Assembly (NCBI GenBank): GCA_963799845.1
Contig: CAWCYI010000006.1
Location: 1 to 64,000, forward strand
Direction of reading: 5' to 3'
Length of the DNA stretch: 64,000 nucleotides
DNA from: an uncultured Nitrososphaerota archaeon
GTDB lineage: Archaea > Thermoproteota > Nitrososphaeria > Nitrososphaerales > CADDZS01
Shown: piece by piece, positions 1 to 64,000 of the stretch
Numbering within the stretch: position 1 is the first letter of the stretch
Layout of the letters: each line of letters starts with the position of its first letter
Translations under genes and position numbers: made by a program
The notes under the pieces: model-generated
What the model was told of the DNA's origin: nothing
Database searches by the model: none
Seen by the model: the letters and a program-made list of their open reading frames with translations, nothing else

Positions 1-175
1 TGCCTTGACATCGTATTAGTGAGCCAAGGTTTTCACGATCATTCAACTTAAGTTGGGTGCTCGACACTGTGAACATTGTATTTTCCCATTGATGTCTATG
101 AGTAAAACTATGGGCTAGACGATGGGTGAATATTCGGCGAAAGAATGACTTCACAATTACTAACGCTGGCGACTA

Positions 176-538
176 TCAAAGGGCCAAACCTGAGATACTT
201 TTCACAAGCGTGCGACAAGCACTAAGCCCCTTCTCTGTGGCCTCGACTATCTGCCTTGGAGAACCCCTTGTTCGGAGGGACTTTGCATTGCTTATCTTAA
301 CATAACCGAAGCTTTCAAGTTTATTCAGATGGTTCTCCAAGCTCCCCTTTCCCAGTCCTGTGAGCGTCCTTAGTTCTACTGAGCTCATCCTTCGAGCCTG
401 TGCGAGCAACACCAGCATCAGGATTCGAGTGGACGATTTGAGGGCAGAGTCACCAAGCTGATCGTTTAGCGATTTAATCGTCTCATCCTTAGCCATCTTG
501 TCAAAATCTCGCTTGTTGATTTCGTCGTCGTCACTCAA
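176..538 (-). CDS. Winged-helix (ArsR/MarR-like) transcriptional regulator
   Basis: ALKSSTRILMLVLL...LTGLGKGSLENHLNKLESFGYV is a typical wHTH. The TTG start at 538 overlaps the stop of the upstream gene; the longer N-terminus in the ORF track is probably spurious. Confidence 0.75.
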   Translation of the reverse strand: MSDDDEINKRDFDKMAKDETIKSLNDQLGDSALKSSTRILMLVLLAQARRMSSVELRTLTGLGKGSLENHLNKLESFGYVKISNAKSLRTRGSPRQIVEATEKGLSACRTLVKSISGLAL

Positions 539-1208
539 GCCCGGTACGCTCCTCCTCGAATTCTGGAATGTGCCTGGTACGCGCGTAGATTCCGGAGAAT
601 ATCCAAGCGAGAATCGTAGCTCCCACGAGTAGCACGTACGGCCCAGGGCTCGTGGTAATTGACAACAAAGCGATGGACGCAACGCTACTCAACGAGAGTG
701 AGGCTATTGCGATAACAGCCTCTCCGGGAATCTTCTTTGAAAAAGAGAGGCTTAGGGCATAATACAGATAGACAGCCAGTCCAAGGTGTATCAAAAAGAG
801 AACCAGAGGAGCCCGGCTACTTGCAAACGCGACCGTCAAAATCGCGACCGCTTCGATTGCAATCCACAGAGGTACAAGAAAGCGATATCCAAGCAGCCTT
901 GACCAAGCCCGGTCGCCGTCAGGGCGAGTGATGTCCGCGGAGTTTCGCACCCGTTTGAACGCCCAAAGGATGGCAATTAGACCAGAGCCGCTCGTGGTCA
1001 CGTCAATGGGCAGAGTGCTTGCGACTCCGATTGGTCCGAGTGAATCAATGATGGCCGTTCCAAAGCTCGAAAGGAACATTGAAAGTGAGAGCGCAAGGTA
1101 TAGTACTCCCCAAGCTCGCCGGAGCAGGTGTTCGTTCAGGAGAATCGCTTGTTTGACCGCGCGCCTCATTTCATCGGGAGCGACGTCGACCCCTGCGTTG
1201 TCCATCAT
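531..1208 (-). CDS. Hypothetical multi-pass membrane protein
   Basis: 225 aa with about 6 hydrophobic segments; translationally coupled to the wHTH gene. Confidence 0.7.
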   Translation of the reverse strand: MMDNAGVDVAPDEMRRAVKQAILLNEHLLRRAWGVLYLALSLSMFLSSFGTAIIDSLGPIGVASTLPIDVTTSGSGLIAILWAFKRVRNSADITRPDGDRAWSRLLGYRFLVPLWIAIEAVAILTVAFASSRAPLVLFLIHLGLAVYLYYALSLSFSKKIPGEAVIAIASLSLSSVASIALLSITTSPGPYVLLVGATILAWIFSGIYARTRHIPEFEEERTGLE

Positions 1209-1267
1209 TTCGGCTCTGGCATCTGCATTCTTTGTCTTACTGCTTCCACATTATAAAATGCGGCCAT

Positions 1268-1286
1268 AGGTACAAAATTTGTACCT
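1268..1286. promoter_or_regulatory. Perfect palindrome, putative operator between divergent genes
   Basis: AGGTACAAA-A-TTTGTACCT (9-bp arms), between TATA-like elements at 1251-1258 and about 1296-1302. Confidence 0.6.
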
Positions 1287-1307
1287 TTCGGACTTCTTAT
1301 ATCCGCT

Positions 1308-1604
1308 TTGACCACTTCGAAACTCGTGGGAAAATCTAGGTTCGAGGTAGGCGAGAGGGAGAAGCACTCTCTCACAGTCGATACTGACATGGTTATGAAG
1401 AAAATCCGTATCGAAGTGGATGGTCAGAAGGTCATTGACGAATCTCTCTTCTCGCCTGGCGCGAAGAAGTTCGCGTTCGATGTCGGGAGTTCAGAGGTTC
1501 ACAAAGTCGAAGTCAACTTCGGAATGACGCGCTGGGCCTTTGGGAGAAAACTCACCGTGCTCGTGGATGGCAAGCCTGTACAGAGCTCTAGCGCCGGTAA
1601 ATAG
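1308..1604 (+). CDS. Hypothetical small beta-rich protein
   Basis: 98-aa ORF directly upstream of the ABC exporter genes; sequence looks protein-like. Confidence 0.6.
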   Translation: MTTSKLVGKSRFEVGEREKHSLTVDTDMVMKKIRIEVDGQKVIDESLFSPGAKKFAFDVGSSEVHKVEVNFGMTRWAFGRKLTVLVDGKPVQSSSAGK

Positions 1605-1636
1605 AGCTGGGCACTTGCCATCAGTGATGCCGCCGG

Positions 1637-2581
1637 ATGATTGAAACTAAAGGTCTCACGAAGAGGTTCGGTGACCTCACAGCCGTTGACAACCTGACTC
1701 TCAAAGTCAACGCTGGAGAGGTTTTCGGTTTCTTGGGGCCAAACGGGGCAGGGAAGACGACTACCGTAAGGATGCTCTGCTGCCTCATCTCGAAGACGAG
1801 CGGCGAAGCCAGGATCGGCGACTACGACACGGGGAGGAGCGAGGACGCTCTGAAGATACGGAAGCTCATCGGCTTGGTGCCTGACAACGTGGGCCTGTAC
1901 GACGACCTGAGCGCCTACGACAACCTGGACTTTTACGGCAAGCTGTACGGTTGCACGGAGGCCCAGAGGAAGGAGAACATCCAGCGATTCCTGACGATGC
2001 TGGGTCTCTGGGAGAAGAGGGATGCTATGGCGGGAACCTTCTCCAAAGGGATGAAGCAGAAGCTCGCCATCGCGCGCGCCCTCATACACGAGCCAAAGCT
2101 CCTCTTCATGGACGAACCCACGGCCAACCTGGACCCGGAGTCCGCCAAGACGGTCAGGGACTTCATCCTTGAGCTGAAGAAGGAGAAGAGGACCATCTTC
2201 CTCAACACGCACAACCTGGACGAGGCCCAGAGGATATGCGACAGGATCGGAATCTTGAGCACCAGGCTCATCGCGACGGGTACCCCGCAGGAGCTCGAGA
2301 AGGCGCTCAGCAGCGGGGGAGGCACCAGGAGGACAGTCGTGCTGCTTCAGGAGCAAGCGACCGACGCGATTCTGGCGGGAGTGAGAAAGCTCCCCGCTGT
2401 GGGGAGCGTCACGGCTGAAGGGAACAAGCTGGAGGTCGCATTGAGCGACCCTGACAAGCAGAACGCCGCTGTAATCGAGGCAATCGTCAAGGCCGGAGGA
2501 CACATCCAGTCCGTGACGATAGTCAGCGCCTCGCTTGAAGACGTCTACCTGAAGCTGGTGAGGGAAGGAGGGGGCGGTTAG
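1637..2581 (+). CDS. ABC transporter ATP-binding protein (ABC-2/multidrug type)
   Basis: Walker A GPNGAGKTT, signature FSKGMKQK, Walker B LLFMDEP, H-loop THN. Confidence 0.95.
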   Translation: MIETKGLTKRFGDLTAVDNLTLKVNAGEVFGFLGPNGAGKTTTVRMLCCLISKTSGEARIGDYDTGRSEDALKIRKLIGLVPDNVGLYDDLSAYDNLDFYGKLYGCTEAQRKENIQRFLTMLGLWEKRDAMAGTFSKGMKQKLAIARALIHEPKLLFMDEPTANLDPESAKTVRDFILELKKEKRTIFLNTHNLDEAQRICDRIGILSTRLIATGTPQELEKALSSGGGTRRTVVLLQEQATDAILAGVRKLPAVGSVTAEGNKLEVALSDPDKQNAAVIEAIVKAGGHIQSVTIVSASLEDVYLKLVREGGGG

Positions 2582-2586
2582 GGACC

Positions 2587-3318
2587 TTGCGGCTCTCTCA
2601 GTCCTGGATCATAGCGGCGAAGGACTTCAAGATTTTCCGCAAGAAGAAGGGCATCGTCTATTTGGTGGTCTTCATTCCGCTTTTCGTCGCCATTCTCATC
2701 CCCGCGGTCATAGGCTTCATCGGCCAGAGGAAGTCCCCTGCCGAGCTGGTGGTCCTGCTACCTGCGTTCCTCTTCTTCTACGTCATCCTGGGCTCGTATC
2801 TCTCTACTCCGATAGCATCCTACACCATCGCCGGCGAAAAGGTCGAGAAGAGCCTCGAGCCGCTGCTTGCGACGCCAACGACGGACAGCGAGATCCTACT
2901 CGGAAAGGGCATTGCCGCCTTCCTTCCGCCGCTGGCCGCGGTGCTGGGAGGATCCGCGCTCTTCATGCTTCTCATGGACCTGACCACCAAGGGCAGGCTT
3001 GGTTACTACTACTTCCCAGACTGGAATTCAGCCATCGTCATACTGTTGCTTCTTCCGCTCGCATTGTTGATGAGCGTACAGATGAACGTAATCATGTCCT
3101 CAAGGGTGACCGACGTCAGGGCTGGACAACAACTCGGGGGGCTGACAGTCGTTCCATTCATTGGGGTGTACGTCGCCGGAGAACTGAACTTGATCAACCT
3201 GGGAGACACCACCAACCTGGCGATAATCGCGGGAGCCTTGGTCGTGGTGGACGTGCTGCTCTTCTTCGTCTCGACAGCGGCCTTCCACAGAGAGGAGATA
3301 CTAACGAAGTGGAAGTAG
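2587..3318 (+). CDS. ABC-2 type permease
   Basis: Six TM segments and the motif AGEKVEKSLEPLLATP; follows the ATPase gene. Confidence 0.9.
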   Translation: MRLSQSWIIAAKDFKIFRKKKGIVYLVVFIPLFVAILIPAVIGFIGQRKSPAELVVLLPAFLFFYVILGSYLSTPIASYTIAGEKVEKSLEPLLATPTTDSEILLGKGIAAFLPPLAAVLGGSALFMLLMDLTTKGRLGYYYFPDWNSAIVILLLLPLALLMSVQMNVIMSSRVTDVRAGQQLGGLTVVPFIGVYVAGELNLINLGDTTNLAIIAGALVVVDVLLFFVSTAAFHREEILTKWK

Positions 3319-3482
3319 GCCCCTCGACTTCGAGGAGGTGCGAGTAGCTTGAGACGCCCCTCCTCCTCTGTGTCTTGGGCATGCTCTCAGGGGTGCGGTC
3401 CCCTCTTCCCAATATGACCCGAACGCGGGTGGGAGCGGGCCGCGACGGGATCCCAACCTAGGACGCGTCTACAACTTCCAGG

Positions 3483-3995
3483 GTGGTGCTCACAGTCCTC
3501 CGCATGGAATTGATTGAGAGGAAGGTCTCCCTGATGATGTCGCACCTGCCAGACCAGGAACTTCTCCGTGACCCTGCTTTTCACCAGGTCGCCCGCTTGA
3601 CTGTCCTGCGTGCGATAATGAACAGCAAGCGCACCAAGCCAGCAGAGCTGAAGCGAGCGAAGGAGTTCTTCCAGATAGACGCAAATCTAACCTATCTAGG
3701 ATCGCAGAACGTGTCCGTTAATTATGTAAACCCATTCCTTGCAGGCATTTCAGTACAAAGTCTTGTGAACTCCAGCAGATATGTCTGGGGATTTCAGCCG
3801 TCATCTGCTGTTTACTTTAGCAACACAATGAGTTATGGGATGAGCTTTCTAGGGAGCATCGATATTCCTACAAACACATCCGAGTTTATCACAGGTCAGG
3901 GATACTCGATAAATTTCTCGCCGAGCATCTGGTACACGCGAACTAGTGAAAGTATTGGAAATCTCCAGTTTCAATGGAATTTCACTTTAGTTTGA
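3483..3995 (+). pseudogene. Apparently chimeric ORF (two fused gene fragments)
   Basis: Base composition and amino-acid style change abruptly near 3680, from GC-rich and helical to AT-rich with S/N/Y/F-rich secreted-like sequence. Confidence 0.4.
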
Positions 3996-4190
3996 GCAAG
4001 ACAACAAGAAATTCCGTTTCAAATTAACGAAAGACTTGATACTTTGTTTAGGTAGCATTTGTCAATACTATCAGAAATTGATTTTCATTGACTAAATGAG
4101 GAATTAAGACTTAACAAAATCGTCTAAATCTAAATATCTGAGATGGTCTTATACCTATATCGATAGAAATCCCACCGGGCCCGCCTTCAG

Positions 4191-4630
4191 CTATTTTCTT
4201 ACATCTTGGAACTTCTTAACCACCCAGCTATGAACTTCAGGGATTCGAAGGGTAAAAAGACTCAGGTGCCCTTCGTCCTTTTCCAAATGGGCCTCAGCGT
4301 TCGGGATGAGTGATGCTAGCCACTTCCCGTGCGAGAACGGCACGAATTTGTAGTGCTGACCTTGCCAGATCTGAACAGGGACGCGAATTGAAGCCGGATA
4401 GAACCCCCAAAGCTTGGATGTTGCCAGGCCATCGTCGCACACTCATCTGATTCCATTTTTGAACACTTCTTGGAATTTGGATTGAAAGTATTTCATCAGC
4501 TCATCAAAAAGAACGCCGTTATCCACTTCGGATAGCAATGTTTCGAACATTTGGAAAATTTCAGCCTTGGTCGCATGCAACATAATGTCCGCATCTTGAC
4601 GATTCTTCATTTCCCATTCATTCGGAATCC
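4191..4630 (-). pseudogene. Alpha/beta hydrolase C-terminal remnant
   Basis: WGF..ASIRVPVQIWQG..KFVP.SHGKWLASLIPNAE...EGHLS; in-frame TGA just upstream and no N-terminal half. Confidence 0.7.
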
Positions 4631-4965
4631 CAATGAACAGGAAAAAAGTAGAATACCAAATATTACGGCAACGAGAAATATGTGACCACGAGAACTTTGG
4701 TTTCCTACCTCATACAACATTAGAAGACTATGCCGATATGATCGCGTTTTACCTAAACCTGTATTAGATAAGGATTATCGGGCGTTTCTTTCGGTAGGCC
4801 CTGCTGGCTCTTTTTAAGAGAGTACATCCCACATCATCATTTCCGGAAGGACGAGCTGCTTGAGTTGTTCCGCAAATGCTCTCCGCTAGGTCTGGAAGAG
4901 AAAGACGAGCACTACTGTTTGACCCTGATTCGCAACTAGGGCAGGGTAAGAAAATTTGAATTCGT

Positions 4966-6588
4966 TTATTCTGGTGGTATCTCGCTGAAAACGAGGCTAA
5001 GGTCTATGCCCTCACGCTTTCTGATAGCTTTCGAGATTGGATAAAACAGGATCGAGGCAAGCAATCCAAACAGCACTACCGCAATTGCCCCGATAGAGAT
5101 TGTACCCGTGCTAGTGCCAGACGCCGCGGGCTCCAAGAATGTTAGCAGAATGATTATGATAAGACCAACCCCCTGCACAAGACCCGTGATCGTAATCAAC
5201 GGAAAGCCTCCAATTTTTTTCCTTGCAATACCGGGAGCAAGATTGTAAATGTCCTTTTTCCTAAATGGTAGAATAGCAGCGGTAAAGCCGTTTGGCATGA
5301 AAGCTATCGCAACGATCAGTGTTGTCGCAAGCACTTCTCCTAGGGCGGCCGAATAATACGCATCGATGACAGCAACGATCGCAGTGAGAATGCCGACAAA
5401 CGCGAGTGAGAATACAGGAGTTTGCGTCCTATTGGACACCGATGAAAATCGCTCAGGGATTAGCCTATCAAAACTCCACGCAAAGACAATCCTGCTCGCT
5501 GGAAGTAATGTCACTGACAGAAATCCCAGCATCGCAAGTCCAAAACCCATTCCTATTAGAAAGGTAATATTCGGATCCTTCACGAGAGCTAGTAAGAGGG
5601 TATTGAAGGTGAAAACTCCTAGTGAGGCTGTCGGACCATTCAGCGATCCGAGAAATCCGAAATCAGACATGAAAGTATATCCAAAAACTGCCAGAAAACC
5701 AAGTATCCCAATGGCGGCAATCATCCAAGCAACGATAGTTCCACCCATCAATCCGATGGTCATGCTGCGCTGAGTATTCTTGATCTCACCAGCAAAGTAC
5801 GCAGAGATGGGGGCTGCCATGAAGAAGAAGAGAAATATCATCGCGCCTGAAGTCGTCAAAACAGAAGAAGATACAGACTGAGGCCATCCGGTCGCGGTAG
5901 CGTTGGTAACCACTGCTGAGAAATTCAGTGGTGTTATTGCCTGAGAGTTAAAATTGTTGACGAGAGATTGATGATTTGCGGTCGCAAGATATCCAATGAA
6001 GACTATCACCATGACAAGTGCGTAAATTGCAATGATTCTGACAAACCAGAACCATTTCTTCGTGCCCAAGATAGCCAAGCCAAAAATCAGAAGAATAATG
6101 AGCACCGTCAAGATCGCAAGGTTGCTCGCGCTGGTGTAGATCCAGCTCGACACAGTCTGGGCATACTGCGGATAAGAAGTGATTATGGCGGGTCCGATAA
6201 AAGCCTCGAGAGCGACGACAGCGAGCGAGGCTATTCCGACGACAAATGAAAACTCTACCATGAAGGAGGGAATCATACCCCATATCGGATTGACTATTCT
6301 CGAGCCAAACACGTAGTCTCCTCCGGCCCTAGGAAGGGTAGCAGAAAGGCAAATTGTGTTGTATGCGACTGTGATTAATAGGATCAAAGAGAGCCCGAAT
6401 ACCAGAGGTAGATCCACCCCCTCGTAGATCGAGGGGAGAGTCGTAACGCCAAGAGCTATCAGGACGATCGGGCCAGCGCTCGAGAGCGTGTAGAACAGAA
6501 CATCAGTTGCCGAAATAGACTTGACCAGACCCGTAGATTGTCGCGTGAAAAGCGCCGGCTTTTTGTTATCGTTACTTTTTTCGGACAA
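4966..6588 (-). CDS. APC-family amino acid/polyamine permease
   Basis: LFTRQSTGLVK N-terminus, PRAGGDYVFGSR, SRIVFAWSFDRLIP and C-terminal FSEIPPE; about 12 TM segments. Confidence 0.9.
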   Translation of the reverse strand: MSEKSNDNKKPALFTRQSTGLVKSISATDVLFYTLSSAGPIVLIALGVTTLPSIYEGVDLPLVFGLSLILLITVAYNTICLSATLPRAGGDYVFGSRIVNPIWGMIPSFMVEFSFVVGIASLAVVALEAFIGPAIITSYPQYAQTVSSWIYTSASNLAILTVLIILLIFGLAILGTKKWFWFVRIIAIYALVMVIVFIGYLATANHQSLVNNFNSQAITPLNFSAVVTNATATGWPQSVSSSVLTTSGAMIFLFFFMAAPISAYFAGEIKNTQRSMTIGLMGGTIVAWMIAAIGILGFLAVFGYTFMSDFGFLGSLNGPTASLGVFTFNTLLLALVKDPNITFLIGMGFGLAMLGFLSVTLLPASRIVFAWSFDRLIPERFSSVSNRTQTPVFSLAFVGILTAIVAVIDAYYSAALGEVLATTLIVAIAFMPNGFTAAILPFRKKDIYNLAPGIARKKIGGFPLITITGLVQGVGLIIIILLTFLEPAASGTSTGTISIGAIAVVLFGLLASILFYPISKAIRKREGIDLSLVFSEIPPE

Positions 6589-6787
6589 CGCCAAAGCGCG
6601 AAGGACCCCGTGTATTAAGTATTGTGAGATAACACACAACTTTATTGAGCGAATTCGCCGGCCCGCTGTGACGTTCAAGAATTTAGGTCGTTGGTTGCTG
6701 CTATTGGCCCGGACAAGCTAGGCAGTCATGCGAAGATCGGCCAATATTTGTACTCCAAGACTTCTTCGACACTCCAATCAGCGCTTT

Positions 6788-8383
6788 TCAAACGCCAATA
6801 CTCTTAGCTCTTAGATCATCGAGTATTACATTTGCCGCGTTGTAACCAGCCGCTAGGAATATACTTCCACCGGGATGGCAGGAAGAGCTGCACATGTAGA
6901 GGCCTTTGATCGGAGTTCGGTAATCAGAATATTCTCTTAGGGGCCTTCGGATTCCGCTTTGGTTGTAGTCCATCCGTCCGAGGCTCCAGTTCCCCGTTCT
7001 CATGCTCACAATTTTTTTCTCGTATTCGAACGGCGAATAGATGTACCTCGCTATCACGTTAGACTTTTTCATGTTGGGGGCGTACTCAGACCACTTTTCC
7101 AAGACAAGATCCGCGTATTCTTCCTTAATTTCATCGAATCTCTTTCTCCCGCCTTGAAATACGTCAGTGTTGGGCATTTCCCTGTATGCTACGGCCACGT
7201 GCTTACCGGGAGGCGCGTACGACTTGTCGAAGAGTGTGTTGACTCCCGCCTCGTACCTGGGAATCGATGGCAGCTCGCCGTGGTCCAGCGACTTGAGGTC
7301 GTCCCTGAGATCGCCATAATTTTCGTACCCAATGTCTTGGCTCCAGCCGAGGTCGATGGTCTTATCGATGGTTTTGTACTTTGGAGCCTCGTCTAGTTCG
7401 TAATGAACGTTGAACAACGCATTTCCTCGATAATCGAAACGTTCCACTTTCTTTCGGAAATCCTGATCCAAAGCCGATTCATCCAGTAGTTCGAGAAAGG
7501 TGGTTGTGACATCCGTTGCTGAAACGATCGCTTTCCTCGCACTAATTTCGCGATCACCACGTATCATCGGATTGTTGGTTTCGCCTAGGCTTACTCCACT
7601 GGCTTTCCCGTTGTTATCGACAAGAATCTTCTTCACAGGAGCGTTGACAAAGATCTTTCCGCCATAATAAGCGACTATCCGGGATAGCGTGTGAGACAAT
7701 TGAATCGTCCCGCCGCCTGGAAGGTACATATGGTTGCAAAGTCCCAGAAAAGTGGGAACTAGGTCACCCATACTTTCGTAATCTGGAGCCCAACCTGCAA
7801 ACCAAATATTCGCTAGGATGAAAGTCTTGACGGTTTCGTCTTCGAAGAGATCGTCAGCTACCTCGAAGGGGGTCATCTGAAACCAGTCCGGTCTGAACCA
7901 TTCCAGCTTGGAGATAATTTTCTCCGTTTCGGGGTTCGGATCCTTCGGGACAGAGTACACCGTCGCGAGCATAAGTTTCTTGAAGACAGGGTTAATCTCT
8001 GTCTTTATTTTGGAATATATTCTAGCATCCTTTCTTGAGAATTTTGCAAAACTCTTCTCAGTGATGCTCGTCTGATTATGAATTAGTATAGAATTGTTGT
8101 TAGATAGCGGAGCCGACCAGGGGATGGACGGATGGAAATACTTCATCCCGAAATTTTCGATTTGGAGATCATCCCAAGCTGGCGCATAATCTGGCCAGAG
8201 GTGAAAGTTGGAGTGCATGTTGTGTAAGAAACTAGGGAACAGAGGTTCCTCTGTATAGAGTCCGCCCCCTGCAACCGATCTCGATTCGAAAATCCCGACA
8301 GATAGGCCCTCTTTGGCAAGATAAGCTGCAAGTGTTAGGCCGTTATGACCTGCCCCAATCACGACGATGTCGAACTCAGCCAT
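6788..8383 (-). CDS. NAD(P)/FAD-dependent oxidoreductase, phytoene dehydrogenase-like
   Basis: VIGAGHNGL FAD motif, APPGKH, YRTPIKGLYMCSSSCHPGG..AAGYNAA. Confidence 0.88.
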   Translation of the reverse strand: MAEFDIVVIGAGHNGLTLAAYLAKEGLSVGIFESRSVAGGGLYTEEPLFPSFLHNMHSNFHLWPDYAPAWDDLQIENFGMKYFHPSIPWSAPLSNNNSILIHNQTSITEKSFAKFSRKDARIYSKIKTEINPVFKKLMLATVYSVPKDPNPETEKIISKLEWFRPDWFQMTPFEVADDLFEDETVKTFILANIWFAGWAPDYESMGDLVPTFLGLCNHMYLPGGGTIQLSHTLSRIVAYYGGKIFVNAPVKKILVDNNGKASGVSLGETNNPMIRGDREISARKAIVSATDVTTTFLELLDESALDQDFRKKVERFDYRGNALFNVHYELDEAPKYKTIDKTIDLGWSQDIGYENYGDLRDDLKSLDHGELPSIPRYEAGVNTLFDKSYAPPGKHVAVAYREMPNTDVFQGGRKRFDEIKEEYADLVLEKWSEYAPNMKKSNVIARYIYSPFEYEKKIVSMRTGNWSLGRMDYNQSGIRRPLREYSDYRTPIKGLYMCSSSCHPGGSIFLAAGYNAANVILDDLRAKSIGV

Positions 8384-8652
8384 TACGGTTTTCTTTCTCC
8401 AAGAGAACTGACAAATATATGAAATGACCTGAGATTATTTGACATGCTCTGAAAAGATCTACAAATTATCATTGTAAAATACTCATCTCGGAACAGATGA
8501 TGGTCACACACCTGAACTTCAAGCGAAATCATCTCCGCCATACGGTCGTCACTTTATGTAAGATACCCAGTGGGAAGGCTGAAAACATTTGAAGCTTGAA
8601 AATCCAGTCGACCAGAAAGAAAGGAGTGTCAAGAAATGCGAGGCTTGGATAA

Positions 8653-9652
8653 TTGAGATTGGGACTAAGCCTTTTCGGAAACTTAACGCTGAGCCAAATG
8701 GCAAATTTATCGGTCGAAGCCGAGAAAATGAATTTCGAATCCGTTTGGGTCGCTGAAGGGGCCGGGTCAGATGCTTTCGAGGCTTCTGCCGTGATCGCCT
8801 TGAATACGTCAAAGATAGGAATAGGAACTGACATTGTCAGCATTTACACTAGACATCCATGTGTTCTCAGCTTCGGCTGCCGCGTCGTTGGACGAGATTT
8901 CCAAAGGAAGATTCAGACTGGGTTTAGGAGCGAGCCATTCATCAATTGTACAGAAGCAGCTCGGATTGAAGTATTCAAAGCCGGTCAAGAGAATGGAAGA
9001 AACCATTCAGTTGCTGAGAAGAATACTTGCGGGAAAGGAACCCGTAAGTTATAGCGGGGAGATTTTTACCGTTTCAAATTACTCTCTTTGGTTCAAGCCC
9101 TTCAAGCCCGATCTTCAGATTTATGTCGCCGCAGGAGGACCTCGGATGACCGAATTATTGGCAAGACAAGCCAATGGCTCACTATTCTTTTTGAAAACTC
9201 CCAAAGCTCTGTCCTCAGCGATCGAGAGGGTAAAGGAGATTTCTGCTGAAGAAGGACGCGATGTCGATATTGGTCTGGTAATCCCCTGCGCGATTCACGA
9301 GAAAATTTCTATTGCCAGAAAAATAGCAAGTATGACAATGGCGATGTATATTTTGGAATACGAAACTTACCGAAAGTCCCTGTCTAATCAGGGCTTTTCC
9401 GAGGAGGTAAGCAAAATTGTTCTGGCGAGTAAATCAGGCGCCGAAAATGCGGCGCAATTTGTTACTGCTCGCTTGGTCGAGGCTCTTTGCCTAAGCGGGA
9501 ACTCCGACGCTGTCAAGAAGCAGATCAAACAATTCGAAGAAAGAGGTGTTGACTTGTTGATTCTAGAACCGTGCTTTTTTCCCAACGAGGAGTTCGAAGA
9601 CACCGTTCGAAGAACCATCAAACTATCTGGAGTCCACAATGCTTCTGTATAA
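8653..9652 (+). CDS. LLM-class flavin/F420-dependent oxidoreductase (frameshift at about 8869)
   Basis: AEKMNFESVWVAE...TRHP in one frame continues as AAASLDEISKGRFRLGLG...YVAAGGPRM in the next frame. Confidence 0.8.
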
Positions 9653-9807
9653 CCATGATTCATCTCTTCACAGACCGATTACACCGCAAAATCCTCTGCG
9701 GATTCTTTCGATTTATCGTTCGGAACTTCCTCTGATTCTGCATGGTCAGACATAACTTTCTCAAAAAGTGAGAAATGAAATCTGATTTTGGGATCACAAA
9801 AAATGGT

Positions 9808-11250
9808 CTAACCCATTTCATGTTCCATGGCTTTCGGCGGCGGATTTCTTTCGGTTTCTTCGACCGACTCTGCGAATATCTCAAGGCTCTTGTCAACCAA
9901 TTCCTTACTTATTGTGAGCGGGGGTACAAATCGAATGCAATTCCCATAGTGCCCCATCTTGAGTACAACGAGCCCTTTCTTGAAACATTGTTCCTGGACC
10001 TTAGATGCCAGTTCGGGTCCTGGCTCTTTCGTAGTTTTGTTTCTTACAAATTCGATCCCGATCATGAATCCTCTGCCGCGGACATCCCCGATAATTTTTG
10101 ATCCTTCCATGAGATCAGTTAGGAATTTTTTGACTTCTTCGCCAATCATTCTTGCTCTTTCGATTACGCCGCTAGTCTTCAGAAACTCGACAACCTCTGC
10201 CCCTGCGGCAGTTGCAACGGCGTTGCCTCGATAGGTGCCTAGATGGAAAGCATCGGGAAGTTTTTCATCAAGATCTTTCCTAAGAATTAGAGCGGCAAGT
10301 GGAATCCCTGCAGCTATTGACTTTGAGACAGCCATCATGTCAGGAGTGACGGCTGGCCATTCCGAAGCCCACATTTTTCCTGTTCTTCCGAAACCGCATT
10401 GAACCTCGTCAAAGATCAAGTCCACATTATAACGATCTGTAATTCTCCTTAATCCTTGAAGAAATTCATCTGGAGGCACTATGTATCCGCCTTCACCTTG
10501 AATCGGTTCAACCTGAATCGCGGATGGTTCGTAGAGACCAGAATATGGATCTTCGAAAAGATGTTCTACGTAAGCCAGACATTCATAAGCGCAGTCGCCG
10601 TAGGTCTTCCCCCACGGGCATCTGTAACAATAAGCGAATGGCGCTCGAACTGTTCCGGCCATGAAAGGAGCTATTCCCCTTTGAAGGGGAGCAACGGAGG
10701 ACATTGCGAGCGCGGCCACGTGCATACCATGATATGCGCCTTCAAATGTCAGAACCGTTTGTTTGTTTCGTGTATATCTCGAAACCTTGGCAGCTGCTTC
10801 ATTCGCGTCGCTACCGGTAATTGAAAATATGACTTTAGAATTCCCTCTCAGCTTTTGAGGCAGGATCGAGTCAAAGCGCTCAAGAAAGTTTGCTCGTCCT
10901 TCTGTGGGAACATCCAACCCATGAACAAATTTCTTTGCTTGTGAGACGATGGCATCTGTGATTTTGGGATTAGAATATCCAACGTTTATGACTCCTGCTC
11001 CTGAGGTCCAGTCTATGAATAGGTTTCCGTCAACATCTTTTAGTGTCGCGCCCATTCCCGATTCCCATGCCGTTGGAAAATACTTCATGTACTTGACAGT
11101 ATGAGTTTCGTATTTCTGCTGGACAGATCTGATTGCAGTCGCCTTTGGCCCAGGCGGAGAAATTTTCATTCGTGGCGCGCCGGGGTAATTTAGAGCAGAT
11201 ATCTGTTCTTCTGTCAACGTACTCTCGGATGTTGTAGTTGCAATCTCCAT
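9808..11250 (-). CDS. Class III PLP aminotransferase (4-aminobutyrate aminotransferase-like)
   Basis: DVDGNLFID, GAYHG, EPIQGEGGY, FDEVQCGFGRTG, SKSIAAG. Confidence 0.92.
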   Translation of the reverse strand: MEIATTTSESTLTEEQISALNYPGAPRMKISPPGPKATAIRSVQQKYETHTVKYMKYFPTAWESGMGATLKDVDGNLFIDWTSGAGVINVGYSNPKITDAIVSQAKKFVHGLDVPTEGRANFLERFDSILPQKLRGNSKVIFSITGSDANEAAAKVSRYTRNKQTVLTFEGAYHGMHVAALAMSSVAPLQRGIAPFMAGTVRAPFAYCYRCPWGKTYGDCAYECLAYVEHLFEDPYSGLYEPSAIQVEPIQGEGGYIVPPDEFLQGLRRITDRYNVDLIFDEVQCGFGRTGKMWASEWPAVTPDMMAVSKSIAAGIPLAALILRKDLDEKLPDAFHLGTYRGNAVATAAGAEVVEFLKTSGVIERARMIGEEVKKFLTDLMEGSKIIGDVRGRGFMIGIEFVRNKTTKEPGPELASKVQEQCFKKGLVVLKMGHYGNCIRFVPPLTISKELVDKSLEIFAESVEETERNPPPKAMEHEMG

Positions 11251-11419
11251 GTCGGGGCCGCGATATGTATTCTTCCTTATTTACCTTTGCGATGCAACAT
11301 ACTCGGTAAGTAACTGCTTCAAATGGATAGATGACGTCTTACAGGCATTGAACGCTTAGCAACGTTGAGTCATTTCGGACAGTTTCGTAATTCGATGCCG
11401 GCTACATTGTCATCAATCT

Positions 11420-12907
11420 CTAAGCACATTCCGTATCCAGGGGTTTCAAGGCATAGTCGAGCGCATCTATGGCCCTATCTATTTCCTCCTCCGTTACAGT
11501 TAGGGCAGGCCCCAGCCTGAGACAATTCGGAACCAGTCCTCCCATCAGGACTCCTTTCTCTAGCGCCTTTTGCTGAACAACAGAGATCGGCCACTTTGAA
11601 ATATCGCCTGCTCCCGTGACATCTCTATCTTCCTTGATGAATGGCTCATGTGTTTCCCTGTTCCTTACAATTTCTATTCCCCAGAATAGTCCCATTCCGC
11701 TGACATGACCCACTGACTTGTGCAACGGCGAAATTTCTCTGAGTCTTTTTTCCAAGTATAGTCCACTTTTCTCAGCACGCTTAGGGAGATCTACATCAAT
11801 CATGAATTGAAGGTTAGCGACAACTGCCGCCATCGAGACCGGATGGGAAGAGAAGGTGACAGCATGCCACCACCTATACTTGTCGAAGAAATCAGCAATC
11901 TCCCTGCTAACGACAACACCAGCAGCTGGAAGGTGAGAACTAACAATCCCCTTTGCCGTCGTCATGATATCGGGCGTGATGCCATAATGCTGGTAGCAGA
12001 ACCATCTTCCAGTTCTCGCAAAACCGGACATGACCTCATCGTCGATCAGGAGGATTCCGTATTTTTTTGTAAGTGCCCTTAGTCCGCGAACCCATTCGAT
12101 CGGCGACACGATCAGCGACCCTCCACACACGAGCTCTGTGATAACGGCGGCTACATTTTCGGGACCAAGGGAGAGGATGAGATGCTCGAGCTCATTCAGA
12201 CACGCAACATTACCGTTCACTTGGCACTGTTCTGGTCCCTTGTAGCCGTAGGGGCATCTGTAGCAGAAGGGAGCGGGCGCGGGAAAATATCCATCCGCAG
12301 GAAAGCCTGGCACAGGCCTGAACTCACTAGAATTAGGCGACGACAGAGACCCGCGCCAGTATCTCACTCTAGTGCAAGCACCCGCAGCTTCGGTCCATCC
12401 GTGGTAAGAGTACTCTCTGGTGATGATGTACGGCCTGTTGGTGTACAGCTTCGCAATTTGGAGTGCTTCCTCGTTTGCCTCGCTTCCCGAGCCCACGAAG
12501 TGGACTCTCCCTGCCCAGGAGTCAGCGCCGAGTATGTCCTTGATTATAATTTTCGCCGCCTCCGATTTGTACGGAGTCGTGAAAAATTCCCAAAGATATC
12601 CGTAATTTTCGAGCGAATCCTTGATTGCTTCGACAATCTTGGGATTCCGCTGACCCGCATTCACAGATATGAGTCCTGAAAGAAAATCAAGCAATCTATT
12701 TCCATTGGCATCGATTACGTACGCTCCATCGCATTTTGCTATAGGGATCGGGGACCATTCGCTTAGAGCTTTCTCGATATGGAAGCAATAATCCCTATCC
12801 CACTCGATTATCTTATTCCAATCGATTCTCTTCTTTTCAGCACCTTCTGCGCTAGTCAGAGAACTCTTTTCCTGCTCTAACATTACGGTCGAGACAACAT
12901 TCCGCAT
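11420..12907 (-). CDS. Class III PLP aminotransferase (taurine/omega-amino acid:pyruvate type)
   Basis: SGSEANE, SYHG, DDEVMSGFARTG, TAKGIVSSHLP, TFSSHP. Confidence 0.9.
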   Translation of the reverse strand: MRNVVSTVMLEQEKSSLTSAEGAEKKRIDWNKIIEWDRDYCFHIEKALSEWSPIPIAKCDGAYVIDANGNRLLDFLSGLISVNAGQRNPKIVEAIKDSLENYGYLWEFFTTPYKSEAAKIIIKDILGADSWAGRVHFVGSGSEANEEALQIAKLYTNRPYIITREYSYHGWTEAAGACTRVRYWRGSLSSPNSSEFRPVPGFPADGYFPAPAPFCYRCPYGYKGPEQCQVNGNVACLNELEHLILSLGPENVAAVITELVCGGSLIVSPIEWVRGLRALTKKYGILLIDDEVMSGFARTGRWFCYQHYGITPDIMTTAKGIVSSHLPAAGVVVSREIADFFDKYRWWHAVTFSSHPVSMAAVVANLQFMIDVDLPKRAEKSGLYLEKRLREISPLHKSVGHVSGMGLFWGIEIVRNRETHEPFIKEDRDVTGAGDISKWPISVVQQKALEKGVLMGGLVPNCLRLGPALTVTEEEIDRAIDALDYALKPLDTECA

Positions 12908-13089
12908 CGATATATCTAATCTCCCGAATGTGTTCGGGATATCGGCTGGTTATCGGCGCAGAATGATATTTCACGAAAGTTAGGGCAGAGCGGAGCAGTC
13001 AAGCCGTTGTGAAATCCTCTCAGTACAGTTGATGATAATGTAAGCAGTCGTTCTTGCGATTCCCTTTACACATAGAACCTCCAGATAGA

Positions 13090-13425
13090 GAAGCTCAAAA
13101 GAACGCTCACGGCAATTTCTCCTGAGTAAACATTCTGCGATTCTCTAGGCTCTTACAACGAAGAATCTTACATGAAGGTGAAAGACTAGAATCCAAAACT
13201 GATTCAGAATTGTGGTGTGAATAAAGGACACGATAAGAAGAACAATCGAATAGAGCGCGCCAACAGCACTTTGCGAGAGCGCATAAAGGTACAAAGAGGA
13301 TGGAAGAGCCGGAAATCTCAGATCGCTGAGGGTCAAAGAATCCATTATAACTTTGTCAAACCGCAATGAGGCACTAGAGGATCAAACTCCTGCTCAAAGA
13401 GTTGGAATCTCTATCCCAAGTAATT
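13090..13425 (+). mobile_element. Degraded IS6-like DDE transposase fragment
   Basis: Manual translation gives NNRIERANSTLRERIKVQRGWKS..SQIAEGQRIHYNFVKP / ALEDQTPAQ, broken by stops and frameshifts. Confidence 0.75.
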
Positions 13426-13482
13426 GAAACGCATTATTGGAAATGTCTTTACGCAACAAGATAGAAAATATGTAAAGAGAAT

Positions 13483-13713
13483 TTGAAACATACGCGAATT
13501 TTCGGAATTGCTACCATAGCGATTATTGTATTTGTTTTCTTTGTACCAATCTACCCGGAAACTGGGAATTGCTTTGCCGTCCCTCTTCATGTAGTTTTTT
13601 CCACTTCGTCAATCCTGACTCACGACGAGTTTGGAGCATTTTACATTGAAAATACGCAATCATACAATTTTGAACCGTTCTCTCCCACGCCTACTATCGG
13701 CTACTGTAAGTAA
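13483..13713 (+). CDS. Small hypothetical membrane-anchored protein
   Basis: N-terminal hydrophobic helix IATIAIIVFVFFVP; 76 aa. Confidence 0.5.
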   Translation: MKHTRIFGIATIAIIVFVFFVPIYPETGNCFAVPLHVVFSTSSILTHDEFGAFYIENTQSYNFEPFSPTPTIGYCK

Positions 13714-13953
13714 CTTTGCAAAAACGCTCTATCACCCGAAATTCAACAGTCTAAAAATCACCCAAAAGACCCTAACACGGAGAGGTGTTTTCTGAGTGAA
13801 GAGCTACGTTCAAGCTCTGTTCAATTCGGACAGGTCGTTTCAAGCTCTTCTGGCAATACAAAGCTCAAAACACCAAGTCCGAGAGAGGGCACCCATGAGT
13901 AACCGGGCCAATCTTAGAAACTGATAAATCTCGTCCGCTCTTCTAGGAAGGCC

Positions 13954-15312
13954 ATGTCTTCGCGTCCAGTCGGCGAGCGAGCCGTGTTCCTATCACAGGA
14001 TGAAATTCCAACTTCATGGTACAACATTCAGGCAGACCTGCCAGAACCACTTCCGCCGCCGCTCAATCCTGCGACTCTGGAGCCGATGTCGCCGGAGCCG
14101 TTATTCAGATTGTTCGCGAAAGAATTGGTGGCGCAGGAGGTCTCACAGGAAAGATGGATCAAGATTCCCGAGGAGGTCATGGAATCTTACAGGTGGCTGC
14201 CGCGTCCTACTCCGCTGATGAGGGCGTACAAGTTAGAGCAGTATCTGAAGACGCCAGCGAAGATATACTACAAGTGGGAGGGAGTCAGCCCCGCGGGGAG
14301 CCACAAGCCGAACACCGCATTGGCTCAAGCTTACTACAACAAAAAGCAGGGAATTGAAAGACTAGTGACCGAAACAGGTGCGGGTCAGTGGGGATCTGCT
14401 TTGGCGATGTCAAGCGCATACTGGGGGATAACCTGTCGAGTCTACATGGTCGCCGCGAGCTACAAGCAAAAGCCGGGGAGGAAGATCATGATGGAGACCT
14501 GGGGCGCGGAGTGCTTTTCGTCCCCGAGCAACAACACGAAATTTGGAAGAAAACTTCTCGCAAAGGATCCGAACGATCCGGGCTCGCTGGGTATTGCGAT
14601 CAGTGAGGCAATCGAGGACACTCTTACGGACGAGAATGCGAGGTACACCCTTGGCTCGGTGCTGAATCACGTGCTTCTGCATCAGACCGTAATCGGTCTT
14701 GAAGTCAAAAAGCAGCTGGAATTGATCGATGTGAAACCTGATATGATGGTGGGAAACATCGGCGGGGGATCAAACTACGGCGGATTTTCACTGCCCTTCA
14801 TGGGCGACAAGCTCAAGAAGAAGAACGACATAGATTTTGTCGCGTGCGAGTCAAAGGCCGTCCCGCATACCACGAAGGGCAAGTACACCTACGATTTTGG
14901 CGATACGGCTGGAACGACTCCGCTTCTGAAGATGCTGACGCTGGGACGGGAGTACAAGAACCCCCCGATCCACGCGGGAGGGCTGAGGTATCACGGAATG
15001 GCCCCGATCATCTCGTACCTGATAAACAAAGGCTACATGCGATCCGTGGCGTTCGGACAGAACGAGATCTTCGAAGCGGGCACTATATTCGCGAGGACCG
15101 AAGGAATAATTCCGGCTCCGGAATCCGCTCACGAGATCAAGTTCGTAATCGATGAAGCGCTGAGGTGCAAGCAGACCGGCGAGGAGAAAGTCATTGTCTT
15201 CAACAATTCTGGTCACGCAATGCTTGACCTCTCGGCATACCAGGCGTTCCACGACAGGAAGCTGGAAGACTGGGAACCGACGGAGATAGTATATCCTACG
15301 TTCGTAAAGTGA
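13954..15312 (+). CDS. trpB2: Tryptophan synthase beta chain 2 (TrpB-like)
   Basis: EIPTSWYNIQADLP, GSHKPN (PLP lysine), TETGAGQWG, GGGSN, IHAGGLRYHG, PAPESAH. Confidence 0.95.
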   Translation: MSSRPVGERAVFLSQDEIPTSWYNIQADLPEPLPPPLNPATLEPMSPEPLFRLFAKELVAQEVSQERWIKIPEEVMESYRWLPRPTPLMRAYKLEQYLKTPAKIYYKWEGVSPAGSHKPNTALAQAYYNKKQGIERLVTETGAGQWGSALAMSSAYWGITCRVYMVAASYKQKPGRKIMMETWGAECFSSPSNNTKFGRKLLAKDPNDPGSLGIAISEAIEDTLTDENARYTLGSVLNHVLLHQTVIGLEVKKQLELIDVKPDMMVGNIGGGSNYGGFSLPFMGDKLKKKNDIDFVACESKAVPHTTKGKYTYDFGDTAGTTPLLKMLTLGREYKNPPIHAGGLRYHGMAPIISYLINKGYMRSVAFGQNEIFEAGTIFARTEGIIPAPESAHEIKFVIDEALRCKQTGEEKVIVFNNSGHAMLDLSAYQAFHDRKLEDWEPTEIVYPTFVK

Positions 15313-15347
15313 AACGATTCAGAAAAATAGAAGCGAAAATTTCCCTA

Positions 15348-16367
15348 TTATCGTAAGATCTTCAAAGCGGAATTCGTCAGCCGGATTGAATCGCTCGCAC
15401 CCTTCATTTCCAGAACTGCTCTAACTGCGTCGATATTCTCGGGAGTGACGATCGCCTCCTGGTGAACCGCCATGAAGAGGTAGATCTCTTTCCCGATTAC
15501 TTTGATCGAATCTCTCCAGACGACGGCCTCGTAGATGTCGTTTCGGGGCCGGCCCATCTCCCTCGCAAGATCCATGACGTTGCCGGTGGACTTTATTCCG
15601 TCTCTCTTGCTATCGACGAACATCAGTCGCGGAGTCTCCGATAATTTGTCGATTACCTTGTCAGTGCTAAGAGAATCTCCCTTTACCGAAACTATGAGCG
15701 AATGGAGGTGCATGTGCGTTGTGGGAATCTTCATCGCCATTGAAATGACAGGAAATCCGGGCAGGACAGTGTTGACATCGGGCCCGTGGTGAGACGGAAT
15801 GCTAACGGGGTCAAGGACAACGGCGTCAATCGGACCCTTGCCGCTTTCGTCAGGGTCGGCGGCTCTCCTCGCAATCACCACGTTTGCCTTAGTAATCCCG
15901 AATTCTTCATCAATTGAATGAAGAACACGACAGAGAGCCGTGGTATTGCAGGAGACCACTCTCACGTACTTTTTGCCCACGGCTTCGTCAAAATTGCACT
16001 GGGCGACGAACGAAGTCCCGGCAACTTCATGCTCCTCGCCGCCCTGAAAGATCGCCCTCTTCCCGAGAGATTCGTACATCTGCTTGTTCTGGCTTCCCAC
16101 ATCTTCGGGAGTCGCGTCGATCACAATGTCCGCCTCAGAAACCATGTCTCTCGAAAGCCCGGCGCAGTTGATTCCAGCGTCCTGGAACGCCTTCCGCCCC
16201 TTCTCGTCGGCTGCAAAAACGCGGTATCCTTTTTGGATAGCCGACCTCGCTTTGTAATCAGGCTTTACTTTCGCGACGCCAACAAGTTTCATGTCACCCT
16301 GTACGGAAACAGCGTCCGCCACTCTTCGGCCGATAACGTTGTAACCGTTGACCGCGACGCGGATCAA
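15348..16367 (-). CDS. gap: Type II (archaeal) glyceraldehyde-3-phosphate dehydrogenase
   Basis: VAVNGYNVIGRRVADAV, FQGGE, RVVSCNTT, SHHGPDV, HQEAIV.PENIDA; TTG start overlaps the pgk stop. Confidence 0.95.
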   Translation of the reverse strand: MIRVAVNGYNVIGRRVADAVSVQGDMKLVGVAKVKPDYKARSAIQKGYRVFAADEKGRKAFQDAGINCAGLSRDMVSEADIVIDATPEDVGSQNKQMYESLGKRAIFQGGEEHEVAGTSFVAQCNFDEAVGKKYVRVVSCNTTALCRVLHSIDEEFGITKANVVIARRAADPDESGKGPIDAVVLDPVSIPSHHGPDVNTVLPGFPVISMAMKIPTTHMHLHSLIVSVKGDSLSTDKVIDKLSETPRLMFVDSKRDGIKSTGNVMDLAREMGRPRNDIYEAVVWRDSIKVIGKEIYLFMAVHQEAIVTPENIDAVRAVLEMKGASDSIRLTNSALKILR

Positions 16368-17569
16368 TTTCCTGATCTGACCTTCTTTTCGTACGAGTCG
16401 AGGGCTTCTATCAGTGGAAGTCTCCTGCCGCCTAGAAACAGCACGAGGGCTCCACCGGCAGTACTCACCAGATCGATCCACTCTTTGATTCCGAATCTCT
16501 GCAGGGCGGCGCTCAAATGTCCCCCACTGACGATCGTTGTGCCGAACGACGAAGCCATGGCGCGTAGCAGCGATTCGGTCCCGAGGCCAAACCTCGAATC
16601 CTCGAAAAGACCCGGGGGGCCGCTCATGAAGATGGTCCCGCTGCTCCTGATGATGCGGGAGTAATGGTCGATTGTTTTCGAACCGATGTCGTAGACCTTA
16701 TCGCCGGGGCGCATATCCTCGACTGGGATCTCGACACGCTCCTCAGACCGATTTACGGCGACGTCTATTGGCAGCTGGAACGTGTCCGGATAATCAGCCA
16801 TCAGAAAAGTGGCACGCTCCACCATCCTGTCTTCATTATCGATGCCGATATCGTATTCGATTTTCCTAGCGCCCTTCAAAAACACGTTGGCGATTAGTCC
16901 GCAGAGCAAGACCTTGTCAGCCCGCTTGTTCGCAATCAAGGTATCAATCGCCTCGAGACGATCTGAAACTTTTGCTCCTCCCAGAACCGTCGTAAATGGA
17001 GCTTTAGACACGGTCATTATCCTGTTGAGCGCCTTGAGCTCCTTGCTGACGAGCCTCCCGGCGCATGTAGGCAGTATGTGGGAGAAGCCGACGATCGAGG
17101 GGTGCGCCCTGTGCGCGGTAGGAAACGCATCAAGCACGCACGCGTCGAAGTGTTTCACGAGCCTCTGGACAAGTATCGTTCTTGAAGCGGCTTCCGGTGT
17201 GAACTCCATATTTTCCTCCGCCGTGAATCTGAGGTTGTCAAGCAATAGAACTTCCCCGACACTCAGCGAGTCGATCTCCTTTATGGCAGTTGGACCGAAA
17301 ATATCGTCGGCAAACTGGATTTTCTTACCCAGGATCTTCGACAGGGCATCGGCATGCTGCTCCAGCCCGATGTAATCGTCCCTTCCGACTCTTCCCTGAT
17401 GCGATCCGACGACGACGCGACACTTGTTAAGGTCGCGGATCGAAACGGATGCTTCCTGAATCCGGTTCAACTCCATCAGCTTGGAGGTTGATGGTTCCAG
17501 CGGGGTATTCATGTCGACGCGGAGAAAAACAACCTTACCTTCAAGAGGAAGATCCTCAATTGTCAGCAT
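16364..17569 (-). CDS. pgk: Phosphoglycerate kinase
   Basis: LRVDMNTP, SHQGR, NLRF..EE, AHRAHPS, LGGAKVSD, STAGGA. Confidence 0.95.
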   Translation of the reverse strand: MLTIEDLPLEGKVVFLRVDMNTPLEPSTSKLMELNRIQEASVSIRDLNKCRVVVGSHQGRVGRDDYIGLEQHADALSKILGKKIQFADDIFGPTAIKEIDSLSVGEVLLLDNLRFTAEENMEFTPEAASRTILVQRLVKHFDACVLDAFPTAHRAHPSIVGFSHILPTCAGRLVSKELKALNRIMTVSKAPFTTVLGGAKVSDRLEAIDTLIANKRADKVLLCGLIANVFLKGARKIEYDIGIDNEDRMVERATFLMADYPDTFQLPIDVAVNRSEERVEIPVEDMRPGDKVYDIGSKTIDHYSRIIRSSGTIFMSGPPGLFEDSRFGLGTESLLRAMASSFGTTIVSGGHLSAALQRFGIKEWIDLVSTAGGALVLFLGGRRLPLIEALDSYEKKVRSGN

Positions 17570-17661
17570 GATTGCTGAGGCTGATTTCCCCGACGCACCT
17601 TTAACAATTGCGAAAAAAGATCTAGTATATCGGAACTGGAATAATTTAAGACACAGATTAT

Positions 17662-17982
17662 CTAGTAATTGTCCTCGATGAAATCGAGCCAGCTCTTGTA
17701 AACCAGTTCAGATTCCTCGAGATTCCTTTCTTTCAAACCAGACGAATTTTCGATCTCCACTTTCTGGAAATCGACCTTGCCTTCTCTTAATTTCCCCGTC
17801 ATAGTGACGCGGGGAGGTGAAGAATCCCCTTTCTCAAGAACCTCAGGAAAGACCGGGACGAAGCTTAACGCGATCGTGTCGCCGTCGATGAATATTTCGT
17901 AACCGCCCTGGTTCTTTGCGTATCTTTCCAGTTTCTCCAAAGTAACTCTGAGCTTTGACAATGTATTCTCATTTCTCCACAA
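17662..17982 (-). CDS. Hypothetical protein
   Basis: 106-aa ORF co-oriented with pgk; plausible composition. Confidence 0.6.
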   Translation of the reverse strand: MWRNENTLSKLRVTLEKLERYAKNQGGYEIFIDGDTIALSFVPVFPEVLEKGDSSPPRVTMTGKLREGKVDFQKVEIENSSGLKERNLEESELVYKSWLDFIEDNY

Positions 17983-18125
17983 TAACTAGTTCGATATCGC
18001 CCTCGATATTAGCGTGAACCGAACAAAAATACCGTTGTCAAAATTCAATTGAAACTATTCATACTTCTTGCTAAGTGGAAATTTACACCCTTCGTTAACT
18101 CGCTACTTGATTCTCTCAAGGGCAT

Positions 18126-18494
18126 ATGCAGCACTTCTTGAATCTTGAAAAATGCACCTGTGGGGCCTACAGATACCTTGCCGTAAGGGAACACAAAAAG
18201 AGTTACGAAATATACCTTATCCACCACATGCACTTTGCGACCGGGCAAGATACAAGAAAGTATTCCAAACTGGCTTCGATCGCGAAATACAGGGTAAACA
18301 TTCACGACGAAAGGATCAATTTGCGACAGAGTGAGAAGACGATCAAACTCAGTATTGACCAGTCGCTTGTATTGAAGTCGGTCTTGAAGCAACTAGAACC
18401 CAGTGCAGAAAGCCCGGAGAATCCAATCTTGGCTGAAGAATATTCTCCCGATTCCGAAGATAATCTTGAAGAATTCGTTTCATTGAAAACCTAG
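18126..18494 (+). CDS. Hypothetical protein
   Basis: 122-aa ATG-initiated ORF with an acidic tail. Confidence 0.55.
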   Translation: MQHFLNLEKCTCGAYRYLAVREHKKSYEIYLIHHMHFATGQDTRKYSKLASIAKYRVNIHDERINLRQSEKTIKLSIDQSLVLKSVLKQLEPSAESPENPILAEEYSPDSEDNLEEFVSLKT

Positions 18495-18852
18495 AGGAAC
18501 CAAGAAATAGTATTAGACACCACGGTATCTTGACCTAACAACATGCTTGTTGCGAGCATCGATCAATCAGCACTTTCGCTGTAGATTCGGCTCATAGTCA
18601 TGAAATCAGACTTTTTGCGTTTTTTCCACAATTCATTCTGGAACGAATGGATTCACGAAACAATGACCCTAGAAATGTAGGGTACGCGGTGAATTTTCCT
18701 CTTTAGAGTGGGCTCCAATATTTTCCATTTATCACGGATTTTTTTTCCGTAACAAATCAGGATAATTCTACTTTTTGCATTTCCCGATTATTGGTCCCAT
18801 AAACCCACTAGACATGACGAGCTCGATATCGAATCCGTTATTGGTCTGAGAA

Positions 18853-20202
18853 CTAAAAGTCGTACTGTTCCCATTCGTCGTCTGACATCGCAAATTCAAT
18901 CAATTTCTTTTTCGACTGGTCTTTCTTGGACTTTTTCTCTTTATCCTCTTCCTCAGACGATACCTCTTCCTCTTCTTTTTCCTCTGGCTCTTCCTTCGAC
19001 TCGGTTTCGGCAGGTCGGATTACATCAATCGTTGTCTCCAATGGAGACGGTGGAGTTTCTTTTGGAAGTTCTTCCTGCTTCTCTCTAGCAGACTCCATAC
19101 TCGGTGGAGCTGACGGTGGCGCACGCTGCATAGGTTCTGTTACTTTTTTGGTACTTATCTCAGGCTCTTTGGTTTGACCCTCTTCGGCCGATTCTCCCCT
19201 TGATTTCTCAAAGTATTCATTGACCAAGTCGATTATTTGTTCTCCAATAGAACGCTCCGCGGATGATGAGAGAATCATTACCCCGTACGCCTTGCTGACC
19301 GCTTCCTCCTCTTTGGATGGTGGCGTCAGAGCGATAAGCAGCGTAAAGGTGGGATCGACGTCATATTTCTTGGCGAAGAGGCCGATGATGTCTTCCTCTT
19401 TTGGCTCGAAGGTAAAGTTTGCAACTACCAAAGCGGCTCCCTTTCTCGCTACAATATCGAAGTTGTGGGTCGCTCCTGACTTGCCAATCAGATCGCTTCG
19501 CAGTCCGACGTCATAGCCGTCGCTCTTGAGGGTGGTAAGTATCGAAGCGAGTGGTAGAGTACCCTTTGCCACTGACCTCTTAGTGTCTTCGGAGAGCTCG
19601 AATTCGTAAAATGGTTCGTATCGGGCTTCTTTGTATGTGAAAACATCGTCGCAGGAGTTGCACTTGTGGCTCATTCTGGGAGCTTCAAAGCGAGACCCGC
19701 AGGAGTTACACTCGAAGCTCGTGCCAATCTTCCGATAGTCAACCTCTCCAACGGTATTCTTGCACTTTGGACAGATTAGCAGGTTTCCCTTCTGGAATTT
19801 TTCCTTCGAACCGATGTACCCGCACCTGACGTGTTCGATAATGGAGGCTTTGCCGATGTCGAACGAGGAGCATCTCGGGCAGTTGTACTTTGAATAAACA
19901 GAGGGGCTTCCACATGTGGGACAGACGATCACCTTATCCAGAAGTTTTGACTTTAGTATCCCCGCGTTCTTCAGTTTCTCGAGGAACTCTTGGATCTCTG
20001 CATCGGTTTTCTCTGGGAATACAGCAGATAGCGCAGGATACGTCAGACCCTTGGGGTCCAATCTGGGGGTGATCAGATAGACTCCTTGGTCAACCATCCT
20101 CTGGACTATCGACTGTACCTCTTGATTAACCAGCAGAGCATCCTTTTCGGTACCCGCATCTGGCTTCGACACTTGTTTTTCACCCCCAACCTGATCTTTC
20201 AC
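18853..20202 (-). CDS. TackOD1-like multi-zinc-ribbon protein with restriction-endonuclease-like domain and acidic tail
   Basis: CPTCGS, CPRCSS, HVRCG, CPKC, CNSCG and CNSC motifs followed by GKSGATHNFDIVA. Confidence 0.75.
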   Translation of the reverse strand: MKDQVGGEKQVSKPDAGTEKDALLVNQEVQSIVQRMVDQGVYLITPRLDPKGLTYPALSAVFPEKTDAEIQEFLEKLKNAGILKSKLLDKVIVCPTCGSPSVYSKYNCPRCSSFDIGKASIIEHVRCGYIGSKEKFQKGNLLICPKCKNTVGEVDYRKIGTSFECNSCGSRFEAPRMSHKCNSCDDVFTYKEARYEPFYEFELSEDTKRSVAKGTLPLASILTTLKSDGYDVGLRSDLIGKSGATHNFDIVARKGAALVVANFTFEPKEEDIIGLFAKKYDVDPTFTLLIALTPPSKEEEAVSKAYGVMILSSSAERSIGEQIIDLVNEYFEKSRGESAEEGQTKEPEISTKKVTEPMQRAPPSAPPSMESAREKQEELPKETPPSPLETTIDVIRPAETESKEEPEEKEEEEVSSEEEDKEKKSKKDQSKKKLIEFAMSDDEWEQYDF

Positions 20203-20252
20203 TTGTTATCTCTTGGTCATTTCTTAGTTCATCAATTCGCAATCGTTCTCTG

Positions 20253-21306
20253 CTAACCTACCGAAAATATCCCAACTCCTGGTGCGTTGAACACGATTAT
20301 CGTGATTATGAGTAAGATCAAGGAATGCCTCAACCCCGCGGAGGATGAACCATCAACTATCTTCCCCGCAACTATTCCGCCAAAGAGGGACTCGAAGATT
20401 CCCGCGAGGAAGAATATTGATTCGAAGTAGACCGGTGATATTTTGCTAAGGTTGAATGAGAAATGACCTCCACCACTTCCAAAACTATTCTGACCCTGGG
20501 TTGCCAGAGGTAGTTTGTTCAGAGGTCCGATGAATTGCGCAGTAATTATCAGGGCAATCACCAAGAAGATCACAACCGAGATGTAGACCAGCTGAGTGTA
20601 CGGCCTCAGCTCCGATTGTTTTTCCTCAGTATATTGTTCGAGTCCGTTGAAAAGGACGACGCTGGAGTTCAGTACATCGTGCATCCTCCCGCCGGATGAG
20701 TAAGCTTCGACAATCACAAGTCCTACCTGAATCATGTAAGGGTGTTTCAGACTTCGCGCAGGCTTCCATCACTGATTCCTTGAAATCGTATCCCAGAGAG
20801 AACTTGGTCATTGCGATTCCAATCTCGCTCGAAATTGGACCATAGTCGGAGGTTGAAGCGCGGATTAGTGCGGTTGGCAGAATTATGCCAGAGTCGGTGC
20901 TCTCCAAGATGTCCCGGAGGAAACGGGGAATGTTCTTTTCGACTGACTTCACGTACCTGTAATTATTGATCGAAACATAAGTGACCGGGATCAGAGCAAT
21001 TACGACCCCCAGACCGATTACGGTGTCGGTGAAAGAAGCGCTCGCGGCATGTGGTATTACCCAGGGCTGATGAAACAGCGTCCAGGGAGTTCCGTCGGCC
21101 CTAGTTCCGTTCCCCGATGGGATGATGTAGGGCAGCTGCGGTTTGTATTTGCCAACTGTGAATCCGATTGCAATGCTCAGGATCATCGTGATCCCGGCTC
21201 CAATGTAAGAAGCGTATTTCCAGTCGCTCTCGAAGTATCGCATCTTCTTCTTTCGAGCGCTTGCGGCGTCTTTCCGTTGTCTTTGCTGTAATCTTGTTTC
21301 TGCCAT
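20253..21306 (-). CDS. Type II secretion system F-family (TadC/FlaJ-like) membrane protein (frameshift at about 20751)
   Basis: IPRFLRDI.E...G..LP.A...DYGP.S.EI joins LIVEAYSSGG and GIVAGKIVDG...GLRH across a +1 shift. Confidence 0.85.
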
Positions 21307-21312
21307 CTTATA

Positions 21313-22440
21313 CTACGCCTTTGAAACTACCGAGTCTAGGAGCAGGATGAACATCACTGAAAGTACCGGGATTCCGATGAAAACTATGAGATTGATGATG
21401 GAAATAGGATCGGGAAGACCACCCGACGGTAACAGCCCAAAAATCGCCATCATCACGATGAAAATAATGGGACCGACAACCACGATAGTAATGTAAAGTT
21501 CTGCCATCACGGCGAGGCTACCTATCGTTTTTCGAAGTTTGTCCCTCTTCTCCTGCAACAATCTTGCAGATTCAAACATCACTAGATCGTGAATGGATCC
21601 CGTCGTCTTGCTAGCGATCGACATGCTGTCGAGCATCTTAGAGAATGCCTCCGATGGGGAATGCTGAGCAACCTCGGTGAGGGCTGTCTCGGTGTCCAGT
21701 CCGAAAACCTTGATGTTTCTCAGGAATCGCTTCGCAAGGTCGGCGAGAACGGGATTTGACTCCGAGAAAGCAATCCTTTCGAACAATCGCTCCAGGTTCA
21801 TTCCGGAGGCTGCAAGAACTCCCAAGATTCCGAACGAGTATGCGAGCTGGTTTTCCAGCTTCGACCTATAGCTACGCTTTCTGATGAGAGGATAAGACAA
21901 CCAGATGACAAGAGTAATTCCGAAGACAGTTCCCGATAATATCGTACTGCCAAGTACCGATAGGAGAATTTCAGAATGCGGGAATGTTTTGATTTCAATT
22001 ATGAATGAAATCGCAAACGCGGGTATTGTCAAGAGGATGCTGAGCAGGAATCCGGTGGAAATGTACGCTTCGTAAATGAGGGGTATCCCTGATTGTCCAT
22101 AAGCCTCTTTGAATTCGCTAAAAGCTGGAAGGTGGCTTGAAAGCACGTTATAGCCAAATCTCTCGAATGCGTTCCTAGATCTGACCGGGATCGCCTGCTT
22201 GCTTTCCTTTTTCTCTTCCTTCTTGCCAAATCCATTCCAGAACTTTCCTTTTTTTGTTTCCTTTGACTCTTCTGCGCTCTCCGTCACCTGGATCTGGCGA
22301 TCTTCGTCGATATCTTGCTCGATAACGTTCTTGACAGCTGAACGTCGAAAGAGCCGCGAGCCCTTTTTCTTTTCTGGTGGAGCAGAATCTTCGTCCTTTT
22401 TCTTCGAACGAGAAAATGGATTTCTAATTTTGATTTTCAT
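21313..22440 (-). CDS. Type II secretion system F-family (TadB-like) membrane protein
   Basis: VLAASGMNL, FGLD...AL..VA..SPS, MAELYIT. Confidence 0.85.
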   Translation of the reverse strand: MKIKIRNPFSRSKKKDEDSAPPEKKKGSRLFRRSAVKNVIEQDIDEDRQIQVTESAEESKETKKGKFWNGFGKKEEKKESKQAIPVRSRNAFERFGYNVLSSHLPAFSEFKEAYGQSGIPLIYEAYISTGFLLSILLTIPAFAISFIIEIKTFPHSEILLSVLGSTILSGTVFGITLVIWLSYPLIRKRSYRSKLENQLAYSFGILGVLAASGMNLERLFERIAFSESNPVLADLAKRFLRNIKVFGLDTETALTEVAQHSPSEAFSKMLDSMSIASKTTGSIHDLVMFESARLLQEKRDKLRKTIGSLAVMAELYITIVVVGPIIFIVMMAIFGLLPSGGLPDPISIINLIVFIGIPVLSVMFILLLDSVVSKA

Positions 22441-23995
22441 TTTGCCAGTCTTCACCGAGTCGCGCCATTTCATAGACTTCCGTCGGATTATAGTAGTACA
22501 GTCGGATTATGTCAGATACATCCTTATACGTTCTAATCTTCTTATTGAGCATCCACTCCAATATCTGTTGTTTCCTCTCCATTTCGGAGTAAACTTCTTC
22601 TTCAGGAAGGTGTTTTGCATCTGCTATCTGCTTGAACACGTTGCTCTGCCCCTTCATGTCGAAGGTATCTTTCAACTCGCCAGTCCACTCGAAAAGTGTG
22701 TTCAGCTGAGTGCTGTGAGCTTGCTCGTTGAATGCGATAACCTCGCTGACGTTGACTGATCTCCTCGCAAACTTTTCTCCGATCTTCACCCTCGACATCA
22801 TCACGAGGGTGCTCATCAGCGGGAGCAACATACCCGGGATGTCCATCGGTTTTGTCAGCATTCGCTTTACCGCGGTTGAGACGCTGTCAGCGTGAATAGT
22901 GGAAATACCGCCGTGGCCGGTCGAGATTGCCTGAAGCAGGGTGTATGCTTCCTCGCCCCTGATTTCTCCGACGATGATATAGTCGGGTCTCTGCCTCAGA
23001 GCGGATTTTAGCAGGTCGTAGAGGCCGAGCTCAGCGACTCCAGACTGAGTGGACTCTCTCGTGACCATGGGAATCCAGTTCTGGTGCGGTAGCTTGACTT
23101 CCCTGAGCTCTTCAATCGTTATGATCTTCATCTCGGGTTTGATGAACATCGCGAGAGCGCCCAGAGTTGTAGTCTTGCCGGAAGCTGTCGCTCCGACGAT
23201 CAAGAGTGATTTCAGGTTTTCAATGCAGATCCAAAGGTATGCACCTATCCGCGGAGAGATCGTCCCCCACAACATTAGATCGACAATGGTGGGTGGTTCT
23301 TCACGGAATTTTCTGATCGTAAATGTCGATCCTCGCTTTGAAACCTCGTCCAGCGTAAGGTGCGTCCGGAATCCTTCTGGAAGACTGCCCTCCAGTATCG
23401 GCTGTGCCACTGTTATCTGCCCGCCGGATTTGTACGCGAGTCGAATGATGAATGAAGCCAGTTCTTCCTTTACTGCAAACTGGACGTTCGTAGGGATGCT
23501 TTCGTAATCACGGTGCCAGACGTAGATCGGGATACCGACTCCGTCGCAGGAAATGTCCTCGATCCTCGGATCGCGCATGAGTACGTCGATTCTTGAGTAG
23601 CCGAGAAAATCTCTTTTGAGGTAGTACAGTACTTTGTCCTGAGCGTCCTTCTTGATGTCCAGCTTGTAATCCTTAATCAGCCGTGAAGTGTTTAGATCAA
23701 GGTATTTCTCGACCTGGTCCTGTCCATAAATGACAGACAATGGCGCTTTCACTTCTTCGAGCAGCAGCTTCTTCAGGCGCTCGATCTTCCTTTTCTCATC
23801 CTCGTCCAGAGTGGGTTCGATCACTTCGTAGGTCGTGACGTTCGATTGTGATCTGATTGCCACGTTGCCGAACGGCGGATTGACCTCGTAAAAATCGCGG
23901 AGTACAGCTTCGCTGTCGTTGTAAGAGCGTGAAAGGGCAGCTTTGGTTACCGCTTTTGCCCTTTCGCTTCCAAGATCAAGCGGTCGGTTGCTCAA
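22424..23995 (-). CDS. Type II/IV secretion (Tad/FlaI-like) ATPase
   Basis: IEDISCDG, FTIRKF, Walker A GATASGKTT, LRQRPDYIIVGEIRGEEA, TGHGG.STIHA. Confidence 0.93.
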   Translation of the reverse strand: MSNRPLDLGSERAKAVTKAALSRSYNDSEAVLRDFYEVNPPFGNVAIRSQSNVTTYEVIEPTLDEDEKRKIERLKKLLLEEVKAPLSVIYGQDQVEKYLDLNTSRLIKDYKLDIKKDAQDKVLYYLKRDFLGYSRIDVLMRDPRIEDISCDGVGIPIYVWHRDYESIPTNVQFAVKEELASFIIRLAYKSGGQITVAQPILEGSLPEGFRTHLTLDEVSKRGSTFTIRKFREEPPTIVDLMLWGTISPRIGAYLWICIENLKSLLIVGATASGKTTTLGALAMFIKPEMKIITIEELREVKLPHQNWIPMVTRESTQSGVAELGLYDLLKSALRQRPDYIIVGEIRGEEAYTLLQAISTGHGGISTIHADSVSTAVKRMLTKPMDIPGMLLPLMSTLVMMSRVKIGEKFARRSVNVSEVIAFNEQAHSTQLNTLFEWTGELKDTFDMKGQSNVFKQIADAKHLPEEEVYSEMERKQQILEWMLNKKIRTYKDVSDIIRLYYYNPTEVYEMARLGEDWQNENQN

Positions 23996-24138
23996 GCTGC
24001 CGATCCAGACTCCGGAGTGGGAAGGGGAACCGCTAAAATTGCTTGAGAATCGAAAATAAGAAAGAGAGTAGACACTATTTTTGACATTATTCCTTGATCG
24101 AGACCGGGATGAGAAATATTAACCTGCTTGCGTTCTCA

Positions 24139-24426
24139 TCACTGGTTCGACCCACCGCGGGAAAACCGTTCGGTTGACTTCGGTACGTACTCCATATCCT
24201 TCGCAGCTTTTCCCCTCCCGTCGAGCATTTCGTCGAGCCCGCGCCTTGCCGATGAGATGCTCTGAATGGTCTCAGAGGACAATCTGTTGACCACCTGGAT
24301 TGTCTCTGAAAGGCTGAATTTGCGGTTGTATGCCTGCTCGAGTATTTTTTTCGTGCTCAGGAGAGCATTGTATACCTCTAGGTCAACTCTTATGCTTGTA
24401 TATCTACTTTGCATATTTTCAGGCAT
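24139..24426 (-). CDS. Small putative ribbon-helix-helix DNA-binding protein
   Basis: YTSIRVDLEVYNALL...SLSETI resembles RHH/VapB-like N-termini. Confidence 0.5.
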   Translation of the reverse strand: MPENMQSRYTSIRVDLEVYNALLSTKKILEQAYNRKFSLSETIQVVNRLSSETIQSISSARRGLDEMLDGRGKAAKDMEYVPKSTERFSRGGSNQ

Positions 24427-24486
24427 GATAGTTATGCAGTCACAGTTATAGAACTAAATTATATAAGTTTTGTATGCAAACATAAA

Positions 24487-24705
24487 ATGCATCCAAAAGT
24501 AAAACTCGACGACGGAACGGTCGTTACCATAATAGACCTGCCGGCTAGAAACGGAATGCTTGCGAGAGTGCTGGGAAGAGTAACGAGAAGATACATGATC
24601 GAGCTCTTCGAGACCGGCGAGAAGTTAGTCGTGGAAAGATCCCAAATTCGAAAAAACGCGATGCACCACCTGAACAACCCGCAGCACCGCGAAACTATTG
24701 GCTAG
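24487..24705 (+). CDS. Small hypothetical protein
   Basis: ATG at 24487 just after a TATA-like TTATATAA; 72 aa. Confidence 0.5.
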   Translation: MHPKVKLDDGTVVTIIDLPARNGMLARVLGRVTRRYMIELFETGEKLVVERSQIRKNAMHHLNNPQHRETIG

Positions 24706-26147
24706 ACTATCGGGATTAATCCCAGTTTACCAGCTGCAGTGGAGTCTCTAATTACTCCGTGGAGCACCGATAGAGGTTTCGCCGTGCACAGTACCGGCGT
24801 CCCGTGGATCATCTCCAGCCTCATGTCGCTGTCGGAGAATGCCCTGAGCTCCGCCAACAGTTTTACGCTCGGACTTGCCAACTGAACTCTGATGTTTCCC
24901 CTACTTTTCAGTTCGGCGACCGATTCTGTAAGGTCTTTTGAAATTGCATCCGCCCCGTATAGTCCTTCAAACGCGTCCTGTGCCTGGACTATCAGAACGG
25001 CTTTGTTTGGATTTCTCTTCTGCATCTCATCGAGCTTCGAGCTTATAAGCTTCATGTCAAACTGAATATCTCCTTGAAGCGATGACGCCTTCTTCGCCTC
25101 GGAAGAATCATAGCTGAGGACTGTAATTGCTCTCTCGATTGTCTGGTCGGAAAGGTTCGGGAGTATTTCAGAAAGTTCTTCCTTGGAGACTCCCACGAAC
25201 GGTATGTACAGAACTCCGTGTCCGGTGTTCACAAAGTTCGATAGTAAAGTTCGCAGGAAAAGAGCCTTAACCTCATCGGGCACGTCGTCACCCGTTTCCA
25301 TCAGATTGAAGCTTCCGCGCCTGAATCCTCCCCCGAGCAAAACGTCAAGCGTAGCACTTCCCGAGGAAAACATGTTCCCCTTCGATTCGATTGGAGATCC
25401 CACCTGATCCGCACCTTGCTTTTTCACAAAACCGCCGAAGGGCGGCAGATACCTGAACTTGCCCGAATCAAGCGTGAATAGAAATCTGGATTGCATGATG
25501 CTTACGCCGCGAAGTTTCTTCAACTCTATTTCCCGAACTATCCTTCCTTGATGGTACTTCCTCCGTAAAACGACGACGCCATCCAGCAAGTAATCGAGAT
25601 CGGTCTGCTCGCGCCTCTCGGTGACTACCACAAACCTCGCATCGTAATCCTCGACCAGCTTCGAGATTTCCTCGACGCCGAGGGTGTGTGACTCGAAGAA
25701 TAGCCCCTCCCAGCTGTCCAGTACGACGAACGGATTAGACACCTGCTCCAGGTACTGCCTCAATCCCGAGATAGCTCGGACCCCATCCATCCTCCTTGAA
25801 TCCTGAAAGCCGATCTGCTGCTCCTCCAGCCTCGGTACAGTCCCGTACTTACCCTGCACGACCTCAAAATGAGGCTGGTGGCTCTTCAGGGTCTTCGCTG
25901 AAAGCCTCGTTGACTGGTACACCGACTTGAAACCGTTTTTCGAGTGGTAGTCGAGCAATTGAAGTACCAGAGAGGTCTTTCCCGTTCCGGGATCCCCGCG
26001 GATCAGGACTGACCTGCCGCCGGTTGTGAAGAAATCTAGGAGATAAGTTGATGCGACTTCCAGGGAAGAATCGTCACTCTTCGGAGCATTTGCCTCTGCC
26101 TGCTGGCTTCTCGGAGGCTGCCGTCGAGAGAACCTGTCTTCACTCAA
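24702..26147 (-). CDS. GvpD/KaiC (RAD55)-like double P-loop ATPase
   Basis: GDPGTGKT, VVLDSW, LDYLLDGVVVL, KLRG; degenerate second domain SSG..LD.LLGGGFRRGS. Confidence 0.8.
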   Translation of the reverse strand: MSEDRFSRRQPPRSQQAEANAPKSDDSSLEVASTYLLDFFTTGGRSVLIRGDPGTGKTSLVLQLLDYHSKNGFKSVYQSTRLSAKTLKSHQPHFEVVQGKYGTVPRLEEQQIGFQDSRRMDGVRAISGLRQYLEQVSNPFVVLDSWEGLFFESHTLGVEEISKLVEDYDARFVVVTERREQTDLDYLLDGVVVLRRKYHQGRIVREIELKKLRGVSIMQSRFLFTLDSGKFRYLPPFGGFVKKQGADQVGSPIESKGNMFSSGSATLDVLLGGGFRRGSFNLMETGDDVPDEVKALFLRTLLSNFVNTGHGVLYIPFVGVSKEELSEILPNLSDQTIERAITVLSYDSSEAKKASSLQGDIQFDMKLISSKLDEMQKRNPNKAVLIVQAQDAFEGLYGADAISKDLTESVAELKSRGNIRVQLASPSVKLLAELRAFSDSDMRLEMIHGTPVLCTAKPLSVLHGVIRDSTAAGKLGLIPIV

Positions 26148-26370
26148 TTTAGATGAGACGCCCCAATAAGCTCGAACGAGATCGCCAAGCTATCCGAACC
26201 ATACTGCTCAATGAAGAGTTTCAATTTTATTTCCGACAGCCGACATCTGCAGGCCGCCGGCGTGAATATAAATGCGTATTCCGGTTTCGAATGCGATTCC
26301 TTTAACATTACACTTCAAAAAAAGTGATCCCTGATCTCGAAATAATTTCCTCTCGCGGGCAGCTTCACAA

Positions 26371-27114
26371 ATGATTCTCGACAACTATGGAATTTATCTC
26401 ATCAATTTTACGGTAGCGGGCATCATGCTCCTCTTAACCTCCTACCTTGATCTCAAAAAGCGCGAGGTCGAAGACAAGGTGTGGGTGATCTTCGGGATCA
26501 TCGGTCTTGTTCTACAGGTCTACGAGGTCGCGAATGGACAAACTAATCTCGTGCAGCTACTAATCGGGGTGGGACTGGGCGCGCTCGTGGGAATGGGGCT
26601 TTATTTCTTCGGCTTTTACGGCGGTGCGGACGGGAAAGCTCTGGTCGTTCTCGGATTGCTCGTTCCCCACTTTGTCCCTCGGGTCGGTTTGTATTCCGTC
26701 GCGCCTCTCATGATTCTCACGAACGGCGTCTTGATATCGATTCTACTCCCGCTCGGTCTGCTCATTTACAATATCTCGATGGTTCTCAAGAAAAAGCCGA
26801 TCTTCGAGGGATTTGACGAGCCGCTTTATCGAAAGGTTCTCGCTTCGTTGCTCGGCTACCGACAGACCGGAAAGCCGAGGGATTTTCAGTTTTCGATGGA
26901 AAAAACCGTCCCCAGTTCCGAACCCGGGGGGAAGGAAACCAAAAAGTTTGACTTTTCTCTCATGCGGGACGATTTTGAGACCAAGGGCGATACCTGGGTA
27001 ACTCCCGGCATCCCGCTCCTAGTTTTCTTTACCGCAGGGTACTTTTTCCTCCTCTTTTACGGGGACCTCGTGATCGGGCTCATTCAGTTTGTGTCAAAGC
27101 TCTTCGGGTTCTAA
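26371..27114 (+). CDS. Prepilin/preflagellin peptidase (A24 family)
   Basis: SYLDLKKREV, GGADGKAL and C-terminal WVTPGIPLL. Confidence 0.9.
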   Translation: MILDNYGIYLINFTVAGIMLLLTSYLDLKKREVEDKVWVIFGIIGLVLQVYEVANGQTNLVQLLIGVGLGALVGMGLYFFGFYGGADGKALVVLGLLVPHFVPRVGLYSVAPLMILTNGVLISILLPLGLLIYNISMVLKKKPIFEGFDEPLYRKVLASLLGYRQTGKPRDFQFSMEKTVPSSEPGGKETKKFDFSLMRDDFETKGDTWVTPGIPLLVFFTAGYFFLLFYGDLVIGLIQFVSKLFGF

Positions 27115-27251
27115 CAATAGCAGGAATCCGCCAGCCGAACTCGGCGTTTCGAGCTCTGTAAGCTCAGAAGAGCTTGAAACGAGCTGTCCGAATTGAACAG
27201 ATCTCAACAGAAAAATATGATCGAGATTCCCCGAGCGATCCTGTCCAGAAA

Positions 27252-27701
27252 TTATTCGCTAGATGACGAAACTAACTGCACATTCAGATTTCGTATGTTA
27301 AGCTTCTTCTTCTTCGATTCCGGCTCTTCTTCCTCTTCTTCTACTTTTTCTCTGGTAGTCATGTCTTTGCCTGTCCAGATCAAAACTCCCAGATCCAGGA
27401 TGAAGAGAATTCCGTTGATGAAACCCGATGCGACTACCGTTGCGTTCGTGTTCACGACCGTAAAATCCGATGCAAGCTGCACGAGCAGGACGAACATGGA
27501 GAAGGCAGCGGTCGCAAGCCGCCACGGCGCCGCGAAAAACAGGTCTTTTTCGAAGGAAAGACCCACAGCGATAAAACACAAGATCGCACCAATTACCGTA
27601 TACGGAGACCCTTGATTGATGCCAGCCACGATCAGGAAGTAGACGCCGGTCACGATGAGCACTATATTCGGAATGCTCAAAAGCTGCTTGCTGGCCGACA
27701 T
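27252..27701 (-). CDS. Hypothetical four-TM membrane protein
   Basis: Four hydrophobic helices and a charged tail. Confidence 0.65.
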   Translation of the reverse strand: MSASKQLLSIPNIVLIVTGVYFLIVAGINQGSPYTVIGAILCFIAVGLSFEKDLFFAAPWRLATAAFSMFVLLVQLASDFTVVNTNATVVASGFINGILFILDLGVLIWTGKDMTTREKVEEEEEEPESKKKKLNIRNLNVQLVSSSSE

Positions 27702-27866
27702 TGAAGATCCAGGACATTCGCTCGAAAATCGCCCTTAAAGCGTTTATCCCGATGTCGGCGAATTTTTGAAAATCGGGGAATTCTTCACGCCAGATGTCAA
27801 AATCGCACCGATGTAACAAAGCACTTATTGAACCCCGTGGAATGTTGTACCGGTCAAATTTCTAAG

Positions 27867-28521
27867 ATGTTCAGTGGAGAAGCTGAGATTCAAGCTGAGA
27901 AGGAAAACTCTAGCGGTTCTTCAAGATGAGGTGAGACGCGTTCTCGAAGCATCTCGTGAGCTGGTTCAGCTCTACGGAGCCTTGCAGAAAAGCGATACTG
28001 CCGGCGTTCAGTCGTCCGTTGAGCGCGTGCGAAAAGCCGAGGAAGACACCGAGCAGCTTCGAAGGATGCTTACTCGGGAGCTTGCAGAGATTGGTACCAT
28101 GATGATAAACCGCGAGGATTTTTTGCGGACTGCCTACAACGTGGAGGAGATGTCGGGCTACATCGCAGGAGTTGCGTTCAAGATCTCCCAGATGAAATTT
28201 TCCACGATAAAGAAGGCCGGGATTGCCGACGATCTTCGTGACTTGATTGACATGGCGGTCGAGTCTGTGCAGCGACTGAACGAGGTTGTTAGAGCGCTCG
28301 CGATAAATCCGATCCACGCGATTGATCTTTCAAACTCTGTCCAGAAGCTCGAGAGGCAGGTCGATGACAAGTATCGTGTGTTGACTAGCAAGATAATGTC
28401 AGAAATCGATTCATTCAAAGAACTCTTGCTACTGCGGGACATTGTTCAGGGAATCGAAGATCTCGTGGACAACTGCCTGAGCGCAACCGACTCGATTACA
28501 ATACTGGCACTTGGTCTGTGA
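27867..28521 (+). CDS. DUF47/PhoU-like phosphate transport regulator (probable +1 frameshift at about 27897)
   Basis: MFSGEAEIQA joins RRKTLAVLQDE after one extra G; NREDFLR and KLERQVD.KYR helical repeats. Confidence 0.8.
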
Positions 28522-28531
28522 TTCTTCGTCG

Positions 28532-29071
28532 ATGCGTGCCGAGCTTATAGAGAACAGACTCGTAGTGTGGGACATCGAAGATTCCCGTAAACTGTTCTCT
28601 TCTGGATTTTTCGGAAAACCCATCGGGATACCGAAACCGAGACAAAATGAGTTTGACGTGCCGATCATACTCGATCTTTTCGAAGGTTACTACCTTTCTT
28701 CGAAGTCCCAGATCCAGATTTTCCAAGAAGGAAAAAAAGTCTCCCAGGATAAATATGATCGAATCTGCAAGGAAGCGGTATTCCAGTTCAAAGAAAAGCT
28801 GATGGTATACACTAAACTGAGAGAGGCAGGATTCGTAGTCACGCCTGGAGTGAAGTTCGGGGCAGATTTTGCAGCCTATGAACGCGGGCCCGGTCTTGAT
28901 CACGCTCCCTACCTTGTTCGCGTGTCAATCCCCTCAAACAAGATGACGGCAACTGACATTGTTCTGGCCGGACGGCTTGCCACGACCGTTCGAAAGCAGT
29001 TCATCATCGCAATTGCCGATCCAGCGAAAGAGGACGTCTCTTTTATTGGCTTTGACTGGTGGCGCGCGTAA
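28532..29071 (+). CDS. endA: tRNA-intron endonuclease, catalytic subunit
   Basis: GFFGKP, VYTKLREAGFVV.PG.KFGADFAAYERGPG.DHAPYLV, GRLATTVRK. Confidence 0.92.
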   Translation: MRAELIENRLVVWDIEDSRKLFSSGFFGKPIGIPKPRQNEFDVPIILDLFEGYYLSSKSQIQIFQEGKKVSQDKYDRICKEAVFQFKEKLMVYTKLREAGFVVTPGVKFGADFAAYERGPGLDHAPYLVRVSIPSNKMTATDIVLAGRLATTVRKQFIIAIADPAKEDVSFIGFDWWRA

Positions 29072-29077
29072 ACTTTC

Positions 29078-29600
29078 TCAAATGACTATACTGTAGTTTT
29101 CCTTCACGCTGTTTAGGACTATGCTGGTCACTGCGCGCTCGACAAAATCCATCGCAAGTACTTCCTTGATGAATTTGTCCATCAAGCTTGAAGTAGAGAA
29201 TTTGCCGACGAGCGCGATGTCAAAGTCTCCCGTTATGTCGTAGACCAGGCAGACGTTTGCGAATCTGGAAAGTTTTGTTTCGACGTCCCGAAGGTGTTTC
29301 CCCTTCGCTTGAAGTAAAATCAGTGCTGTGATGTCGTAGCCCAATTTCGAATAATTGATGTCAACTGAAAATCCTCTGATCACTTTCAGCTTCTTCGAGT
29401 TTCTTAACTCGCGAGTGCACCGTTCCGACGGAGATCTTGAGCTTTCTTGCAATATCACGATAACTGGATCGCGCATCGTCCTGCAACGCTCGAAGAATTT
29501 CTATGTCCAACGGTTCGGTGACTATTTCGGAAGCTTTTTTTCTTCCTGAATTTTTTGTGCGAGCAAAATTCCGTTCAGCGATAAGTGAGCGTATCACCAT
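29078..29600 (-). CDS. Lrp/AsnC-family regulator (frameshift at about 29388)
   Basis: HTH ILRALQDDARSSYRDIARKLKISVGTVHSRVKKLEE continues as VIRGFSVDINYSKLG...VYDITGDFD in another frame; start uncertain. Confidence 0.85.
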
Positions 29601-29685
29601 TTGTCCAATTTAACTATATCTTGTTAGACAACCGTACGAATCCATTATCATTAAATAACCATCTAAGCAGCCATTTCTTAATTGG

Positions 29686-31176
29686 GTGTTCATTCGTCAA
29701 TTGCCATATTCTAGAGAAGGCGGAAAGCTGAAACCAAGAAAATATACCCAGTCGGACGTAATTTCAAAAATGCAGGAAGAGAAGGTCAAGTTTGTAGATC
29801 TGCAATTCACAGACGTTCCCGGTCGATTGCAACACGTGACCGTTCCGGTAGAATCGCTCGATGAAGATGCCTTCAAGGATGGTGTTCCCAAGCTGGACGG
29901 CAGCTCGATCAGGGGATTTACGGACATTCACGAATCGGATATGGTTCTTTTGCCCGATCCTGTGACCTATGGAACTCTTCCGTGGAGCCCGGATCCGCTG
30001 AAAACTGGACGAATGATTTGTGATGTTTCCAGGGGATTCGGCATGGGTCGGTTTTTCAGAGATCCAAGATGGATAGCCCAGCGCGCGGAAGAGGAGGCAA
30101 AAAAACAGGGATACGATACGACTTACTGGGGTCCCGAGATCGAGTTTTTCGTTTTTGACAAAGTAAGCTGGGACGTTTCAACACCCTACAAGACGCAATC
30201 ATACACCATTGAATCCAGAGAGGCGGCCTGGAATCCGGGAGTTGGAGCCAACAATAGTCCGCCGATCCGGTTCAAAGAAGGATACTTTCCGGCAGCACCT
30301 CAGGATTCCCTCCAGGATTTCAGAAGCGAGTGCGTCAGCGTGCTTGGAAACAATTTCGGCATAATAAACGACGCACACCACCACGAAGTGGCTACAGCCG
30401 GGCAGTGCGAGATTGACATGAGGTACGACACTCTAACCAACATGGGTGACGCCGCGATGACGTACAAGTATGTCATCAAGAACGTCGCTGCAAAGAACGG
30501 AATGGTTGCAACTATGATGCCGAAACCGATCTTTTTGGATAATGCATCCGGTATGCACGTTCACGTCTCGCTCTGGAAAGACGGGACGAATCTAATGTTT
30601 GACGAAAAAGATGGTTACGCGGAACTGAGCCAGTTAGGTCGTTACTTCGGCGGCGGTCTGATCGAACATGCGAGATCTCTCGCCGCGATCACCAACCCAA
30701 CTACGAATTCTTACCGCAGGCTCGTTCCCGGATTTGAGGCCCCTGTATACATTGCTTGGAGCCGGCAAAATCGTTCGGCGAATATCAGAATTCCTGTGAA
30801 CATGAAGGGAGCAAAGTATTCCAGTCGCAAGAGGCTCGAGTACAGAACGCCCGATACCGCCGCAAACCCTTACCTGTGCTTTGCTGCGATTCTTTCCGCC
30901 GGACTGGATGGAATCAAGAAAAAGAGCGAGATTGGCAACCCCGTGGACGAAGACATTTACAAGCTGTCTCCCGAACGCAGAAGATCTCTTGGAATAAAGG
31001 AACTTCCGGGTTCTCTCAAAGAGGCTCTCGACTGCCTTAGTTCAGACCATGAGTTTCTGAAACCCATATTCACTCAGGAAATAATCCATTCTATAATAGA
31101 GAACGGGATGAAGGAGTTCGGAGAAATCTCCCGAAGACCACATCCGTACGAGTTTTACCTATACTTCGATATCTAA
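29686..31176 (+). CDS. glnA: Glutamine synthetase type I
   Basis: DGSSIRGF, GPEIEFF, HHEVATAGQCEI, MPKP..LDNASGMHVH, RLVPGFEAP, NRSA.IRIP; start may be a few codons downstream. Confidence 0.96.
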   Translation: MFIRQLPYSREGGKLKPRKYTQSDVISKMQEEKVKFVDLQFTDVPGRLQHVTVPVESLDEDAFKDGVPKLDGSSIRGFTDIHESDMVLLPDPVTYGTLPWSPDPLKTGRMICDVSRGFGMGRFFRDPRWIAQRAEEEAKKQGYDTTYWGPEIEFFVFDKVSWDVSTPYKTQSYTIESREAAWNPGVGANNSPPIRFKEGYFPAAPQDSLQDFRSECVSVLGNNFGIINDAHHHEVATAGQCEIDMRYDTLTNMGDAAMTYKYVIKNVAAKNGMVATMMPKPIFLDNASGMHVHVSLWKDGTNLMFDEKDGYAELSQLGRYFGGGLIEHARSLAAITNPTTNSYRRLVPGFEAPVYIAWSRQNRSANIRIPVNMKGAKYSSRKRLEYRTPDTAANPYLCFAAILSAGLDGIKKKSEIGNPVDEDIYKLSPERRRSLGIKELPGSLKEALDCLSSDHEFLKPIFTQEIIHSIIENGMKEFGEISRRPHPYEFYLYFDI

Positions 31177-31258
31177 AAAGTTCGTGGAACAAGCTTCAGC
31201 GGAATTTTTTCCGAATTTCGGCCGCTGAAAATCTTTTTCTGAATCGGTTTGATCAGAA

Positions 31259-31762
31259 TTGGAAACAGAGAAACCGATTCTTATTCGTAACGCAAGACAG
31301 GAGGATCTCCCCGAGATACTGGTGATTTACAACGATTCTGTAATTTCGTCTACGGCAACTTTTGAGCTGAAGACACAGACTGTCGAAATGCGACTGGAGT
31401 GGTTTCGAAATCACAGCGAGCGTTATCCTCTGATAGTTGCAGTGAAAAGTGGCAAGGTACTAGGATACTTCGGCATTTCCCAATTTCAAAAGACGAGTGG
31501 ATACTTCAAGACAGTAGAGCTTTCTGTTTATGTGGAAAAAAACTCTAGGAAACAGGGGATAGCAACGCGATTGGTTGGTGAGATTATCGATAAAGCGAGG
31601 AATCTTGACTACCATGCTATAATTTCCAGCATCGCCAACGATAACAAGCCAAGCATTAAACTTCACAGGAACTTTGGCTTTCGGAGGGTAGGATGCCTAA
31701 AGGAAGTCGGTTTCAAGTTTTCAAAGTGGCAGGATACCACGTATTACGAACTCATTCTCTAG
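31259..31762 (+). CDS. GNAT N-acetyltransferase, phosphinothricin/methionine-sulfoximine acetyltransferase (Pat/YncA) type
   Basis: IYND.V..STATFE, VELSVYV, SIKLH..FGF..VG.LKEVGFKF.KW.D. Confidence 0.85.
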   Translation: METEKPILIRNARQEDLPEILVIYNDSVISSTATFELKTQTVEMRLEWFRNHSERYPLIVAVKSGKVLGYFGISQFQKTSGYFKTVELSVYVEKNSRKQGIATRLVGEIIDKARNLDYHAIISSIANDNKPSIKLHRNFGFRRVGCLKEVGFKFSKWQDTTYYELIL

Positions 31763-31763
31763 G

Positions 31764-33548
31764 TCAGGATCGGGACGGACCTACCTCTTCCTTCTTCAAT
31801 TGCCTGACCTGTTTTTGATAAATCTCCAGCAGTTCCTGAACCGTCGTTGCATCCTCCGGAGCCTTGTCATCCCGGATCTTTCCCGTGAACTTTGGAAATC
31901 TTAAAGCAAATCCTGCACCTTCTCTTATCATTCCCAGACCGGCGGAATAAATAGGACTCAAAGTTATTTCCGATGCGATTATTTCGATGACCATCTTTGG
32001 TTCAAACCAGACCTCGGCCTCGACCCTCGCGTCAACTCTAGGACTCTTCGCGGGGATCTTGTAATTGTCTACTGCCTTGCTAATACTCTCCAAATCTAGA
32101 TCTGAGAAACCGGTCCCAACCTTGGTCGTGGTTCGAAAGATGTCAGGGCCTTCATCATAGGCCGCAAGAAGAAACGCCCCGTAGACGCCGGCCCGCCTGC
32201 CCATGCCGTGATTTGCTCCCACCACAACGAGATCGATTGTGTCTCTCATGTTAGGGCGATATTCTGGCTTGAATTTGATCCACGCATAGCCTCTTGCGCC
32301 TGCCTTGTAGGGGCTCGCAAGATCCTTCACCACGAGCCCTTCGCAACCCGTCGCGAGCGACTCTTCCATCAGGGCGTCAATTTCAGCTCCATTCTTTACG
32401 ACACTTGCCGGAACTAGCATCATGTTGTGCTTGGTTTTCGCTCCTCGGAACAACTTTTCGAGGGCCGAGCGTCTTTCATCGTACCTTTTATCGATCATCG
32501 GTTCTTTCTCGATGAGAAGAATGTCGAACAGGTTCAGCACCACAGGGTACTTTTCCTGAGCCTCCTTGAGATCATATTTGCGCCTTCGGTGCATCAGTTC
32601 TTGAAAAGGGAGATATTTTCCATTTGGATCTATCGCGACAGCTTCTCCCTCCACGATGAACTGCTTTGCCGGCAGGCTTTCGAGGGCCTCGACGACATCC
32701 GAATATTGATCTGTGATCCTTTCTAATCTTCTCGAAAAAAGCGTCACGTTTCCTTCTGCAGTTTTATGTGCCTGGACCCGCTCGCCGTCCAACTTGTATT
32801 CCGCAGAAGCTTTGCCATTCATCTGATCGATTATCAATTCGGCGCTTTCCATTCGTTCCGCGAGCATCGGCCGCACAGGTTTGTCCGCGGTGACTTTCAC
32901 TTCCTCGACGGCCTTCATTCCTCGATTTGCCAAAAGGTCGGCGACGAAACCGAGATCACTCGTCAAATTATAAGCAAGCTCCAGTTTTATCCGGTTTTCC
33001 TTGCTCCCGGTAAATGCGATGGAAAGAGCATCCAGAACCGTAAAGTCGGCAACGCCGAGCCGCAATTTTCCAGTAACAAATCGTATCAAGAACTTAGCTT
33101 CGAGGCTCGAAGCGGAATTTAAAAGCGTGGAAAGCATCTTCAGTCTGGTTAGAGCAGAGCCGGAACCAGAAGTCTTCGCGATTAGCTCCAATGCGGAGTA
33201 GACATTTTCGACGGTGAGTTTTCCCGAAGAAAACGACTGCTGCTCTCTCGAAATTAACAGCTCAGCCGCGACGTCCCCAAGATCGCCAGTTTTTCTCATT
33301 AATTCTTGAATCTTCTTGGGATCTGCACCGTACGCTTTCTCGATAGCCTTTCCGGCAGTTTTTTCGGCCATGCCGATCTCGATTCCAACAAAGTCAGGAT
33401 ACAACTTTCCTTGGGTTAGATAGGAAACGCGAGAGACGAGCTTGTTCGGGGTCTTTTTCAAAACGTCGACCAAGATTGCGGTTAGTTCCGTCCTCGAAGA
33501 GGTTTTGGTCATCTTGTCAAATGCATTCGCCAATACCGCAAAGTCCAT
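31764..33548 (-). CDS. lig: ATP-dependent DNA ligase
   Basis: PMLAER, EYKLDGER, EGLVVK, WIKFKPEY, KVGTGFSD, LRFPKF. Confidence 0.96.
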   Translation of the reverse strand: MDFAVLANAFDKMTKTSSRTELTAILVDVLKKTPNKLVSRVSYLTQGKLYPDFVGIEIGMAEKTAGKAIEKAYGADPKKIQELMRKTGDLGDVAAELLISREQQSFSSGKLTVENVYSALELIAKTSGSGSALTRLKMLSTLLNSASSLEAKFLIRFVTGKLRLGVADFTVLDALSIAFTGSKENRIKLELAYNLTSDLGFVADLLANRGMKAVEEVKVTADKPVRPMLAERMESAELIIDQMNGKASAEYKLDGERVQAHKTAEGNVTLFSRRLERITDQYSDVVEALESLPAKQFIVEGEAVAIDPNGKYLPFQELMHRRRKYDLKEAQEKYPVVLNLFDILLIEKEPMIDKRYDERRSALEKLFRGAKTKHNMMLVPASVVKNGAEIDALMEESLATGCEGLVVKDLASPYKAGARGYAWIKFKPEYRPNMRDTIDLVVVGANHGMGRRAGVYGAFLLAAYDEGPDIFRTTTKVGTGFSDLDLESISKAVDNYKIPAKSPRVDARVEAEVWFEPKMVIEIIASEITLSPIYSAGLGMIREGAGFALRFPKFTGKIRDDKAPEDATTVQELLEIYQKQVRQLKKEEVGPSRS

Positions 33549-33653
33549 TCTCGATCAACCTTCACTGTTTAGAGATGAATTATGTCTTGAGTCCTGAACA
33601 AGAATGTTTAATACTGTTTTTGGAAGATATCACTCTATTCGAAGTGTTTGGAC

Positions 33654-34016
33654 ATGGGCGGAACCAAGAAAAAATCAATCTCATCAGCTGACAAATCTCA
33701 GAGCGCGCAAGATAGCGCTCAACAATCCGGGCCGAAGAAACCGGAAAAGAAATCTGCGAAGGAATCGAAGCTGGCTGCTCAGCAAGCGAAACAGCAGGCT
33801 CTGATCGCTCCGAAACTAGACGAAAAGCAGCTTGTCAAATCGCTCACTCCTCTAAAGGCAATTACAGTTTATGGCACAGCCAGGACATTGGGTCTGAATG
33901 CTGCTATCGCAGCTCAGACTTTAAGAAATCTGGAAGCAAAGAACGCCATCAGAAGAGTCGGTGGCTACAGTGGCCATTATATTTACGCAATTAATGCCCC
34001 AACATCAACTGCCTAA
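33654..34016 (+). CDS. rps25e: Small-subunit ribosomal protein eS25
   Basis: MGGTKKKS N-terminus; winged-helix C-terminus ending VGGYSGHYIY. Confidence 0.8.
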   Translation: MGGTKKKSISSADKSQSAQDSAQQSGPKKPEKKSAKESKLAAQQAKQQALIAPKLDEKQLVKSLTPLKAITVYGTARTLGLNAAIAAQTLRNLEAKNAIRRVGGYSGHYIYAINAPTSTA

Positions 34017-34401
34017 TTGCGCTATGCTTTCGATCTGAATAGAATCTCCCCGTTTGCAAGATTCTAGCACGCTCATTCCCTCGGTTACTTCTCCCAGCGG
34101 ATTCATGGGTTTGTAACTCCTGGTGTCTTGAAGGAAAAAGCAGATCATAGATCCCGCCGGCATGAATGCTATGTCGCCACGCTTCATTTCCTTTCTGGAT
34201 TTCTCCTCGCCAGTAATCACGTTGGTCAGAATATAGGCAAAGTTTCGTTCGTACAAATTTACTCGGCCAATCAATGGAACAGCTCGCAGAATTTTTGTGA
34301 GCGTCACAGGGGAGAGATGTTTGTAGAGATTTCCAATTATCTCACCTTTTCCAAGCACTCTCAGCTCGCATTTCCATCGCTGAAATTGAAGTTGATGCCA
34401 A
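34005..34401 (-). CDS. Cyclophilin-like fold protein (probable frameshift near the N-terminus)
   Basis: HLSP.T...I.RA.P, GEEK.R..MKRGDIAFMP....ICFF, MNPLG; a TTG at 34401 is one base out of frame with the 34005-34358 ORF. Confidence 0.7.
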
Positions 34402-34519
34402 GAAAAAATTGCCGCCCGACATCAAGATTCGCAAAATCTTTAAGATTTCTCTTTTACTTCTAGAAAGGTTTAATTGGCAACCCAAAACCGATCTACGTAT
34501 TCCGGTGTTTTTTGCGCTT

Positions 34520-34846
34520 TTGCCTACGATTCCTCGTACCAGAGTATCTTCGCCTCAAAAAATTAAACGAAAGAAAGCGAAAACCCCTGAACAGGAAAGT
34601 AGCGAGACCTTTCAAGTGACGATTGGTCCACCTCAATTAACTCGATTTGAAAAAGCGCGCATCATCGGCGCGAGATCTCTTCAGCTTGCTTTAGGCGCTC
34701 CGCCGTTCATCAAGATTCCATCAACTATGCGCAGCCCGATTGATATTGCGATTTCTGAATTAGAGCAAAAGGTTCTACCAATTAACATCCGAAGAACTCT
34801 TCCGGATGGGCAATACGAAGATATTCCGCTGGATATTCTCACCTAA
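34520..34846 (+). CDS. rpoK: DNA-directed RNA polymerase subunit K (Rpo6)
   Basis: IGPPQLTRFEKARIIGARSLQLALGAPP...IRRTLPDG; start uncertain. Confidence 0.93.
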   Translation: MPTIPRTRVSSPQKIKRKKAKTPEQESSETFQVTIGPPQLTRFEKARIIGARSLQLALGAPPFIKIPSTMRSPIDIAISELEQKVLPINIRRTLPDGQYEDIPLDILT

Positions 34847-34915
34847 TTGATTTTGCATGCGGTCATCCTTTTATCGAACGAACGCCCCAATTTTTGTGGA
34901 GCTGAGTGATTACCT

Positions 34916-35077
34916 TTGAAATGCTATGTTTGTGGCAAGACGTCAAAAGCTGAATGCCAGATGTGCAAACGACCCGTTTGTAGAATACACTTCAACATGT
35001 ACTACGATCCTTCCACTCGTATCATGACTCCACTCTGCGGAAATTGTGCACAAATAAAGCGTCGAGAATTAGGCTAG
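34916..35077 (+). CDS. Small zinc-finger protein (53 aa), absent from the ORF track
   Basis: TTG start; MKCYVCGKTSKAECQMCKRPVCRIHF...PLCGNCAQIKRRELG with CxxC, CxxC, CxxH, CxxC. Confidence 0.7.
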   Translation: MKCYVCGKTSKAECQMCKRPVCRIHFNMYYDPSTRIMTPLCGNCAQIKRRELG

Positions 35078-35131
35078 AAAAATCTCGGTAGGCTTAAATA
35101 CAATATTAGCACATTTCGTTTTTGCGTCCAA

Positions 35132-35500
35132 ATGGCTATCAGAAATCCCAGCCCAGACAACAAATCGGCAGCAGATTCAATCCGAGAGACTGCTCCACGT
35201 CCGCAGGAAAGGCCTCCAAGAACTTCACCGCCTAACCACATTTTCGTCGGTAAGAAACCGGTCATGAGCTACGCAATGTCAGCGATGGTGCAACTTGCAC
35301 AAAGCGGAGACATCGTTCTCAAAGCTAGAGGGATGGTCATCTCCCGTGCAGTCGACGTGGCGGAGATCGTGACAAAGAGATTGGGAAACAACTCGTTCGA
35401 AATTCGAAACATCAAGATCGATACCGAGAAGCTCGGCGAAGGAGAAGACATCCGGAATGTTTCGACGATCGAAATAATCATCGCCAAAAAGCCTTCCTAA
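35132..35500 (+). CDS. albA: DNA/RNA-binding protein Alba
   Basis: IFVGKKPVMSY, LKARG..ISRAVDVAEIV, RNVSTIEI. Confidence 0.93.
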   Translation: MAIRNPSPDNKSAADSIRETAPRPQERPPRTSPPNHIFVGKKPVMSYAMSAMVQLAQSGDIVLKARGMVISRAVDVAEIVTKRLGNNSFEIRNIKIDTEKLGEGEDIRNVSTIEIIIAKKPS

Positions 35501-35614
35501 GCAAAGTACCTTCGGTTCCTTTTTGCCGCAGGGATCCGATTCGTTCTTCTTTCGTTTGTTTTATCCCTAAAGCCATTAATCGTCTTCTAGGACTTTAGAA
35601 CGGAGTTTTGAATC

Positions 35615-36442
35615 TTGTCAGCGAACGGAGGCGAACTAATCTCTCTTGGGGACAGAGTCCTCCTCTACCTTGATTCCCGCAGAACGTGGCTCGTTCAACT
35701 GAAAGAAGGAGTGGAAACTTTCCACACGCATGCGGGCATCGTAGACTTGAAGAAAATACCAGGGATGAAATTTGGCGACGTCATCCAGACCACTCTCGAT
35801 GAAACAATTTGCCTCCTCAAACCCACGGTTCTAGATTTCATCATGAAATCCGAGCGGCGAACGCAAATCGTCTATCCTAAGGACTTCGCTTACATCGCGG
35901 CGAGATGCGGTCTTCATTCCGGAGATCATGTGATAGAATGCGGTACGGGTTCTGGAGCTCTGACATCCTTTTTTGCAAACATCGTAGCGCCGACGGGTTT
36001 CGTTCGGACGTTTGAACAGAGGGAAGATTTTTTCGAAATAGCGGGGAAGAATATCGAAAAAGCAGGGATGCGACCTTTTGTCAAAATGGAGATGGCAAAT
36101 CTCCTCGGTTCATCGCTAGAAGCTCAATTTTATGATCTAGCTATGCTCGATACAGGTGACCCGTGGACCCTTCTCGAGACCGCTCACGCATCTCTCAAAG
36201 GTTCGGGATTCGTATTTTGCATCTGCCCAACGACAAATCAGCTTGAGAACGTTGCCTTCGCGATGGAGGGCAAGTTTGTGGATATCGAGTGCATTGAGAT
36301 CATGTTTCGACGAATTGAAGCGCGAGTCGGGAAAACGAGGCCCTCAACTAGGATGATAGGACATACATGCTATTTGGCCTCGGGGCGGAAAGTCAACAGC
36401 CGCGTTGAAAATGTTATATCATCTGATAAAATGGAAGAATAA
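35615..36442 (+). CDS. trmI: tRNA (adenine-58-N1)-methyltransferase
   Basis: RRTQIVYPKD, ECGTGSGAL, TRPSTRMIGHTCYL. Confidence 0.92.
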   Translation: MSANGGELISLGDRVLLYLDSRRTWLVQLKEGVETFHTHAGIVDLKKIPGMKFGDVIQTTLDETICLLKPTVLDFIMKSERRTQIVYPKDFAYIAARCGLHSGDHVIECGTGSGALTSFFANIVAPTGFVRTFEQREDFFEIAGKNIEKAGMRPFVKMEMANLLGSSLEAQFYDLAMLDTGDPWTLLETAHASLKGSGFVFCICPTTNQLENVAFAMEGKFVDIECIEIMFRRIEARVGKTRPSTRMIGHTCYLASGRKVNSRVENVISSDKMEE

Positions 36443-36450
36443 TTTGTAAG

Positions 36451-37119
36451 ATGTCCTCCAAAGACTTTGGAGAAGATTCCGCCTTTCTCCTCTACCTTGT
36501 GCCCGTTGTCGCTAGCATCATCTATGGTGCGTATGAATGGGCGATAACAGCAAAGACTTCCACGATGCCTCCGACTGCCTATCTGGTGGTTTCGAAAAGC
36601 CCCTACCTTTTTCTGATTTCCATAGTCGCTGTTTGCTTGGCACTAATCCTTGAAGTAAGGACGGCTAACGCGAACGAGCGAAACGGCATCATCCAGGCAA
36701 ACACGACCAGACTGCAGATACTTGCGGTAGTAGTTCTGGTTATCTCATTTTTGGCTGCTTTGAGCACTGCGAGTTATGATTTTGGAAATGCCTTTTCGTA
36801 CTTCGTGAACGGCAGATATGCTTTGATCTATGCCTTCTTTTTGATCGGCATCTCGTTGCTGTTGTCGCCGAAACAGGTCCTCGGAAACGTCAAGATGGCT
36901 TCGATTCCGGACATTCTCGGATTGCTCCTGGTTGTTGTTTCGCCGGTGCTTTTCTATTTTGGTCTGAAGGTTCATCTTGGGTTCACGGCGAGCGCGGTAG
37001 GTAGTTTTATTGTCGCGATAATCGGATTTGTCTTGCTGGTCGGCGGATCAAAGTTGTTTGGCAAAAAGGCGCAAAAACCAGCGACATCTCCTCAGGTCGC
37101 TTCTCCCGCCCCAAGTTAG
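36451..37119 (+). CDS. Hypothetical multi-pass membrane protein
   Basis: 222 aa, about 6 TM segments, operonic with trmI. Confidence 0.7.
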   Translation: MSSKDFGEDSAFLLYLVPVVASIIYGAYEWAITAKTSTMPPTAYLVVSKSPYLFLISIVAVCLALILEVRTANANERNGIIQANTTRLQILAVVVLVISFLAALSTASYDFGNAFSYFVNGRYALIYAFFLIGISLLLSPKQVLGNVKMASIPDILGLLLVVVSPVLFYFGLKVHLGFTASAVGSFIVAIIGFVLLVGGSKLFGKKAQKPATSPQVASPAPS

Positions 37120-37319
37120 TACAGCAAAAAACCTAGGCCCTGAGGTATTCATATCCTTACGGCCTAAAATCCTAAGGTCGAACGCTAGATACTTGCCATG
37201 GTTGAACTTTGTTAGGGCGGGCCGTCGTTCATTTTGTTCGAGATATATTTCGCCAAACTTTTCCTCAAAATCGCATAGCTCCGGGGTTTGAAATATGCTT
37301 GCATCCATCCTATTCTGAT

Positions 37320-37905
37320 CGCGAGCGGTGGTGTAGGTTAGGCAAATACCGGGAGCTCACGGTGAGAGCAGTGTCAGCAAGACATGCCTACTAGTTTTTC
37401 TGCCAACACGGGCGTAGTGTCAGCCTTTGAGCTAAAAGCGACAACGAGATCGAAAGATCTAATGCTCCTGAGGGACCCTACAAGGCTAGCTCCAGATGAT
37501 AGTGATGCTCAGAGGGCGGGTGATAATTCCGCCATGGCTTGTGGAATCTTTGCCGAAAACAAGTCCTACTATCCAACCCCGTAGAAAGCCGATCAACGTC
37601 AAGGTAGATGGAGCAACAGATCAGTGATGAGCTGAACTAACAGTAATTGCAGTGGAGGCGCTCGAAGAGAGGTAATTCGTGTCTCCCGAATACATCGCAG
37701 ATATTTGCTGCGATCCAGTACTGGACCGTTTGAAGGAAACTGTGCACGTTAGCGTGTTTGAACTAACGAAGCAATGCTGCGAACTAAAAGTCCCGGTGCC
37801 TCCTTAATTACTAAAGCTAATCGTGCCGGCAGGCGGATTGCCAGCTATCGCGGTTGCACTGCAAAATGTACTCCGACCGACACCGAGCTTGGAGGGGAGG
37901 CAGAA
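37320..37905 (+). ncRNA. Candidate large structured non-coding RNA, family unknown
   Basis: No credible ORF; TATA-like TTTGAAATAT at 37287-37296; at least 10 stems, including a GAAA tetraloop hairpin and end-to-end pairing; G-U pairs favour the + strand. Confidence 0.6.
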
Positions 37906-37917
37906 TATGGAACGTTA

Positions 37918-38061
37918 TGGGCCCGGAGGGATTTGAACCCTCGACCGACCGGTTTCTCTATCTCATCAGCGCACCCAGAATTCAGTGGAGATTTATGAGC
38001 CGGTCGCTTTCGGCAAGCCGCATCATGCTTCGCATTTTCTACCAAGCTGAGCTACGGGCCC
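37918..38061 (-). tRNA. tRNA-Ile2 (CAU) with two introns: 30 nt in the D-arm (about 38009-38038) and 40 nt at 37/38 (37954-37993)
   Basis: Removing both introns gives a 74-nt cloverleaf: GGGCCCG/CGGGCCC-A, D-stem GCTC/GAGC, ACCGG-CT-CAT-AA-CCGGT, GAGGG-TTCAAAT-CCCTC. Ile2 rather than Met is inferred from the acceptor stem. Confidence 0.88.
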
Positions 38062-38382
38062 ATCCAAGCGATCAGAACTGTTTCAAGGTCTCGTTATTTG
38101 CTTTTTGCCTCTTTAAGGTCACATTATTACTCTTCTGAAGTCCGTTTTCGATTTCAGTTTTTTTCAAGAATTTCGATTCTTACAGTGGTTTGAATCCTAT
38201 CAAAACAAGTTAATCGAGATGGCTTGTATGAACCATATCGGCCCTTAGTCTACTCGTTGATCGAGAGAAGAAAGAAGCTCGCGGAGCTGGTTATCGAAGT
38301 AGAAAGAATATGAATTATGTAATGCACTTATTCGAAATGGGTGATTCTTATTTATCTCTAAGTCACGAAGCGTTAAAACAAG

Positions 38383-39064
38383 TTGAAAGTGGAAAAGAAG
38401 ACAAAATCTCTGACAAACAGTCAGAAAATTAGTCGGCTATCACTACCCATAATTGTTCTTGTAATCTTTGTATTGTTCATCACCTCATACGGAAGAGAAC
38501 CCAGTTTCTTGGCCACCATCTCCGCTGATCGTTCAAATTTCGTTTCGTTCCTGCAAATGATCGTCACAATTATGGCGCTGATAATTTCGTTTGACGGCGT
38601 TATTTTTGTAGAGATAACAAAATCATTATCCGAACAGACACGGCATCTTAAGGAAGTAGCAAAGCAAAAGGAGAAATTGCTTGATACAATCAAAGTGAGC
38701 TTGTCATCAATATCGGAACCAGAACCTATCGCGAAAACAGAAGAGGAAAAACTCAGGTCGCAAGACGAACCTACGGAACGGTCGAAGCTTCAGCCTTCAA
38801 AAGCAGACCTCTTGGGCGATGAAACAATTTATTCTGTGGTAAGCGTCTTTAATTCCGAAGCAGATCTGTTTCTGCCTGTCTTTGATCGCATCTTTCGGAT
38901 CAATTATTTCTGCTTTGTACTTGATGATTGTCTTGCCACCTGACTTAGCATTCTTTTTATCGTGCTTGGGGTTTGCTGTTTTAGGGATTGCAGCATTCGG
39001 TACGCTAATCCAGACATATGCGATATTCGCAAGATCTTCCATCATCAACCTTCGTTCTACATAG
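38383..39064 (+). pseudogene. Hypothetical membrane protein, frameshifted between about 38843 and 38943
   Basis: Two N-terminal TM segments in one frame and further TM segments in the overlapping 38882-39064 ORF; lies between two tRNA genes. Confidence 0.45.
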
Positions 39065-39182
39065 ATCTGGTTACGGTCGTGTTCCTGACCTCGTTGTACA
39101 ACAATTGTTGTACAGGATTGCCTGTATGTTCGTATATTGTCAAGAAAGCACTTAAATCACGCTCGGCCGAGGATGGTTACGA

Positions 39183-39316
39183 GCTCCGGTGGTGTAGTCC
39201 GGTCAAGCATACTGCCCTTTCGAGGCAGTGATCGCGGGTTCAAATTTTTTCAAGGCTAGATTCACGTCTCGTGAAAGAATGAATGACTTGAAGAACTGAA
39301 ACTCCCGCCCGGAGCA
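39183..39316 (+). tRNA. tRNA-Glu (UUC) with a 58-nt non-canonical intron at 59/60 (39245-39302)
   Basis: GCTCCGG/CCGGAGC-A, CTGCC-CT-TTC-GA-GGCAG, GCGGG/CCCGC; BHB with TTCA/TGAA helix and AAT and ACT bulges. Confidence 0.92.
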
Positions 39317-39450
39317 TCCTTACTTTCCAACACGATTGACTTTTTCTGATCTAGTTGTACGACAGCAGAATCCATTCGTCGGAGTGGCGCAAAAATGGAT
39401 AAATAGACTTGAAGGATGCGATTAATTATTTCCTGAGGCAATCTACCTAA

Positions 39451-40299
39451 TTGGAACTTAGCGATGGAGAGTTCGCGACCTACTTCAGGTCGAAAACTCT
39501 ACAATACCACACCCGAATAGAGCACGCTATTTCCGATGTCCTCGCCAGATTCTCCAATTCTAAATTCTATCAACCGCTGAACTACTCAATCAAGGGAGGC
39601 AAGAGGATCCGTCCCCTAATCGTTCTCCTATGCTACGATGCCGTGGGTACGGGGAACCCGCTTACAGATGATCCGATGCCCGCCGCCATCGGAGTCGAGC
39701 TGCTCCATACAGAATCGATAATTCACGATGACATCATAGATGGAGACCTAGTTCGGCGCGACAGAGAAACATTTCACGCCCGTTATGGCTTGAATCCTTC
39801 GATACTGTCCGCGGACTACGTGTTAGGCATAGTCTTGGACATTGCCTCGCTCTATTCTGACCTGCGCGTGGGCAGAGAATTGTCAAGATCAGTTCTTCGA
39901 ATGAGCGAGGGAGAATACGCAGAGCACATCGTTCAGAGCCAAGATTCGAGAATAAAGCCGCCCGAGTACGTCGAAATTATCATGAACAAAACCGCGGCGC
40001 TGTTTCAAACTTCGGCTAGGATTGGGGCGATGATCGCCGGAGCGAAGCAGCAGACGATAGAATCGCTATCGGATTTCGGGTTGAACCTCGGAGTCGCCTA
40101 CCAGATGCAGGACGACATTTTGGACTGGAATCAAAAGGCGAGCCTAGAGCGGGCCCTAGGAGCCGAGAAGAACGAGCTGAAGAAAATGTCTTATGATTTC
40201 GCGCTAAAGGCGAAGGATTCGTTATCTCACCTTCAGAAATCCGACGCAAGGCAGCGACTGGAAGAACTGGCAGAGTTTGCTGTTCGACGAAGATTTTAG
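39451..40299 (+). CDS. Polyprenyl diphosphate synthase (GGPP synthase-like)
   Basis: GGKRIRP, IHDDIIDGD..RR, KTAALF, YQMQDDILD. Confidence 0.92.
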   Translation: MELSDGEFATYFRSKTLQYHTRIEHAISDVLARFSNSKFYQPLNYSIKGGKRIRPLIVLLCYDAVGTGNPLTDDPMPAAIGVELLHTESIIHDDIIDGDLVRRDRETFHARYGLNPSILSADYVLGIVLDIASLYSDLRVGRELSRSVLRMSEGEYAEHIVQSQDSRIKPPEYVEIIMNKTAALFQTSARIGAMIAGAKQQTIESLSDFGLNLGVAYQMQDDILDWNQKASLERALGAEKNELKKMSYDFALKAKDSLSHLQKSDARQRLEELAEFAVRRRF

Positions 40300-41761
40300 G
40301 GCGGAAGAATTTCGTGCAGGAATGAAGTCGCCGTCGTGCTGGCGAACTGGATGAATGGGTATGGATAGATTCCCACAAACACGATTATCACTGAAGCTAC
40401 GATCAGCGCGAACTTGAAACTGTTTGACTCAAACAGCTTACCCAAGCTGGGGGATCATCGACATACATGTGTTTGACGATCCTTACGTAGAACGCTATCG
40501 ACACGAAACTGTTGATGATCGCAATGATTGCGAGCCAACCGAGATTTGCGTTGATTGCGGAATAAAATATCACTAGCTTGCTCCAAAAACCGTTGAGGGG
40601 CGGAAACCCGCCCAGCGCGAGGAGAGAAAGGGTAAGCGCCAGGGGAGCGACAGTCATTCTTTTTCCGACTCCGTCGAAGGCATCAAGGTCATCAGATCCC
40701 AGCGCCCTGATTATCACCGCAGCGGCGAGGAATGCGCCCGACTGCATAATCGCGTAATTCAGGATGTGGAAAAACGATCCTGTAAGACCAGCTGCACCGC
40801 CGGCGGCAAAACCGACGAGGATGTATCCGGCCTGTCCGATGCTGGAATACGCGAGAATTCTCGTGATGCTTCTCGAGGTCAACGCGGCAAAGTTCCCCAG
40901 AGTCATCGAGAGAACCGCCAACACGGCGAAGGTCAGGCTCCAGTCGACTTGAAACATGTGAGCGGCAAACAGGATGAAAAATATCCTTGCGACTGGGGCG
41001 AACGTAGCAACCTTCGTCCCGGCAGACAGGAGCGAACTAACGATTGTTGGAGCTCCCTGATAGGCATCAGGTATCCACATGTGGAACGGTACTGCGGCGA
41101 GCTTTATTCCAAATCCGGCGAGAACAAAAGTCAGAGCGAGGATTGCTACTGGCTGGACGTTCGTTGCATTTTGAATGACGGTATAGATGCTTGTCGTACC
41201 TGTCACCAAGTATACCAACGAGATCCCGTACAGCAGAACGGCAGAAGAAAAGGCGCTGATGATGAAATATTTCACTGAAGCTTCGTTGGAATTCGGATCT
41301 TTCTTACGGAATCCCGTCAGGACATAACTTGGGATGCTCATTAGCTCCCATGCGATGAACACCATGATCAGGTCTGTCGCAAACGTGAGCAAAACAGCAC
41401 CGATGGTTGTGAAAATCAGCAGAGAGTAAAATGAGGTGACGTTTGGCGAGTCCTTCATGTAGTCAAGCGCGACCAGCCCCACAAGCAAAGACGCGGAAAG
41501 AACGGCGACTCCGAATAGAAGAGAAACCCAATCAGTTGCAAGTATAGTTCCTGGGCCCGGGACGGAGACAGGCTCGAAGTATCCGAGACCTTCGGCGAGT
41601 AATAAGCCGATTCCGATTGCGAATCCTGCAGCCGTGATTACGGCGGCAGTCTTCGCGTATTTGCTTCCCGCAACGGCCAGCAGGACAGTAAACAGAGCTA
41701 TTGCCGAAAGCATCAACGAGAGGTACAGTGGAAATGTCTGGGAGGAAATGTCAATTATCAA
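40296..41761 (-). CDS. nuoN: NADH-quinone oxidoreductase subunit N (frameshift in a G-run at about 40449-40453)
   Basis: EASVKYF, KLAAVPFHMWIPDAYQGAP, RILAYSSI; the last TM helix (FALIVASVIIVFVGIYP) lies in another frame ending at 40296. Confidence 0.9.
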
Positions 41762-41767
41762 AACTTG

Positions 41768-43861
41768 TCAAACCTGGCCGAATATTACAAGCAGTATTAC
41801 TATCAGCGCGATTCCAATCCCGAATCCGAGAACGTACTCTTCCTCGATTCCAGTTTCTAGATCGCGGAAGGCGTCAGAAACGCTAGCGCCGATGTCAACC
41901 GCGCCGATGTTTATGGGCTCTATGATTTTCTGTTCAAAGTTTTTGAATAGCCACACGCTTCCGTTCATCACCGGGTAGACGAATACTTTGTAGTAAATCG
42001 CGTTGAGGTACCACCTGTGCTGGAAGAACGTGTAGAACGAATAGACAAAACCCTTCTCTCCGACTATCTTTACTGGACTGATGCTCCGTCTGAAGTAGGC
42101 AACGTATCCAACCGCAACTCCCAGAACCGAGACGCCCAACCCAATAAGGAGTGGAATGATGTCTGCGAGATAGTTCGCTGAATAGGGAGAAGATAATCCG
42201 AACTGTGAAAGGTAGTTTGAAAACAAGCTTCCGATCTCGCCCTGCAAGTAAAATGGAGCGAGGAGTCCAACTATGACCGTTGCTCCCGCCAGTATGATGT
42301 ATGGAACCATCATTGAATATGGAGCCTCGTGGATTCCATGCTCGGGGTGCTCGGTTTCAATTTTCTGAATGTTTGGGCTCTTTTCACCATAGAAGATCAA
42401 GCCGATAATTCGCATACTGTAAAACGCGGTCATTAGGGCGGTAACTAAACCCAAAATCCAGAGACCAATCCCCACCCCTCCCGCCTGCTCGGCCGCGCCA
42501 AGGACCGCTTCCTTACTCCAAAAGCCGCTTAGGGGGAAGATGCCTGCAAGCGATAGTGCTACGATAAACATTGAAACGAAGGTAATCCGGAGATTTTTCC
42601 TCAGCCCTCCCATGTCCTTCATGAATCTCGATTCTGTTACATGTATCAACCACCCAGCACACATGAAGAGCCCGGCCTTGAACATTGCCTGACTGATGAG
42701 ATGGAAAAACGCGCCCGTGAAGCCGAAAACAAAATTTGTCTGGGTCGAGATACCAGCTACACCCAGTCCGAGCATCATGTAGCCGATTTGCGAAACCGTC
42801 GAGTATGCGAGGACTTTTTTCAGCTCATCCAGAACCATTGCCTGGGACGCGGCAAGGAACGCGGTGAAACCTCCAATCACAGCAACCGTCAGGAAAAACG
42901 GGTAAACAAGGGACACGCTCGATGATGCCGCAAAATAGAGCGGACCAACTGTCCCAATCAGAAAAACTCCCGCGTTGACCATCGTCGCCGCATGTATTAA
43001 CGCAGAAACTGAGGTGGGGCCAGCCATCGCGTCGGGTAGCCATTCGTGAAGCGGGAATTGAGCGGATTTGCCGATGGCTCCTCCAAAAATCAAAATCGCG
43101 CTGGGGATGAATAACCCCGATGACTGCAAATCTGCTGCCCAGTTGCCGGGAGAGGAAAGCATGTTGTAGAGTTGCTCAAAGTTGAAAGTCCTTGCGTAAA
43201 CAAAGATGAGCAGAATCCCGATTAGAAAGGCGATATCTCCAGCTCTCGTCATGATGAACGCTTTAAACCCAGCCTGAGTCGGTGAGTACGCCTCGGGAAC
43301 CCCTAGTGTCTTTTCTCCAATAGTTCCCACCCAGTGTTCGAGTTGGTCCTTGCTCCAGAAGCCAATTAGGGCGTAGCTGCAGTAGCCCACGCCTTCCCAT
43401 CCAAGAAAGAGCTGCAGGAAGTTGTCCGACATTATGATGAGCAGCATGTTCCCGATGAAAAAGTTCATGAGAAAATAGTAGCGGGTTAGATTCTGCTCGC
43501 CTTTCATGTACCCGATGCTGTATACTATGATGAGAAAGCTGATCCATGAAATCGCGCTCGCAAGAATTGCTGTGAGTGGATCAACGAGAACTCCCGCCGA
43601 CAGTGAAAGTCCTGGAATCCATGTAGCATTATGTCCCCCGATTGTCGTAATGTCGAGAATCTTCCCGGTAAGAGTGTAAGGCGTGTAGTCGCCAAGAATC
43701 AGGAGAGAGGTAGAGAGCAGTGAAGTGATAAAGGCGATTGCGACCGCGACCCCGTTTCTGAACCTACCTCCGCCAGCCGCCGCGAGTACGCTCAGGCCTC
43801 CTCCGGCAATCGGCACTATCCAGATGAGGTTTGGAATTAGGTCGAAGTACCAGCTCGTCAT
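41768..43861 (-). CDS. nuoL: NADH-quinone oxidoreductase subunit L
   Basis: GWEGVG, KSAQFPLHEWLPDAMAGPTSVSALIHAATMV, KKVLAYSTVSQ. Confidence 0.95.
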   Translation of the reverse strand: MTSWYFDLIPNLIWIVPIAGGGLSVLAAAGGGRFRNGVAVAIAFITSLLSTSLLILGDYTPYTLTGKILDITTIGGHNATWIPGLSLSAGVLVDPLTAILASAISWISFLIIVYSIGYMKGEQNLTRYYFLMNFFIGNMLLIIMSDNFLQLFLGWEGVGYCSYALIGFWSKDQLEHWVGTIGEKTLGVPEAYSPTQAGFKAFIMTRAGDIAFLIGILLIFVYARTFNFEQLYNMLSSPGNWAADLQSSGLFIPSAILIFGGAIGKSAQFPLHEWLPDAMAGPTSVSALIHAATMVNAGVFLIGTVGPLYFAASSSVSLVYPFFLTVAVIGGFTAFLAASQAMVLDELKKVLAYSTVSQIGYMMLGLGVAGISTQTNFVFGFTGAFFHLISQAMFKAGLFMCAGWLIHVTESRFMKDMGGLRKNLRITFVSMFIVALSLAGIFPLSGFWSKEAVLGAAEQAGGVGIGLWILGLVTALMTAFYSMRIIGLIFYGEKSPNIQKIETEHPEHGIHEAPYSMMVPYIILAGATVIVGLLAPFYLQGEIGSLFSNYLSQFGLSSPYSANYLADIIPLLIGLGVSVLGVAVGYVAYFRRSISPVKIVGEKGFVYSFYTFFQHRWYLNAIYYKVFVYPVMNGSVWLFKNFEQKIIEPINIGAVDIGASVSDAFRDLETGIEEEYVLGFGIGIALIVILLVIFGQV

Positions 43862-43870
43862 TTTCTAAGA

Positions 43871-45454
43871 TTACCTCAGTGATAAGAGATGAGTTATGGT
43901 CGCGAAGAGCGGGTTGTCGACTATTCCTGGAACGACGCCCAGTAGTACTGTAATGGCAGCGAGGAAGATTATCGGACCCAGCATGTACGCCGATCCTTCC
44001 TTGACTGCTGAGAGATGTTCCGGCAGTTGCCCGAAGAACACGCGCTTCATCGTCCACAGCGCGTAGCCAGCCGTGATTATCGTTGAAATGACTGCAAGAA
44101 TTGAAAGCAGTAACCACAAATTGCCGACCATGCCGGCCTGACTGCCGAGCTGCAAGCCCCCTCCAAAGATCAGCCACTCGCTCTGGAAACCGTTGGTCTC
44201 GGGGAATCCCAAGAGGCCGAGAAACCCTATCGTCGCACAAACTGCTGTAATTGGAAGTTTCGAGGATAATCCTCCCATTCCCTTGATGCTCCTCAGTCCT
44301 CCAGCCTGGACGATAATCAATCCCGCGACCATGAAAAGAACCGACTTTGCTGTTCCATGGCTCACGAACTGGAATATCGAACCCGCGACGCCTAACTGGG
44401 TCGCTGTCGATAGGCCGAAGATAATGTACCCCATCTGGCTGATGCTCGAGTAAGCGAACAGTCTCTTGATATCGTCCTGGGCCAGCGCCATGATACCCCC
44501 GTAAAACATCGTGATGACGCCCCAGACCGCAAGCCCTAATCCGATTTCGACGTATGCGTTCGGTAGAAGAAGAGTAAACATTCGGATCAGTATGTATGCG
44601 CCGATTCCGATCATCGCCGGAGATAGCAGGGCACTGATTGGCGTCGGAGCTTCCGCGTGTGCGTACGGCAACCAGACGTGCAGACCAAACGCGGCGAGTT
44701 TAATGAACAGCCCGACGACGAGCCCGAAAAGAATCCATGGGATCAGTCCTGCGGCGATATTTACGACGGTCATAGCGTCAGGTCCCAAGAAGACAAAGTT
44801 GCCGGTCTGGCTTCCAATCGCGAGGAAAGCGAGCAACATCAAGAGCGCACCGATGTGAGTCCATAGCAGATACATGAGAGAGATACGCCCGCGAGAGCCG
44901 TATCCGAATTCCGCAATCAGGAAATATGACGGAACGAGCATGAATTCAAAAAAGAAGTAGAGCTCGATCAGATTCGTAGAAAGGACCGTTCCGACCATGC
45001 CCGCGGCGTAAAGCGAGTAGAGTCCAAAGTACAAGCCGAAGCGCTGGTTTGTCCTCGCAGTTTCTTTCGGTTCTGCATCGGGAGTTTCGGCATCGTGAGT
45101 GATGCCTTCCTGCTCAAAGATGCGGTGTTTCATGTACGGGACCGAATAGAGAGCGACCGCGGTCGAAATGATGTATATCGTGATGGAGAAAGGGATGCTT
45201 ACTCCATCAAGGTATAGTCCAAAATGGCCGAGGCTCGATAGTACACCTGATCCGTTCAGACTTTGAGGAAAGAAGCTATAGAACTCGTCCGTGGGGTTTG
45301 TCTGCGCCGAAAGAATTAGAGCGATAGTGGAATACAGCAGAATCGCAAAAACGAACCAGGCAGCCTTGCTCCCGAATTTTTTGCCGAGGTAATAGGCGAG
45401 CGGAGACGCAATAATTGGAATTAAAATCGCTTGTAGTAGTAGCGCATAAGCCAA
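43871..45454 (-). CDS. nuoM: NADH-quinone oxidoreductase subunit M
   Basis: HVWLPYAHAEAPTP.S, DIKRLFAYSSISQMG. Confidence 0.95.
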   Translation of the reverse strand: MAYALLLQAILIPIIASPLAYYLGKKFGSKAAWFVFAILLYSTIALILSAQTNPTDEFYSFFPQSLNGSGVLSSLGHFGLYLDGVSIPFSITIYIISTAVALYSVPYMKHRIFEQEGITHDAETPDAEPKETARTNQRFGLYFGLYSLYAAGMVGTVLSTNLIELYFFFEFMLVPSYFLIAEFGYGSRGRISLMYLLWTHIGALLMLLAFLAIGSQTGNFVFLGPDAMTVVNIAAGLIPWILFGLVVGLFIKLAAFGLHVWLPYAHAEAPTPISALLSPAMIGIGAYILIRMFTLLLPNAYVEIGLGLAVWGVITMFYGGIMALAQDDIKRLFAYSSISQMGYIIFGLSTATQLGVAGSIFQFVSHGTAKSVLFMVAGLIIVQAGGLRSIKGMGGLSSKLPITAVCATIGFLGLLGFPETNGFQSEWLIFGGGLQLGSQAGMVGNLWLLLSILAVISTIITAGYALWTMKRVFFGQLPEHLSAVKEGSAYMLGPIIFLAAITVLLGVVPGIVDNPLFATITHLLSLR

Positions 45455-45485
45455 AGCTAATCTGTTTCCTCTTTACAAAAAATCG

Positions 45486-45797
45486 TTAATGCTTGAGCTT
45501 TCTCAGCTTGAACACGTCAATTTCCTTGTTCAAGCGAAACGTCACCATGATAATACCGAGTCCTACCGCTGCCTCTGCAGCAGCAACTGCGATCGAAAAC
45601 AAAGCAAATGTCTGTCCCTCGAGATTTGCGGCTGGAGCTGCGTATCGAGAGAATGCAACCAGGTTCAGATTGGCGGAATTTATCACGATTTCAATAGCGA
45701 AAAAAAGACGCAGAGCGTTTCCTTTCGATACGAGGCCGTAGATCCCAATTCCGAACAAAATTATTGAGACGATTACGTAGTCAAGCAGTGGAATCAT
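45486..45797 (-). CDS. nuoK: NADH-quinone oxidoreductase subunit K
   Basis: LFGIGIYG, EIVINSANLNLV, VAAAEAAVGL. Confidence 0.95.
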   Translation of the reverse strand: MIPLLDYVIVSIILFGIGIYGLVSKGNALRLFFAIEIVINSANLNLVAFSRYAAPAANLEGQTFALFSIAVAAAEAAVGLGIIMVTFRLNKEIDVFKLRKLKH

Positions 45798-45803
45798 ATT
45801 CGG

Positions 45804-46307
45804 TTACTCCTTTTCCACCTTCGCAAGAGTCAACGCTCCCACGACAGATGCACCCAGAATGAGCGCCAGTATTTCGAGCGGGACGGCGTATTGATTCGTT
45901 ATCAGTGTACCGATCCCTGCCACGATGTAAGATTCGGTGAAACCCGTTGACGGATACCATGTCGAGAGATTTGAATACAAAGCCACCGCGCCCACGAGAA
46001 CCGCAATCACGATCGCGATAATGATAGCCATCGGCTTTACAACCTCCTTTTCTGGGTTTTCTTCAACGCCCCTCGTCACGAGCATGACTGTGAACAAAAT
46101 AAGGACAGCTATGGCTCCGATGTAGACGATTATCTGAAACAGTGCCACGAAAGTTGCATCCAGGACGATGAACAGTCCGGCTATTCCAAGGAATGAAAAC
46201 GCGAGGGCGATCACGCCGTAGACGACCTGCTTTGCCTCCAGCGAAATTATGGCGGAAACGATCGTTAGGGCAGAAATAACTACGAATGCAATATCCTCTT
46301 CAATCAT
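45804..46307 (-). CDS. nuoJ: NADH-quinone oxidoreductase subunit J
   Basis: QIIVYIGAIAVLILFTVML. Confidence 0.93.
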   Translation of the reverse strand: MIEEDIAFVVISALTIVSAIISLEAKQVVYGVIALAFSFLGIAGLFIVLDATFVALFQIIVYIGAIAVLILFTVMLVTRGVEENPEKEVVKPMAIIIAIVIAVLVGAVALYSNLSTWYPSTGFTESYIVAGIGTLITNQYAVPLEILALILGASVVGALTLAKVEKE

Positions 46308-46806
46308 GAAATGCTTCCCCGTTCTCTATCTTGAATTCAACTTTTTGGCGTGTCACATTCGGAGGAATTGCTAGCCTCTCAGGTGAATATACCAAGGCTT
46401 TCTTCGTAGTGGACACGAGGTTAAAGTCCTCAGTCATGCCTAGTGCGTAAAACGGACAGGCATCGACACAGAGTCCGCAGAACACACATTTCGCATAATC
46501 AACTTGGGGGAAGATCGACTTTTTGTTGTTCGGCTGCGCTCGACCCACCTTGACCATCTCGATTGCCTGGGAGATGTTTTCGCACGCAATGGAGCAGAGC
46601 TGACAACCCGTGCATTTGTCCAGCCAGAGGATGTGCCTTCCCTTGTAGCCTGCTTTCGCAACCCCGAGCTTTGGATCGTATGTGTAGTACCCCTTCATTT
46701 GGGTCTGGACGTCGGGGTAGAGCATCGTCATTCTTTTCTTGGGGAGCTGCTTGACTCCGGCGATTAACGCCTTGAAGGTTCCCGAAACAATATTGGTCAT
46801 TTTCAA
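46300..46806 (-). CDS. nuoI: NADH-quinone oxidoreductase subunit I
   Basis: Two 4Fe-4S motifs, CTGCQLCSIAC and CVFCGLCVDACP. Confidence 0.93.
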   Translation of the reverse strand: MKMTNIVSGTFKALIAGVKQLPKKRMTMLYPDVQTQMKGYYTYDPKLGVAKAGYKGRHILWLDKCTGCQLCSIACENISQAIEMVKVGRAQPNNKKSIFPQVDYAKCVFCGLCVDACPFYALGMTEDFNLVSTTKKALVYSPERLAIPPNVTRQKVEFKIENGEAFHD

Positions 46807-46811
46807 CTACC

Positions 46812-48029
46812 CTAGAACAATCCGCTTGCCCTCAACAGAACGGCGATAAATATGTTCACAAAGGCCAGGCCGATCAACCAAAGCCAACCAAATCCGATGA
46901 GCTGGTCCATTCTAATACGAGGACTGAAACCGCGCGGAAGAATGAACACGGTCATAACAATCAGCGTCTTTATCACAAACCAGACCGCACCTGGCACTGG
47001 GCCAGGACCAGCCCAACCGCCCAGAAAGAGGAGAGTGAAAAGTGCTGAGAGCGCGTACAACTTTATGTAAATCGCGAGGTTGATGACTCCGAAGGTCATG
47101 CTCGTATATTCGGTCAGCCAGCCAGCAACCAGCTCGCTGTCAGCTTCCGGTAAATCAAAGGGAATTCTTTCGACCTCGGCCATCGCTGTGATGTAAAACA
47201 CAACCGCTCCGAGTAGCATCGGCACAAGAAACCAGATTTTGCCTTGTGAGCTAACAATAGACGCGAGGTCCAAAGAGCCGTGCGAAAGAATCACTACTCC
47301 CAGTACTGAGAGAATCAGCGGAATTTCATACGAGATCATCTGATAGAGGGCTCTAATTCCACCGATGAATGAGAACTTGTTCGCACTCGCCCAACCGGCG
47401 AGCACGGTAACAACAGGGAAGAAGTTGATGATCGCGATTGCAATCAACAATGAATACGGGGAGGAAGCGATGAAATTGGTCGAAGAAATTGGAATTACGG
47501 CAAGCAAAGCCCCCGACAGCGCCATCATGGAGAACGGCACTGCAAGGAAAAATGGGGCATCGGCTTTTGCTGGGATCACAATTTCCTTGAATAGCAACTT
47601 GAAAAGATCGGCGAACGATTGGAGAACTCCCTCAATTCTTCCGGCGTAGAGAGGACCAATCCTGTACTGCATTTTCGCGAGCAATTTTCTCTCGTACCAG
47701 ATTACCATCGAGGAGAGCAAAGCCGCGAATGTAAGCCCTGGAAATGTGCTGATTTTGAAAAGTACAGAATTAGCACCCAGACCGAGCTGGCTGATGTACG
47801 AATTGGGATCAAGAGGGTTCATCTTAGTTGGGTCAAACATGTACAGCGCAAGGGACCAATTGATGTGCTGACTGCAGGTCAGCATTGCAAAATTGCAACT
47901 AATCTCGACCGGGAGGACGTAAAAGATGTAGAAGACCGGCAAGATAATCATCGGCAGAATGATTAGAAGCCAGAAGACGATGGTCAGAACTCTTTTGACA
48001 AAGTCCTCGAAATTTGTGATAGCCGCCAA
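46812..48029 (-). CDS. nuoH: NADH-quinone oxidoreductase subunit H
   Basis: ERKLLAKMQYRIGP, ADLFKLLFKE, ERIPFDLPEADSELVAG, PRIRMDQL. Confidence 0.95.
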   Translation of the reverse strand: MAAITNFEDFVKRVLTIVFWLLIILPMIILPVFYIFYVLPVEISCNFAMLTCSQHINWSLALYMFDPTKMNPLDPNSYISQLGLGANSVLFKISTFPGLTFAALLSSMVIWYERKLLAKMQYRIGPLYAGRIEGVLQSFADLFKLLFKEIVIPAKADAPFFLAVPFSMMALSGALLAVIPISSTNFIASSPYSLLIAIAIINFFPVVTVLAGWASANKFSFIGGIRALYQMISYEIPLILSVLGVVILSHGSLDLASIVSSQGKIWFLVPMLLGAVVFYITAMAEVERIPFDLPEADSELVAGWLTEYTSMTFGVINLAIYIKLYALSALFTLLFLGGWAGPGPVPGAVWFVIKTLIVMTVFILPRGFSPRIRMDQLIGFGWLWLIGLAFVNIFIAVLLRASGLF

Positions 48030-48038
48030 CTTCTATCT

Positions 48039-49169
48039 CTACCTGTCCGCTTCAACCGGCCAGTAATCCAAGCTCCAGTAAATCGCGGGCATATCCGCGA
48101 CGTGCGAACCAATCAATAATCTCGGGAGTGCTATGAGATTTCTAAAGGATGGAACGCTAATTTTCACCCTGTAGGGCTTCGTCGACCCATCGGATATGAT
48201 GTGAAACGACATCGCTCCCCTCGCCCCCTCGACTCGGGAGTAGGCTTCGCCGACGACTGTTCGCTGCTGCGGAGAGAGTTTCGCCCTAACTGGGCCCTGC
48301 GGCATTTTGTCCAGGCACTGCCGGATGATACGCATGCTCTGGCGCATTTCGACCAGATGAACCATGCAACGAGCCCACGTGTCGCACGTGTCATAAGTAG
48401 GAACTTCAAAATCGACATCCTTGTAGTAATTGTATGGTTCATCTATTCTGACATCTGACTTTACGCCTGATGCTCGAAGGACCTGTCCCACGACTCCGAG
48501 ACTGATTGCCTCGCTCCTCGGCAGAACTCCGACGCCCTGCGTCCTTTTCAGAAAGAGCGGATTCTGGAAGAAGATCCTCTCGTAATCGATGAGGCGCTTT
48601 TCAAAATAATCGAAGACTTTGATCGCTCGGTCTTTGAAATCATCGGGCATGTCGTTTCGAACTCCTCCGGGGATGGCGTATGAGTAAGTGATTCTTGCTC
48701 CCCCGATCATCTGGCCAAGGTCTATGAAGATGTCCCTGTCGCCCATAGGCCACATGAATGAGGTTGAATGCCCTAAGAAAATTCCCTGAATAGCCATCCA
48801 GTACAGATGGCTGATTATCCTCTGGTTCTCCCCCATTATCATCCGGAGATATTTTGCCCTCGGAGGAATTTCGATGCCCATCAGTTCTTCAGCCGCCATC
48901 GAAAAGGGCATTATGATATTCGTGACATCGGTCAGCGACGAGCGCTCTAGCATCGGAATGCTCTGGAGATAAGACCTGTACTCGGTTTGTTTTTCCGCTC
49001 CCCTGTGGACGTATCCGGGATCCGGGACTGCGTCCACGATCTCGTCTCCCTCGACGGTAATTGTAAATCGGAAGTGACCCGCTCCAGGATGCTGGGGGCC
49101 GATACTCACGGTCAGCTTATCATCATCGATAGCCTGGGTCAGCATTCCGGAACCCACGGGAATCGACAC
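48039..49169 (-). CDS. nuoD: NADH-quinone oxidoreductase subunit D
   Basis: IGPQHP, GYVHRGAEK, PGGVR.D, C-terminal EADR. Confidence 0.95.
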   Translation of the reverse strand: MSIPVGSGMLTQAIDDDKLTVSIGPQHPGAGHFRFTITVEGDEIVDAVPDPGYVHRGAEKQTEYRSYLQSIPMLERSSLTDVTNIIMPFSMAAEELMGIEIPPRAKYLRMIMGENQRIISHLYWMAIQGIFLGHSTSFMWPMGDRDIFIDLGQMIGGARITYSYAIPGGVRNDMPDDFKDRAIKVFDYFEKRLIDYERIFFQNPLFLKRTQGVGVLPRSEAISLGVVGQVLRASGVKSDVRIDEPYNYYKDVDFEVPTYDTCDTWARCMVHLVEMRQSMRIIRQCLDKMPQGPVRAKLSPQQRTVVGEAYSRVEGARGAMSFHIISDGSTKPYRVKISVPSFRNLIALPRLLIGSHVADMPAIYWSLDYWPVEADR

Positions 49170-49174
49170 CGGAA

Positions 49175-49681
49175 CTACTCGCTCTCCAGTCGTCCGGGCA
49201 ATCTGTAGGCTTTCAGCATCGGGGGGATGTCATTCCAGTCCTCCGGGAGGAGCAATCGCGTCAAGTTTGGATGCCCCTTGAAGACGCAGCCGAGCATCTC
49301 GGTCGTCTCCCTCTCGTGATAATTTACGCTCGGAAAAATCTCGATCAGCGATGGTAGTTCTGGAGCCGATGTGGAGACGCGACATGCTACGGCGAGAATT
49401 ACTCTTCGGAGGCCGGCGCCGTCGATTGAATTGAAGTGGTATGTGATTTCAAGTTGTTTATCCTTCGGAAAATCCGTCCCGGTAACATTCGCGCATTGGT
49501 CGAAATGAAGTTCATCCCTCACAAATTTGCCGACTTCGACCAGATTATCAGCGGAAACGGAAATCTTGATCCTGTTTGGTTTCGAAAAGGCGACCTTAGC
49601 CTTGTCCCCGAGCTTCGTCAAAGAATCTAGGATTACTTTTTCCTCAGCAGGCAGCTCAACTTTGACGGGCGCAGCAGACAT
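49175..49681 (-). CDS. nuoC: NADH-quinone oxidoreductase subunit C
   Basis: HERET.EMLG..F.GHPNL.RLLLPEDW. Confidence 0.93.
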   Translation of the reverse strand: MSAAPVKVELPAEEKVILDSLTKLGDKAKVAFSKPNRIKISVSADNLVEVGKFVRDELHFDQCANVTGTDFPKDKQLEITYHFNSIDGAGLRRVILAVACRVSTSAPELPSLIEIFPSVNYHERETTEMLGCVFKGHPNLTRLLLPEDWNDIPPMLKAYRLPGRLESE

Positions 49682-49695
49682 GGCTTACTGGATTC

Positions 49696-50241
49696 CTATC
49701 GAATACTCTGCTTTCTTATCTTGTCCTGCAACAGAACAAACGCGTCGATGAGTTCTTCGGGTCTGGGAGGGCATCCCGGCACGTACACGTCAACCGGGAC
49801 AACCTGATCTACGCCCGGAAGAACGTTGTACGAATCAAAATAAACCCCACCAGTTATCGAGCAAGCGCCCATCGCGATGCAGTACTTTGGTTCCGGCATC
49901 TGGTCGTAAATCCAGCGCAGCCGCGGGGCCATCTTGCGCGTTACGGTTCCGTGCACAACCACGAGATCGCACTGTCTCAGTGACCCGAAGGCTTCCAAAA
50001 TTCCATATCTTTCAGCGTCGAAACGAGGACCAGAAACGGCGCCAAATTCAATGCTGCAACAGGCTGTTTCGAGATGAACGGGCCACAGCGAATAAACTCG
50101 GCCCCAGTTTGCAAGGTAGGTGACCGGATCCGTTAGCGCCTGCTGAATTATCTCCTTAGCCTTTCCGACAAGTACGCTCAGTCCAGGGCCATCTCTCGCA
50201 GCTGCAGGCCCCTTCTTGACCTCGACCTGTTCTGCTACCAA
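49696..50241 (-). CDS. nuoB: NADH-quinone oxidoreductase subunit B
   Basis: ACCSIE, QMPEPKY.IAMGAC, DVYVPGCPPRPE; TTG start overlaps the end of nuoA. Confidence 0.95.
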   Translation of the reverse strand: MVAEQVEVKKGPAAARDGPGLSVLVGKAKEIIQQALTDPVTYLANWGRVYSLWPVHLETACCSIEFGAVSGPRFDAERYGILEAFGSLRQCDLVVVHGTVTRKMAPRLRWIYDQMPEPKYCIAMGACSITGGVYFDSYNVLPGVDQVVPVDVYVPGCPPRPEELIDAFVLLQDKIRKQSIR

Positions 50242-50597
50242 AGATCTTTCATCCTCGCTAGAAACAGCCCAAATCCAAGCGGTATAAAGATCACGCCGAG
50301 GAACAGCCCGATAACGAGCGCGGTATCGGTCGATATGAAAGTAATCGTCGTTGTCGCCCACGCAAAAAGGAAAATTGAAACAACGTCCATGACGACGAAA
50401 ATTAGCAAATATGGATAATACTGCATCATCAAGTGAGCTCTCGCATCACCCTTTGGAACCTGGCCAGCTTCGAACGTCGCGCGTTTCATTGGCGTTGGAT
50501 TTCGAGGCGCGAATAGGTACGGGACTAGGATAACCGGTAAAGCAAATACAAGCCCAAATCCTGCAGTTAGCAAGATTAGCGTAAAGGCGCCAGCCAT
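50235..50597 (-). CDS. nuoA: NADH-quinone oxidoreductase subunit A
   Basis: K..TFEAGQ.P.G, QYYPY..IFVV.DV, three TM segments. Confidence 0.9.
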   Translation of the reverse strand: MAGAFTLILLTAGFGLVFALPVILVPYLFAPRNPTPMKRATFEAGQVPKGDARAHLMMQYYPYLLIFVVMDVVSIFLFAWATTTITFISTDTALVIGLFLGVIFIPLGFGLFLARMKDLW

Positions 50598-50725
50598 CTT
50601 GCTTTCGAAGGGTTCAGCTTTTGTGAAGTTTATTTAAACGTTGATTGAGTCGCTAGAAAATTTTTCTGAAAAATTCTTCAGAAGAAAAAAGTTCCTAGAA
50701 AAAAGAAAATGAAAGGAAAGAGAGA

Positions 50726-51136
50726 CTAAGCTCTTCTTCCTCTTCTACCGCCGGCACGTCGCGTGGTATCATGTGGAATGGGCGTGACATCTTCGATCCT
50801 TCCCACTTTGAACCCGCTGCGCGCGATTGCCCTGATCGCTGCCTGAGCTCCAGGTCCCGGAGTCCTGGGACCAGTTCCACCAACCGCCCTTACTTTGATA
50901 TGGACGGATGTAATGCCTTTTGTCCTTGCAACTTCCGCAGCCGCTGATGCGCTCTTCATTGCTGCATATGGAGACGATTCGAAACGATCTGCCTTCACAT
51001 GACGCCCCCCGGAGCTGAACGAAATCGTCTCCGCGCCAGTAAGGTCGGTCATGTGAACGATCGTGTTATTGTAGCTGCTGTAAATGTGGACTACCGCCCA
51101 CCTTTCTTGTGCTTGCTGTGGCTGTGCTGATTCCAT
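50726..51136 (-). CDS. rps11: 30S ribosomal protein S11
   Basis: [33 protein letters not shown]. Confidence 0.97.
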
Positions 51137-51152
51137 CTCTAATTACACCAAA

Positions 51153-51725
51153 TTACTGCGCTGCTTCCGTTGGCGGAGCTTCTTCAGTTCTCATTTCAGC
51201 TGCTTCCTGAGCGCCCGCCGCAGCCGCTTGTGCCATTCTTGAGAATGTCGAGCCAGGACTGTAGCTCATTGAGCCTTCCTCCGTTGGAGAAACGAGGTAA
51301 GAAGGAATAGTCATCTTTCGCTGATTTAGGGCAATGTGCCCGTGAGAAATTAGTTGCCTCGCCTGGTAAGGAGATTTTGCGAGGCCCCTCTTCCAAACTA
51401 GCGTCTGCAATCTCCTCTCCAGAACGTTCTCTACGGTTAAAGATAGAACATCGTCAAGAGTATCTTGACCGGACTGTATCAATCCAAGTCGTCCCAAGTG
51501 GGTTAGAAGTTTCGGTTCTTCTCTGCCGCGGACATCCGACGATGCCGCCAAAAGATGGCGCGCCTGCTTTCTGTAATTCGAAAGCTTTGTCTGGGCGCGC
51601 CAGAGTTCTTTCTTGTTTCGCAGCCCATAAGTTCCGAGCAAAAACAGTTCCTGCGAAAGCTGGTCGCTGCGCCACGGATTTCTAGGCGATGAGTACTGTC
51701 TTCTCGACTTTTTTGGATCTCCCAT
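51153..51725 (-). CDS. rps4: 30S ribosomal protein S4
   Basis: MGDPKK, YGLRNKKELW, LERRLQT, QARQLISHGHI. Confidence 0.97.
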   Translation of the reverse strand: MGDPKKSRRQYSSPRNPWRSDQLSQELFLLGTYGLRNKKELWRAQTKLSNYRKQARHLLAASSDVRGREEPKLLTHLGRLGLIQSGQDTLDDVLSLTVENVLERRLQTLVWKRGLAKSPYQARQLISHGHIALNQRKMTIPSYLVSPTEEGSMSYSPGSTFSRMAQAAAAGAQEAAEMRTEEAPPTEAAQ

Positions 51726-51726
51726 C

Positions 51727-52224
51727 TCACTTCTTCTCCGCGTTCGCGGCTGCCTGTTGGGCCGCTTGAGCTGCCTGCAGCGAGGACTTCTTTACACCGA
51801 CGGTTCTTCCCTTCCGACCAGTCGTCCTGGTCCTCTGACCGCGGACCTTCAGTCCCAGACTGTGCCTTATTCCCCTCCAGGAGAACATGTTTTTCTCTCT
51901 GTCGAGATCGCCCTTTATCATGAAGTCAAGATCGCTCCCGATCCTGTGAAGATTAGAACCCGAGTCGATATCCTTTCTTCTGTCTAGCAACCAGGCGGGA
52001 AGGTTCAGAGAGTTCGGATCCTTTAGGGCAGCCTCGATTTGTTGAAGCTGTCTGTCGCTGAGCATACCCAGCCTCGTCCGTGAATCCAACTTCAGGGACA
52101 TTACCATTGCATTAGCATAACTGTCACCCACACCCTTTATTTCGGCAATCGCCGGGATTAGCTTCTTGGTTCCATCCAAGTCACGGCCAGCAATCCTGAC
52201 GATGTATTTGAATTCCTGCGACAT
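51727..52224 (-). CDS. rps13: 30S ribosomal protein S13
   Basis: IVRIAG.DLDG.K, WRGIRH.LGLKVRGQRTRTTGR. Confidence 0.97.
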   Translation of the reverse strand: MSQEFKYIVRIAGRDLDGTKKLIPAIAEIKGVGDSYANAMVMSLKLDSRTRLGMLSDRQLQQIEAALKDPNSLNLPAWLLDRRKDIDSGSNLHRIGSDLDFMIKGDLDREKNMFSWRGIRHSLGLKVRGQRTRTTGRKGRTVGVKKSSLQAAQAAQQAAANAEKK

Positions 52225-52420
52225 TAGTAAGGAAGAAGCTTGCGTTTAATCGTGCATAAAAACCTTAATTTTAATATCCGGTACTGCGTCATGCTTTCTC
52301 ACGATAATTGCTCTTCCAATCGTAGAAATCGGAATTCTTTACTAATTTCCGTCAAATGTTTTGAGAAATTATATATAATTGGCAGAGATTCGTGGACAAA
52401 CTAATCGGATCTTTCTTCGC

Positions 52421-52882
52421 TTGACGAAAATTGACGCTATCGATCTAAAGATTCTGGCGGAGCTTCAGAAAGATGCGAATATCAGCGTTCCAAAGCTCTC
52501 GAAGAAAATTAACGTGAATCCTTCTGTGGTTTACAGCAGGATCAAACGACTGACGAAACGGGAGCTGATAAAGAGGTTCACGATTGAAGTCAACGACGAA
52601 GTTCTCGGTTACAACGTCTCTGCGATAATTGGACTCAATATCGACTCCAAAGTTCGCGAACAAATTCTCGAAGAGATGCTCAGGATGGAGGGAATTCGAG
52701 ATGTTTACGAAGTTACCGGGCGGTTCGATTTGCTGGTCAGGGTAAAGGCAAAGTCGCTGGAAGACCTCCACTCTATGGTTTCCGCGAAGATGGGCAAAAT
52801 CAACGGGGTCAACCATACGGAAACGTTCATCGAAATGCGGCGTCGAGAGCCCGAATCGGCCTATCCATCCCAGATCTCATAG
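52421..52882 (+). CDS. Lrp/AsnC-family regulator
   Basis: IDAIDLKIL.EL, VYSRIKRL, EVTGRFD. Confidence 0.9.
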   Translation: MTKIDAIDLKILAELQKDANISVPKLSKKINVNPSVVYSRIKRLTKRELIKRFTIEVNDEVLGYNVSAIIGLNIDSKVREQILEEMLRMEGIRDVYEVTGRFDLLVRVKAKSLEDLHSMVSAKMGKINGVNHTETFIEMRRREPESAYPSQIS

Positions 52883-52931
52883 ATCAAAGTTTTAAGGTAG
52901 GAGTTAACTCATTGTCTAAAGGCCGAATAAC

Positions 52932-53249
52932 ATGGTAGAAAGAACTGAGATTATCAAACAGCTCGCTCAAGTCGTGGATCCGGAGGTCGGAGTTGCGATT
53001 ACCGAGATGGACCTGGTGGATGAGATTGGAATTGACGAAAAGACTGGCACCGTTACCGTCGGGTTCCACCTTACTGCACCCTTTTGTCCCCCAATGTTCG
53101 CCCTTGAGATAGCTCAGGACATCAAGAAAAGATTGCTTACGCTCGATGGCGTGAAGGAAGTCAAAGTCTCAATGACGGGACACTTCATGGCGGAGGAGAT
53201 CAACAGAAGAGTCAACTCTTCACCCTCCGTACCGGCTCCTCAGAGCTAA
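52932..53249 (+). CDS. DUF59/SufT-like Fe-S assembly protein
   Basis: VVDPEVG, LTAPFCP. Confidence 0.88.
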   Translation: MVERTEIIKQLAQVVDPEVGVAITEMDLVDEIGIDEKTGTVTVGFHLTAPFCPPMFALEIAQDIKKRLLTLDGVKEVKVSMTGHFMAEEINRRVNSSPSVPAPQS

Positions 53250-53257
53250 TCTGGCAT

Positions 53258-53671
53258 CTACGAACTGGCTGAAACTTCCTCGGCACCCATCTTCTCGCCG
53301 AGGTACTCGTAAACCGCAGATTTCATCACCTTTAGCGGCAGCAGGGCACATTTTATCCTCACTGCGCCAAGGTTAGGCGATCCGAGGTTGTCGAGTAGAA
53401 CCGTTTTGTCGATTTTGCGGACATCTTCGATTGACTTGCCCATGACTAGTTCCGTGAGCATGGAAGCCGAGGCCTGTGAGATGGCGCAACCATCGCCGTT
53501 GAATTTAATGTCGGAGACTTTGCCGTCGGAGAATTTCAACTGCATCTCGATGACGTCGCCGCAAAGAGGATTGGAGTCCCTTGATTTCGCGTCGGGAGAT
53601 TCAATCGTTCCCCTGTTTCTCGGATTCTTGTAATAGTCGAGTATGATTTCCTTGTAGATGTCTGAACTCAT
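53258..53671 (-). CDS. sufU: SufU/IscU-type Fe-S scaffold
   Basis: ILDYYKNPRNRG, NPLCGD, GCAISQASAS, RIKCALL. Confidence 0.9.
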   Translation of the reverse strand: MSSDIYKEIILDYYKNPRNRGTIESPDAKSRDSNPLCGDVIEMQLKFSDGKVSDIKFNGDGCAISQASASMLTELVMGKSIEDVRKIDKTVLLDNLGSPNLGAVRIKCALLPLKVMKSAVYEYLGEKMGAEEVSASS

Positions 53672-54978
53672 TAGGACAAAACCTCTTCAACCTTTTTCAG
53701 GGCTTTAATCAAGGCCTCAATATCATCGTAACCGTTGTACAAGTAAAAGCTTGCTCTAGAAGTTGCCGGCACCCCGAGCTTCTCCATCATTATCTGGGCG
53801 CAGTGGTGTCCCGAACGGATTGCAACCCCCTCGGCGTCAAGAATTGAAGCCACATCATGCGCGTGGATCTTCCCCACGTTGAACGAAATAACGGCGCCTC
53901 TCTTCATCGCATTCATCGGACCGTAAATTTGAATCCCCTTTATCCGAGAAATTTCTTCAAGCGTTGCTTTCGTGATTTGCAACTCATGAGAGGCGACATT
54001 TTTCATTCCTAGTTCTTGCAAATAGTCAATTGCAGAACCGAAGCCGATGACGTCGGCGATGTTCGAAGTACCCGCCTCGAATTTCCACGGTAGTTCGTTC
54101 CACTTCGTCTCAGTTCTGTGAACTTCGCGAATCATGTCCCCGCCCAGAAGAAATGGTGGTATTTCTTCGAGCAACTGCTTCTTTCCGTATAGGCAGCCGA
54201 CCCCCGTCGGGCCCAGCATCTTGTGAGCGGAAAACGCAAAGAAATCGCAATCGAGATCCTGGACATCAATCGACATATGCGGAACGGACTGCGCGCCATC
54301 AACGACTGCAATGCTGCCCTGATCATGAGCCATCTTTGTCAGTTTCTTAGCATCGTTTATCGTCCCGAGAACGTTCGACATGTGCGTGAACGCAAAGATC
54401 TTCGCGCCGCGAAGTTTCGATTCGAGGTCTGATTCGTCAATCTCGCCATCGTCGGTAACATTTGCGATTTCAAGTTGAACTCCTTTATGCTTCGCCAGCT
54501 GCTGCCAGGGAACAAAGTTGCTGTGGTGCTCCATCTCGGTAACGACGATCTTGTCGCCCGGTTTTACATACCTGTCAAAAGTGCACTTCGCAACAAGATT
54601 CAGCGCTTCTGTAGCGTTCTTTGTAAAAATGATCTCTTCACGCGACTTCGCGTTTACAAACACTCTGACCTTGTCCCGGGAGGATTCGAATGCTTCTGTG
54701 GCTTCTTCCCCGAGGATGTGCACGGACCTGTGGATGTTCGCATTCATGTTGGTATAATATTCAGAAATAACGTCGATTACCTGCTGGGGTTTTTGAGTCG
54801 TGGCAGCGTTGTCGAGGTAAACGAGTCTCTTGCCGTGGACTCGCCGTTTCAAAATGGGAAAGTCGTTTCGAATCTTCACTAAATCGAGCTTGGGAGCCCC
54901 TTCAACCTCAAGCATATTTTTGACTTCTTTTTTCTTCGGTATTCTTATGGTCGAACGATCTATTTCTGCTTTTTTCAT
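53671..54978 (-). CDS. sufS: Cysteine desulfurase (SufS type)
   Basis: YLDNAATTQKP, MEHHSN.VPWQ, SAHKMLGP, RSGHHCAQ; alternative start at 54915. Confidence 0.95.
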   Translation of the reverse strand: MKKAEIDRSTIRIPKKKEVKNMLEVEGAPKLDLVKIRNDFPILKRRVHGKRLVYLDNAATTQKPQQVIDVISEYYTNMNANIHRSVHILGEEATEAFESSRDKVRVFVNAKSREEIIFTKNATEALNLVAKCTFDRYVKPGDKIVVTEMEHHSNFVPWQQLAKHKGVQLEIANVTDDGEIDESDLESKLRGAKIFAFTHMSNVLGTINDAKKLTKMAHDQGSIAVVDGAQSVPHMSIDVQDLDCDFFAFSAHKMLGPTGVGCLYGKKQLLEEIPPFLLGGDMIREVHRTETKWNELPWKFEAGTSNIADVIGFGSAIDYLQELGMKNVASHELQITKATLEEISRIKGIQIYGPMNAMKRGAVISFNVGKIHAHDVASILDAEGVAIRSGHHCAQIMMEKLGVPATSRASFYLYNGYDDIEALIKALKKVEEVLS

Positions 54979-54999
54979 TCGGAAATAGAATGCCGGATA

Positions 55000-56400
55000 C
55001 TAGCGGTACTTGTAGTGACCTTCGAAGATGTCTTTCTTCGCCTGCTGGTCTCTGTTTTCCTCTTCGAAGAGAACTTCCCTTTTCTTTCTCTTGATCAAAC
55101 CGGTTTGTCTGTACCATTTTGATTCCACGAGATCGCGCATCGTGTCCCGCAACTCTTCAGAGTTAATTCTTGAAATTGCAGGTTCCAGAAATCCCATGAC
55201 GATAAATTTCTTCGATTCATCCTCCGACAGCCCTCTGGACATCATGTAGAAGATCTGCTCTTCGTCTATCTGGGAGACGGAAGCGGAGTGAGTCGCCTTG
55301 ACGTCGTTCGTGAGAATCTCTAGACCGGGTATAGCATCCGATCGCGCATCAGGGCTGAGCAGAATTGCATGTCCCGCAAGATAGGCGCTCGAATTCTTTG
55401 CCAGTTTTCCTATCCTGATCATCCCCTTGAAGATGGATTCCGACTTGTCCATTAGCACGTTGTTGGAAAGGATTCGCCCTTTGGTGTGCTGTCCAATATG
55501 AGATAGATCAGAAACCAGATCGAATTTCTGAGAATTATTTCCCAGGACGACTTCGACATCCTCAGCCCCTGCGCCGTCTTTGAGAAAGATGCTTTCGGAC
55601 CTGGATCTGTGGAACTTACCACCAAAGTAGCCGAGCGTCCACCTGATCTGGGCGTCCTTCTCGCAGATAGCTTTGCTGTTGGTCAGAACTGTCGTCTGTT
55701 GTGAATAATCCTGAATGTTGGAGTAACTGACGATTGACGAGTCTTTCACGTAAGCCTCGACGAGCTCGCTCGCGAGGCTGGGGATTTCTGCTCCGTAACT
55801 TTCTGTGAGAAGCGACAACTCCGTGTTGGGCTCGGCATATACCCAGGTCTGATTGAAGTAGGGTTTCAGCGAATTGAGGTAGAACCTGATTCTCAGAGGT
55901 TCCTGAAGATGAACATTCTTGGGAATGTATAGCAGCCAGGCCCCTGAGAAAAGAGCAGAATTCAATGCACCGTACTTGTCGTCCGAAGGTTTAATCGCCT
56001 TGTCGGAGAATATTTTTTTCAGAATCTCCTCGTGCTTTTCTAGCGCTTCGTGATAGTCGCAGAATATCACTCCCTTGGACTGGAGGTCCTTAACGTTCTT
56101 CGATGCGATCGTTTCCGTCTGGGTACTGACGTAATACTGTCCGGACTCCATTCCAGAAGCGATCTCGGTGATAGGTGCGGAGCTCGGATCCGCAACTGCT
56201 TGTCCTGAAACCGCGCTGTTGGCGAAATTTACGTTGAGATTTAGCGCGTACTTTGTGTAGAGATTTGATTTTTCTTCAGGAAGAACCTTGAACTGCCTCA
56301 GAGATTCTAGACGAAATTCCCTGAGCCACGATGGTTCGTTGAGAGAGCTTGAAAGTTTCTCGACAAACTCTTCCTCGAAACTCTGAACTTCTTGTTCCAC
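55000..56400 (-). CDS. sufD: Fe-S cluster assembly protein SufD
   Basis: PGLEILTNDVKATHSASV, QIFYMMSRG, GFLEP. Confidence 0.9.
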   Translation of the reverse strand: MEQEVQSFEEEFVEKLSSSLNEPSWLREFRLESLRQFKVLPEEKSNLYTKYALNLNVNFANSAVSGQAVADPSSAPITEIASGMESGQYYVSTQTETIASKNVKDLQSKGVIFCDYHEALEKHEEILKKIFSDKAIKPSDDKYGALNSALFSGAWLLYIPKNVHLQEPLRIRFYLNSLKPYFNQTWVYAEPNTELSLLTESYGAEIPSLASELVEAYVKDSSIVSYSNIQDYSQQTTVLTNSKAICEKDAQIRWTLGYFGGKFHRSRSESIFLKDGAGAEDVEVVLGNNSQKFDLVSDLSHIGQHTKGRILSNNVLMDKSESIFKGMIRIGKLAKNSSAYLAGHAILLSPDARSDAIPGLEILTNDVKATHSASVSQIDEEQIFYMMSRGLSEDESKKFIVMGFLEPAISRINSEELRDTMRDLVESKWYRQTGLIKRKKREVLFEEENRDQQAKKDIFEGHYKYR

Positions 56401-56466
56401 CTAATCAAGCGCCTCACGAAAAAAAATCGGACCCACCTATTGGATGGGCTGATTTGTATCTCAGAT

Positions 56467-57864
56467 CTAGCCGACAGATCCAATCATTTCTAACTGGATG
56501 AGTCTGTTTAACTCTACGGCGTATTCCATCGGAAGTTCTTTGGTGAATGGTTCGAGAAAGCCCATGACTATCATGCTCAGCGCATCGGACTCGTTCAGTC
56601 CTCGGCTCATGAGGTAGAACATTGCTTCCTCGCTGATCTTCCCGACGGTTGCTTCGTGGGTCGTATTCGCAGATTGCTCCTCGATCTCGTTGTATGGATA
56701 GGTATCGGTCCTGGACTTCTCATCGAGCAACAGCGCGTCACACCTGACGCTTGACTTTACTCCCGGCAATCCCTTGTCCACGTGGAGCATCCCCCGGTAG
56801 GTGGTCTGACCGCCGTCCTTGCTGACAGACTTGCTCGTGATCCTCGACGTCGTGTAGGGAGCGCGGTGGTAAATCTTTGCTCCGGCATCCTGGTGCTGAC
56901 CCGCTCCAGAAAACGCAATCGACAAGACCTCGCCCTTTGCTCTCGGTCCGACGAGGTAGATGGACGGATACTTCATCGTCAACCGACTGCCCAGGTTTCC
57001 GTCGACCCATTCGACGGTCGCGTCCTCGTACGCATACGCCCTCTTGGTGACGAGGTTGTAAACGTCCTTCGACCAGTTCTGGATTGTGGTATACCTCACC
57101 TTTGCACCCTTTTTCGCGATAATCTCGACGACGGCCGAGTGCAACGACTCAGATGAGTAGATTGGCGCGGTGCATCCTTCGATATAGTGGACCTCTGATC
57201 CGGGCTCTGCAATGATCAGAGTCCTTTCAAACTGTCCAATGTTTTTGCCGTTGATTCTAAAGTATGCCTGTAAAGGAACGTCTACTTTCACGCCAGCCGG
57301 AATGTGGACGAAACTGCCACCGCTCCAGACTGCAGTGTTCAGTGCTGCAAATTTGTTGTCGTTTGGCGGAATGATCGTTCCAAAATATCGCTTCATGACA
57401 TCCGGATATTCTTTCAGGGCAGAGTCCGTGTCAAGGAATATGACGCCCTTTTTCCCAAGGTCTTCCCTCAGAGAGTGGTAGACAACTTCAGACTCGTACT
57501 GCGCTCCGACTCCCCCGAGGAACTTGCGCTCGGCTTCGGGAATGCCCAGCTTGTCGAAGGTCTTCCTGATGTTTTCCGGGACATCCTTCCAGTCGGTCCC
57601 CATCTTTTCAGTCGGTTTCGAGTAGTAGAAAATGTTGTCAAAGTCGATCTTCGAAAGATCGCCGCCCCAACTAGGCATTGGACGATCCATGAAATAATCG
57701 TAAGCTTTCAGGCGGATGTTCTTCATCCACTCTGGCTCGTTCTTCATCTTCGAGATTTCTTCGACGGTTGCTCGCGTCAGACCTCTCTTGGACTTGAATA
57801 CCAGATCCTCGGGATCCCTGAAGTCGTACTTGCTGTAATCTTCATTGAAAACTTGCGTAGTCAT
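56467..57864 (-). CDS. sufB: Fe-S cluster assembly protein SufB
   Basis: [39 protein letters not shown]. Confidence 0.96.
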
Positions 57865-57915
57865 ACCCGATCGGATATATGACGTATGTTATATCTAATA
57901 AGCCTTGTGACGCGA

Positions 57916-58459
57916 GGTTCTGTAACGTCTTAGGTGGGCAGGTAAGGAGAGTGAGCTGAAAAATATGTTGCAAACTACGCCCTTTCTTTTATTTGACGGC
58001 AACTGTGCTGAAGCAATGACATTTTACCACGAATGTCTTGGCGGAGAATTAACCCTGACAAAACTTGGAGACACTCCCATGAAAGATCAATTCCCAAAAG
58101 AAAAGCATGAGAGAATGATTAACGCTCATCTCAAAAGTGGAGCAATTGAAATTTCTGCAACAGATTGGATGGCATCTCCCGCATTTCTGCCTAAGCAGGG
58201 CAACACTTATGCGATCTTTGTTGTTGGCGGAGCGTATGACGAGCTGAAAGCAGTGTTTGATAAGCTGGCAGTAGGAGCAGAAAAGGAAAGGTTTCAAGAA
58301 TTGCATGATTTGCCATTTGGAACGTATGGACAGTTTTATGACAAATATGGTGTTCAGTGGATTTTCAAGGGAGATAAACGACAGTCCTGATCATTAATTA
58401 TCTGCCGATTTGTTACAAGGAGAAGTTTATGCTTGATCAGCCGTGAACGTTACAGAACC
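57916..58459. mobile_element. Non-autonomous TIR element (IS6-like ends) carrying a passenger gene
   Basis: GGTTCTGTAACGT (57916-57928) and ACGTTACAGAACC (58447-58459) form a perfect 13-bp inverted repeat, flanked by TGACGCGA at 57908-57915 and 58460-58467. Confidence 0.85.
57965..58390 (+). CDS. VOC-family (PhnB-like) protein
   Basis: PFLLFDGNCAEAMTFYHECLGGEL, YGQFYDKYGVQW. Confidence 0.9.
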   Translation: MLQTTPFLLFDGNCAEAMTFYHECLGGELTLTKLGDTPMKDQFPKEKHERMINAHLKSGAIEISATDWMASPAFLPKQGNTYAIFVVGGAYDELKAVFDKLAVGAEKERFQELHDLPFGTYGQFYDKYGVQWIFKGDKRQS

Positions 58460-58534
58460 TGACGCGAGGTTCTGTATAATCTTCGCGGGGTCGAGGTCAA
58501 TTTTGAAGGTGTGTAAAGTCGATGGGTCTTCCCT

Positions 58535-58933
58535 TTAGCAGGTAATGAAAATGCTCTCTTCGCCAGATAAAGAAGTTCCACTCACTGACCATACGAAAAC
58601 ATTGACGCTGTAGTTTCCATACGCCAAGGTTATGACCAGATATGAAGTTACATTTTGTTCTTGTGCCGCGATAATTGTCGAAGTTGAAACTTCAAGCGTC
58701 TGTCCAATCGAATTATGGAATACACCAATCACAATTCCAGCGATTGAAACATTTTCCGTGTATCTAAGCGGTACTGTCATCGTCTTGTATTCACCGAGTG
58801 CCGAGCTGTAAGGTGTTGTTTGAGTAAACATGAATGGGCTGATGTAAGGCTGATCGGAGTTCTCGAAAAGCTGGATACCCATTCCAGAAATTAGTAATAT
58901 CACGAAAATTCTGGCTAAATTTGATAATATCAT
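58535..58933 (-). CDS. Hypothetical exported protein
   Basis: N-terminal hydrophobic helix followed by a beta-rich domain. Confidence 0.65.
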   Translation of the reverse strand: MILSNLARIFVILLISGMGIQLFENSDQPYISPFMFTQTTPYSSALGEYKTMTVPLRYTENVSIAGIVIGVFHNSIGQTLEVSTSTIIAAQEQNVTSYLVITLAYGNYSVNVFVWSVSGTSLSGEESIFITC

Positions 58934-58975
58934 ATACTCGGCTCTATGATTAACATTGGCCTTTCTCCTTAGCGG

Positions 58976-59349
58976 TCAGGGATCGGAACCCTTAGTCTCC
59001 TAGTAGAATTTCCCAAGGTTCGATCTTAATAGTTTTCAAAACGTCAATTGGAGTCCACGGATCGTCAGCTAACCATGTCTCGAGGGTCTTTTGGTTTTCT
59101 GTATTGAAAATTAGTAAGATCCTTTTGCCGTCGCCAATTGGGCCTCCTAGAATTACAAAACCTTTGCCCAAAGAGTTCCCATGTAATCAGAGTGTTGAGT
59201 AAATTGCTTCTGCTCGTTCATTGGTAGTGACTCATTCCACGCCGAACCATGTTCCCTTGTAACTGCGAAGTACTTCATGTTGGAATTTCTTACACCTCAT
59301 GGAGCCACAAAAGCTCTTTCGCCAAACTATCCTTTCAGGGATCAGAACC
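58976..59349. repeat. 15-bp direct repeat pair (14/15 identical) bracketing a YciI-like gene
   Basis: TCAGGGATCGGAACC at 58976-58990 and TCAGGGATCAGAACC at 59335-59349. Confidence 0.7.
58992..59278 (-). pseudogene. YciI-like protein with a one-base frameshift, absent from the ORF track
   Basis: MKYFAVTREHGSAWNESLPMNEQ...QHSDYM then GFVILGGPIGDG..ILLIF...LADDPW...IEPWEILLGD in the adjacent frame. Confidence 0.7.
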
Positions 59350-59820
59350 GTTCAGGCATGAAGTACTATCCGGTCGGGAGTAAAAGCCGGTCAGGGATGA
59401 AATGCGATTAACATCATTTTGGTCGAAAGTATGCTCTAATTTGATCGGTTAGATGTGAGGAGGACTTTGAGCGTTGAAAGATTGCGGCCATGATCACGCC
59501 TTGTTCGGAGAGGTACATCAACAAATTTTTCGAGTTCTTTCTTATCAAGACGACCGACACACTTGCTTCGGTGACTTCACCAACGGGTAGGGGTTCCAGT
59601 TTCACTATCAAATACGTTGCTTCAAATTAAGTGGGTCTAGGGTCGCTTTTTCCAATTCAAGCAGTATTCAATACCCAATCGAATTGGAAGAGAAGAACAT
59701 CGTGACCTAGATATTTGACTCTTGGTCAATAGCTCTTGCCAAGATTATTGAGTGAGAAAAAAAGAAGAAAAGATGGATGGAGTCGAGGCCATTCACCCAA
59801 CTCCGATTAAGTTCTGTTAC

Positions 59821-61182
59821 CTAGGCTCCAGAGGTGCTTGTTTCTGACGATGTTGCAGTTGTCGTCGTTGCATCGCTTGAAGTCGTAGTTGATGTCACGG
59901 TAGTGGTCGTCTGACTAGTGGTTGTTGTAGAGCTCGTTTCACTGATCGAAGTCGATGTTGCCGTGTTAGTCGCAGAGGTTGTGGAGATTACTTCGCCGCT
60001 TGTACTCGAGATAGTCAACGATCCACCAGCTGTTAGTGCAGTCTGCGCGTCCCTTCCGCTACCGAGAACTGTGACGATGTATTTCTGTCCCGAAAGTATT
60101 CCCTGAATCGGTGTCTGTCCTTGGTATAGCCGGAAAGCTCCCATGGTAATTTGCCCGTTGTACGTGAATGTTTCGCTAGATCCTGGTGCCAATGTGAATC
60201 CAGAGAGTGCCAGTGTCTGGTAAGCTCCTTGCTTGCTCGAAGCTGACAGCGCAAGGAGGCTTCCGTTCGACGCCGCAATGAAGAACTCTGAATTCCTCGA
60301 GATCGGCCCGATTGCGGAACTAGGTACCCAACCGCCGCTCTTAGTAGAGGTCGAAGTTAGAGCGATCATTCGGAAGACGATTGTCGCGTTTCCGGTGTTT
60401 TGTACCGTTACACTCAGAGAGCCCTGGTTCAAGCTGGCCGAAGTGATCTCGAATTTTGTCGTGTACCATGTTGCAACCGCTATGTTGCTCTTGAGGTCGT
60501 TTCTATCGCCTACGCGCGGATGATTTGCTATTGAGTTTGCTGCAAGAGTGTATCCGTTGGCTGCTGGGATGAAGGCAAATGTTGGGTCAGTAGTGTTTCC
60601 CAATAGAAGGACTGTTGGAGTCATGTCAATCATAGCTCCGGTCGTCTGTCCGTCTGAGACAATTATTCCTCCTGGGATCCAAACGTAGAGGGTGTGATCT
60701 TGGTAGACGAGATCTGCAGTGTAGTTAGTTCCCTGGAAAGTGACAACAGCTGAGGTCACGTTGAATCTCAGTCCGTTGAAATTCCCGGAAGATATGTTTG
60801 CAGAGGCGATCGTCTGGCTCTCATTGACTATGCTCATGAGGTCAATTTCGCCTGATGTTTGGAGATCTGTCCAACCAGTCTGATTTCCTGCTTGGCTGAA
60901 GTGGACTTCCATGCTGCTGTAGTTGATGTAGACTGCTGTTACGCCATCCGGCACTGTTGGTGGGTCCGTCATCAGGACCGCAAGAGTCCCAGATCCGCTT
61001 TGATTTGGCGTGTTTGTGCTTTGACTTGACGGGCTCGCGCTGGAACTGCTGGTACTTATCGTCGTACCAGAAGATGAACTCCCATTCACCAGTCCCGGCG
61101 TGAATACTGCTGCACCTATCAGCGCCACAGCGATTACCGCTGCTAAGACGCCAGATACAAGTACTTTGTTTTTCATATTCAT
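59821..61182 (-). CDS. Secreted DUF4382-like protein with Ser/Thr-rich linkers
   Basis: Signal/anchor helix, GTLAVLMTDPP motif, Thr-rich tail. Confidence 0.75.
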   Translation of the reverse strand: MNMKNKVLVSGVLAAVIAVALIGAAVFTPGLVNGSSSSGTTISTSSSSASPSSQSTNTPNQSGSGTLAVLMTDPPTVPDGVTAVYINYSSMEVHFSQAGNQTGWTDLQTSGEIDLMSIVNESQTIASANISSGNFNGLRFNVTSAVVTFQGTNYTADLVYQDHTLYVWIPGGIIVSDGQTTGAMIDMTPTVLLLGNTTDPTFAFIPAANGYTLAANSIANHPRVGDRNDLKSNIAVATWYTTKFEITSASLNQGSLSVTVQNTGNATIVFRMIALTSTSTKSGGWVPSSAIGPISRNSEFFIAASNGSLLALSASSKQGAYQTLALSGFTLAPGSSETFTYNGQITMGAFRLYQGQTPIQGILSGQKYIVTVLGSGRDAQTALTAGGSLTISSTSGEVISTTSATNTATSTSISETSSTTTTSQTTTTVTSTTTSSDATTTTATSSETSTSGA

Positions 61183-61761
61183 GTTACTGCGTTCACTTGA
61201 CCCCCATGATTTCCGATGATGATATTAGAAACAGCGTTCTTGAACAGCACGTTTAGGCAAATGACTAGCATGTTCAAATTGTTGAACAGAAAATTCGTTA
61301 GCGATCCCTATCATACAGCTTTTGGATCAAAAAACGACCTGGGAACGCCATCAGTACGGGGGAACCATGTCGATAGATTATTGATTCGAATACTCGAGCT
61401 ATATCGGACTACGATGTATGCCCTAATCTGTATCTGAGCCCTCGAATCCGAAATCATCTGTATCAAAAACCACGAATAATGTTCAATTCGTGATCACCGC
61501 CGAGTCTACTTTTTTCAAAATCCAGGCCCGCGCCTAAATGAAAAGCAGAATTGTCCGCAAGGTGTTTTAGAGCGGTTTGGGACAGACGAATTTCCTCATC
61601 AATACGGTACATCTATGACACGGAATATTCTTACTCGGAGCGTTATTTGATATCCTGTTTTTCGAATTGAGTTTATCCCTGACTAGTACTGCTCTATAGC
61701 AGGGAAGGAAGCAAAAAGAAAAATTTTAACAAAAAAGAAGGGAGGGGAACTAAAAATGTCC

Positions 61762-63000
61762 CTAAGTTACGGTGAAGGAAGTTGTCCCGATTCCGGTAGT
61801 ATAACCTGACGCCGAGGCCGTTATCTGAACGTGATATGTTCCAGCAACTCTTGGAATAACGTAGCTGAAGACGGCTTCGCCATTTGAGCCAGTGTTGACA
61901 TGTCCTGTAGCTTGTTGTCCGTTGGGCAGAGTTACGACTGCTGTGACCGATGCTGCAACTCCACTACCGTCGTAAGATACAGTTACGGATATCAGAGCTT
62001 CTTCACTAGGTCTGTAGGTCTGTTGGTTTGTCGAGACCGTAACGACCAACTGATGAGTGGAGGTTGAGGTAGTCGTACTGGTTATGGTTGTCGTACTTGT
62101 AGCGGTCGTAGTAGTCGAGGGGCTTGTTGTGGTCGAAGAGTGAGTAGTCGTGGTGGTGGATGTCCCTGATTCATAGGTATTTGTGAACGAGGTGCCATCA
62201 CCAGTGAGAGCTGAAGTAAGAGAAATTACATTGTTGTTTGAATTGACCATGTTGATCTGGTTCACGGCCGCCCCAAATTTAGAGATGACGCCACTTGCAC
62301 CGTCTACGGTTGCATAACCCGAACTAGATGAGCTGTGTGTATAATCCTGCCCAAGGTATGCTACCCCAAAGTTAGCGAGAGGTAGGACGCCACCGGAGGA
62401 TGAGGGAGCTTCCACGATCCATTCAGCAGAGCTGTCTGACGCCGAAGGAAGGTTCGCGCCTGTTGAGGATGATGCACCTGTATTCTCGTTAGTAAGAGTC
62501 GTTGTGTAGGTATTTCCCGATTTAGAGACTTGTGCGTAGAAGACTTGACCTGGCGTTACCGTGACAGATCCTATCTCATACATTGGATTGGGATAGAATT
62601 CGTACCAAGCATAATAGTACGCACTGCCGCCGCTGCAGTACGCGAGCGTTCCGGTCTGTTCAACTGTGTCGGAAGAGTAGCCATCGATACCGACCCATGT
62701 TGCGACATAGGCAGTTTGTGATGAACAGGTAACGGCTGGCTGAATCCACGTGCCGACGACATCAGAGACATCTGAACCGACAACAGCATAGCCGGCCCAG
62801 TTCGTGCTTTCGACCGTATTACGGATTCCGAGCGGAGTTTCACTGGAAGTGCTATGAGTACGAATGATCGGATGGCTGTGAGCCTTGGTCGACTGCGCAA
62901 ATGATGGGAATGAGAGATTTAACAAAAGGATAGCCAGAATAAAACACATTATTAATGCTGGAAAAAGGATACGTTTTCGTTTAGGCGGGATGTACATCAA
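61762..63000 (-). CDS. Secreted G1-family glutamic endopeptidase with Thr-rich linker and Ig-like C-terminal domain
   Basis: STNWAGY, WVGIDG, EQTGT, AWYEFYP, SAEWIVEAP. Confidence 0.88.
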   Translation of the reverse strand: MMYIPPKRKRILFPALIMCFILAILLLNLSFPSFAQSTKAHSHPIIRTHSTSSETPLGIRNTVESTNWAGYAVVGSDVSDVVGTWIQPAVTCSSQTAYVATWVGIDGYSSDTVEQTGTLAYCSGGSAYYYAWYEFYPNPMYEIGSVTVTPGQVFYAQVSKSGNTYTTTLTNENTGASSSTGANLPSASDSSAEWIVEAPSSSGGVLPLANFGVAYLGQDYTHSSSSSGYATVDGASGVISKFGAAVNQINMVNSNNNVISLTSALTGDGTSFTNTYESGTSTTTTTHSSTTTSPSTTTTATSTTTITSTTTSTSTHQLVVTVSTNQQTYRPSEEALISVTVSYDGSGVAASVTAVVTLPNGQQATGHVNTGSNGEAVFSYVIPRVAGTYHVQITASASGYTTGIGTTSFTVT

Positions 63001-63442
63001 TACATCAAGGCTAGACCTTGGAAGGAGCTTCTTATTTCTTGTCTATGTAGAATTAGGAAGAAATGTTGTCAAAAGGCGTTTAAGCGACTCATATCTCCAA
63101 GAGGGCCCGTTGGTGATTGAATACTCCTTTAGGCCAATCCATTGCATTAGCATTCTTATAAGAAATTACTGATAGCTTCTCCGAAAGAAATAGGCCCCCG
63201 TTTCGCAACCGAGAGACATAGGCGCTTGAATATTCTACCGTGAGTGGGTCAAACACGATCTTATTTTTGCAATAAGTCGATGGGCAGTATAACAAAATAA
63301 TTCCTGCCATAGAAATTTGTTCATTGGGAATTGGTCTAACAGTTGTCCCTGATCGGAAAAATTTCTCTTATCAAACAATTATTTCGCTCCATAGTCAACA
63401 AGGTTAGGCTGGGGGACTATTGGAGGAGCATCTGGAAGAAGC

Positions 63443-64000
63443 ATGGCTATGGGTCAAGAAAGCTTTCAGAGGAAAAGGTGGTGTGGGTGGTCAAGGCTAG
63501 AGAGAGCGGCCTTGCAGCCAGGGATATCGCATCAACCCAGAACATCACCGTGAGAAGAGTGGAGCAGCTTTATGCCCAATACAGGGAATCCGGAGAGATA
63601 CCATCTCTCAAGAAGGCAGGCAGAAAAAGAATCGAGATCCCAATTGAGGAGAGGAATGCGATCATCGAAGCTTCAAGGAAGTTTGGCGTCGGAGCCTGCT
63701 ACCTCGTTTCAATCCTCAAGAGAGATTACGGCATCGATGAAACAAACCACATGCGAGTCTATAGCGTATTGAAGGAGGAAGGATTGTTGTACAATACAGC
63801 AAGGACGCGCTTCAAGCGCAAGTGGATCAGATATGAAAGGGAGCATTCCAATTCGTTGTGGCACGTCGATTGGCACGAGATGAAATCGTCAGTATACAGG
63901 GGCAAGTGGCTGGTAATCTACGAGGATGACGCATCGAGGTACATCCTGGGTTATGGCGTGTTTGACTCTCCGTCGTCTGAAAATGCAGTGAGCGTCCTGA
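63443..64000 (+). mobile_element. IS481-like DDE transposase, truncated by the window end
   Basis: HTH ITVRRVEQLYAQYR, then RYEREHSNSLWHVDW...IYEDDASRYI; nearby ATGs are one base out of frame, so the start is uncertain. Confidence 0.85.

Follow-up and report, generated by a model that had tools for sequence, protein, structure and literature searches.

Upstream of sufB in this archaeal genome (G000), one small gene lies between two insertion-sequence (IS) ends with no transposase between them, raising the question of whether the gene travelled here as a cassette or whether a longer IS has decayed in place around it. In our view the element is probably a mobile insertion cassette that derives, as a non-autonomous unit, from an IS6-like IS family of Nitrososphaerota (Thaumarchaeota): it carries the inverted repeats of the family, an 8-bp duplication, no internal transposase, and a passenger unrelated to transposition.

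A single gene between two IS6-like ends

In the window, by which we mean the whole 64,000-nucleotide stretch of DNA analyzed, the element spans 57916-58459 (544 bp) and is flanked on both sides by TGACGCGA as an 8-bp direct repeat, giving the order TGACGCGA, GGTTCTGTAACGT ... ACGTTACAGAACC, TGACGCGA at 57908-58467. The inverted ends proper, GGTTCTGTAACGT at 57916-57928 and ACGTTACAGAACC at 58447-58459, are perfect over 13 nt each; the arms returned by the repeat search are 14 nt long (57915-57928 and 58447-58460) and 100% complementary. A preliminary description of this DNA had proposed a 544-bp element with an intact 8-bp duplication and a single VOC gene, and these are confirmed by the sequence, the repeat search, and a Pfam search. 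It had missed a third GGTTCTGTA end at 58468-58476, immediately past the right 8-bp repeat, as well as a full-length relative at the same flank in the genome G001 and the bacterial affinity of the cargo. The features of the locus are these:

56467-57864, minus strand: sufB (PF01458, E=9.4e-86)
57866-57907, no strand: sufB upstream region with the conserved palindrome TATGACGTATGTTATA and with CTAATAAG, abutted by the cassette; motif present in relatives
57908-57915, no strand: left 8-bp target-site duplication TGACGCGA, identical to 58460-58467
57916-57952, plus strand: left terminal end; inverted repeat at 57916-57928, match to the family consensus up to ~57939, profile score 25.6 bits
57953-57964, plus strand: leader travelling with the gene; nucleotide homology with Chloroflexota and other homologues starts at 57953-57959, before the ATG
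57965-58390, plus strand: cargo VOC / PhnB-like gene, intact, 141 aa (PF06983 and PF00903 above cut-offs)
58391-58459, minus strand: right terminal end; inverted repeat at 58447-58459, inner ~50 nt homologous to the IS end in G001, profile score 26.4
58460-58467, no strand: right 8-bp duplication TGACGCGA (repeat search), doubling as the gap that separates cassette and solo end
58468-58530, plus strand: solo end that belongs to a further element of this family, with the third GGTTCTGTA; profile score 20.1

Because a third GGTTCTGTA begins at 58468, the exact direct repeat is 17 bp long (TGACGCGAGGTTCTGTA); extended with mismatches, it covers 31 nt at 81%. From 58468 on the sequence reads GGTTCTGTATAATC, which starts with the third copy of the terminal 9-mer. 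We rejected a tandem duplication as the source of the 17-bp repeat, the left and third ends being unrelated beyond the family consensus: they are alike at 15 of 51 positions, and 2030 of 5000 shuffles do as well. Given that these two ends resemble each other no more than shuffles do, the 17-bp repeat resolves into 8 bp of duplicated target and 9 bp of family consensus. The third end stands alone; no partner end scoring at least 9 was found up to C6:70000, and tblastn with the G001 transposase detected no transposase remnant downstream. Directly after the solo end lies a 132-aa ORF of no family (58535-58933, minus strand), which has a 48%-identical paralogue at G000:C4:1090052-1090411.

The element is AT-rich, as had been described, with 42.3% GC compared to 48.7% for the window and 51.9% for sufB. 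Its coding share is 426 of 544 bp (78%), and the encoded protein is intact and conserved. The absence of an internal transposase holds up as well: neither the ORFs nor Pfam reveal one inside the element, and tblastn with the G001 transposase found nothing in the window.

Chance is excluded as the origin of this structure by two observations. The terminal 9-mer occurs 3 times in the window where 0.30 are expected, a count reached in 1 of 100 shuffles; and a search of the 4.6-Mb genome combining a profile of the family ends with matching 8-bp flanks returned 2 elements, compared to 0 in a reversed-sequence control. This paired-end search covered G000 and 240 kb of fetched loci. Genome-wide, the 9-mer is found 23 times (about 35 expected), with no shared context among its occurrences. 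The one look-alike end, at C1:50538, was set aside, as it lacks a partner and sits in continuous sequence that was judged by eye to be coding.

An assembly or binning artefact, in which a fragment of a bacterial gene became joined to archaeal DNA at repeats, would fit a cargo that is most like bacterial genes and junctions so rich in repeats that they could mislead an assembler. Against it, independently built Logan contigs placed on 57300-59100 cross the two junctions and differ there at 0-1 positions. At the left junction these contigs come from runs X1 (57686-58187, 0 differences), X2, and X3, and at the right junction from X1 (58369-58521, 0 differences) and X4 (58384-58608, 1 difference); the flanks are also syntenic with the congeneric sufB. 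That contigs from four runs bridge the two junctions argues that the element is no assembly artefact, the outcome that the preliminary description had named as a refutation of its proposal, and we regard this explanation as extremely improbable. The four runs come from one soil study that may include the source sample and are thus not independent of the data.

The family of the ends, its transposase, and its abutted copies

The three ends all come from an IS6-like family found in this archaeal order; the transposase of the family combines a SWIM zinc finger with a DDE domain. Homologues of this transposase are present in 144 of the 301 genomes sampled from the order. We fetched 29 transposase loci, of which 14 are bounded by paired GGTTCTGT-type ends with a perfect 8-bp duplication (lengths 1983-3553 bp); the 15 others had no pair passing the filter. 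A 24-nt end profile was built from 28 ends of family copies bounded by target-site duplications. With this profile the cassette scores 25.6 bits at its left end and 26.4 at its right, and the third end scores 20.1, next to a best score of 21.2 in the reversed-genome control. Extra ORFs are a regular part of the family: every one of the 14 bounded copies has 1-5 of them, and among the 40 non-transposase ORFs that they hold, 5 have a Pfam match above the family cut-off.

The preliminary description had taken IS6-type ends plus an 8-bp duplication as the signature of the family, and this agrees with what we see in the order and with two published sources, which give GGTTCTGTTGCAAA as the bacterial IS6 end consensus (Harmer & Hall 2019, PMC6807381) and 8-bp repeats for the IS6 family (Varani 2021, PMC7986276). 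The termini of the thaumarchaeal family, GGTTCTGT, are near GGTTCTGTTGCAAA, and the family makes 8-bp duplications. It shares with IS26 and IS257 its termini, its duplication, and, putatively, a DDE_Tnp_IS240-type catalytic core. In contrast, its transposases are 370-390 aa long with an N-terminal SWIM zinc finger, and its elements measure 2.0-3.6 kb and carry their 1-5 extra ORFs, whereas bacterial IS6 elements have 0.7-0.9 kb and a single ORF. The score of the family also stays under the NCBIfam cut-off for IS6. For the G001 transposase (387 aa, a complete ORF), SWIM and DDE_Tnp_IS240 matches fall on the first 247 aa, where PF13610 reaches 22.9 bits against a cut-off of 27 with this partial query; the best NCBIfam match is transpos_IS6 (E=5e-33, whole profile covered), at 114.4 bits under a curated cut-off of 125. 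Archaeal 'IS6' elements may lie outside the family, as Harmer & Hall 2019 (PMC6807381) argue.

G001, an unpublished congeneric genome, is the source both of the transposase query and of a full-length element at the sufB flank. GGTTCTGTAACATCT is found in G001 at the same spot beside the sufB upstream region, with the 387-aa transposase ORF ~0.8 kb inward from this end. The probable limits of this element are L014:313 and L014:2359 (2047 bp), and no duplication flanks it; its far end was placed by eye and has a profile score of -1.1. Beyond the first 11 nt, the right end of the cassette is identical to the G001 end at 30 of 51 positions, which 0 of 5000 shuffles reach.

The order of the suf genes differs among these genomes. 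sufC lies directly upstream of sufB in G006-G011, an IS intervenes in G001, and in G000 the two genes are 8.5 kb apart, with sufC at C6:66406-67161 and the intervening block running from 57865 to C6:66405. IS ends mark the sufB side of this inserted block; at its sufC side no IS end was found. A near-palindrome, TATGACGTATGTTATA, occurs upstream of sufB (57880-57895) and upstream of sufC (G000:C6:67213-67228). Since the motif upstream of sufB is kept in 7 relatives of the family, it is likely an operator or promoter element of the suf genes. The AT-rich region upstream of sufB may also drive transcription of the cargo gene. In run X4, a single contig of 151 bp (depth 2, 7 differences) leads from the sufB flank to GGTTCTGT and then into another end-like sequence, a hint only that a related strain has a different element at this flank.

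A gap of exactly 8 bp separates the cassette from the solo third end. Searching the order with the pattern ACAGAACC-N(0-24)-GGTTCTGT, we found 27 distinct sites in 22 of 301 genomes, and the spacer is exactly 8 nt at 21 of them (3, 3, 6, 15, 20, and 21 nt at the remainder); the control pattern gave 4 sites. Where the neighbour is a bounded copy, at L029, L032, L037, and L048, the spacer is that copy's own duplication. With 21 of 27 abutted pairs at 8 bp, the family appears to insert next to resident ends, its insertions being drawn to their edge. Placement of an incoming element at the edge of a resident end is likewise described, in the main text of Varani 2021 (PMC7986276), for targeted insertion by IS26 and for IR-targeting by IS30 and IS911. 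The targeted events of IS26 are conservative, however, and create no new duplication, whereas the genome statistics of the thaumarchaeal family suggest that 8 bp are duplicated and left as the spacer.

Two genomes provide further transposase-less derivatives of the family, and a 2371-bp element in G000, described below, is another. In G270, an unpublished genome on which both the array and its short unit rest, three elements succeed one another with TGATATTT after each, and the last of them, 586 bp long, has a 93-aa ORF and no transposase. In G260 (L159:1512-2357, C79), an 846-bp derivative retains a C-terminal remnant of the transposase together with a 137-aa ORF that is HNH-nuclease-like by eye; the final 5 nt of a neighbouring end form part of its 8-bp duplication, GAACCGCC.

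The right junction of the cassette also forms a perfect 10-6-10 palindrome, TACAGAACCT-GACGCG-AGGTTCTGTA. This palindrome, together with a direct repeat of 17 bp and not 8, could point to a site-specific recombination cassette, in which the right junction would be the core site of a tyrosine recombinase, the 17-bp repeats would be attL and attR, and a 552-bp circle would have integrated. We find this very unlikely. The 9 extra repeated bases are the terminal consensus of the family, and the putative half-site at the left junction lacks a second arm (3 of 10 positions), so neither an integron site nor a tyrosine-recombinase site is seen there. At the right junction, two abutted IS ends explain the palindrome: the arrangement ACAGAACC-N8-GGTTCTGT arises 21 times in the order, between elements with DDE transposases, and its recurrence with unrelated spacers disfavours a tyrosine recombinase.

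At another locus of the family, L036 (G247:C175), whose ends lie at 758 and 3512, one 8-bp flank is the reverse complement of the other instead of its direct repeat, an arrangement that is the signature expected of IS-mediated inversion. These flanks and the G001 element that has no duplication could be taken as indirect hints of cointegrate transposition.

The cargo gene

The only long ORF in the element (57965-58390, plus strand) encodes a protein of 141 aa. It matches PF06983 with 28.2 bits (cut-off 24) and PF00903 with 23.5 bits (cut-off 20.6), and among PDB entries it matches 1u6l (E=2.6e-13) and 3oms, a PhnB protein (E=3e-4). It is not a YjdN equivalog (NCBIfam NF007537, 41.8 bits compared to a cut-off of 122); judged by family, it would be a small VOC protein that depends on a metal or binds a ligand.

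Across GTDB species representatives, the closest matches to the cargo come from Ktedonobacteraceae / 'Chloroflexia' MAGs, at 84-90% amino acid and 82-84% nucleotide identity. The nucleotide homology to these bacterial matches begins 6-12 nt ahead of the ATG, and the same limit upstream of the ATG is found among the bacterial loci themselves. Identity to other archaeal copies is 70-81% at the amino acid level, with the six closest in the order all from another family, Gagatemarchaeaceae, and it is 71% to the genome's own paralogue (C4:2045542-2045961), which has no family ends. The gene is patchy in the order, occurring in 21 of 301 genomes at E<=1e-10 and in 0 of the 6 other genomes of the genus. 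We built the phylogeny of the VOC gene that the preliminary description had called for: a quick maximum-likelihood tree with 88 rows places the cassette gene among 8 Chloroflexota rows with modest support (SH-aLRT 81-84), apart from three well-supported thaumarchaeal groups. These comparisons show a cargo of bacterial affinity that appears foreign to its host.

This affinity does not identify a donor. In 11 of 11 hosts checked, archaeal and bacterial (L058-L061, L073-L080), the GC content of the VOC gene falls 6-16 points short of that of its flanks, Chloroflexota included, so that the gene looks foreign in every one of them. Around homologues of the gene we found no sign of the family's ends, with 0 of 80 genome-collection loci having an end that scores at least 16 within 2 kb and 0 of 8 scanned loci of the order having one that scores at least 12 within about 1.5 kb. 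Relatives on catalogued plasmids are all less than 60% identical (35.7% for the best listed), and no phage match or relative on a viral contig was found. In a Chloroflexia MAG (L073:1858-2512), the closest bacterial homologue stands between inverted repeats ~41 nt long that both have TTC on the outside. The gene thus seems to sit there in a cassette-like frame of another type, an arrangement seen at 1 of 5 loci examined.

Movement, decay in place, and known systems

The assembly comprises 4.6 Mb in 9 contigs and is 86.7% complete, and the cassette is single-copy in it. Its partial SSU rRNA scores highest with the archaeal model (776 bits), in keeping with a thaumarchaeal host from soil metagenomes. 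The search for paired ends that had been proposed did bring up two elements in this genome, though the other is not the same cassette. This second element, 2371 bp long (C6:336646-339016; L053:647-3017), has IS6-like ends and a perfect duplication, AAAAAATC. Between its ends lie an IS110-type transposase and an ORF of 205 aa that matches no family; a different IS may have inserted into a non-autonomous element here. A scan of metagenomes with the left-end 20-mer found no second copy of the cassette, the 2 contigs that matched both carrying another element. On these contigs (L071:4122-4561 and L072:1692-2131), which hold no transposase, three family ends cluster in a span of 440 bp, and one of these ends has its first 20 nt in common with the left end of the cassette.

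An empty site would read CTAATAAGCCTTG-TGACGCGA-GGTTCTGTATAATC. The preliminary description had suggested looking for it, and none was found in relatives or in read contigs, which is a weak test, since even the nearest relative shares just ~80% identity and the reads are shallow; the Logan contigs over 57300-59100 showed no joint bypassing the element. Movement of a mobile insertion cassette is judged by a second copy or by an empty site; neither was seen, and the earlier claim of a recent insertion gains no backing from either.

The sole IS6-type DDE match above the Pfam cut-off in the assembly lies on C4 at ~1943.2-1944.3 kb and is broken up by three stops in four frames. No intact IS6-type transposase was found in the 86.7%-complete assembly; an intact relative exists in G001. 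The cognate transposase that the preliminary description wanted identified could therefore be traced at the level of the family (144 of 301 genomes, G001), and within the same assembly just as the frameshifted C4 gene. With a single copy of the cassette and no other IS6-type transposase gene in the assembly, mobilization in trans, as first claimed, was not borne out.

The single copy and the lack of an active transposase in the assembly speak for decay in place, in which a full-length IS already holding the VOC gene inserted beside sufB and later lost its transposase through an internal deletion, never having moved as a cassette. Extra ORFs are usual in full-length copies of the family (40 in the 14 bounded copies), and deletion derivatives with transposase remnants exist, as the 846-bp derivative in G260 shows. 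But the cassette has no transposase remnant inside, and 0 of 88 VOC genes examined lie within a transposase-bearing element of the family. The exact 8-bp distance from the resident end fits the insertion of either kind of element and so does not discriminate between the two histories. We consider decay in place unlikely, albeit with a real share of the probability, and infer that the element moved as a cassette.

Movement as a cassette might have proceeded as follows. The element would have been reduced to two transposase-binding ends (~37 nt and ~69 nt), with an interior of one VOC/PhnB-like gene and its 12-nt leader. A family transposase supplied from elsewhere would then have cut or copied this unit and joined it to the staggered 8-bp target TGACGCGA, which was duplicated in the process. 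The target would have lain exactly at the outer edge of a resident family end, next to the sequence upstream of sufB. The transposase presumably came from a G001-type element, perhaps the very one whose solo end remains.

Mobile insertion cassettes (MICs) include the IS231-related MIC231 of the Bacillus cereus group and the qnrS2 and qnrD MICs. Like these, the element beside sufB has no transposase, IS-type inverted ends around one or a few passenger genes, a target duplication, and presumed movement in trans. The ends of MIC231 are of IS4/IS231 type, whereas those of the cassette are IS6-like; its host is archaeal, and its mobility is putative.

Within the IS6 family, the main text of Varani 2021 (PMC7986276) lists two ORF-less MITEs and one passenger-carrying IS, ISDsp3. 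The IS6-family MITEs MITEBth2 and MITEHarch3 (227 and 336 bp) are likewise non-autonomous and have IS6-type ends. By definition, however, such MITEs have no intervening ORF (main texts of PMC7986276 and PMC6807381), whereas the cassette, at 78% coding, falls outside a class that has no coding capacity. ISDsp3 also joins IS6-type features with cargo but keeps its transposase (PMC7986276, main text). For archaea, the main text of Krupovic et al. 2019 (PMC6563490) reports that thaumarchaeal IS have 1-2 genes and that passenger-carrying transposons were undetected, thaumarchaea included. We found nothing further on archaeal mobile insertion cassettes or on thaumarchaeal passenger-carrying IS in the main texts of the literature. 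The suggestion that the element is possibly undescribed in archaea therefore stands, as far as main texts go: our searches of them brought up no cassette with ends of this family that carries a gene in an archaeon.

The IS6-like family of thaumarchaea, which is widespread, routinely carries extra ORFs and includes at least one clean single-gene cassette, with a cargo closest to bacterial genes, which makes it a testable vehicle for small-scale gene gain in soil archaea. Its 8-bp-spaced arrays provide a genomic signature for studying end-targeted insertion, and its bacterial cousins IS26 and IS257 drive the assembly of resistance-gene arrays. Taken jointly, these features allow a more tentative reading, which is conceivable but which we would not bet on, that the family is a gene-accretion system. 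Its transposase would aim at the 8 bp beside any resident end and so build head-to-tail arrays, in which full elements, solo ends, and single-gene cassettes share one 8-bp spacer and the cassettes bring in genes from across domains. If this is true, the family would be an archaeal counterpart of IS26 arrays that uses a different chemistry, one that duplicates the target.

Elsewhere in this genome (G000:C4:1514997-1516432; L054:598-2033), 1436 bp lie between two IS6-like ends whose flanks are alike at 6 of 8 positions, and inside this stretch is a 312-aa TnpB/Cas12f-like ORF.
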